Assembly (NCBI GenBank): GCA_051294375.1
Contig: CM119269.1
Location: 894,272 to 958,271 of the forward strand
Length of the DNA stretch: 64,000 nucleotides
From: Paraspadella gotoi
Lineage: Eukaryota; Animalia; Chaetognatha
Direction of reading: 5' to 3'
Part shown: positions 1-64,000 of the stretch, one piece after another
Layout of the letters: each line of letters starts with the position of its first letter
Numbering within the stretch: the first letter of the stretch is position 1
Notes under the pieces: generated by a model
Seen by the model: the letters and a program-made list of their open reading frames with translations, nothing else
Databases searched by the model: none
What the model was told of the DNA's origin: nothing
Position numbers and translations under genes: made by a program

Positions 1-391
1 GAATTTCTCTAGACCGCCAATGAGATGAGCTCAAGTATGTTGAATAATGTTTTGTGCGTTTTATATGGCATGTCGCTTTTTTTTTGTAAAATATCATGGC
101 CCGAATTTGTTATTTTTTATTGTAAAGAGAGTTCATTTCGGCATAATAATAATTATTAAACCGTAGTTTCGATATGAGTTGTTTTTTAATAAATATAAAT
201 GCTTGTTTACTGATAAATAATTTTTTCTCAAGGCGAGCAAAAACAACTTATATTATTGCTTATTTATTTCATTGAAAGAAAATGTGAAAGATTTTTACTC
301 ACTTTTTCGAATCATTTTAGTACACTGAGAAAATGGAATTGAATGATAGGCTAATTTTCTTTAAAAAAATACAACTTTCCCCCCCATTTAG

Positions 392-1089
392 CTTGATATT
401 CGTTTCGACTCTACTCTGTGTCTCAAATCGAATCATTCAGGTAAATTTTTCATTTGATTTTTTAACATGTAAAAGTGTAGCGTTAAGGTTTACTTTTTAT
501 TAATTAACATACTGAAAATATTGAATAAAATCAAATATTTAAAGTTATTTGAAATTATTCTTTTTTTTTTTCAGCGACTTCATCCCTCGATTTATCTCAG
601 TCGCAATTGTTGTCGCCGGGCTCCAATCTTTCCTCTCTGCGCAACCTTAGTTCCAACCTTAGTTCCAACCTTTTTCCTCTCGGTTCTCCGTCGTTTCTCT
701 CTTCCCTCCCGCTACCCAACCGCGTCTTGGGCTCGCGCTTACCTCCGCGTCAGTCCGACCACAACGCAGTTTCCACTTTTTCTCCTCTGGCGCCACCATC
801 GTCCTTACCTTCATCGTTGGTATCTCGTACGGACCAGCAACCTTTTACTCAATCGCCCCCACCTGAAATCTCTGTCTCGGAATCTCCACTCCGCTTCCCA
901 CCTTCCGTCGTCTTTCAGCCAGTTCCTCCCCCACTTGCCTCCCACCCTCCTCATTCCCATCGCCCTCTACCGGCCGTCGATTCCACCTCTTCGTCGTCGC
1001 AAACAAACCTCGCTAATCCGACGGCAAATTGCGTGTCGTCGCCAACCAACCCCGAAGGCTCAGCGGAAAATCGCAGTGAGTCGCCATAA
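392..1089 (+). CDS. 3' exons of an unidentified Ser/Pro-rich protein (partial; candidate exons 392-440 and 575-1089)
   Basis: GT at 441 and poly-T+CAG acceptor ending 574 join in phase (LDIRFDSTLCLKSNHS|ATSSLDLSQSQLLSPGSN...ENRSESP*). GC-rich island in AT-rich surroundings; no recognisable domain. Confidence 0.45.
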
Positions 1090-4000
1090 AATTTAAACAT
1101 TGGAGAGAGAAAATTTTATAAAAACTATTAAAAATGTTATTCATGTTCAAGAGTGAGATTTAATAAGATACAGTCTGGACTAAAAATGGGAGTAACGACA
1201 TCTAATGTCACATTATCGACTTTATATATTGATATATTTATATATATATATATTTGATGATGTTTCAAAAATATTTCTTATTTGTGAAACTTACTCCTTT
1301 TATTTAACAGAGAGAGAGTCCGAGCTGCCGACTGCATTCTCTCAGTCCCAAAAGCGAGAGACAAGGGGTCAAGTGAATTTGGGAGAAAGAAAAATCTCCA
1401 AGACCTTAGACGGTCGTCTCATCAGAACGTTGCAGCATAAAAGTTTTCACAATCAGGTCTTTTATTTTTCTACTAATCTCTTCCGCTATTTTTCCTCTTT
1501 TTTTTCTATCGAAAACAAAATTCTTTTTCTTTCTTTCGGTTTTTTATATTTTGCTTGCTTGCTTTCTTTCTTTCTTTATTTTTCTCTTTTTTTCTTTTTT
1601 TCTTTTTCTTTGTTTTTTTTTCTTTTTCTTTCTTTCTTTCTTTCTTTTTCTTTCTTTCTTTGTTTCTTTCTTTCCTCATCTTTCCTTTTTTCATCTTTCT
1701 TTTTCTTTTTTAAATTTTTTCCCCCGTTTTTAAACAAAATTCGTTTCCCGATTTTTTTAAAAGATAATAATTTGTCCTCGGGGAAATCAAAATTGACGTC
1801 CGGTTAACGAGAAAACAATTTTCCTCCATTTCCTTTCCGCTCCCTGATTCCCGCCACACCTGATCCCCTTCAACGGCCGAACCTCACTCATTCCACGCGG
1901 CACGCCTTTCCCTCGCCAGCTGGTGCCGCCCGTCGGTCGCATCGGCGCTCGCGTCACGCCGCGCCCGTCCCTCTCATCGTCGTCGTCCTTGGCGCGATCT
2001 CTCTGGTCCTCCTCCCGCGTTCTCGCCCCGCCTACTTTTCACCTTTCGTCGACAGCGGCGCCTCCCATGCCGCCTTTCGACGACGTCGTCTTCCGTCGGG
2101 GCGTCGCTTGGGACGTGGACCGACGCCGGTCGAGAGGGCGGGGACATGGCGCGTCGTTGGCGGCGTCCACGCAAAGAGGCTCCAATCATTCCGCTTCTTT
2201 TTGACCTTCTTATTTTTTGTTTTTTCTTATCGAAGAAACGCAAGCGCTATCGATTTCCGAATCGGTGAATGTCGGAAACAATTCGATAGCTAAATTTATC
2301 TCCGGAACATTGGTTCAATTTTATTGAACGACCTTTTTCCTTTTGAAGATCAATCACAAAACTAGATTGTCGTTAATTTCCAATTTTACAGTCTTCTTGT
2401 TTAATTGAGTGGTCATTTTTTTATGGAAATAAATTTGTTAGTATTTTATATTGAATTTCAGTTTAGTCAAGCCGCTTTGGTTTCACCATTTTTCTTGCCT
2501 CCAATTTTTCTTTTTTGGACGTTTTTAATTTATTTTTTTCGCCGAACACCAAAGAACAACTACTAGTGAACTACTTGTAGTCCTATATTCATTCAATAAA
2601 TGCTTTATTTTTTTACAAGAACCAGAATTCTTTCGACTCTGTACGCTCCAATTATTTTTCATTGTTGATGTTGTTGTTTATAACTGAAAAGTAAATAAAT
2701 TCAAACAGTATCATCAATTTTTACATTATTTTTAGTTCCATTGAAATTTCTTGAGCAGAAAGAAAATTTTAGTTTATTTCAAAACCTTTATACAGCTAAA
2801 CTTAGATCCAGGTCGTATAATTACGAGTATTTTAGTTCTTACGGAAGAATTAATATAGCACAAATTATAGTTTTTAATTCGCTATTATTATCAATCCTCT
2901 TTGCCATGATAACACAATTTCAATGTAGCCTTTTAATTTCAAGTCTAAGAATAACGACGTAAATCGCCAACCTCTGGCTCTCCGATATACACTGCTCTTC
3001 CCCTTCAATTTCTCTCCTCTTCCTCCTCCTCTTCTTCCTCGCTACCTCAGTTTCCTTTCCTCCCTTTCCTCCATTTTTTCGTCTCCTTTTCCAAACTTGG
3101 CTCAAGGCGCGAGTCTCTCTTCTCTATATTTAAATATTCTGCCTATTCTTTTCTCTCTACTTTTTTCCTTCTGATGATGCGTAGTTCATTGAATAAACGA
3201 GAAAAAAACTTTTTATGAAACTCAACTTTTTCACCAGAGCATTGACCGTTTTACTTGGCTAAATCTAAAAAAAAAATTTTAAACTGTATTTATGTCAGTT
3301 ATAATATTTAACGTGCCTTATGGTATACAAACAATTTAAATTTCTCTCTTTTTCTTCAAAAATGAAAAAAAAAATTAATCTGAAAAAATTAATTATTCGT
3401 CAGTTTTGTCATTATTCTGATTCTTTTTCCTTACCTCTGCTTTCCTCAACTGAAATTGAATCTATTCACTTTTACCTTGGGCTGAGACAGAATTTTCTCT
3501 CTGTTTTTCCTTCAGAAAAAATTGTATCGGAAATATGGCACGTGTTTTGCAAATTACATGTTTTTTTTTTCACCATTTATCGGAAAACGCTAGCTTACAT
3601 TATTCAATGAAGTAAGCGTTTTTGTTATATATCGCATCACCATTTTATCGACAATACCTATTTAGTATTCTCTAGTTTTCTGCTCTTTTTACATACATAG
3701 ATTTTAAAAAATTCAAAACGGCAGAAAAATCACGCACGCAATCACCAGGGCTCTTGATGGTATAAAAAGGTTATTTTTATACTCTCTCCTTTTTTGTTTA
3801 GATTTAGTCTTGAATCATAAGAGGATCATACACTCGAGCCCCGTCCATCCATGTCTTTTTCTTTCTTTCTCTCTCTCTCTCTCTCTCAAGATTGCCACGC
3901 GAAGACTCACGTCTCAGCTAAAAAAAAGTAAGAGGGGGAAAAAGTCTCCAAATCCCCGAGCCTTCATCTGCATAATTCGCATAAGCTGCTAGGAGGCAGC

Positions 4001-5780
4001 CAGATATTTTCGTTCCGACGTTCTCTTCTCCGCGTCGGAAATATAACAACAAAAACGAAATATCGATAAAAAAATAATACATACTAATTCTCTATCGAAT
4101 TGCGCAAAGGGAAAACGAGCTGCAGTTCCGTAGCGGAAGAAATCGCAAAGAAAACTCGAAAATGAACATCGAATAGACTGGAAATATGGTGACAAATTCG
4201 TTGGAAGCGGGCGGCGTTGGCGGCGAGGACGGCGGCGGAGTGGGTGTGGGCGGCGACGATTCGGCAGCCAAAGGTTAGTCACTTTGCTTCTCATAATTTT
4301 GGTTAATTATTATCGCGACTTTGACGAAGATCAAAACTATTTAGATATGATAATGATAGATCTAAACTTTATGCTTCAGTTAAAGTTGACACTAAGACAC
4401 TGTAATTTTGGTTGACATTGAAAGTTAAAATATATGTGACCAAGCAATTCGTTTTATACTTACCTCTGTATTAAATTAATTGATAATTCACATCCATTTG
4501 ACGGGAAGCGGCATAAAATGTAGTGTCAATCGCCTCCTCATTTTGGTGAGACAGAGATGAAAGTGAAACTGAGAAAGAGAGCGATAGAGAAACAAACAGA
4601 AAGACTGACAGGAAGTCAACGATGATCAGTAAAAACTCCAGGGACAAAAACAATCTTTTGTGGCGTCTTTTAGGAGACGTCATTGAATTTACGTACACGT
4701 GATTGCGCGGAAAATATATGGCATAGTTTGTAGATGGTAGATAATATTGTTCATTTGTTATGTTTTGTTAGGCAAAAAGTTGCGGTACTGCGTCAAAAAG
4801 TAAAATACATGCGAACCAGAATCGCTGAATGTTTATTTCTTTGGCTTGGAGGATTTTAATAGTTGTTGGCTGTTTCGAAGTGTAAAAGGAGGTCAAGGTG
4901 GGGCGGCCCGGGGACAAAGATAGAAAAAAGATAGTCGTAAATTTTTGAAGCAAAGAAAGAGAAAGTTAAATCCAGAAATGCAAGGATTGATCTCGGAGAT
5001 GAAAGATATCGGGATCGCAGGAAGAAGAAGAATAAAATAAATTAATAATAAAAGATGGGATAAGAAAAATATTTAGGTAGAAACAGAATAGAAAGATAAA
5101 AGAAAAGAAAAAGGCGGTAGAAGCCGCCATTTTGTTGGACGCTCTTCGCATGATAACGAAGCTCTAACCTAGAGAGCGAAAGAAATGCGGATTCGAGTAT
5201 CGAAAACGAAGGGGACTTGGTTGAGAGACGTCCGAGGAAAGGATGACGGGGGTAAACGATTGGGTTAGCTGGGGGAGAGAGAGAGAGAGAGGGAATTTTA
5301 GAAAAGAGACGGTAATGCAAAAAAGATGAGGGAAGAAAAGGGACGCGGCAAAAAAATGGTGGTGCGGTCCAGAATAAAGAATGAACAGGGAATGAGAAAA
5401 AAGGTACAAAGAAAGACAGGAATAGCGTCGGAACATTTGCGGAGATGAGAGGAATGATCACGCAGATAAAACGGGCTAACGAAAGGGATGAAAGAGCAAA
5501 AGGTACTTGGACCATATGATGCCTTGCTGATGGTAACAAGAATGAGTAGTCGAAGGGAGACGACGCTAAACGCGAAAGAATGGAATGATTGAGAAGCAGG
5601 AGGAAAAAAAGAAAAGTAAAACTAGGAATACACGTAGAATATAGAGATCGTGGGTGGGGGAGGCGTGGTTGTTAGAGCAGCGTTTGCCAGATATTTTACG
5701 ACCTCTTCTTCCCGTTTTATCGCTCTCTGTCGGTCCTCATAACGTGTCTCTATCTCAGTCTGTCCTTTTGCGTCATCATG

Positions 5781-5893
<113 letters not shown>

Positions 5894-8559
5894 GTTTTTG
5901 AACACACTCACTGAAACGCTCACAAAAAAACCCAAAAAACAAAAAACAAAACAGAACAATAGCATTAAAAACGCTGCCAAAGCTTGACTCCCTCGAGGCG
6001 AAAAGTCACTGAAACTTTGTTTGTTTTCCAGAGGATCGTTGTTTCCAAAGTATAGAACGAAGTTGGTAGTTGCCATATGGCAGCGATATGGATTATAGAG
6101 AGTGAGAGAGACTGATAGAGAGAGAGCGCGATGAGGGAAAATGTACGAGAGAGAGGCGTGTGCTAAAAATGGAAGAGCATAGGATACTCGGTTGGGGTTT
6201 CTATGGGGACCGTAAAGATAAAACTGGGTGAGCTGAAACAATGTTGTCATAAAGGGAGAAGAGGTCACAGATGAGAGACGTGAGAGAGAGAGAGAGAGAC
6301 ACTAGAGGCCAGTGATGCAAAGATAATAGCGAGAAAAAGAGGACAAAAATCACAAGGGGTTGAGTCATCGGGTAATGGGATGACTGACAAGAGAAACAAT
6401 AAAGGGTTTTGGGTTATCAGGGTTATGAGAATAGGGTAAAAGAAAAATACCAGAAACGACCGTAAGAAAAGAAAAGAAAATTTAAAAAACCAATAGAAAA
6501 CGAAAGGTATGCTAATAAAGATTTATGGGTTTAAAAACTATTTTCGAAGAAAAAGAGACAAAATTTTAAAGTGGGACTGGAAATAAGATGAAAAAATAGG
6601 ACTAGTCTGAACTTAAAGAGGAAAACGAGAAAAGCGAAACGGGAATTCAGCTTCGTCGTCGTCGTCATCGTTGTCGTTAAAGTCGATATTATATCCTATC
6701 GGTCAGGAATGGATTTAGTTGGTTCGGTGAAGCCCCGGGTCTCCGGCGGTTGGGGCTGATTGAAGAGGAAAAGTGGATGGCGTCCTTTATTTACTCTGGC
6801 GATCTTTCCTCTTGAGCTTTCAAATCGGCTTCTCTCTCGTTTTGTAATTGTGGGCATAAACTTGTAATCATTACAGTAATGATTCATTCATGGAGGTTTT
6901 CCGTCCGATTCTTAACGAGAATAAATGAGTGTTCTCTAAAACGTTTTTCATTTCTGTTTTGAAACGTTGTCTTCTCGTTTTCATCTTTTTTAAAACTTGG
7001 TCTCTTCGATTCCACTCTCAACTTTGGTCACGTGACCAACGTCAAATGTTTCTCTCTGGATTAATTTGCAAAATTGCAACTCGATCCCTGGATCGAATCT
7101 CGACTCTCGAGTCGGAAGGAGAAAAAAAATGCCATCATAAAATCTCGTCGAACGATGAACTCCAATGGAAATAGGGTAAACGCACTTTAGCGCCAACGGC
7201 GACAACAGCTGCTATTTTTTTGCCATGAAACGAGTCAGGGAGAAACGAAGTCGAACCCGTGACCTTTAGACGGAGAGGATCGGCGTAATTGTCGTGAGAA
7301 TCGATAGTCGAAACAAGCAAGAGTTGAGGAAACCCTCGGTTTATATGTCACGATTGACGTCAATTGACGACAACAAAAAAAGACAACAACAGCGACCACG
7401 AAGATCTATATATTTTATATATACTATATTAAATCATTAAGAGAGAATAATTAACGATCCAGGAGCAAAATAAATTCTTAGACTTGCTCCGCTTGAGCTG
7501 AGATAGATCGAGAACGCTTCTATTAATTCACCAAGCAGAAGATTATTCCTTATTCCAAATATTCTATTCTTCTTAATTCTGGAGGATTCTATTCCAGAAG
7601 ATCCTAGAATCCCTCTCCTATTTCGAACGACCTACTCTACTTCTCATCTTTTTTGCCACTGAGGTTAATGGCGACGACCTTTCCTTATTTGCGCGCGCGT
7701 GACCAAATCATCAACTCCTTTCCTGATTGGTTGTTTTCGGTTGCGGGTCTTCTTGCGACTTTGTCGCTTGTTCTGTCAGCATAAGAAGAATGTTAGAAAG
7801 AAAAACGAAATGAATAAATGACAAATCAAATCTGAATAATTTAAACCATAGTTCTAAATAATGCAACTTATTTAGTATTTTCTCCAGGATGAAGTTTCAC
7901 TCAAAGTCAAATTTTTTTTTCCTTACTCGCTAAAATAGTTTTTCTTTCATTACATTAAATTCCATTATCCTCATTTTATGAGGATCAAAGTTTTCTCTTT
8001 CCTGCCACAAGTTTCCCTAGACTTTTCAATCACTTTCATGTTTTCCTTTTCCCCTGACCACAAACTATTTTCAACTCACTGAAGTCAGCCTTCCTTCAGA
8101 CCTTTTTTGGCTGACCATTCCTCGCCTCTGCTATCTTACTCAGTCGATTGGTTGTTTTTTTTTTTTAACATTTCCCTTCCTTACTACCGAGTAGTTGAAC
8201 CCATTGCCTATCTCTCTCCTTTCCCCCCATTCTTTAAAATTAACGCGTTCCCATTCCTTTTTATTTCTTCTTTCACCTTTTTCTCCCAACTCAGTTCACA
8301 AACAGTTTCCGGTTCACACCACCGTTCAAACTGTTTGTGGTTCACACCGCCGTTCTCTTTCACAAAGAAAAGCGATAATTTGATTCAGCTTCGGACGGAG
8401 GAAGGAAGAGAGAGACAGAGAAAGACAGAGTCAGAAGGAGAGAGAGAGAATCTCTTCTCTCCCACTTTCCTCCTCTGAATTTTGAGCTTCTCTCCTTCTC
8501 CTTTCTTCCAATTATTCTCTCCTTATTATGTCTTTCTTATTTCTTTCTCCTCTTCTCAT

Positions 8560-8790
8560 TTTTTTCATTCTCTACATCTTCCATACTTCTTTCATACTTC
8601 TTCTCTTCTCCTTTCATACTTCTCTCCTCCTTTCATACTTTTTCTCTCCTTTTATACTTCTTCTCTTCTCCTTTCACACTTCTCTCTTCCTTTCATACTT
8701 CTTCTCTTCTCCTTTCATACTTCTCTCTTCCTTTCATACTTCTCTCCTCCTGTCATACTTCTTCTCTCCTCCTATCATACTTTATCTCTG
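8560..8790. repeat. Pyrimidine-rich minisatellite, unit of about 20 bp
   Basis: Repeated CCTTTCATACTT(CT)CTCT(T)CT units in tandem. Confidence 0.85.
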
Positions 8791-11700
8791 CTCATCTCCC
8801 ATTTCCCTCATTTTAACTTTCTTCACTCCTCTTCCACGCCCCCTGCCTCATCTTCCCGATGATCGACGAGTCTGCGCAGGCGCAAGAAAGATTCATTACC
8901 TTTCCCGCAGACTCTGGCTTTAAATGATTCTCTAAACTAACTATGAGTTAAAGTAATATAATAGCAATGTCAAATACTTCCAAAATCGTCAGTTTCGTGC
9001 AGAGAAAGGCTTGAAATTAAAAACAAGAGCATTATACTTTTAAGATTACGGTAGTGTACGGACAGACAGACAGAAAAATCGGCGTCCGATTGAGTCGCGT
9101 CTCATCGCGAATAAAAATAATGTTTGTGTTTTTAGCGAATCCTCTTTTTCATTTACATTAAAAATAGTTTACGAGGATAAATGTCTCCAAACATACTGAG
9201 GGAAACTTCACGGTTGTATAAAATCTCTAAAGATATTCATAGCTTTTACGCGATAAAAAGAAAAACCCCTCTAAATGTATTCTGACAATTTGGAAAGGAT
9301 TTTTATAATTCAGTGTCAAATGTGACAAAATTCTTGGGAACCTGACACAAACACATCATCGGAAAAAGTCGCGTCGGAAAGAAACGGAGATTAGAAAATA
9401 GAGAGCAGAATAAAAAAAGGAAACAAATTATTTATTATTTAATCAAAACATGTCCACAATTTTTAAATAAGAAATCGTTGTTTGTCTGCACTCAAAACAT
9501 TTCCGAATCAAAACCAAAAATTCAAAAGAAAGAGAGCTGAAAAGCCAAAAAACAAAAAAAAACAAAAAAAACAAAACAAAAAAAACAAAGACTGAAATCT
9601 CAGTCAATTTTCCCCGCGGGTCTCGTCGACCCAGCGGAATCCCTTCATCCTCCAAGGCTTACGAAGGGGGGGGGGGAACGCGCCTCCGGAAACCGGAACA
9701 GGAAAATCCGAAGATTTCTGAGAAAAAGTAAAAGATCAAAAAAAAATGTTAAAGAAGAAAAAAAGTCTGAAAATCAAATAACCGGGAGAAAAGGAAATAT
9801 AATTTGACTTTTCGACATGCGACTCGTCGACCCTTCTTTCCTTTTTTTTTCTTTTCTTTCATCCTTCCTCCATCTAGGTCGCGCCCACCATCCTTTTTCC
9901 CCCATATTTTCCAAAATGGCCCTATTTTAGAATAAATTCAGAATTATTTTTTTTTGCTTTTAAACTTAGATTAAGGGTTAAAGATAAAAGGTTAAGAAAT
10001 AAGTTAGGAAATTGGGTTAGAAATTTGTTAAGGGATTTGAAAAAAAAAATTTTGGAATTAAGGTTAGCGATTAGAGTTAAAGATTATAGTTTAGGGTTAG
10101 TTAATAGTTAATAAAAATTATAGTTTAGGATTAGCTAATAGTTAATAAGGATTATAAAAAAAGATTTAAGATTATAATTCAGGATTTGGGTTAAGGATTG
10201 CTTTAAATATTTTAAATAAGATTATGGTTAATTATTAAGGATAAAATTAATTATAGGGATTAGAATTATAAATGAGGTACTTTCGGAATATAGCATATAT
10301 CCCATTTCAACCTGCTCTCAATACCTCGAAATCGGATCGAAAGGCGAATTTCCCCTGAAATTGGGAAAAAACTTTTTCCTTGGGGGGAAGGGGGGGGGGC
10401 GTTGGGGAGGCGAATGGAGTTTTGCGAGTTGAGACGAAAATTCCTTTTCCAATAATAAATCGAGAACCTCGGGTGTCGAAAAAAAAACTTACCAATTTGT
10501 GGAGGCAGAGGATATATGTATATATATATAAAAGATATCTTAAATTATTTTTAAATTTGAAGATTTAGGACTGTTAACAAACACATTCTAGCCACGTGGC
10601 AATTTGAGTTTTTGCCTTCATTAGCGTTTGGCACCCAGATGGCTCTTGGTTCATTGTTTTGCTCTGTTTTTTAAAAAAAATGGTTTTACAAACGACTTTT
10701 CGTAGATTCCATCTAGAAACCAAAAGAACATACTACCAATCCAAAACAATGAGAAAAAATGATTCATTAAATTTCAATTAATAATTCCAACCAAAAAAAC
10801 ATGATTTGGAGCATTTTTCAAAGTTGAATCCTCATAGTTTATAGAGAAAAATCCCTGGGCTGAAAGACAATTTTTTCATGAAAAAGAAAAAGTTAATTTT
10901 CACGTGAATATAGGAATTCTTTATGACGTCAATAACTACAGTAACTTCTCAATTTCTTTAATTGAGATATATGCTATGAAGGAACAACGCAAACGGAAGC
11001 AAAATAAATAAGTCGTGTTCTGGAGACGACGACGAGGAAAACTTGGACGTATTCACGACGACGACGACGACGTCGAAAACAAAGTCTTGGAGGGCGAAAT
11101 GTGGTCAAAAATAGAAAAAAAAACATCGGTCAATATAGATGTCAAATTCGATGCGACATGCCGTTCGAAGCGAGGTCAATGGGCTGCTTGTGTCGAAAGA
11201 TATATGCGGTTCCTTGAAGGATGATGAGTTTATGACCCGTCGAATATGTGTTCCCAAATTTGACAAATACGAAGATGAAGTAAACTATGCGTGACGACGA
11301 CGACCAGAAATAGCCCAGAATTTTCAGCATTAGCTCTTGGGTCCTCGAGCGTTCGCAGTCTTCTTTCCTTGCGCGTATCTTGTTTTTATTTTGTTAATTA
11401 TTGTCTCATATATTTTAACGTTTTCTCCATTTTTATTGGTTTTCAAGATTCGTCCCATTTTCGGATGCTAATTGTATTATAATCAACTGTTAAATTTCTA
11501 TTTTGTTCTCGTAATTTAAAATATCTTTTTTTTCTTCTATCTTCTCATTCTATTATTCTTTTTTCTATTTCTTTTGTTTTTGTTTTTTTATCCTCCTTTG
11601 TTTTCTCTTTTCTCCATCTGTTTTTGCCGAGAGCGAAAATCGAAAATCAATTAAGTTGATTCCTTCGTTGGGTCGAATCCGCAACGAAGGGAAATTAGTG

Positions 11701-12970
11701 GATTCCTCTGGGCGAAGCGTCCGCTGCTGCTCTGAGCGACGGAGCGGCGGGTACTGGGCAATGGGCAGTGACGTGGTGGGTCATGGGAAGTGAGTACTAG
11801 GTAGGTCGGGGTGCGAATACTGCGAATGGGTGAGCTGAGAAAAAGAGAGAGAGAGAGAGACGTTGAGCTGAGACAAGCGTCGTTTTGTGTCATAAAATGT
11901 TGAATGCATTATTTTTCTTATCAAACAAAACCTGGGTGGGGGAATGTAATAAATAACAGCGAGAGAAGAAAGAATGTAAATTATGGAGAGAAAATGACAA
12001 AAAGAAAAGATAAGACTTCGTGAGACGAACATTAATGAATGATAGACAAATCAGTAGAGTTGGATTTTTTGTATGGGATTTAAAAATCTAAAGACAAAGC
12101 GGAGAGAAAAAAAGTCACAAGCTTTCAAGTTCAGACGGACGAGGCTGGAGTTATTAAGGAGGGTCGAACCAAAAGACTCGAATGATGGATAAAAAAAGGA
12201 TTTCGTCTGAGTCTGACTGAGATAAGTTGAAGTCAGAGAGAGAGAGAGAGAGAATTGAATTGAATTGAGAGAGAGAGAGAGAGAGTACGGGAAGAATGAA
12301 GCACAAGAAAAGTAGGAGACTTTTAAGGTTTTTATTTATATCATAATCTTCGGTAAACATATGTAAAAAAAAACCAAACAAGAAACAAACAAAATTAAGC
12401 AGATTGACAAACTGACACACGGACAGACGCATAGACTACGTGAAGAAGCTTTCTCAATTTAAAAATGTGCGACTAAAAATTCGAGTCGCAGACAAATGGG
12501 ATGAGGAGCCGGCGATGAATCCCCAGGTGAGTGAGATCCGGGGATCGCAGTGGAAATCTGTGAAAAACGAGCTTTTTCACGAAAGGTCTCTCTTTCACAT
12601 TTTTTAAATCTCCTGAGGGTGAATTCTCAGATGCGTGGATTTTTCGGCGGGTGATTTCACAATGGAAATGGAAATTCACATTTCCTCTTTCCGAAGAGAC
12701 GAGTAGATGGTTTTGTCCGTCAATGTGTGAAAATTTGAGTTTTACGGAATCAGTGTAATATGAACAAATCGCTTGAGGATTGTTTCCGGATGAATGATTA
12801 ATGGAGAAATTCATTTTATTCTTGCTATTGTTTTCATTACAAACGAAACATGCGTAGGCGGAGAGAGAAAGAGAGAGAGAGAGAGAGATCAAAAGTTAAT
12901 GGAATTTGGTGAATTCAGTTTTTGTCACCCTCGGAGCAAAGAGAGAGATTCTTTTAGAGAGAGAGAGAGA

Positions 12971-13194
12971 GCCGGGTTGCCTGTGATGCCCAATGGGATG
13001 GGGCATCTCACTTTTGGCTTTGAGGGCGTCCGACCCTCAGTGACGCCTCCAGTCACCGGCCCGGTTACCATCGCAGAGGGAAGTCGTTAGGACTGTGGAT
13101 GGAACTCAACGCCTGGGATGGTGTGTTCCCCCTCTGAGCCAATGGATTTGGCTGAACAATGTTGGACGTGAGGCGGTGTGAATATACCGACACA
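12971..13194 (-). mobile_element. Solo LTR-like copy of the repeat forming the 54.6-55.8 kb array
   Basis: Reverse complement matches the array unit (TGTGTCGGTATATTCACACCGCCTCACGTCCAAC...CAGGCAACCCGGC) and starts at the same TGTG boundary; the last ~10 nt are replaced by (GA)n. Confidence 0.8.
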
Positions 13195-13585
13195 ACATCG
13201 AATATAACTTCAGACGAGCTGCTCATTAGAATATCAGTTTTTTTTTAAATTATTTTTTAATACGTATGTGGTTAAACCTTAAAACAGAATTTTTAAACAT
13301 CCTGTCCGAAAGGTCAAAAGCAAAACGGCCTCGTTCGTCGAAAAGCTTTTAATTTACTATCTGTTACATGTTTACTATCTAAAATGGGCCATATGCAAAA
13401 TGCACTAAGGCAATTCTGCCAACGACAGAAACGATTTATGCCGACGGAAGGAGAAGGAGAAGGAGAAGGAGAAGGAGAAGGAGAAGGCAGACTGTTTGCT
13501 CCATCGTTCGTCATCCCATCCAGACGAGAATGATTAAAAGTTATGTTTGTCATAAAAATAGGCAATAAACATTAAACAAACTGTT

Positions 13586-13649
<64 letters not shown>

Positions 13650-13955
13650 CTCCAAGTCCAAATACAAATCTAATTGATTGATTGAACCTAATGATTAAAT
13701 ATATTAAATAATCTAATTATTAAATATATTGAATAACCTAATGATTAAATGTATTAAATAGCGATTCGTTTAAGAGACAAAATTAAATTTTCTTTTTAAA
13801 CTGTACACTCGGCGTTGGATGACAAAAATTCGATTTATTTTTGGAGAATTGGTTATGCAAAAAAAAAAAGTTTTTTCAGCCTGAAAGATAAAAAGTAAGA
13901 ATAAATAACAATTATGTCTTCAAAATAGTAAATTATGGCATCGAGGAGACAGTAA

Positions 13956-14140
13956 GATGCCCGGGGTGTGAGGCATCTCCCGACAGCTAGCGCTCGGGGG
14001 TTTGGACCTGAAGTGACGACCCCATATCACTGGCGTGTTTATGCCGACACCATCACACTTTAATCAGCGTGACTGTGAGGGGATTTAACCAGGATCTCAC
14101 GGTTGGTGAACGAGTACTTAGCTGTCCAAGCCAATTGGAC
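13956..14140 (-). mobile_element. Putative tRNA-derived SINE
   Basis: Minus strand begins with A-box-like TGGCTTGGACAG and B-box-like GGTTAAATCCC; the body is shared with a diverged copy at 53857-53983. Confidence 0.55.
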
Positions 14141-14389
14141 GAGGTGAGTTTCACCAAGTTATACGGGAGACAAATTTAGGATTCGCTACCGAATCATCAA
14201 AAAAGTCACTCAATTCGCTTCTGATTTACAAGTGAACGTCATCCTCTCCTTTAATGACGTGTGTGCATCGTTGTTTCTAAGCTTGTATAGTTTAAGACTT
14301 AGATATATAAAAATTAAATAAACGTACTAACTTTTTACAAAAGTAAACGCAAAGAGTTTAGGCAATAAAATTTATTTCTTTTCTCGCAG

Positions 14390-23583
<9,194 letters not shown>

Positions 23584-24107
23584 AAAGTGGCAGAGTGTCC
23601 ACTGTCCAATTCGTGTCAAACAAAACTGGCAACCAACCCAAAATTGACTTTTCTTTTCCCCATTTTGATTTTGATTTCAAACAAAACGATAAAAACTCCT
23701 TCCTTTTTTTTGTGTCTTTGTTTATTTTAATTTCTCAATTTTATGAAAAACTATTCTCGTCAGAGTTCTTGTCACAAAATGTTTTTAAGATCACCGAGTA
23801 TCTTTTTTCTTGTGAAAGAAAACCTTAAGATGTACGAGCACGACACAAAAAAGCGTGGGATTATATTAAATTTAAAACGCGTTCAATTGTGATAATCTTC
23901 TCGGCAAATAAATGTACTTCACACGCTAATGACGTTTTTTTTCTGAATTATTTTTTACAAGATAGCTTTAAGAACTTAATCCATTTAAGAACTTAATCCA
24001 TTCATCTCAAATATGCTAAAGATTAAGGTATTTGAAATCAACATCATTTACGGATAGTAGGATCCCTTAAGGAGTGAGTTAATTAATCGAAAAAGTGAAA
24101 TACAAAT

Positions 24108-24150
<43 letters not shown>

Positions 24151-24449
24151 CCAAATCAAAGATCGGAATTTCTGTGTGACTCAGATCCTTTTCCGTCATC
24201 AAACAAATGCGGGTCAAACCAGCAAATCGCGTCCCCGATTAAAGCAAACAACATCCGGGTTTCTCTCCTTAAAGTCAACAACATCCGGGTTTCTCTCCTT
24301 CCAAAACAAACAAAACGTCGACCGGAAAATAATTCGCGATTAAACATATAAACAAACGGAAATAGAAAAGAGAGAAACCTAGAACAAACAAAAAAAAAAA
24401 AAAAAGAATCTCGCTCTTTTTCGATTCCATCCCCGGCGCCGCCTTTGCG

Positions 24450-24746
24450 ATGTCGGCGTCGTTGGAAGAGAATTCGACGACGGAGACGGAACTGGCGCCG
24501 CTCTGGACGTCGCCCGGAACGCCGTGGGCCGCCGTCGTCTGCTTGGCGTTCCCCGTCGCCTTCAACGTCGTCGTTGTCGTCGCTTTCGTCGAATTGAAGA
24601 ACCGACGTCGATCGAGACGATTTCGCGGGATGGAAATTCACTTGAGTCTCCTCGCCATTTCCGACGTGGCGCTCGTCGGAGTCTACGCCCCCTTCATCGT
24701 TTTTAATGAGGTTGGCGCTGAGGAGAGAGAGAGAGAGGGGAGGGAG

Positions 24747-24790
<44 letters not shown>

Positions 24791-24966
24791 TAAGAGAGAG
24801 AGAGAGAGAGAAGAGAGAGAACGAAAAAAGAAAGAAAAGAAGAGAGAGAAGAAAGCGAAAGAAAGAGAGAGAGGGAGAGAAGAGAGAGAAGAGAGAAAAA
24901 GAAAGAAAGAAAGAAAGAAAAGAGAGAGAGTAGAGACGAGAGAGAGAGAGGAGAGTGAGAGAGAGC

Positions 24967-25015
<49 letters not shown>

Positions 25016-28000
25016 AAAGCGAAAAGAAAAGGAAAAGAGAGCAGAGAAGAGAGGTTCATTCTGGACAGTTGCGACAGATTCCATTTCCACTTCGACGCGA
25101 CGACGACGACGACGACGACGACGACCACGACCACGACGACGACGAAGTTATAGTCAGGGGAATAAGGGAATGAGATTTTTTTCTCTTCTTTTTTTCGAAT
25201 TGATTGAAGAGGTGAACGAGCAGAAGTCGTATAAGGTTGTCATAAGTTCGTAACTCCGCCTGTCACAATATGACACATGCCGAGAACGCTCTTTGATTAT
25301 CGCATAAATACATACATAATAAAAGTTGACTTGGTTTTGTTGACGTGATTAAGAAGTAATTCCAATTGTCTTTGCTTTCTCCCCTTAAAAACGAAACTGA
25401 CGCATCACTCGCGATGATAACATTAACCATTCATACTTTAACCATTAACCCACGTGACGCTCTTCGGTCTCAGCTGCACAACGGAGGTGGAAAGATCAGC
25501 GTCACTTCCTGGGCGATCATCAACTTTTTCTTGAGGTGACAGTAGACGCCTTTTTAGTTTCACATTAAAGTTTACGTTGATATCAAATATGTGTGGGGCG
25601 GTGATAGTTGAGAATGAAGAAAATGGAATGCGGATAAAGAAAGAGAGAGAATAAAAGAGAGAGGGAAAAAGAAAGAGAAAAAAAGAAAAGAAAGAAAATA
25701 AAAGGAGGCGAATTGAATGAGACAAGGTCGTTCAACTGGATTGTTGGCAATTTCACCGTCTCAAGTCTCTTTCCAACGGCCATTCAGAGAACGACGTCTC
25801 CACCACCATCGACTGCCACCCAACCCACCCTTTTTCTTCATCCTCAGATTCTTCACCAGCCTCAACCGCGTCCTCACCATCTTCATCGCCGCCTCGCGCT
25901 GCTGCGACGTCGCCGCCGCCCGCCGCGGCGCCGTGCGGCTGCGGCCGAGAACGTCGGCGGCGCACCTTCGTCGTGCCGCGGGGCTGGGCGTGGCCCCGGG
26001 AGTGGCGTTGGGGGCGTTCGGAGGTGGGTGGCGCGTCCACGACATCGTCGACGGCGTCGCCGAGGGCGGAGACAGGACGCCGCTGATTCTTTACTTCGTC
26101 GGTTACCTGGCCTTCGTGGGAGTCATGATCGGCGCCACTGGGTGAAGAGAAGAATGAATGGAACGAATGAATCAATTGGGTTAGGAAATGATTCAGTTCA
26201 CTTTTTAAAAAAATGAAGTATAATGGGATTGAGATAATCGAAACTACGTGGTACATATTCTTTCTGCGAGATAATATTAATAATAATAAATGTTAATAAA
26301 TTGATGAATAAATTTCAAAAAAATTTAAAACATTAATAAATGCACTGAATGATTTGAATACATAGCAAGAACGGTAATTCAAATATGTTTCGCTACAGTG
26401 ACTTTCTTAGCACGTGAAAATTTTCGGGTTATCACGTGACTACATAAGTATGAAATATATGGGTTGCAAACGTTATATGGTTGATCACTTAGTGCAAAGT
26501 TTTCACTAAAACAACAAAAGATTACAATATTTACAATATCACAAAAAGCATTTACCAATAAATCATCAGTCTGCTAAGTATTATCCTAAATGACTAATTA
26601 TTTCATGAATCAATTTGGTCATGTGATCCCTTTTTAAGAGATCGTGAGACTTCACAAGTATGATACAAATGGATAGTTGGATACATATGCACGTGAAAGA
26701 TCTTTGGTACCTTTTCTACAAATATGAAATAGACTCATTGATGCAGTATTACCCGACTTGCATATTGAAATGTTAAGCATTTAAAATGTAAGTGGATAGA
26801 CTAAAGGAAAGACCGACCGACCGCAACTAAAAAGGTGAGATTTGGGATCAACTTATCGGAGGAGATGAGACATTTTTTTTGGGGGGGGGAATTCGCTATC
26901 TTCGCGACCTTCGACCTTCTGGTGCCAGATCGACCGATTGCTTTGAGAACCTTAACCCTTTTCTACATTCTGACCCACTTTTATGAATTCATGCTGAACA
27001 AGAAAAAGATTCGAAACCGAATACGAGCTAACTGTAGTTATATAAGAGATAAATATAAAAAAAGAAGAAATATAAGAGACAGTTGTTTATAAAATGGCAA
27101 AAAAAAATGTATGATTTTTTCACGTCGTATTTGTTCAATTAAATAAGACGTGTTTTACATTGTAATTGTAAGATATTGTTTTATATTTTCTAGTTGATAT
27201 TGTATTATGTTTTAAATAGTTTTTCTGTGACTCTACAATTCACGTTATTTCCAATTATTTCACACTCAGTCTTTGTTTTCAGATACATAGTCGCCCGTGG
27301 TCGCACTGTGGAATCCTCGTCGTCCGAAGCGTCGCTTCATCGAATGGTCGTCGTCGTCGCCGTCATCTTTTGCGTCTCCAATCTGCCGGAAGTGGTGCTG
27401 CTCGCCTGCTCTGCCGCTGCGACGACAGCCAAGTTCTAGACTTTTATCACCGCAGCGGGGAGTCCTGGTGCAGCTTAGGTTCGACGCGTTTGTTTGTTTG
27501 TTTCATATTTTTTGGTTAACTTTTTACAAATTTTTTTTTCGTTTTTAATTATTTAAAATAATCATTATAACATAATATTTGCATTTCAAAAAAGTGATCT
27601 TTTTTATCATAGTTTTATTATTTATTGGTTTAGTAATTCGTAAATCTTTTACGACATGAAAACAATTTTAAATATTGTTTACTGTTATTATTTTATCATC
27701 ATTATTATTTTTTCTCTCTCTCCCTTCTTTTAAACGCATTTTGCAGACTTATGTATGTATGTATGTTTTTTTAAATTTTATTGAATCAACCTTGTTGCAT
27801 TCGAATAAAAACGCTTATTTTATCTTTTCTTTCATTCTCCTTCCCAAGTCACGCGGGAACAATTCTCAATTCCTCTCTCAACCTTTTCATCTACTGCTCC
27901 ATCGGCGCCGCCTTCAGAGACGCCGCCCTTGATGTCGTCCTCCGCTGCGTCGGGCTGCGGCGAAACGGACGGGCGGTGCCCTCGTTTCCCCTGAGCAGCA

Positions 28001-28101
28001 GCGGAGTCTCGACGGCCATCAGGGGCTCTAGTTGGGGCGCGGCTTCGCTTTTCAGAATCGGAAGTTGGCGACGTGAGACGAGGACCGAAAACGTGACGTG
28101 A
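24450..28101 (+). CDS. Divergent rhodopsin-class peptide GPCR (FMRFamide-receptor-like). Exons 24450-24710, 25474-25535, 25848-26141, 27283-27478, 27849-28101; one frameshift near 27400-27436
   Basis: TM1 AVVCLAFPVAFN; TM2 HLSLLAISD; TM3 LTIFIAASRC; TM6 RMVVVVAVIFCVSNLP; TM7/helix 8 ILNSSLNLFIYCSIGAAFR. Splice phases are consistent except for one extra base (or two missing) in exon 4. Confidence 0.8.
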
Positions 28102-28573
28102 CAGATTTGGATCTCAATGTGTAACACAATTCATCTCGACTCGGAAATATTTGCTGCATCGGGAGTTTGACTGTCGATTCGTGTTTTATTATACAAAAAT
28201 CTAATTTTTTTTTTATCCAACTGTTATCGTTTTTTAGAGTTGCTTTATAGCCATTATGGCCAAGTTGTCTTGCTATTTTGTTGAATTGACAACCTACCCA
28301 AAAACGTTGAAGTAGAGCGAGCGCTCTTCGAGTAAGCGACGAAAATCTACAACAAAACAAAAAGATAATGTTTCAAATTTGATTTCCCCCCCCTAAGTTT
28401 TTCTTAATTCTTAAAAAAATTTTAACTGATTTAATAAAAGTTAAAGCTCTTTAGTAGTTTAAATCCCATTTTTAGAAGGAAAATAAAAGTTATTGATAAC
28501 CAGAAATAAAATTAAATACAAAACGGAATTAATTTTTTTTACAGACGAAGTTAAACAGGCTCAAAAGTCAAAC

Positions 28574-31500
28574 ATGAATGTATGTCATACGTCTGAGAAC
28601 TAATTGGATAACTATCAGACAAGATAATTAAATCTTTAATTTTAATCAGTGACAGTGAAGCGAAAATTTAAAAGTCTTTATCGAATAGGTTTAAGTTCAA
28701 GAAGAATTAAATCGCGAAGTCAGTTAGTTTTTCTTTATCTTCAACTTCAAGATATTTTATTATCAAAAAATCAATTATATCTAAAGAAAAATAAAAATGT
28801 AATTATAAAAAATAAACTGAAAAAAGGAAAATTTAAAAGAATGGCTCACTATTTAAAAGTGCACAGTAGAAACTTCACAGAAGTAAGTATACTAAGTATA
28901 TTTGACTAGTGGAACACGGGAAAATATTTTCTCTAACGTTTTTTAATGACCGCGGGAATTATCTTCATTCAACCTTTAAAGCTCAATTTTAATTTAACTA
29001 TACATTATGCATATTTAAGTTTTATGTTTTAATGATGAGAAATTAATCTATAGGATTCCTCGGATGAAGAAAAGGAAGCCAAAACACCTGGAATCGTTAG
29101 AGAGGGTGAGACTGATTCCGGCAAATTCAATGTGACCCTCAATTTGTAGTCGGTTTTAAATCTTAGACAGTTTACGAAACTGCCGAACAGCTTACTACCA
29201 AAGATATCACGATCACTTTCACGGAAGTTCGGACTCCGAAGATGAGGTATTTGTTTGTTTTGAAATAAAAAAAATAAACAAAAAAATACGGATGGTTTCG
29301 GGCTTTATAGTGAAACGCATTCGGTTGGGAATCGTTTCATGCTTCGGATTTGTAACGAAAAATGCGAACCGGTTTCGGATCTTCCGTTTGGTAGGCTGAA
29401 CATCAAGTCAAAACTGACCCATGGTCACGCTGACTAAGAGTCTCGGGGATAATTTTTCGATAAATTGACTTCTTATTCTTTTCACGAAAAAAGTTTCATG
29501 AATCGTCTAAAACTCGACGCTATGGTGAGTTTTTCTCTCGACATCGGCAAAAACGAAAACTCAACGACAGTAAGAAAAATAAAATTAAGACAATTTTTTA
29601 ATGGCAGTATGTTGTATATATTTACTGAATAAAGAATGAACAGATAAATTAAAATAATCGGTCTCATATTCTCCTCGCTTAATTTATTTTCTTTTAGGAA
29701 GAAGAAAATAAACCGTTTAAGCTGACCCAAAAGGTACAGACTATGGGTCAATACTTGAAAAGAAAATTATCGGGAGTCAAAGGGCATAAAGGTTCTGGGG
29801 AATCCAGTCCTTTGTTGAATGAAGATACGATGGTAAGTTTAAATGATTAATTTTTTTTTCTGCATTCGAATTTAATAAAATGAAAATATGCTTTTTTTTG
29901 GGGGGGTTACGATTATAACGTTAAAATCGAAGATTTCTCTAGCCTATTAACATATACTCGGGGGATGAACTTTTTGCAATTGTTGAGCAATGTTAAAAAG
30001 CAAAAAATTATGAATAAGTCCCGACTTTCGAGGTGGCGACATACGAATCGCGGGAAAGTACGGAGCGGGAGAATTTGAAGGGACGGCGGATTGAATCAGG
30101 TGAATCCAACCAGGTCTCTTATTCTTCGAACGCGCCTTCGTCGGCCGCTGCGGAAGTCGTCTTCCAAGTCCGAGACGAAGGGTTCCAGTCGCAGTCAGTG
30201 AGCGTTCTCGACGGACCCAAGAAAGGTGAGTTGTTAATCTTTTTATACCGTACATTGTGCGAACAAATTATGAGAACTTATTTTTTTCAGATATGTTTAA
30301 AAATCAAGTTTGTTATTACAAGTTCTTTAATGTTTTATCTGGCATTACTTCACTTTCGCCGACTGTAACCTACCCACTATCTACCCAGTCGGTTATTTTT
30401 TTACTCGCGTATATCATTACCTTTTTTAGGTTAGGGATTATATGATAGTTATTGGCTAGGGGTTAGTAGTAGTTAAAGGTAGTTAAGGGTAGTTAAGGTT
30501 AAGTTTGGGGTGATGAGGATTAAGACTATTTAGTGGAGGTTAGGGTTAGGAGTGCTTATTGGTTAGGGTTATGGGTGGTTTTTGAAAACAAGTTTTTGTA
30601 TTCTTACCAGTGTTCTTCTTTTCTTTTTTCCGTAATGAAATTTATATTTATTGTTGCTTTTAAGAAGCAGAAAAAAATCGTTGACTGGAAAATCCTAAAC
30701 AGTCAATGTAAAATTTTGCCTTTTATCTCATAAGATTATTTTTCTCGCTGAATATTGCAGTTGATGAATTCGTAACAAAAGAACATTAATATAGTTTTAT
30801 AATCGAAGTTAAATTCGACTGAATAGAGAAAAAAACATAAAGATCGCGGGGATAAAAATAATTGTTTTATCTTCTCTTTCACGACCCCTTCGCGCCTCTC
30901 CACCTTCTCCACGACCCCCTTTGAACAGGCCGTCTCCTCCGCAACTTCTCCTCGCCCTCTCGGAGCCCCCTCCTTCGCGCGGGCAATTCCGTTCCTTCCC
31001 TTCTCCACCAGGCGGCAGCACCGGCCGAGGATGCCGGAGTCTCTGACGAAGAACCCGATCAGTTCTCGTCTTACTCGCTTCCCTCGCGGCGATCCTCCTA
31101 TCGCGCCGGGACGTCCGTGTCCGATTCCGGCGTTCTCGGCAATTCCAGCTTCTTTTCGCCGCTAGATCTCGTGGATCAGCACCACGGGACTTACTTTTAC
31201 GAGCGACAAGTCAGCTTCCTGCTCAAGAACAAGGTGGGTCGCCTGGGCGGAAGGCGGAAAGCGTCTCCGTCGGTTGAGGCGGCGGAGGCCCTGGGGGAAG
31301 GATCCTCCGGGGAAGAGACGTTTGGGCGAGGGGTCTCTGCGAATGCCGACGCATCCGTCGCAGACTCTCGACGTCCGCCCTTTCCCCATGCCCCCGGTCC
31401 GCAGGCGGTCTCGCCGGAGACGGAACGCGTCACCGAAGCCGCAATCCTCGACAACCGCGTCTTCGAGGACGAGGAGGAGGAGAAGCCGACGTCGCCGTCC

Positions 31501-31650
31501 AAAACGAGGCTGACGAAACGCAAGTACAGGCCTGTCGTTCGTAGCGGCGGATTCAGCCTCGGCGCCATCTTGCTATTCGCCTGCGCCATTTTGATCTCCG
31601 CCTCTGCCGGTCTCGTGATTCTCGTCTGGTGGCACGTTTTCGATTCGTGA
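28574..31650 (+). CDS. Uncharacterised ~395-aa low-complexity protein with one C-terminal TM helix. Exons 28574-28579, 29054-29105, 29167-29246, 29698-29832, 30033-30225, 30929-31650
   Basis: Six exons splice GT-AG in phase without stops (MNDSSDEEKEAK...GAILLFACAILISASAGLVILVWWHVFDS*). Confidence 0.7.
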
Positions 31651-32647
31651 CCATGTTGTGTTTATTCCGTATAAATAATTGAAAATACGTATTTTTGTTA
31701 CGTAGTACCGTAGTACCGTAGTACCTTGTCCCTTTGAGCGGGTCGAAGTTACAATTTATGACATTTAATGATAAAAGATGAAATATTTAATGTGATGTAC
31801 ACAACAAATTTTCTTTGTTATATTGTTTTGAGCAAACCCTTGCCGTTATCTAGCGAAATGACAGAGAGAGAGTGGGAGAGTGAAAGAGTGTGAGTGAGAG
31901 AAAAGACATATAATAATAATAATTATAATTGTAATCTGGTTTTGCGAAAAAAAAATTTAAAACGTTGATCCACTTTAGTTTTATTAATTGTCATCTGTGC
32001 ATGAGTTAATCAACAATGGTGAAGAAAGAAAGTTGTGGAAACAAGTTGCACAATGAAATTTAAAGCAGCTATACAAAATTCAAATAAGCATTGATTCCGT
32101 TAAAAACAACTTGAAACAACTTAGAAAATGTTTCAAAAATTTTTAACAAGCAGTTTTATAAAAGATGAGGTAGGTACAAACAACGTGAAAACAAGCCTTT
32201 GCCGAAGTGAAGAAAGAAAATAATAACTTTTAAATTATAAGACGAATGTCTTTAACAATAATAATACCTAGTTAATATTTTGATCCAGTCTGAACAGTTT
32301 TAAAACGATTATTAAAGCATACAATTTTTGCGATTTTCGTACCCAAAAATGTTGCTCTTAAGGCAGACGAATAGTTCAATGGTTTCATTGTTTTACCGGT
32401 GTAAGTGTGGACAATCAAGCTTCGCACTCAAATATGAGACAAAAACTGAACCATACTGGACTTTCTTTAATCAAGGCTCACTTTTTGGATATTTTTGACA
32501 TCCGTTTTTTTAAGGGATTGTCCCAATAATAATAATAATAATATTATATTATAATTTTGCTATTTGACACTACAGCGTGTGAAGTTTGGGCGAATTTAAA
32601 TATCGTTTGAATCCAATCGTGACTGAAAAATTGTCATAGTTATCACT

Positions 32648-35600
32648 TTACTTTAATGACATGCTCCACGAGCGAAGACTTCGGTCAGGTAGTCCAATTG
32701 TGTTTGCCAAATAAGGACTCGGAGGTGGAACAGCTAAGGATTTGACGTTGGACGCTTTGGGTGATTGATTCAGATAGCCGAGTGGAGTGTGGATGTTGGT
32801 TAAACCCTGCATTGGCGCTTTTAATTGAGTAGTGTGGACGATATTTCCGCTTGTATGAGACATTGATTGTCTCGATAATGAGTGACTTTCAGTAGCGTTG
32901 TGTGCTGCTTTAGGCTTAGAGGGTGGAGCTGAGTTCGGGGCCTTGGAGTGAAATGGGGTGGGGACACGACCTTTGGGGACATCCGCTTCAGTATGCGTTA
33001 GTCGGATAGATTTTGACGAATGGCCAGATGGTGAATAAAATTCTGGGAGAGAACTGTTGGAGGAAGTAACGTTATTCGTTGTAGTGATCGTTACTGTTGA
33101 GGATGTATGGGTGGACTTGTGTCTGGAACGATGATCTCTAACAGGCTTGGTCGAAATGTGAGATGATAAAGGTACTCCTACTTGCTTATGAGCTCTCGCA
33201 ACCATCGCTTGATGCTTGGCCTTGTTCAGTTCTGTTAACTGCCGACTCTGTTCTACTTGTTGCTTCAACAGAGCTCTTTCCAGCTTGATAAGCATGCTTT
33301 TGGGAACTTGTTCGTTTTGACTCTTTAGTTTCGCGCTTGAATTCTCAGAAATGGCGTTTGGGAGACTCTCTCTTCTCTTCATGTGGTTCTGATCGGTTAA
33401 TGAAATGTCTTTTACCGCGACTTCTTGAAGACAGTCTTCCGATTCTTTCAATGCTAAATAAGTCAGAATGTTGCTTTCATTTACAAATTGTGCTTTAGAT
33501 CTTTTACCACGCGGTCCAACATAATAAGTATTTTGTATATGATCAGGAATAAAAACTACAGAAGAAAAGGCTGAATCTAGACTTTTCCTGCTATTGTTCT
33601 TGAGCAGATTGGTTGACAAATCCTTGACAAAATTTTGATTCTGTTCCAATTTTTCCCCCAAAACGCTTCTTTCGCTGCATTCCTCCCTCTTGAGAGATCT
33701 GATCCCCAGAAAGGAGTCTTCACCGCGATAATCGTTCGGATCAAGTCCCGCTTCTCCCGTGGAGCACGGGCGCGACGCGGTCGGCGTTGGCAGAAATCCC
33801 TCCTTGCCGCTTACTCTAGAAATACTTTTACCATCGGACGTTTTGAAAAGACCAGCTGCCCAGCTCTGCGCTCTACGCCAACTGTCCATGCTTACACCGG
33901 ACAACTGCTGATTTGTCATTGAAATTCCGTCACTGATCGGACGGTGGGAGGCCAACGACGTTGTAACGAACGACTGGGGAGAATCTTCTCCCTCGGGTGG
34001 CTCCCGCTCAAACGGAATCCCATTCTTGTCCACAACCGATTCAGCATTGGAATAGGTTAATTTATTGTTAATGTTTGGATAGTTAAGAAATTGGTTTTGA
34101 TGAACGGGTTTTGTTGGCTCTGTCATAGACTTAGGGGTCGCACTACACGTTGCTTGATGCCCAGACTCTGGGTTCTCACAGCCAATCGGACTGACTCGTT
34201 GATTTGAGGCAGGCAGAGAAAAGGACCCGACGTCATCCTTTAGTTTTCTTGCTGGCGAAATAGACTGGGAATGCACCCCTTTCTTTTTCGGCCTTTCCTT
34301 ACTTTTGTGAGTGGTTGAAATCTCCGTGTTGCTTTCTTCAATACTTGTTCCAGATTCAGGACGAGAATATAACATAGTTGTGGGAGAGGTATAAACGGAA
34401 AGAGATGTTTTTGGCTTTGTATACAATTGTGGCGGTGATGATACATTTACTGCAGTTTCGTTTAAGGTTTGAATGTCACAAACAGAAGTTGTATTGCAAG
34501 AGTTTTCCATCTTGGTTGTTGATTTGTTTTCCGAGGAGCTAAGACTGTCTGAGGAAGAAGTTCCTTTTGAGGTGGAATTGGTCGTACCAGAGGTTGTAGG
34601 GTTTGAACTCTGGGATGCTTGACTCTGAGAAACGGCAGTATTGCCACTAGCTCCCCCTAAGAAGATACTAGCACTTTTATTTAATCTAGTATATGTGGTC
34701 AAAAGATCTTCTAGGTCACTCTCAGAGGCATTACTCAGAAAGATTTCAAATTGGTCATGAGGAATTTGGGATTTATTGCTCTGGACTCTTTTGTCAAGCA
34801 GAAGCTTCTTGTCCAACAAATCTGTTTCCCTGTTGTACAGATTAACAAAATCTCCGAGTTGTTTGGCTAAAATTCTTTTTCTATCAGTTAAAGGTAATTT
34901 GCGGCTAGGTATTACCACCCTAAAACCATTACCCTGATATGAAGAGTTTGTTTGTGAGTTGTTAGACGAAGAAGAATAAGGAGTAGAATTTATGGATGTT
35001 GAATTGGAAACGTGAAGGTTGCTTGCAGCACGTTTTAAAAATCTTAAAACTAGATCCATTTGTTCATTTGCAGTCAAATCCTCAGGCTCAGCAACTTCAC
35101 TCTTATCAGTAGTGGGCATCCTCTCCTGCAATAACCTTTGCTGGACCCTCTGCAAATACATAGAAAAAGCCTGCCGAGCTTGGATCTTATTTAGTGTCAT
35201 TCCGCTTTCTAACATGGATATGAGTTGTTCACATTTTAACAGTGGAGGGCTGTCTACAGTAACTCCTTGTACTGTACCAGTTGCTTGTAATCCTTTAGAA
35301 CCATTCAAAACTTTGTGTCTCGGTCTCTCACTGCTTGGTTTATCTGGACGGTACACGGGGCCACTGTAGGCAAAAATGTTAGCATCAAAAGAATCATGTT
35401 GCTCTAACCGACCACTTTGTTGCAATAGGTGCCGTGCACTTGGACAATTAACAGGTTTTGGCTCAATGACATGGCCCCCGTTGAAAGAGTTTTGTCGTTG
35501 AGCCAAAGAAGCTGATCGAAAGTGTAGCTGCTCAGAGGATGTGCCTCTGCATAAACTTCTGTCTGTTGTAATTGAAACTGATGATGACGAAGGCATTATC

Positions 35601-38406
35601 ATAGAGATAAAAGGTGCATTTCCTGTTGGAAGTGCTCTTTGACACACCACAGAGGTTGTCTGCTGCTGATAAGAGTCCTGAAGATTCGCATCTTTCATCA
35701 TGACATCTAAATCGTTTTTGCCGATGTTGTTGACTTGTCTACCTTCCTTTATACCTTCTTGCACATTATTGTATTTGTTATTGTAACAGGGAGATGGTTT
35801 TTTAGACTTCTCAGTCTCAGTACCTGGTTGCATCTGATCTGTGCAACAAGTGGTTTCACCTCCATTTTCTGATTTTTCTTCTTTCTGGTTGTTCGATTCT
35901 CCATTTCCGCTTTCTCTGCCATAAGAATCAACATCCAGAGTTTTCACGTTGGCTCCTTGCTGCATGTTCAGATGTGACTGGACACCGGGAGTAATGTCGT
36001 TGTTACTCAAAGGGCTGCCACTCGCAGAGGCGTTCTTGGCGTTTGAAGAGAGTTTGCGTTCATAAATCGCGGACCTTTCTAAGGCCGCCACAACACCATC
36101 ATCCAATCTCTCCGGAAGGTCTTCATTTTCGAGAATTGCCTTGACTTTGTACGCGCACAATGCATTAACGGATATGGTTTTTCGCACCACAATCTTGTGT
36201 CTTTCTGGATACAGCTTCTCGTGAAGGTGCAGATTGGTCGACGTTCGATAGTCCAAGAAATGAGAGTACAACTCCCAAGAGTCGGGTGATGGAAAAACTC
36301 GCACCCATCCTCCGCATCTAATATGCTCCTCCTTGATTCGACGGACAAGCTTAGCTTCTTCGTAACTTTGCAGAGCGGCGGATTGAAGACCGTGAGAAAC
36401 TTGAATGCCGCTGTTGCTGCGACCCACGCTCCCCATGCCGCCGTGGCCGACTCCGGAGCCGGCCGAAAGCGGCCTGGACCCCCTCGTCGACCCCGTCCCC
36501 GAGCCCGGCCGGCTCTTCTTCGCCCGCGAGGCGGCCTTGGCCGCGACGTCGTAGTTTCGCCGGTTCTGCTGCATCCTCCGTTGCATCGGATCCTGGGCCT
36601 GGAACCCGCAGAGATTCAACAAATCGCAGATCATGTGACTCTTCACCTTGTTATCGAGAGGAGCATCGCAAGCGAGGGAGGGAGAGAGGTTGACCTCCAA
36701 AAGCCAGGGTTTAAAAGTTTCGTCGATCAGAATGTCGAACCCATATATCTCAAAACAGTTGCCCGCGTGGGGAACGAACATTTTGCTCGCCGTGGCGATC
36801 GGCATCTCCGCCGCGACGATCGTTTTTATGATAATGTCTTCGATCTTCATCATCAACGTGGTGGTGTCGTAGCCTTGGGTGCGAAGGAAGCGGAGCAGGG
36901 CGCTCATGGTCCACTTGTTGCCGTAGTCCTCCACGTCGGGGTTGTTGCTCTTGACGTAGTCCATGCTCCGCTTGTTGATGCTGTAGTTGGTAAGGTGCAT
37001 GCAGTTGACGCGAATGTTCTTAATGTTCTTGTCGTACTTGACGGTTGCGAAACGCGCTAGGCCTTCTTCGTAAATGTAGACGACGAGCGGATCGTAGGAG
37101 GTGACCGCCACGTAGATTCGCAGGTCGAATTTGAACCCGTCGACGAGAAGTGGGTTGGAGACGTATCTGGAGGAAGCGTCGAGGAATTTTTAAAAACAAT
37201 TTACCTCAATTAATGAATTTAATTCTATAAGTAAAACAAAAATACTTTTAAAAAAATAAATAGGTAGATATCGTCACGATATAAAAAAAACAAACAACAA
37301 CATAACCAAAACAACAACGAAAGAAATCATGAGCACCTGGAGACAAGCAGCGGCTCGTCCAAAGGAATGTGTTCAGGATGAGTGACGAGGAAGATGCCCC
37401 TTCCACGCGATGACGCAATCGGCTTAACGATCCAAACACCTGACCAAGAGTTAGACATGAAGATTTGAGAAAGCAAAATCATCCAAACTCCTTTTCAGAA
37501 GATGCAACGCGGCAAATTTCATTTTAGAATTTTTTTTAATTCTAATCGCTGGCGAAAAATAACCTTTATTTTTGAGATAGGCAGAGCAAAAATCTTGAAA
37601 TTCGGACGGGAGAACGAAACTTTGTGGAATGAAATCGAAATGCTTGAACCCTTTGTTCTGTTGCATCCGCTGGATGTTCTGCGAAGGAACGGGAGAGCGT
37701 TTTCAAAACTTTTTCACTTTTTTAAGACCCGTTTTGAAATCCTTACCTGAACAAGGTGATCTTTGCGGGTGATTTCGTATGATCTAGGAAAATGGTTGAC
37801 CTTCTGAAAGTCCTGCAAGCCTCTGAGAGTGTAGGGTTTCAAGTGGCAACCTGAAGAGAAAAATGAAAATCTTTTACTCGGGAACTGATAGTACAAGAAA
37901 TATTAGAAAACTTAATTACGGAAATCCAACACAGTTGACGCATAAAATTCAGGGATCGATACAAAAAGCCTTCAAGCCCCTCCGTGCTCACCTGTCCACA
38001 AAAGATTGAAGTCGTTGCTGTTGGGATGCACCTCCTTGAAGCCGTGCGCGTGAAGGATCGTCCGCAAGAGGCGACATTCGGTGCGCACGAACTTGTAAGT
38101 GAGATGGAACTTCTCACCGACAGCCTTGGCCGTCAGGTTGGGCGGTGGCGCCCCTGGTCCGGAAGTCGCGGGCGACGGGCTCGTCGACGTTGACGCCGAC
38201 GTCAGCGTCGAGAGGCCGCTGTCTTTGTTGCGATCGGCTAGGTGCTCAACCTTTGAAGGGGGGGGAAAAGGTTTTTTTTTGGGGGGGGGTTTCTTTTCTT
38301 TTTTTTTGATATTTATTTGTTTTTTAATTGTTTTTTTTATTTTATTCATTGATTAAATAATTTATTTATTTATTTATTTATTAATTGATTGATTGATTGA
38401 TTTGTT

Positions 38407-38478
<72 letters not shown>

Positions 38479-38833
38479 TCCACTAGTTCTCTTTCAATTC
38501 CCAGATCTTATCCCTCCCCCTGCCCTCATCCTTCGAACCTGAAACATAACCATCGGCGGTTTTTTCGAGCTACTCGACTTCCACAAGAATTTCGCCATGG
38601 CGTCTTCGGGTTCAGCGTCGTTTTTAGCGCCGCCGACGCCGCCGACGCCGCCGCCGCCGACGCGACCCTTGTCGACGCCCACTCCGGCGGTCGCGGAATT
38701 CTCCGGGTCACCATTTTTTAGATCGACGTTCGAGTCAATTACATCCGGTAGACGCGTCCCTTCCGTATGGCGTTGGCGAACTATAATGAAACGGGGGCGG
38801 ATTGCGCTACGTCGGGAAGATTCTCTCTCTCTC

Positions 38834-38880
<47 letters not shown>

Positions 38881-39131
38881 ACTCTCCATCCCTCACCTCT
38901 TCCGTTTTCCTCCTCTTCCTCTTCCCCCTCGGCCTCGTTCTCATGGATTCCTCCTCAGATTCTCCCTCCTCCTCCCCCTCCTCGTCCCCGTCTCCCCCGG
39001 CGCCAATCCTCCGCCGGCGCCGCGACGCCGATTTCGCTTCCGGTTCGGCGCCGGCGCGTTTCGTCGTCGTCATCGTCGTCGTCGGCGTCTGAATGCTCGC
39101 TGCCATCTTGCGATTGCGGGGTTTCGCCAAC
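32648..39131 (-). CDS. ttll5: Tubulin polyglutamylase TTLL5. Exons 38897-39131, 38539-38780, 37992-38250, 37747-37850, 37564-37678, 37337-37439, 32648-37166; probable further 5' exon from 39893, start unresolved
   Basis: TTL-domain motifs matching TTLL5: [96 protein letters not shown]; C-terminal [16 protein letters not shown]. Confidence 0.95.
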
Positions 39132-40378
39132 CTGAGGAATTTCGAATTTGTAATTAGGCACCGATCGATTGATTGATTGATCTATGTATCGAACGAAGTA
39201 CTAAATTGGAGAAATAATGTTGAGGGGACTGCATTGGAGCCATAGAAGAAAATGTGCGTCAATTAAACTAACTATGAAGCTCGAGTGACTCTCAGTGAGT
39301 TTTTATCCTCCTTGTTAGTCAATCTTAACTGATGATATGATTATATCACAGAAACTACGTGCGTTAAACAAACTCTTTTTCACATAAAAAGTTAAACCTA
39401 AATAAACAGATTTTTAAACTTTTTTAGAACAGCAACAAATTGACACTTAATTATTAATTAATCATTATGAGTTTTAAGACAATAAACAATGAAGATTAAA
39501 ATTTTTAAAAAATAGTTAATACCCTCTGTTTACTTCTTTCAATATGAAATCATTTTAGGCATGGCTGAATTTCTTATTCCCACCTTTTATGAAAAGTATT
39601 TAACAATGAAACAAAAAAGGCTATCAAAATACCGTAGATATTCGTTAATATCCTCTTGGGACATTTTGTAAGGATACAATCACGAAGTAGGTAACTCTTT
39701 GAGGGTTTGAAAGAAGTGGCAAACGGTTGAAAATGATGTTATGCTGCTTTTTCTTTTAGTTAAGGCAGAGTTCTAGACGATTCCTGCCACCCGCGTTTTA
39801 AAATTCACGAGATCTATTCTTTCCAGATGGAAACCCTAAATATCCCATTGACAGAACGTCATCCCCCCCAGCAGCACCGTCACCCACTCTACCTGCTCCA
39901 GCTTGGAATCTCGAGATTTGGGGTCCGAGCGACGGCGACTCGAAGGGTCAGACTTGCCGCGTCCAAGTTGAGGCGGACGGCGAAAATATCCCCGTCGTTT
40001 TGGGCGTCACTCGCTCATCGCTTTCTTTCTTTTCTCTCTCTTTCTTTTCTCTTTTTCTCCATCATTTTTTTTTTTGGTTCTTTTTTAAAATTTTTTTAAG
40101 TGTGATTTATTTAGTATAAGTTTTTTTTTTTTTGGTCGTGACACGAGCTGAAAAAAAGATTCGTATTTTGTTTGTTTACAAATTTAAAAATAAAATGTTT
40201 GACGACGAAAGGGAAATCGCCGGTGGCATCAACGGCCGAGGATTCCGAGTCTCTACGGCGATTGCATTTTTTTTTCATTGAGAGAGCAAAAGAGAAAGAA
40301 AGATAGAGAGATAAAGAGAGAGTTATATCGAGAGAGAGAGAGAGAGAGAGCTAGAAAGGAGAAACACGCACCTCCCTA

Positions 40379-40392
40379 GTAACCATGGCGAC
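40379..40392. promoter_or_regulatory. RFX X-box upstream of ttll5
   Basis: GTAACCATGGCGAC (reverse complement GTCGCCATGGTTAC) is close to the GTNRCCATGGYAAC consensus and lies 5' of a ciliary tubulin-modifying gene. Confidence 0.6.
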
Positions 40393-42075
40393 CAGAACGA
40401 ACCGTCTGGAAGACTAAAAATAGACCTGGGAATGAGAGTGAGATATCGGGTTAGTGGAATGGGCGCTTGGGGAATTTTGGAGGAGAAGAAACAGCTGACG
40501 AAAGGGCAAATATAGATGAGATAGATTAGAGATTCGCTTGCTGAAGATACTGGCGGACGTCTCTATTCAGTGGTTTAAGACAATTAAAGACAATTAAAAT
40601 AAAAGCAAAGGATAGCTATTGAGTTGCAGCTATTGTTCAGTTTACGATCTTTATTGGGTAAAAATTTATTCAGTTGGCAGAAACTAATACTCATGATTAA
40701 TGGGGACTTCTATGACAGTGGCAACTGGCAACTGGCAAGGAGGACATCAACGACCGGCGCGACCTTGCAATTCTTTTTTTATCAATATCGTCTTATCTCA
40801 TTTTTTTTGGGGCAAAGTTTCGTGCGCGATTTTTTTTTCTCTACGGGCGACGACAAAGGGAAATGAGAGGAGGTCGTCAGAATGGGCCGGTCCGAGCAAT
40901 GCAAGAGCATGGCATTCATGTTTGACATGGCATGCCAAGACTAGGAAATACTTTTCGTCCCGAGTTTCTTCCTTTTCATTGAGAGAATTAGTACTGTTTG
41001 TCTTTAATCGTACAAACTTGATTTCTCTCTTCGGAAAAAGCGTTTCCGGCGGATTATGTCTTCGTGACGTCCGGCGACTTATTCGGTCCATTGGCTAACA
41101 ATAAATAAAAAAAGAAAAAAAAACCCGGTTACACATGCTATTTTTTTTTGGTTTACACACAACTGAAGATTGGGTGACAAAAAAAGAAGAGGCGACAAAA
41201 TTGTCGCCCAGATTCTTGTTGTTGTTGTTGTTGTTGTTGTTGTTGCTGTTAAATTTGGCTATAATCGGTCGATGTTTACAAAAACAAAGAAGACACATCT
41301 ACGTATATATTATATTCTATTATTATATTATTATATTTCTTTTATTATTATTTATTAGTATTATTATATATTATTATCATAATATTATATGTTTAATACT
41401 ATAATATACACCAAATAAGTATATATAAAGATTAATAAATAAGCCCGAAATAAATGACTTTTACACAACGTCCGAAAAAAAACCAGATCAGACGGGGAGA
41501 AAGGCTTTTTTTTGTCATCAAAACAGTTTTAATAGATTTCGTTTCCAAGCAACGAGTCGAACTTTTCCCTTTTATCTTCCTCTTTAATTTTTGTTCCTTC
41601 TCCTAATGTTCTAGCTAAGCCTCCTCCTCCTCCTCCTCCTCCTCCTCCTCTTCTTTAACTTATCTTCCTTTTTCTAATAAAAAAAAAACTCTTTCTTATT
41701 ACCTTTTTGCTGCCCACTCGCTATAACTGTTACATCCCTCTCCCCATTCATAGAATATTAAATGTTAAATATGACTGGTTATTAATCTTAAAATTTAGAT
41801 ATATAAATCTAACAGTTTATAATCATAGAATATAATTTACTATAGTAGAATAGCCGATTTAGAAATTTTCATTTATTACTTATTAGCAGCCTTTTTCCGA
41901 AAAAAACAAATGACTATCATTTTTTACATCTATCGCGCAGTTTTTAAATACTAAAACTATCGCTAGCTATCGTTAGATTACGGATAGTAATTAAGGCAAC
42001 ATGAAACTTGATGAGACATAAATATATATATATAAAGGTTTCAAATAAATCCTAAATGTTGACAAGTTCCCCCTG

Positions 42076-45000
42076 TCACGTGATCCCCAACGTCTCTCGA
42101 TTCATGTCGCAATTCGTCGCCGTCATCATTTTGCTGTATCGAAATGGAGTCCAGGTCTTCTTGGCTCCGGACGAGACGGGCCCGCGCCCAGCGACCCCCG
42201 ACCCTCCGACGAGGAAAGGCCCGATCCCGAGTCTCGATCTCCAATCGCTCGTCCGCGAAAACCGCTCCTCATCTTCTTCCGCCTTCAGGATGCAGGAGCG
42301 AACGTAGTCGGCGGCGGATTTGCATGCGCAGGAGTCGAAGGCCCTTGGTTCCGCGGGACGGCGCGGGCGGCGTCTTTCTCGTCCGACGCCGGCGCCTATC
42401 CGCTTGGCGTCGTCGGTGACGCACCGACAGGCGTCTCTCACGCAGCGACGCTGAAAGGGAACCGGATCGACCAGTCGACGACAAGTTCTGAGATCGGGGT
42501 GTTTGAAAAATCCGCAGCGACGCTGCGAGCGGACGACGTCGATTACGGCGGCGCCGCGACACGGAGAGCCCCAGGGGACGCCGACGCCATCGACGACTCC
42601 GCCGCAGCCTCGTCGGTGTCGCCGCTTACCGACGCGCCATGCGGCGGTGAAGGAGGCGGCGTCGGCGTAGAGTCCACCGTCGGCGTCGCGTAAGTCGTCG
42701 GCGGCGACCCCGTTGAAGTCGCCGCAGAGTCCGCAGAGTCGCCCGGAGGAGCCGCGCGGCGGGAGAATCTCCACGCGGCCGTCGGAAAGGCGCCACGTGA
42801 CTTTGAAACCGGAAACGGTGCGGACGACGATGGCGCCGTCTTCGGAGAGGACGGAGAGCACGTTGACTTTGAAGAAGGGAAGGGTGATCTGGATGGATGG
42901 AAGATATTTTGATTTATTTATAAATATAGATTTAATCTCATTATTGTTTTTTTTTCATATTTCGATAAAACGATTGATTGATTGCTTGGATAAACGCTCA
43001 CCTTCTTCCTCCTAACCCTGACCACGCCCCCTTCATGGACGCTGACGCGGAACTTTCCGATCTTAACGGCGACGTTGTCCGTCCACCCGAAGTGGTTCGT
43101 CGATTTGGAGGTCGTCGTCATTTTGATCGAGAACCGGGTCGACTTTCGTCGTCCACCCTTGGAAGGGGCGTCGCAGTTTCTCGTCAAGATGTAGGTGCAG
43201 CCGGCGCTCTGGACATCGGTAGAGCGGAGGAAGATGGAAATAGGAAATTGTCTGTCTGTCTTTCTTTCTTTCTTTCTTTATTTCTTTCTTTCTTTCTTTT
43301 TTCTTTGTAATCTTCTTCCACCTGAAAGTTGAACATTTTTCCATCGAAGGTCTCAATCCGCGGATTCCGACCGATCCGGCAGACGGCCTCCTTGAAGACG
43401 CACTTGGGGCAGCACTCGCCGGGGACGCGAGTTCGAACTTCGCCAGGGAAACATCGGGAGACGCTGGAGCAGTCGGTGGAGTGACACCGGATCATCGGCG
43501 TGGGCGAGATGAGACCTGATAGAGCGGAGAATCGGGAATCGGAGTGGAGTTTTGTGAGAAGAAGAATAGATTAAACCGAATCACATCATAAAAGTAACTC
43601 AAAGAATGCTTGAACTGATAAATATACACTCTCCTCTCTCTTCCGAACCTTGAACAAATACAATTATAAAAACCAAAAAAAATTAAAAGTGATTAAAATA
43701 AATGAGATCGTGATTCTACAATCAATCTCATCTCTAAACAATACATACTCAATACTACCTCTAACATCAAATATTCTCCTCTCGTCTCCTCTCTCTCTCT
43801 CTCTCTCTCTTCCTCTCTCTCCTCTCCTCTTCAACTGATAATAAGTATTTCACATTAGAAAAAGTTATAAACAATTGCAGGATTACGATAAAAAATCCTA
43901 ATTTTCTTATATTGAAATGATGTGAGGTTTTGAAATGCTCACTCTTGACGCATGTGCAGTTGGTGCAAAGGCTGGCGCGCCATTTCTCCCCCACTCCGCG
44001 TTCTTTTTGTGAGTCGACGACGCAGACTTCCATTGACGCCGGTCGCTGTTTGACGGCGCACTTGGGGCAGCAATCGGCGCCGCCGTCCGACGACACCGCG
44101 ATTTCCCCGACGCCGCAAACGAGCGTCCGACAAGCGGCGCGACGGCACACGACGGTTCCGCCAACGCAGGCGCACTTGGTGCAGGCGTTGAGGCGCCAGG
44201 CGGCGCCTGATTTGAAAATATGCTTCCGGAAGAGGCAGCGGCCGGGCAAGGCGAAAGCGGAGCGGCTGCCGCGACAGGAGGAGCAGCAGGAGCCGGCGGA
44301 GCGGTGGAAGAAAGATCGTGGACAGTTAAGGACGGGACACTGGAGGCGAGAACAGGAGAGGGAGCCGGAGGTGCAACTGGGGAAGCAAAATGGTTGGATA
44401 CGGTCGAGTAGATGTGCCGCATTTAGAGTTGTTATATATAGCGAACCTACCGGCAAATGAAGCAAGGATCCTCCCTCCAAGTCAGTTCTTCTTTATCCTT
44501 CAAAATCCGGCCATTGATAAAGCAAAATCGACAGACTGGGCAGCACCTAAAAGCGAGAATTGAAATATACAATTATACATAGTAATAAATTCGTTTTATA
44601 ATTTTGAGTTTTCACGATTCTCTTCGCTTCGAACTTTCTGAAGTCTTACTCTCGATCCAAGCCTCACTCTTCAACAGCAGCAGCAGCAGTAGCAGCAAAA
44701 AAAACAACAACTACGAGAAATAAAAAAGCCGCGCATTGACCTGCCCGGTATATGGACGGGATCGTCGCACGGCGCCACGCATCGCTCCCTGGTTCGCGTC
44801 AAAATCCCCGATTGGCAAAAGTTGATTTGGCAGAGATCCAGGTCGTCGCGCCATCTGTGCCCGCTGGGGTAGTTGATGCCCCGGCTGGAGCAGCCTGGCC
44901 GGTCGTATAAAAAAATATATATTTTATACTCGTAGATTTTTTTTTGGTTAACAAAAACGATGATGTTTTTATGAAGCAAAAAAAAAATTAGTCTAATACG

Positions 45001-45736
45001 GCACAAACTCAAATCAAGGAAAGTTCCCAAAGGAGGAAAAAAGTGCGGAATGGATATCAATGTATACGTAACTTAAAAATGTTCACAGTGGAAATTCTCA
45101 CCGGCGCATTTTCGATCGCAACACGAATTCTTGTCCGAGTTTTCGACGACGGCGTGACATCCGTCGAAACTCGTCCCGAAGCAGTCCTCCCTCTCGCATC
45201 TGCGAAGGAATCGTTTCGGTGGCGAAATTTGAAAAGAGAGAAAAAAAAAATGGAGAAAAGAGCAAAGCTATTCGCTTTGGTGACTGCACCTGATGAACCC
45301 TTGGCTGCATCTGCATCGGATGCAGGGATCGACGGAGATGAGAGGAACGTAAACTTCGAGTCCTTCGGCCGCCTCGGAGCAGGACGCCTCGGTGCCCTGG
45401 GAGAATTATATAATATATTATATAATATATATATAATATATATATATAATATAATTATATATACGCCTCGGTGCCCTGGGAGAATTATATAAGTATATTC
45501 AGAAAATTATTAACTCTTGAGAATAGTAATATCTCTTCTTTTAGTATAGTATAGTATTATAATCATACTATATACCTCTCTCTCTCTTCTCCAGGATCTC
45601 TTCTCTCTCTCATGTCTCGCGTCTCCTCTCTTCTCTAAATAGTTACGTCCAAAAACTGTCCGTTCGCTCGTTTGACGGCAGCCAAGAGGACGACGCCGAC
45701 AACGACGATGAGACGATCTCTGAAGCCAGTCTCCAT
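42076..45736 (-). CDS. bmper: BMPER / crossveinless-2 (signal peptide, 5 VWC, VWD, C8). Exons 45647-45736, 45290-45396, 45102-45199, 44741-44894, 44451-44546, 43943-44376, 43322-43515, 43002-43208, 42076-42888
   Basis: Signal METGFRDRLIVVVGVVLLAAVKRANG; VPLISVDPCIRCRC matches the first VWC; tandem CxxCxC...CCPxC repeats; TFDGKMFNFQ and GRLCGLCGDFNG (VWD); CVRDACRC...CAC...DYVRSC (C8). All junctions are in phase. Confidence 0.92.
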
Positions 45737-46544
45737 TTGCGGCGCCGACGGGTCGATTGCAGCGCCGAAATCTTTCCGATTGCCGTGCCGGTGCGTGGCT
45801 CCCTTCTGGTGCCGAAATATTTATCTGATTCGTTTTTGATTTTATAAAAAAAGATTTAACTTTATTTCTTTCGATTTTCGTTTGATTTTTATCGCGAATT
45901 TCGTGTTGAAGAGAAGAGACGAGATAAAATCATCGGATGAAGAGCTTTTCCGTCGGGAGAGAGAAAGAGAACCTTCTTTAACAATCTTTAACGGAAGTCA
46001 CTTGAGATTTTCCTTGTTTCCTTTGGAATGTTTCATTTGGACTGCGCTGTAAAATGCGCGTACTTTCGCGACTTTTTAGTACATCCAAGAATTGATTTAC
46101 TATATTAATTTCTCAAATTATGACGAAAACGCCACCAAAAACATTGATACTTATCACTGAACGATTTTCACAATTTTGTTTGGATTAAAACTTTATTGTT
46201 ATTAAAAATCGAAGTTAGTCACGTTCAATATTTCCGTCCAAACTGATTTGACACGATCGAAAAAATGGGTGCGCTACGATTAATTGTTTTTCAGTGAAAC
46301 ACAAGGATTTTGTTGACATCGAAAAAATCGCCCCTCAAAAATTATTTATTTTTAGTTTTTATGAATTGATTCCGATATATTGTCAATTTTCTTTAGAATT
46401 TAGTATAATATTTTGTTTCTTTCATTTTCGGATTGTCTTGATTCGTTTTGGCTTGAATCGATCCCCAATTTTGTGGCGCCAGACGAAATTCGCTCTCATC
46501 TCGTAAAAAGAGAAATAAAAATCGAGGGTGAGAGTCGGAGAGAG

Positions 46545-46579
<35 letters not shown>

Positions 46580-49001
46580 GGTGAGGATTGGAGTCTGAAC
46601 TTACCCCATTAGCTTGAAGGGTCATCACTTCTTCCCTCTTCCCGGTTCCCCTAGAAATCCATGGCCTCGGGTCCGTCGCGGTATTGTCATCTCGTTTTCC
46701 TCTTCCTCTTCTTCTTCATCCTCGAGATCGTCGCGGGCGGCATTGCTCCTTATCATTGATCTTCGTTCGTCTCGAACCGCGATGTTCCTTACTTTCACTT
46801 CTCTTCATACTCACTCTCTCTTCTCTAATTTTTTCCTTTTATTCTCTTTGCTTTTGTGTTCGAAAAGATCTGGATTCGCAATTGAGATCAGAAGATGCGA
46901 TATCTACCCAGGAAAGCTCCGTCCCACGAAAAAGAGAGGTTGTCTCGAAATGGTTGAAACTCCGCCCTTTTTATTTATCCTCAAATCGGATGCTGCAGGG
47001 AATCTCCCAACACGTTCGTCCATTTCCGACATTCCGCTTGCGGCTTCGAACCTGGACGACTCGTCCCTATCGACGCTTAGAGCTCATTGTTTGGTTCACT
47101 GTTTTTTTGGGGAGTTGAAATAAAGTAAATAGCCGATTGTGAGAATCGTCAGTGATTTTTTATTAAGGGAGTTTATTTCGTATATTGAAAAAAAAAATCA
47201 TTATTAAACGATAAAAATACTAACCTTTAAAAACCTGAGAATAAAGTAAGTTTGTTAATCTTATTGGATCGAAATAGTACTGGCGAAAATAAGGACCACA
47301 CAGATAGCCGATAGGCCGATTGCCGTCTGGAGAAGAAAAAAAAAGAAAAGAGAACAAGGAAGAGCGAAAAAGAGGAGGAGGAAGAGGAGAAAAAAAAAAG
47401 GCAATGGATGGGATTTCCAATTTTCTGGGACGAAGATTCGATCGGCGACGTCGTTATCTAGTTTTACGCGGCAACGCGCAAATCCGATCTCGATCCGCAT
47501 TGAGCAATTTCGATGACAAGGGGTAATCCGTTTTTGGTTGCCTTTGTCATCGTCGTTGTTATTTTCTCGGAGACATTTAATCGCCAACTCCCCAAAAAAT
47601 AATGTCTTTTCTCAATCGATATAGTAGGTAAAATAGTTATTAGTTAATAGGCAATTTTTTTCATAATCATTACACGCGTTAGGGTATTAATTTTTAAATG
47701 CAAATTATCAGGTCTTAAATTGGTTTTTGTTGCTCGTTGTTACAATTAGATAGAACCTAGGAACAACAACAAATGATCGCTGATGAACACAAACCGATAG
47801 ATTTATTGGATTTAAAAAAAGTTCATTGAAAGAATGAATCGAGCGAGCCTCTCGCGTTGCCTCTCACACTTTTCGCCGTGAAAAGAAATTCCTTCGAGTC
47901 GACCGAGACAAACGGGAAAGGATTTCCTGGTCGGCGGCGGCCGTCAAAAGACTCACCGAGGTTAATCCAATAACATCAATCTCCATTCCCTCCATAGGCC
48001 TAAAAAATGCCGAAAAGTCGTAATCATATTCTATTTCTATTTCTCTCTCTCGTCCTCAAATTCATTTAAACATTTCGAGAGAAGCGAGCGCCTTTTGTTG
48101 GTTTTATTCAAATTATATCCGTTAAGCAGCGTTGCGGTCGGTGAGTAGAGAAAAAAAAAACAAAAAACGTTTAATTAATATTTTAATTCAAAACTTCAAA
48201 TCGTAAAAGAAGTACATTCTTGACAGACACCATCGACCAATGACTGTTCTTCGTTAACGAAGGCTGACCAATCAACTCTTTTCCCTTTCCATTCGCTTCT
48301 TTCGCCCAGCCCGCCTCCGTCTTCTCCCACTCGCTCGCCCCTCTCCTCCAACCGACTCTTTCGGCGATGTGGAAACTTGACTTGACTTGACTTAAGGCAT
48401 TCGTCCAACGAGAGACTACCTCACTCTCAAAGCTGTCTAAGATGGGAGACTTGAGACTTGCATTGAGAGGCTGTTGCCAGAATGTTGTTAAAATGGGTGG
48501 GGAAAGATAGAGGAAGAGAGGGAGAGAGGTGGATGGAGGGAGGGGAATTGGAAGGGGAGGAAGAGGGGGAAGGTGACCAGGCGGTGGGCCTGACCCACAT
48601 ATCGGGATTCCACCTTTCGACTTTTCCTTCTCCTTGTTTGATTGAGCCTCCCGTCTCTTTTGCATCCGAAAGGATGTTCCGCTAGCACCGCGTGGAGGTG
48701 AGACGTACTGCTAGCGCGACGTGGAAACGGCGTTCTGTTGGTATCGGCGTCCCAGGCGGAGTCTGCACGGCGCTTATCGTTTATATTCGTCAAAAAAGAA
48801 GAAGAGAAAAAAAATAATTCGACTCGAACGATTTTTCTTTGGTTATGTTTAAACCTAACCATGTCCAAGATATGTCCAATCACTGGCGTTTAGAAAAAAT
48901 GGCAATATAATAGATATTAAATAAATAAATAAATAATTAAAATATAAGAAACGCTTTTCTAGCAATCTAATCTCCGCGATATTTGGTCAATTTCTCTTTA
49001 G

Positions 49002-51205
49002 AATTTCGTATAATATTTTTGCTCTCTTCTCATCTCTTCGCGCGCCATCTGTCCCTTGATCTCGTTTCGGCTTGAATCGATCCCCAGTACCGAGCTCTCG
49101 GGCGATCGCGTCCCCGCCCTTCGATCGGAGACCATCTCCAGTTCGTGCGTCTCGAGTCCTCCGTCGATCCTCAAGCAGCGTTCGGAGACCGGGACTCCTC
49201 GCCGTCGCCCGCACAACGTTGATCCTCTTCAACGCGACGCCGTCAGATTTAAAGAGACCGAGTTCCGGTTCGAGTCTCCGACTGACACTGGTTCCGATCA
49301 GCCTCTTGATTCTTCCGATGACGCGCCTTCTCAGCGTGACCGCCGCAGCCTTTCGCGCGATTCCAGGGGTCGACGCCTGCGTTCCAACAGTCGGCCCGGA
49401 TCGAAAGAAAAGGACGCTTGGAGCGACTCCTCGAGACGGGTGAAAGATTTCGGGGCGTCCGCTAGGGGTTTCGAAGCGACCAGGGGGTGTTGATAATGGT
49501 TTCAGGCTTCAGGACAGCATGCCAGACGGCGTGTACGGGACTAATGATGAATCGGTGACTATGATCGGTAAATATCCGGCAGACCTATCGCCGAAGACCG
49601 TCCAAATGCAATCGGACTTTTGACCGAGCGTGCCTTGCCGTCTGTCGTCGCGAAACACCAATCGTGTGGATGAAGAGCGCAGCCTGATCGACGAAATCGC
49701 AGAATTTGGATTGCCGTTGAGACGCAGTCGGAGCACCTCGTTTGTTGGAGTTGCTCGCGGAAAAATTCCAAGCAGGTAGTGCTCGTCGACTTTTATGTTG
49801 CACGTAATTTTGCACTCTGCATCGGCAGATCGTGGTTCATAACGCTGCCAAGATATCAGAACCAAAAAAAATTAGAATAAAATCAAATTTCATTGCTATA
49901 GACGCCCGAAGTTGCGCCGTGCGGGCGTCACGCGTTACGCAGGCGACCGTCTGCCCGGCTTGCAACAAGAACCTCATCTTCCGACCAAAGAATTCGTCTT
50001 TGTCTAATAAGGACCCAGAGGTCGAGGACAACGACTGCGGCTGTCGCTGAACGTGCCGCGGTTTCTACTGCGGAGGTAATCTTGAGAGAAGGCAAAGAAA
50101 GAGGTCTGTGGACCCAGGTCGTCATTGAGTTTGCCGCGTTTTATTTCGAGATGCAAACTGAGCCAATTACCGTTCCCCTCCCACCTCGCCTTTAAACCCG
50201 GAGCTTGGAAATCCAAAGCAAAAAGCAGAGAACCCTCGCTTCCTCATTCGCGACAAACGCGAAATTTGTCGGGGACGAGCGGCTATCCCACAGACCCGCG
50301 GAACACCGCCATTTCGAACTACAACATGAGAATGTCCGAGTGGAAGAGAGAGACTCTGACGAACCTCTTCCCAACTTTAACTTTTCGCACACTCCTTCGA
50401 GAGATCTTCCCGATGTTCCTGGCAACACTCCCGTCAGCCGCAGTCGAGAATGGAAGATGGCGTCCGAGGCGCCAATTGAGATTTCCAACTCGTCGGAGAG
50501 AACATCGGCGAAGTCGCGTCAACGCAAGGCCAAATATAAAGCGGACAAACACGACAGGATGCCAGCCGTTGTCGAAGCGAGTGCGGGATCAAACCCCGTG
50601 CAAAGCATCGCCTGTCCATTAGATCCGTTGGAGAAGCCCATTGTTAAAGACGGGAGAAAAGCAGGTTTTTAAAAAATAGGTTGGTGGGTAGTTAGTAAAA
50701 CGCTAAGGTTTGTGACCGAAGTTAAAGTTTATTGTACAATGTACTTATGACTACATTTTATTTTCTATAACCATACTGCCTTAATATAGTCTAAATGATC
50801 CCTTGACCAGTAACCCTTCCTTAAACAAATAAACAACCAACTAACCCTAAATCTTTAATCAAAAATTTGTCATGACGCTTTGAGTAAGTGAATCTGACAT
50901 TTGACCTCACTGTTAAAAAGTTTATTTTCATATTGCAAGTAATATACTTTGGGTATCTCTCTCATTGTTCTCTTTCAGATAAAGTCTGTCGCGAGTCGAT
51001 AGTATTCAGCTTCAGAGGAAAAAACGATTATTTGTGGTTGTAGTTGTGGTTCAAAGGTTTTTCCGAACTGTGTCGCCGTCCAGTTTCGCCAGTTTCCAGT
51101 TTGACGATCTCCTTGACAAAAACAGGTCTTCCCAAAATGAGTTTTTCATTTTCTCTCTCTCTTCTTTCCCTCTTTTCTTTCTTTCTTTCTTTCTTTCTTT
51201 CTTTT

Positions 51206-51240
<35 letters not shown>

Positions 51241-51382
51241 CTCTCTCTCTCTCTCTCTCACTATATCTTTTGCCTATCTCATTTCAGACGACGAATTGTG
51301 CTATTGTGACCAATACAAGACGCTAGAGGCAGAAGTTGGAGCAAACTTGGAACTGAATGCTTTCAACAGAGAGGCCAAATAA
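49002..51382 (+). pseudogene. Degraded coding-like region with apparently intact splice phases (strand and product uncertain)
   Basis: GC-rich blocks giving protein-like + frames (49056-49490, 50196-50664, 50979-51125, 51288-51382) joined by in-phase GT-AG introns, but interrupted by TGA 49621, TAA 50193 and TAG 51040 plus frameshifts. Confidence 0.3.
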
Positions 51383-51660
51383 AGTTTGTCGTTGGAATCG
51401 AGACAGTCTGAGGCGGCTCAGTCCCGCACATGTGTCACTCACTTTTAATGTGAATTAAAAATAGAAAATAAAACATATTTCTTTCCCTTCGGAAATTTGC
51501 AAAATTTCTGAACTTGATTCGGTCTAAGTAATGAGTCAAAATTATTTCACTTTAAAATCATTTTAATCTGTATCATTTAAATTGTAAGGAATCACTTATA
51601 CATTATTAATATATCGTAATTTGGCTTGTATAATCTTGAAACATTTTCCCGGTGCGTTTT

Positions 51661-52243
51661 TCAACAATAGCAAGATTTCCGGACGCAAAAAACGGAACCG
51701 TTGCACCTAAAAGAAAACAAAAAATATTTAATAAAGTATCATAAATATATATAATGCATATGTTTCTTTCTTTCAAGTCATGGTCGATAACTATCAGTTA
51801 GCGTTACGAAGGTATTTTTGTGAGCGATAAAATTGTCTTGATCGTTGGGACATTCGTACCTGCACTCGCAACCCTGGGGACAGTGAACGTTAGTTCCAGT
51901 GCAGTCGCCCCTTACTTCGCGCTTTTGCATCGGCTCGTCCAGATGCTCAACATCAATCGATGCGGATTCGCTCACCTTTCCCAACAAAATAAATAATAAT
52001 AATGAATAAATAAAAAAATCAATAAAAATTCAATAAACAATTTTTTTCGCAAAGGTACGATGTCAACGTATAAATTTCTGTTTGTAATGTTGTATATTCG
52101 TCATTTGGATTGTGCTAGAACAACTAATTTCTAATTGGTTCGAGGCCTTTTTTGTTTAAAAAATATTTAATATTATTTTTTAAACTTACCTCAGACACAA
52201 TTACCAAAGCCAAGAGAAGGAACGCAAAACAATGAATCTTCAT
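51661..52243 (-). CDS. Secreted Cys-rich peptide precursor, 71 aa (toxin/defensin-like architecture). Exons 52190-52243, 51860-51975, 51661-51706
   Basis: Spliced product MKIHCFAFLLLALVIVSEVSESASIDVEHLDEPMQKR-EVRGDCTGTNVHCPQGCECRCNGSVFCVRKSCYC*: signal peptide, acidic propiece, KR site and a 34-aa mature part with 8 Cys. GT-AG junctions are in phase. Confidence 0.82.
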
Positions 52244-52392
52244 TTTTTTCTTCCTGTCCAATGAAACATACAAAACGGTTAAAAAAAAAATATTTCGGAA
52301 ATATTTCAAGATCATATTTACCTTGAATTTGTCTTCGAAGAGAAATTGATAAATGATAAAGTATCGAATGAGATTTTACTACAGGTATATTC

Positions 52393-52400
52393 TATTTATA
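52393..52400 (-). promoter_or_regulatory. TATA box of the Cys-rich peptide gene
   Basis: TATAAATA on the minus strand, an Inr-like TCATTC about 30 nt downstream, then a non-coding exon ending at a GTAAAT donor (52321). Confidence 0.6.
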
Positions 52401-53523
52401 GGTAGCAGCGTTGAAAGACTATATTGTTTTATTATTACCCGATAAGAGAAGTGGATTTCGTGAAGTTTCTCTTTTTCCAGATAAATTCTTACGACGCGTA
52501 AAAATCTGTTTTCTCGCGACATAGTTTGGGACGGGGAAAAGAATATCTAGGAGCACTCTTCTATCTTTATTAATTTATAAATCAATCCGTAATCAAAAAA
52601 TTGTTTGAATAGTATTTGAAGTTAAAAGTTGTTCTGTCTAATTACCTATAAATCTATCGATAACAATAGCGAGGTCGATAAAAGTATCTACCAAAATTCT
52701 GAACCCATGTAATTACTCATTGTCACAGATGAGCACGAGAGCATCACTTGAAAAACAATTAGAAATATCATATCATCAGCTTGCAAAAAAACAAAACTGG
52801 TATTTTAACAGATTTTATTTCCAAGCCACAATTAATGCCACCCACTAGAAACAAAGACAACAAAATCATTGTTTTATCTTTTTATGGCTACAGATTTTCC
52901 TTTAATTTATCTACGGAAGCTTAATGAAATTAGAAATTTAAAAATAATATATAATTGAACATTCACATATGCAAGAAGAATAAAAAAAAGAATAAAAAAA
53001 AAGCAATAAGTAACAATATTTTGTTACGAAAAAAAGCTAAGATTTAAATTCAAATTGATTCAAATTATAATATAAAATTGGCTGAACAAATTAAGCATAG
53101 AATATCTGTAGGGATAGGTGTCAACCATTTTAAACCTAAACTAATTAAACTTAGAAAAAGAAGTATCAAAAATCATTTTTTCCCAATTCCATTTACAGAA
53201 TCTGACTTTAAAGTATTGCTGTATTCTACTGCCTGAACCAATTAAAAAAGCAATATTTTTGCTAAATATTTTCTCAAAATTAAAAAAGAAATAGTGGTTT
53301 AACCAATTTCATAATGAAAATGAATAAAAAAAAAGAAGTAATACAAATTACAAATTATAAATTAGCTTTTACAAATATTTTTTATTATACAGAATTCACA
53401 TAAACAACTATCAAAACAGCATACTTGATCCACCTGCTGTATATCTAATTTCCATTAAATATGATTTTATCATATTTTAAAGTTTTTTTGAAAATCTGAA
53501 TCTAGATTCAGGCACTTTGTTCG

Positions 53524-56500
53524 TTAAAATTTCATCTTCAAGCTTCCACAACCAGAAGAGTAGGAAAGAAGAGCGAGGCTCGACATTCCGCGATCATAGG
53601 CCTCGTCGCGCCACCTCCCGCATTGACATTCCGCACCGGCTATTTCAAGGATTCCTTCTGATTTTTGCGCGATCCAGACTGTTGAGTAATTCTGAACAAA
53701 GGTCACTCTTGCCGAGAGGGAAAAGGGAATGAGAAAATTTAGTATAAATTTCTTGAATTTTTTTGGGGCCTTTTTGTTGTTTTGTTCTAATTTAAATAAT
53801 TAATGATATTAATCGCCCATGATATTGGCTACAACGTCAACCAGAGCTACATCCGTGATGCCGGGGCTTGGGCATCTTACCGGCAGCTGTTTTCGGCTTT
53901 TGACGCAGTGACCAATGAACATTTACTAACCCCATGTCAGTGGCGTGTTTAAATCGGAACCAACACACTTTACTTAGTGAGACATTTAGGGTATTATAAC
54001 AGAAGCGTCTGTTGAGTGTTTAGGATATCGCTATTATCGCTAGTTCGCCACACAACGCACTTAAGCGATTTTTGTCTTTTGTCCGTATTTTTTGCCATAC
54101 ATGGGGCTAAAAATATGTTAAAGATAATCGCTTTCCCTTTAAATAAACTCAAAATTTGACTGGTAACGAGACTTGCCTGACTGAATTTTTGCACAGATTC
54201 TCAACTTTTCCGAAGGCGCCTTCCAAGCTAAGTTTCCCAAGGACGAGCTGTTTTATTCTGTCGCATGGTTAGCTGTTATATATAATATATATTATGAATA
54301 TTATACCACTTCCTTGACAAGGTACTCTGGGGAGTGAATAAACGAGAATGTGAGAGAGGTCTTGATTGAAAGCTTGCAGGGACCTGCTTATGTCATTATC
54401 TTGTAAAGAGTGATGGGAGGCCTTAACCACTAAAGCCTGTCCAAAGTCAGGGGCAAGATAGCTTAATCTATTAAATGTATTGATAAATTTTTTATATTGG
54501 TTGTACCAATTTCATAAAATTCAAGCTCCTTGTATTTTTTGATGCTAGTTGCGGAAGTACAATAAGTATTCCCCAATCATAATACTTAAGGGAGTGGTCC
54601 TTTTCATACAATTGAAAACATACCTTTGAAATATTAAATACATGTGCCGGTATAATTCACACCGCCTCACGTCCACCCATCCGTCAGCCAAATCCATTGG
54701 CTCAGAGGGGGAAGCACACCATCCCAGGCGTAGTGTTCAATCCACAGTCCTAAAGACTTCCCTCTGCGTTGCAAAAGCGAGACGGTCCTAGGGTAAACCG
54801 CGCCAGTGACTGAGGGCGTCACTTGAGGGTCGGAAGCCGCCCAAGCCAACAGTGAGATTGCCCATCCAATGGGCAATCAAGGCAACCCGGCTGTTGCCAT
54901 AAGTGGTGAGCCCTACTATCGAACAGCACCTTCTCAGGGTACGCTACGACAAACGCCTATGCCCGCGCTCGGGGTACGCTACGCAACCTACCTGGTACTA
55001 CGACAAAAAAACGCCTATGCCCCACAACTCGCGCTCTCCTTCTCTTCTCCCACTTATTGGTAACAGTCTTGTCAGACACCTCTCAGGCTTGAGGAACCTG
55101 AGTGATGTCTTGGCCCGGGAATCCTGTGGCGTATATCACACCGCCTCACGTCCACCATCGTTCAGCCAATCCATGGCTCAGAGGGGGGAACACACCATCC
55201 CAGCGTATGTTTCACTTCCACAGTCCTAACGACTTCCCTCTGCGTTGGCAAAGCGAGACCGTCCAGGCGTAACCGCGCCAGTGACTGGAGGCGTCACTGA
55301 GGGTCGGAAGCCCCCAAAGCCAACAGTGAGTGCCCCATCCCATGGGCATCACAGGCCCAACTCCGGCTGTTGCCATAAGTGGTGAGCCCTACTATCGAAC
55401 ACTGCAACTTCTCAGGGTACGCTATGACATAACGCTATGCCCCTGGGGTAACGCTAACGACAAAAAAACGCCTATGCCCCCACAACTCGCGCTCTCTCTT
55501 CTCTCTCCACTATGGTAACAGTCTTGTCAGACACCTCTCAGGCTTGAGGAACCTGAGTGAATGTCTTGCCCGGGGATCCTGGTGGCGTATATTCACACCG
55601 CCTCACGTCCACCATCCGTCAGCCAAATCCATTGGCTCAGAGGGAACACACCATCCCAGGCGTAGTGTTTCATCCACAGTCCCTAAACGACTTCCCTCTG
55701 CGTTGGCGAAAGCGAGGACCGTCCTTATGGGTTACCGCGCCAGTGACTGGAGGCGTCACTGAGGGTCGGAAGCCCGCCAAAGCCAACAGTGGGAGATGCC
55801 CCATCCATGGGATCACAGGCAACCCGGCTGTTGCCATAAACCAACTTTCATTGATAAGGGAAACCAGGTAACTCTGGGAGTGAATAAAACGAGACTGTGA
55901 GAGAGTCTTGATTGAAAAGCTTGCACGGACCTGCTAATGTCATATACTTGTAAGAAGGCGCTTAAAACCACCTAAGGCCTGTACCAAAGTTAGGGGCAAA
56001 ATAGCTTATTTATTAAAATGAAGGATCATTTTATATTGGTTTGTACCAATTTCCATAGAGGAAATGAATTTCAACAAATGCTTTGGCAAATCCCACCACT
56101 TACATAGATTTTTTAAAAATTATAATACAAGAGCGTTAAAAAGCCGAATCTAATAATATATTAGTAATATATCAGTAGTAGTAGAGTATAGTATAGTAGT
56201 ATATCAGTTATATGATCCCCTATTTCTAGTTTATTATTTATCTCCAATTCTAAAAAAAAATAAATAACTATTCTACAACCTATATTTCTTGTTCCATCGA
56301 AACAATCGCCGACTCGAATTTTGTCTGAGTCCAAAAATTCTCCGTAGGAATTGGCTAAAATAAAAGAAAGAGATTGAATATTGATTTGTTTACCTATTCA
56401 CTTATCACCCTTTGATTATTATTTATTGTATTCTCCTTTAGCTATGATTAGTTGATATCATCTTATGAGAGTTGTTTGGTATCATGCAGGCTAACGTTTC

Positions 56501-57119
56501 GCTCCCTGACAAAAGTAACAAAATTGAATTTGGTCGGCTCACTCTATATGCGATCACTTATATAGGGGGAGGAAAGATGAGCTTGCAACGAGCAAAGCTC
56601 CAACTCATGTAGCCAAAAAAGGTGATCAAACCGACCCTGGATCGGGTCAGCCCTTACCCTTTGCTGACTTACCGTCGGGGTCGTCGAGGTCCTGACCCGC
56701 CTTCCTGGCCTGAATGAAGAATCCCATTAGGTCGACGCCACACTCGGTCGATTTAATTTGAATCTTGATTTCGGCCCCAGGTTCGATAGTTTTGTTGCTT
56801 GGGAGCACAACCACGAAAGGCAGCGGCGCCTGGCAGAACGAAAAGTTGGGTATTTTGGATTTCTATTAATTTTTAGATTACTTAACTATTGAATTCGATA
56901 ATTTTTTTTTTTAAAAGGAAAACGAGATTTTATAAAATTGAATTAAGGATAATTTGGTTGCCAAACGGTTACCGTTGAGCCGATGACATTTCGGTGCCCG
57001 GGTTTCATATCATGGCACAAAGCGGACATATCTCTGACGTTTTCCTTTTTTAGGCGATTGGAGTAGCTCGACGCCGACGCAAAGAAAGCCGCCACGCAGA
57101 GCGCAACGAAGCAACTCAT
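53524..57119 (-). CDS. Secreted Reeler-domain defence protein. Exons 56973-57119, 56673-56829, 56280-56354, 54177-54272, 53524-53707; exon 4 disrupted in this sequence
   Basis: Signal MSCFVALCVAAFFASASS followed by Reeler motifs CHDMKPGH, MGFFIQAR, GEF, C...N, WKAP and VTFVQNYSTVW in the expected order. Exon 4 has a TAA, a net 1-nt deficit and a GC donor. Confidence 0.8.
53857..53983 (-). mobile_element. Diverged partial copy of the SINE-like element at 13956-14140
   Basis: Shared blocks GATGCC..GGGG..GGCATC, ACCCCAT.TCA.TGGCGTGTTTA and CACACTTTA. Confidence 0.5.
54304..54516 (+). repeat. Dispersed repeat B, long copy left of the LTR array
   Basis: Aligns along its length with 55839-56057. 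Confidence 0.85.
54643..55838 (+). mobile_element. Tandem miniature LTR element (TRIM-like): LTR 54643-54901, internal, LTR 55125-55377, internal, LTR 55580-55838
   Basis: Three ~255-bp direct repeats separated by two ~200-220-bp non-coding spacers. Repeats have imperfect inverted termini TGTGGC...GCCATA, and each spacer starts AG-TGGTGAGCCC (PBS-like). Solo copies occur elsewhere in the window. Confidence 0.75.
55839..56057 (+). repeat. Dispersed repeat B abutting the right end of the LTR array
   Basis: Same sequence and right end as the other B copies. Confidence 0.85.
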
Positions 57120-57167
57120 GCTCGATGTTTTTTTTTATTAAGATCTAAAAGTTGAAAATTTGGAATC

Positions 57168-57413
57168 TATGGCAACAGCCGGGAGGCCTGTGATGCCCAA
57201 TGGGATGGGGCACCTCACTGTTGGCTTTGGGGGCTTCCGACCCTCAGTGACGCCTCCAGTCACTGGCGCGGTTACCCTTGGACGGTCTCGCTTTGCCAAC
57301 GCAGAGGGAAGTCGTTAGGACTGTGGAAGTGAACACAACGCTTGGGATGGTGTGTTCTCCCTCTGAGACAATGTGATTGGCTGAACAATGGTGGAGGTGG
57401 GGCGGTGTGAATA
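57168..57413 (-). mobile_element. Solo LTR-like copy just upstream of the Reeler start codon
   Basis: Reverse complement of the array unit, ending exactly at ...CCCGGCTGTTGCCATA; the first few LTR bases are missing. Confidence 0.8.
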
Positions 57414-58486
57414 ATATTCTAATAATATATATTATTATAATATAACTGAATATACCACCACAAACCAACGATTTTGTATATTTGTATATTTGTGTTGGTA
57501 TATTTATCAATATATCAATTTAAAAAAACATTGTTAAAAACGAGATGGTAAATAGAGTTCAAGCCTTGAGAAAGTCCGCAAAGCATACAGAGTTAGGAAT
57601 TAAAACTTATAATATTATTTAAATGGCTAGAGAATTTTAAATATTTTCTCAAAATTTTCATTAAAGAGCTTAAATCAAAGCCTCGTGTTTATTTTATCAT
57701 TGCTCCAAATATCATTAACTTATACTAGAAAATGAATTCACAGTGAGCCAGAAGTCGTAAAGTGTCAGTATCACTCTTGACATAGATTTTGAATTAATTA
57801 AGTACGTAAGGAAGTTGTTATAATTATGTTCAAACTATTACCCAAATATGTTTAATCTTTGCTTTCCTTCCTTTAGTTCCCTTAGTGTTACAGGCGGGTT
57901 AAGCGCCCCGTCCCTCTTAACTGCCAGACGATCACAGGGCAAGAACTCCGGACCTTTGGGTTGGGAGGCGAATGACTTGCCTCCGGCACTAATGGCCGCT
58001 GAGGAACGGTTGGTGGATTTTAGTCCACCATACCTATTATTCAGTTAAATTTAGATTAATTAATCTTCTACTATCAATATTCGAAGTTTTACATATGAAA
58101 AATAAATGTTTTTCAAAATCAATATGAATCTTCAAATGGATTTTAGGAATGTTTATGAAAATATTTGATCTTTAAATCTGAAAAGGACTCCGTTTTATTT
58201 CGAGACACTCCCTGAGAGAAACCTGAATCTGAGAGGAATCTGAGAGGAATCTGAATTTCAGGTTTTTGCGTCGAAAACAATTTTGATTTGAGGGATCTCT
58301 AGCTCTGTTTTTTTTCTACTTTAATATAGTATAGCAATTTAATATATAGTTACATTTTAGTAGCGTCAATACTCTATTAGTTTATGATAGCTTGTTGCTT
58401 TTATTTTTAATTATTTGTTTCACTCATTTTCCTCCGAAGACGGGTGACATCTTACGGATGTTCATTTGTTGTTTGTTGAAAAGATA

Positions 58487-59057
58487 CATGGTGACAATTT
58501 TACAAGCGCCGGTAGAAATACGCTGTCATTTGCAAACCAGTGGTTATTTCATTTATTTTATAAATTAGTGGAATAGAAAATACTAAAACCATTTATGTGT
58601 TAAAATTTTATATTGATCAGTTAAGATATGGCTTGACAATGAGCGGAGAAAGTTGGCTTTTCAAATGGGGTTTCATTTTCCAACTCACTGTTTTTAAATT
58701 CAATATTTTTTTTAACTTTTAAAACTTTTTAAACAAAGTAATTATTAAAATATTAACAATATTTATATCCTCAGAAAGCCCCTAAAAATATGAAGAATGT
58801 TATAATTACGAAAGCTTTAACATAAAACGTAAGCTGCCCAGCCTTGGTACAATTAAGAATATCAAAAATTAAAGACGATTTTCATATCCATCTTCCTGCT
58901 ATCATTGCTGAGGCATATCAAAGTCGATTCTTATAAAATTTGTATATATAAAATAGTTTGGGTTTTACTTTTAAATTCATATTTAACATTGCAAAAATCT
59001 TCATGGGTTTGCAAATGACAGCGTTTTTCTACCGGCGCTTGTATAATTGTCACCATG
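58487..59057. mobile_element. MITE, Tc1/mariner type
   Basis: About 52-bp near-perfect TIRs (CATGGTGACAATT.TACAAGCGCCGGTAGAAA.ACGCTGTCATTTGCAAACC), TA on both flanks, AT-rich non-coding interior. Confidence 0.9.
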
Positions 59058-59121
59058 TATGTGAGTGAAGAATTATACATAAGCTTTAAAGCAAAATTTC
59101 ATGGCTACCTTCTTTATGTTA

Positions 59122-59204
<83 letters not shown>

Positions 59205-60222
59205 CATGATTTACGCTTCATTCCCGTGACCCTCGCCTCTTTCTCTCTCTTCGCTTTCAACCATCGACTTTCCAGGTTCGGGTAGATTTAGGCAGGGGGG
59301 GGGTCGAGAGGGGAGTGAGGGGGTGGGGTAGGGCGGAAGCCATTGCATTTTGGATATGAAAAATTGTAAAGATTTTGAGTTAGAGGAAGAAATAAACTGT
59401 TATAACAAAAAAAAAAACAAAAAAAAAACCTCAATGTGTCTAGAGGTGAGTCTTTGAAAAAAACTGAATATCAATGAAATTGCTTTGTTTTTCACAACTT
59501 CTTCGACGTGTGAGGACTATCCTAGCTCTGCAGACTGAAGCCATCCCCGTTTTTGTATAATTCTGGCCATAACCGAGTCTAAAGTCTGATGACCAAAACT
59601 GGAGCGGATCTTCGCAAAGGACAAAGGTCTTTGCGGAATAGAAAAAAGGAATAAAAGATCAAGAAGAAAAAATTATTATTTATATCTCTGTTTTTATATT
59701 TTTTTTTTGGTGGTTATTTTTTTCAAGGTCAACCATGAAAAATCCTGATGTGATTTTAGATTAAAAAAAAAAAAAGAAGGAAATCAGTGATTTTTCCGCT
59801 CGTTAACTTAAAAGTCGTTAAGGAATAACGACGATGTTGCTGAGGCTTTAGTCGTCCGCAGAAAGAGCGCTTCGCCCGCCTTACAAAGTGAGGGGCGTGT
59901 AACGGGGTCGACTTCGGGACTGGACGGCCCCGGGATGTACGACGCTGCCCTCTCCAGTCTCCACGGATCACCCGTCGGGGTCGTGGATCAGTTATTGGGG
60001 TCAAAGGTCACTTATCCTCGGAAATGCGGAGGATCGCCCTAGCGGTTTTTCTAATTTTTTTTATAGAAATAATGGGATTATTAATGAATTACTAAAAAAA
60101 AAACCAGTTCTATAACATAATATAAATAATAATAAAGTTAATACAAACTTAGTCGCTTTTGAAAAAAATAATTCTGGCTCCTTCGAGAGATTTGTTTTAC
60201 GTATATTTTTGGTAACATAACA

Positions 60223-60391
60223 TATTACAAAGAATATTACAAAGAATATTACAGAGAATATGTCAAAGAATATTACAAAGAATATTACCGAGAATATTAC
60301 AGAGAATATGACAGAGAATATTACAATGAATATTACAGAGAATATTACAAAGAATATTAAAGAGAATATTACAAAGAATATTAAAGAGAAT
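60223..60391. repeat. 12-bp minisatellite (A[A/G]AGAATATTAC)
   Basis: About 14 tandem degenerate units. Confidence 0.9.
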
Positions 60392-60775
60392 ATGCTCAAC
60401 AAGGCGTTTTTACGCAAATTCATTTTCACAATTGAATTTTCAGTCTTAGGTTTCCAAGAACGGAATCGGTAGTGAAGAAATATCGGACGTGAAATTCTTT
60501 AGGTGAATAAAAAATTACGTTTCTTATCCCAAGATTGAATTTTAAAATGAAATTTGAGCCGCCAAAGCCATAAATTTTCTTTTCTTTTTTTTTTTTTGGA
60601 TTCGTCGTCGTTTTCGTCGTGGTCGTCGTCGTCGTCGTCGCCTTGGTCGTCTTATAAAGGATCGGGTCTCGTAGAGAAATCATTTGCAATCATCTTCTCG
60701 TATCTTGGGGAAGATCATCATTTAAGATCACGAGTTGGCACCGAGTTCGTTGGTGGCGGGTGGGGAGTGGGTAAG

Positions 60776-60831
<56 letters not shown>

Positions 60832-60912
60832 AAGAAAGAAAGAAGGAAAGAAAGAAAGAAAGAAGAAGAAGAAAGAAAGAAAAAAGAAAGAAAGAAAGAA
60901 GAAAGAAAGAAA

Positions 60913-61008
<96 letters not shown>

Positions 61009-62973
61009 AGAAAAAGAAAAAAGAAAGAAAGAAAAGAAAAGAAAAGAAAAGGAGAGTAAGAGAGAGCGAGAGAGAGCGAGAGTTATGAACAGAGACTGGA
61101 AAGTGCCGGGCTGGAGAAAAGGAAGGAGAGAGAAACGCGTGAAAAACGTTCAGAGGAAAATGGTATATGAGAGTGGCGAATGCGGAGTTTATGGGAAAAT
61201 GGTGAATCTGGGGAGATGGCAATATATTAAAGAAGAGAAATAAAAACAAAAAAGATCGGCGCGACATCGTGTAATAAATTATGAGAGCAAATGCCAAAGA
61301 AACCTATGATTAAAAATGTTTAACGATATGAAAACAAGTGAACAAGTGAATGAGGAGTAAGAAGTAAAACCAACAAAAAAAAGTAAATCACAACGAAAAA
61401 GATCTGAAGAAACGTGAGAAATAAAGAGAGAAAACTAGAGAAGTGAAACGAAGAGAACGAAACGATATCGAGGTGAAAGCGAAAGTGTGACGATTCGCGA
61501 GGACGTGAAAATCAGAGAATGTGAATCACGAGTGAGAAAAACAATGGATTCAGGAGTGAGGCCTTGCATTCCGCCGTTTCTCTTGCAGGACCGATAAAAC
61601 GGGGAATGAAATACGAGCGACGATTAGAGAGGCACAGATGGCGCTCTACCCCCGGGGGAAGGGGGATTCTTCTCTTCTCCCTCTCAGCCTCTTACTTTTT
61701 CCTTTTATATTATTTATTTGAAAAAATTAATATTTCCATCTTTTGCTAGGAACGTAGCTTTATTTGTCTTTGTAATCGACGACAGGACAAACCTTGGTTT
61801 TTTTTTTCTCTTTTAACTTCAATATATTGATTTTATTATTGACTTTATTGAATGTTTTGCTAGTATTAATTTATCGGCGGTGGCGAGCGACGCCGTAGGG
61901 GGAGACGGCTCAACGTCCGACGATTGGGAATGAAAATATCTTAGTTCAAGTTTCCCAAATTCGTAATCGGGAGTCGCGACGACGGATAATTGAAGAAGGA
62001 AAAGGGTTGGCCGAGGCAATCTGGGTTATTTTAGATAACGTTTGATTTGGAATTTTGTAAATTCTTCAGTTGCCTAAAGATTACGACGTCGAAACGGTTT
62101 TAAGACCGTTTATTTACCTTTTAACCGAAATTTTATTGTTTATTTTGATTGTTTACAACAATTTTGAAATGCTTTTATTTCCTCGCCTGTTTTTAACTTC
62201 GGTAAACAACTTTTGAAACCTCGATCGTCGCCATTTGTATAAAAAGTCTGAAAGCAGAGGCAACTTAAACAATTAATATACTCTCCTTATTACTCAACGT
62301 CCCCATAATTTCAATTTTGGACTTCTCCATCAAAGCCAATTTCAGTCAAACGGTTCCATCCCCGCCGACCATCTCCCCCTTTAATCTCCCACTTCACGAC
62401 TCCATCTAATCGGCCAACCAAGTTTCCTCTTTCTCCCACATCTTGAATATTCAGTTGTAATTTTTTCCTTCATCTCATTTTTCTTCGTCTTCCGGTTGAT
62501 TGTGTTTCGCCGATTAACTTTTTCTGTTTTGCTGGAAACAAAAAAAGAAGAAAAAAAAAAAGACGAAACACCTGCTCAGGTAATTTTTTTTTTCAGCGGC
62601 GTCTCCGCTTACGGACAGTGGATTCGTCGTTGTTGTTTTTTGTTTGTTTTTTTGTTTGTTTTTTTGCTTTAATCTTGTTCTTCATTATGAGATTTAATCG
62701 TACCGGCTACAGCGTTACAACTCTAATTTTGTCAAATCTCATTAAATACTATTGCATTAGCTTGTACTCGAAATTCTATTCCCTTTCGTTCGTTATTTTT
62801 CTCGAAGAAAGAATAAACTTCATTTATTTTGCCCGACTAAAATTATTATTATTATTACAGACATATTTTGAATAATTTTTTGTTGTTTTTTTTCAGTGGG
62901 ATTAAATTCAAAACGCTAAACCCTTTTAATTTTTATTCAATTTGCTTGGTCATTGGTCAACCCATAACATTTT

Positions 62974-63194
62974 TCAAAGTTTTTCCCCATGGACGATCAA
63001 GTATTCGTACTCCCAGCTGGGTCTCCTTTTCTCGTCATCTTCGTCAAACGAGCGGCATTCCTTCTCGAATTCCTCGACGAGGTCGTCCATCAACTCTTCC
63101 TTCAGCTCTGGGGGAACATGGCGAATGAGAGGACTCAGCGTAGTCAGTGTCCCACGGAGCTCGAGGCGGTCGGAGAAGACGTAACAATTACTGT

Positions 63195-63230
<36 letters not shown>

Positions 63231-64000
63231 TACTTTTTGATAAATTCCCACAAGTTTCAACTCTTGAACCAACCATTCCTTACCTCTCAGCCCTGCAGGC
63301 ACGAATCCTGAGCCCAGCGGCAGCGGCGAGACCGCGAAATCTCCCAACTGGATCGTCGTCGAAATGACGAGAGACTCGAACGAAATTCTCCATCGCGTTT
63401 AGCGGCACGAAGGCGCGCCACTTTTGCGTCGTCTTGCGACTGGCTGCGGAGAGGGTGTTGATGCCGATCGAATAAAAGATAAAGTTGCGGAAAAACATGG
63501 AATTTCTATTAACAAGGTGTGGCATGGTTCTCTTTGTAAAGCGCAATCAATTTTTGTTCTACTTTCCTTTTCTTATTCCTTTTTTCGTGTCTTAACAAAT
63601 GAGCAACCGACTAAAGGCGAGTTATGAGCATTTTTAACGGAAGTGGGACAGACCGACCGCAAACGGACAGAAGGACAGATCTAGACAGAAAAGCCTCTTA
63701 TAGCAGAAAAACGAGACTAAAACAAAAAATAAAACTGAGTTTCAAAATCAGCAGCAAAAACTAGAAAAAAAAAAAGAAGAAAGATTAATAACAAATACAA
63801 ATTAACAAAACCCCAAAAAGTAATTTAAAAACATCCCAGAACCTTCCAAGAAATTCCTGTAAGAGATGGGAAAAGCGAAGAGAAATCTTCCTCCGCTCCT
63901 CAGCGACAGACGCGTGTTATTCAACGTCGTCCTCCAATCTCTGACGTAGTGAAGGGCGTTGACGGAATGGACGAGATCGAAGGCGGACGACCAGTTCCAG
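62974..64000 (-). CDS. Class I SAM methyltransferase, JHAMT-like, 3' part. Exons 63843-64000 (runs off the window), 63284-63443, 62974-63190
   Basis: FDLVHSVNALHYVRDWRTTLNNTRLSLRSGGRFLF (methyltransferase motifs II-III); KWRAFV...HFDDDP...AGL and SPLIRHVPPELKEELMDDLVEE...YEYLIVHGEK resemble the JHAMT C-terminal half. Junctions are in phase. Confidence 0.78.

What the first reader, a model, noticed from the sequence alone, without database searches (positions are those of the whole stretch)
54643..55838. Tandem-array miniature LTR retroelement (TRIM-like) with solo LTRs in an animal genome
Seen: an L-I-L-I-L layout (L ~255 bp, I ~200-220 bp) with no credible ORF. L has imperfect inverted ends TGTGGC...GCCATA, I begins 2 nt after L with TGGTGAGCCCTACTATCGAAC, and L alone recurs at 12971-13194 and 57168-57413, each respecting one of the same boundaries. 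Known: shared-LTR tandem arrays plus solo LTRs are hallmarks of plant TRIMs such as Cassandra, and few animal TRIMs are described. Inference: a non-autonomous LTR family, possibly new. Caveats: no canonical polypurine tract before L, no clean target-site duplication, and the LTR ends in TA rather than CA.
Basis: partly seen in the sequence, partly recalled or inferred. Interest (0 to 1): 0.8.

Follow-up and report, generated by a model that had tools for sequence, protein, structure and literature searches.

The report
Twister-ribozyme mini-retrotransposon in tandem array
Three end repeats and two short spacers form a protein-free jumping element, abundant in an invertebrate genome, whose end repeat holds a tRNA-like promoter look-alike followed by a twister-type RNA fold predicted to cut itself, so it likely spreads through a roughly 470-base RNA circle, and this doubled copy would be the footprint of copying round that circle twice if the doubling is not an assembly error.

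Summary
The L-I-L-I-L layout is in the assembly, and L behaves as an LTR. Contigs from at least two studies show fixed TGTGG/GCCATA ends and the I-to-L junction, with depth thousands of times that of unique flanks. My descriptor hit 2 of 5 copies, nothing else in the window, and 0 of 200,000 shuffles. Rfam scores stay far below threshold. P1 is replaced by a palindrome that pairs only between two copies. Predicted cuts give units of 476 and 462 nt. It works like a plant LTR retrozyme and resembles Helenus TRIMs, but I found neither described with a twister. The stretch is unpolished, so the triplication, target-site duplication and primer tRNA are unproven; cleavage and circles are untested. 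This scan already reported twister mini-LTR elements on other DNA of this genome, and those notes gave me the lead; this locus adds a three-LTR copy.

The parts
54643..54901 (+). LTR copy L1
   Evidence: error-laden; holds the palindromic P1 zone intact at 54786-54793
54698..54750 (+). tRNA-like module of L1: A-box-like 11-mer (54698-54708) and T arm with a 7-nt B-box-like loop. Same module in L2 (55174-55226) and L3 (55633-55682)
   Evidence: descriptor met in 2 of 5 copies (L1, 12970-13194) and in 13 of 20,000 shuffles; promoter function untested
54768..54850 (+). type-P5-order twister fold of L1; predicted cut after U54794
   Evidence: fails the strict descriptor through indels and substitutions in an unpolished stretch
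54902..55124 (+). internal region I1: 2-nt spacer, PBS-like site 54904-54924, short sub-repeats, 5-purine run ending 3 nt before L2
   Evidence: I-to-L junction bridged by X1 record 55064-55264
55125..55377 (+). shared middle LTR L2
   Evidence: longer contigs stop matching at 55377-55378
55244..55324 (+). type-P5-order twister fold of L2 (P5, P2, T1, UAA, T2, P3, P4); predicted cut after U55270
   Evidence: descriptor hit 55253-55315; Rfam twister-P1 20.4 bits, E 0.67, on its 3' half; 6-bp P5 helix
55378..55579 (+). internal region I2; PBS-like site 55380-55400
   Evidence: junction to L3 bridged by X6 record 55510-55616
55580..55838 (+). LTR copy L3; twister fold 55702-55787, predicted cut near 55732
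   Evidence: fails the strict descriptor; joint 55838->56896 marks the 3' end in other copies
57168..57416 (-). lone L copy, 5'-truncated; complete twister core at 57291-57229, but the P1 palindrome and the A box each carry one change
   Evidence: X1 contig 56115-57230 matches with 0 substitutions and 2 gaps
12970..13194 (-). lone L copy, 3'-truncated, with a 21-nt deletion that removes the 5' half of the twister fold
54297..54642 (+). left part of a second high-copy repeat (X) that hosts the insertion
   Evidence: depth about 6e5 against 80 in X1; joints 54617->54297
55839..56053 (+). right part of repeat X, resuming directly after L3
   Evidence: aligns to the uninterrupted X copy from 54305; 1 of 5,000 shuffles scores as well

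Best explanation
This is a protein-free LTR mini-element whose LTR carries a tRNA-like module and a permuted twister fold, and it likely moves as an LTR retrozyme: a predicted Pol III transcript would be cut in each LTR into a unit of about 470 nt that would be closed into a circle and copied by a helper retrotransposon's enzymes. Shown: the LTR ends, the I-L junction, high abundance, no coding capacity, the twister elements with their pairings (P2, P3, P4, P5, T1, T2, the UAA cut site and the conserved G-A after P2), and a palindrome in place of P1 in the read majority. Inferred step 1: transcription starts near the A box and reads through. Step 2: two LTR copies on one RNA pair through the palindrome to form an 8-nt P1 duplex and both cut. 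A single-unit circle has one palindrome and would stay closed; this idea came from earlier notes of the scan. Step 3: the unit has no terminal redundancy but keeps PBS, internal region and promoter, so ligation into a circle would allow tRNA-primed reverse transcription. Step 4: going round the circle twice gives L-I-L-I-L, integrated once into repeat X with a 4-5-nt duplication, probably by a Gypsy-type helper. For this locus I put rolling-circle origin at about 0.35-0.4, later unequal recombination or cDNA recombination at about 0.4, and an assembly misjoin at about 0.2.
For: A twister descriptor taken from the Rfam consensus printed and re-ordered to P5 order hits 2 sites on both strands of the window, both in L copies, and 0 of 200,000 dinucleotide shuffles of a 249-nt copy. 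T1 reads CGG:CCG where the Rfam consensus has CCC:GGG, so the pairing is kept with different letters. A 6-bp P5 helix, not part of the descriptor, closes the fold and is in the minimum-energy structure. The elements map onto the Schistosoma twister table (PMC8501958, passages). The read majority gives the palindrome: at 57279, 97-99% of summed depth in 4 of 4 runs; at 55265, 55266 and 55268, 93-98% in 2 of 2 runs from two studies. The 8-mer forms a -11.0 kcal/mol self-duplex and no hairpin. The tRNA-like module occurs in 13 of 20,000 shuffles. Fixed ends: records of 329-3976 nt stop matching at 57168-57170, longer records stop at 55377-55378, joints fall at 57168 and 55838, and loose ends before the 5' end are heterogeneous and AT-rich. 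The PBS matches the honeybee tRNA-Trp-CCA 3' end printed in Fig. S2 of PMC10886601 at 11 of the first 13 positions (by eye). Plant LTR retrozymes occur with 2, 3 or 4 ribozymes, and the authors derive multimers from a circular template (PMC4918200, passages).
Against: Rfam gives only 15-20 bits against a 67-bit threshold, and twister-P5 is never listed. The descriptor was written after I saw the sequence and allows one mismatch in P2 (a C-A pair); 3 of 5 copies fail it. In the free fold P2 and P4 are not the minimum-energy pairing (-22.0 for the imposed nested helices against -31.5 kcal/mol; pseudoknots not scored). The predicted circles are not unusually stable (z -1.78 and -1.15). The B box departs from the Helenus GGTTC, and the A box lacks YGG. 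The purine tract is only 5 nt. The TSD cannot be read cleanly, and the left flank alone does not beat shuffles (637 of 5,000). I1 has about 19 nt more than I2, which a single circular template would not give unless it is read error or later slippage. Ribozyme-free TRIMs also form such arrays.
Confidence: 0.6

Rival explanations
1. A Helenus-like TRIM that moves by the ordinary linear LTR cycle. The twister fold only trims the 5' end of the RNA or is a passenger, and the array arose after insertion by unequal recombination between LTRs or by cDNA recombination into an existing LTR.
For: Tandem arrays are reported for LTR-11_DR (PMC10886601) and biv-TRIM, up to 58 repeats (PMC6934838), with no ribozyme invoked. 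Recombination routes are reviewed in PMC11899658 (passages). Twisters in Perere-3 act as 5'-end processors (PMC8501958). I1 and I2 differ in length. Circle folds are unremarkable.
Against: The same motif sits in every LTR, so a competent ribozyme would cut both ends and remove the terminal redundancy that the linear cycle needs (inference). The read majority keeps the palindrome in two studies.
Confidence: 0.27
2. The element is real but the third LTR is an assembly artefact: two noisy long reads, each with L-I-L, were merged on one LTR. This concerns the locus only and is compatible with either mechanism.
For: The stretch carries about 5% or more indel error. No listed contig spans the array and none is shown across either outer junction (tables truncated). 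Repeat X on both sides invites misjoins.
Against: The three L copies differ from one another throughout (19 indel events per pair), so they are not copies of one polished consensus. The two flanks continue one interrupted X unit. I1 and I2 differ by a block of about 19 nt.
Confidence: 0.2
3. Not an LTR element: a tRNA-derived SINE or a non-LTR retrozyme or satellite whose tandem units only look like L and I.
For: L has a tRNA-like head, and tandem ribozyme repeats without LTR features are known in animals (PMC7761336, passages). The PPT is weak and no TSD is proven.
Against: L has two fixed ends forming a 5-of-6 inverted repeat, the tRNA-like part starts about 50-55 nt inside L, the array begins and ends exactly at L boundaries, and a TGG-led PBS-like site follows L. 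Animal non-LTR retrozymes lack LTR, PBS and PPT.
Confidence: 0.04

Closest known systems
Plant LTR retrozymes (Cervera, Urbina and de la Pena 2016, PMC4918200; passages read)
   Same: Non-coding LTR element with a small ribozyme in each LTR, a PBS, solo, two-LTR and multi-LTR forms, and a predicted unit without terminal redundancy.
   Different: Animal host; twister rather than hammerhead; an internal tRNA-like module (retrozymes are said to lack promoters in PMC7761336); PBS not of the tRNA-Met type by eye; smaller unit (about 470 against 600-1000 nt); circles not shown here.
Helenus / TRIMp3 (Kojima 2024, PMC10886601; main text parts 1-4 of 6, supplement parts 1 and 10 of 11 and motif searches)
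   Same: Unit of about 735 bp, 250-260-nt LTR with a tRNA-like A and B box module, TGG-led PBS a few nt after the LTR, occasional TA end, tandem arrays and lone LTRs.
   Different: The paper mentions no ribozyme ('twister' 0 times, 'ribozyme' once, in a reference). The boxes here are more degenerate. Three window motifs (PBS, LTR-PBS junction, twister loop) had no match in its supplement. No alignment to its consensus sequences was run.
Type-P5 twister ribozyme (permutation described in PMC6765202, passage; structure in PMC6154101, passages)
   Same: UAA cut site, P2-P4, both pseudoknots, the conserved G-A after P2, and an open end at a 6-bp P5.
   Different: P1 is an 8-nt self-complementary stretch that cannot hairpin; the first P2 pair is C-A; scores are far below the Rfam threshold.
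Twister variants of Schistosoma Perere-3 (PMC8501958; passages) and RTE elements (PMC7761336; passage)
   Same: Twister motif used by an animal retroelement, with a weak or missing P1.
   Different: Those are autonomous non-LTR elements with one 5' ribozyme in P1 order; here one sits in every LTR of a non-coding element.
biv-TRIM (PMC6934838; passages)
   Same: Animal TRIM with solo repeats and TDR(x)-I(x-1) arrays.
   Different: It has a 7-bp PPT and no clear PBS; the passages read mention no promoter module or ribozyme.

Membership tests
TRIM | Two direct terminal repeats with fixed ends around a short internal region, under 1 kb | tested here: met
   L-I-L about 735 bp; ends and I-L junction in contigs of at least two studies
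TRIM | No coding capacity | tested here: met
TRIM | PBS complementary to a host tRNA | tested here: inconclusive
   TGG-led site 2 nt after L; 11 of 13 to honeybee tRNA-Trp in Fig. S2 of PMC10886601 (by eye); no host tRNA available (0 in window; no genome)
TRIM | Polypurine tract before the 3' LTR | tested here: inconclusive
   longest run 5 purines, ending 3 nt before L (55120 read as G); shorter than the 7-bp biv-TRIM tract but like the end of Helenus-9_PSt-I
TRIM | 4-6-nt target-site duplication | tested here: inconclusive
   junctions fit a duplicated ACCA or TACCA of repeat X only if homopolymer errors are allowed; no junction contig shown
Helenus (TRIMp3) | tRNA-derived A box (TRGCY, YGG) and B box (GGTTC) in the LTR | tested here: inconclusive
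   TRGCY met in 4 of 5 copies; YGG and the first G of GGTTC not met; T arm with 4 of 5 pairs in 3 of 5 copies; 13 of 20,000 shuffles
Helenus (TRIMp3) | 4-bp TSD in animals | tested here: inconclusive
   4 or 5 nt both fit
Helenus (TRIMp3) | Pol III transcription | not testable with these tools
   contigs only; absence of TTTT is uninformative (1,372 of 3,000 shuffles)
LTR retrozyme (plant) | Hammerhead ribozyme in each LTR | tested here: not met
   no hammerhead core printed by my simple descriptor anywhere in the window or by Rfam; a twister fold is there instead, so it works like a retrozyme but is not filed as a member
LTR retrozyme (plant) | Self-cleavage and accumulation of circular RNA | not testable with these tools
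   all runs offered are contigs
Twister ribozyme, type-P5 | Conserved core nucleotides with P2, P4, T1, T2 and a closing P5 | tested here: met
   2 of 5 copies by descriptor, 0 of 200,000 shuffles; P5 6 bp
Twister ribozyme, type-P5 | Intramolecular P1 helix | tested here: not met
   the 8-nt zone gives no hairpin, only a -11.0 kcal/mol duplex between two copies; P1 is reported dispensable or weakening
Twister ribozyme, type-P5 | Rfam gathering score | tested here: not met
   15.2-20.4 bits to twister-P1 against 67.2; twister-P5 not listed
Twister ribozyme, type-P5 | Cleavage at U-A | not testable with these tools
   needs an assay

The most novel reading that the evidence does not exclude
An animal LTR retrozyme built on a dimer-dependent twister ribozyme behind a Pol III module. 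The palindromic P1 makes cutting depend on two LTRs, so the single-unit circle protects itself. This three-LTR locus is one integrated rolling-circle cDNA, the multimer the retrozyme model predicts.
Probability: 0.33. Interest if true: 0.8.

Novelty: new variant of a known kind. Interest (0 to 1): 0.62.

Why it matters
If the cycle holds, LTR retrozymes are not limited to plants or to hammerheads. It would give twister ribozymes a role inside LTR elements and link Helenus-type Pol III TRIMs to circular-RNA retroelements. The three-LTR copy makes an open question testable: whether shared-LTR arrays are born during reverse transcription or later by recombination, which PMC11899658 leaves undecided. 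A ribozyme-bearing family should show more young multi-unit insertions with identical units and one TSD than ribozyme-free TRIMs of the same genome. The class itself has been noted many times by this scan in the same genome, so this locus adds the multimer rather than the class.

Tried and rejected
No whole genome is held, so there are no genome-wide counts, TSD statistics, host tRNAs or helper search. ARAGORN found 0 tRNAs in the window. Rfam at gathering level gave 0 matches; E-value scans gave only weak twister-P1 hits and chance miRNA or snoRNA hits. A palindrome-plus-core pattern found 0 matches in metagenome and viral contigs. No RNA holder was listed; X7 is only guessed RNA and looks like the same data as X5, so I count them once. 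I first considered an LTR ending in CA followed by a 4-nt spacer; contig ends and joints at 57168 and 55838 include the TA, so I dropped it. A minus-strand LTR reading was dropped for the same reason and because no TGG-led site follows it. An A in the T stem shared by L1-L3 looked like a private marker of common origin, but position 54732 is not listed among majority differences, so it is not private. Absence of TTTT and circular-fold stability were not significant. The second read-laying was aimed at the empty-site joint and the TSD; neither appeared among the rows shown. Pairing of the PBS with the LTR's own A box is only 6 nt and I treat it as chance (by eye). Host placement failed: the window's TTLL5 is a long branch (0.84) in no supported group, in a tree of 49 rows using 48 of the 120 listed hits, chosen by me. 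Literature searches listed no paper on a twister inside an LTR; I saw listings, and passages only for the papers named. A look-up of earlier findings by sequence and nearby returned nothing. Dfam and Repbase are not available here.

Full report
Observation. The window holds L1 54643-54901, I1 54902-55124, L2 55125-55377, I2 55378-55579 and L3 55580-55838. The unit matches its neighbour at 85.5% over 756 columns. Each L ends in GCCATA, and a 21-nt TGG-led site follows L1 and L2 after 2 nt. Two further L copies lie on the minus strand: 57168-57416 lacks the 5' end, and 12970-13194 lacks the 3' end and 21 internal nt. The array codes for nothing recognisable: the longest ATG-led frame is 70 aa, and 0 of 24 ORFs tested hit Pfam.

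Sequence quality. Array LTR pairs differ by 19 indel events each, nearly all 1-2 nt, and by 5-15 substitutions; the two lone copies differ by 5 indels and 17 substitutions. Unique-flank contigs of runs X1 and X4 both show 13 gaps over 54000-54284, whereas an X1 contig covers 56115-57230 with 0 substitutions and 2 gaps. The array therefore sits in an unpolished stretch, and its units may in truth be nearly identical. Short-read contigs cannot span it and none is listed doing so (thousands of rows not shown). The triplication is plausible because the copies differ throughout and the flanks continue one interrupted repeat, but it is not proven.

L is an LTR of an abundant family. Nine runs of one organism from three studies hold part of the stretch; I laid five of them, two of which (X5, X7) look like one data set. 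Summed contig depth over L reaches 5e5-1e6 in X1 against about 80 on unique flanks. The tool warns this is no copy number, so I read it only as very high abundance. Records of 329-3976 nt stop matching at 57168-57170, longer records stop at 55377-55378, and joints fall at 57168 and 55838; many other listed pieces stop inside L, as expected of fragmented contigs. Loose ends before the 5' end are heterogeneous, AT-rich and run into TGTGG. The I-to-L junction is bridged in X1 (55064-55264) and X6 (55510-55616); no shown piece bridges L-to-I by 31 nt on both sides. The PBS-like site matches the honeybee tRNA-Trp 3' end printed in Fig. S2 of PMC10886601 at 11 of the first 13 positions, the best of the tRNAs listed there by eye. 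The purine run before L is only 5 nt. The flanks belong to a second repeat, X. The right flank resumes the uninterrupted X copy at 54305 (1 of 5,000 shuffles); the left flank alone is not significant (637 of 5,000), but four X4 rows join 54617 back to 54297. A duplicated ACCA or TACCA fits if homopolymer errors are allowed, so the TSD is inconclusive.

What L contains. Earlier notes on other DNA of this genome suggested looking for a tRNA-like module and a twister; I tested both. An A-box-like 11-mer starts about 50-55 nt into L, followed 35-38 nt later by a 7-nt loop on a 5-bp T-arm-like stem. The descriptor is met in 2 of 5 copies and in 13 of 20,000 shuffles. Rfam gave twister-P1 hits of 20.4 and 15.2 bits on the 3' half of the motif, far below threshold. 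Re-ordering that consensus into P5 order finds the missing half upstream. In L2 and in the copy at 57 kb: P2 3' strand GCGA, conserved GA, T1 CCG, an 8-nt P1 zone, UAA, P2 5' strand CCGC, T2 GC, a 7-bp P3, and P4 around GU-CGG-AAGC. These are the only 2 hits on both strands of 64 kb, and 0 of 200,000 shuffles hit. The descriptor was written after seeing the sequence, but a 6-bp P5 helix that it did not contain closes the fold, and T1 keeps its pairing with letters that differ from the Rfam consensus. L1 and L3 miss through indels and substitutions in the noisy stretch, and the 13-kb copy through its deletion. The P1 zone is a palindrome in L1 and in the read majority: 97-99% of depth at 57279 in 4 of 4 runs and 93-98% at 55265, 55266 and 55268 in 2 of 2 runs. 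It forms a -11.0 kcal/mol duplex with a second copy and no hairpin alone. Against: P2 and P4 are not in the minimum-energy fold, the first P2 pair is C-A, and predicted circles fold only slightly better than shuffles (z -1.78, -1.15).

Mechanism (inferred). A transcript begun at the tRNA-like module would be cut after U54794, U55270 and near U55732, releasing units of 476 and 462 nt. Each holds the LTR 3' part, PBS, internal region and the LTR 5' part with the promoter, and has no terminal redundancy. As in the plant retrozyme model (PMC4918200, passages; PMC7761336, passages), ligation to a circle would let a tRNA-primed helper reverse transcriptase make solo, single or multimeric cDNA for integration. 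The palindromic P1 would favour cutting where two LTRs share one RNA and spare the circle; earlier notes proposed this, and P1 is reported to be dispensable or only weakening in other twisters. L-I-L-I-L is the product expected from two rounds on the circle, but unequal recombination and cDNA recombination give the same layout (PMC11899658, PMC6934838; passages), and the extra 19 nt or so in I1 argues mildly against one template.

Comparison and novelty. Anatomy is closest to Helenus TRIMs (PMC10886601; text parts 1-4 of 6, supplement parts 1 and 10 of 11 and motif searches), whose text has no twister. Function is closest to plant hammerhead LTR retrozymes. Animal twisters are described in non-LTR elements. 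Six searches listed no twister inside an LTR; the library lacks most subscription papers, and Repbase and Dfam were not searchable. I do not file it as a retrozyme member (no hammerhead) nor firmly as Helenus (boxes degenerate, TSD open). The host is an animal, most likely an invertebrate, that a TTLL5 tree left unplaced. The scan has reported this class repeatedly in the same genome (33 and 36 fitting notes shown each); the shown notes describe elements of about 470-750 nt, two families in one stretch, or intronic inserts, and none of the text shown mentions a three-LTR copy. Verdict: real element, new variant of a known kind, interest 0.62.

Noticed in passing
window 54297-54642, 55839-56053, 19297-19456, 16802-16883: Second high-copy repeat X (depth about 6e5 against 80 in X1). 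All four copies share an end at ...TTTCATA; reads join 54617 back to 54297, suggesting a head-to-tail or long-short-long layout with short inverted ends. No PBS or ribozyme was recognised. Joints 54516->55587 and 54517->57168 show L next to this X end in other copies.
   Followed up: partly
window about 54225 and 56280-57136: An X5/X7 contig at repeat-level depth (218) joins 54225 to 56280, so X and the array may be nested inside a third, older repeat, or another allele lacks the 2-kb insert.
   Followed up: no
supplement of PMC10886601, Helenus-2_SyJa-LTR and Helenus-2_SyUm-LTR: By eye, both LTRs have a hammerhead-like core after the tRNA-like part (core motif recalled, not tested).
   Followed up: no
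window 32648-37189 (-), with an upstream exon near 37972-38352: TTLL5 tubulin polyglutamylase gene with one stop-free stretch of 1,513 codons; best hits about 60% identical over residues 1-330.
   Followed up: partly
window about 42076-45072 (-) and 18670-19080 (+): Exons that look like a cysteine-rich VWC/VWD protein (crossveinless-2-like) and a synaptotagmin-like C2 domain; names recalled from the translations, not tested.
   Followed up: no
window 58484-59060: Inverted repeat with 196-nt arms, 71% complementary, 185 nt apart; possibly an old MITE.
   Followed up: no
window 54000-56100 and 15747-15756: An unpolished, indel-rich stretch next to accurate sequence, and one 10-N gap; other findings in this assembly may be affected by the same noise.
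   Followed up: partly
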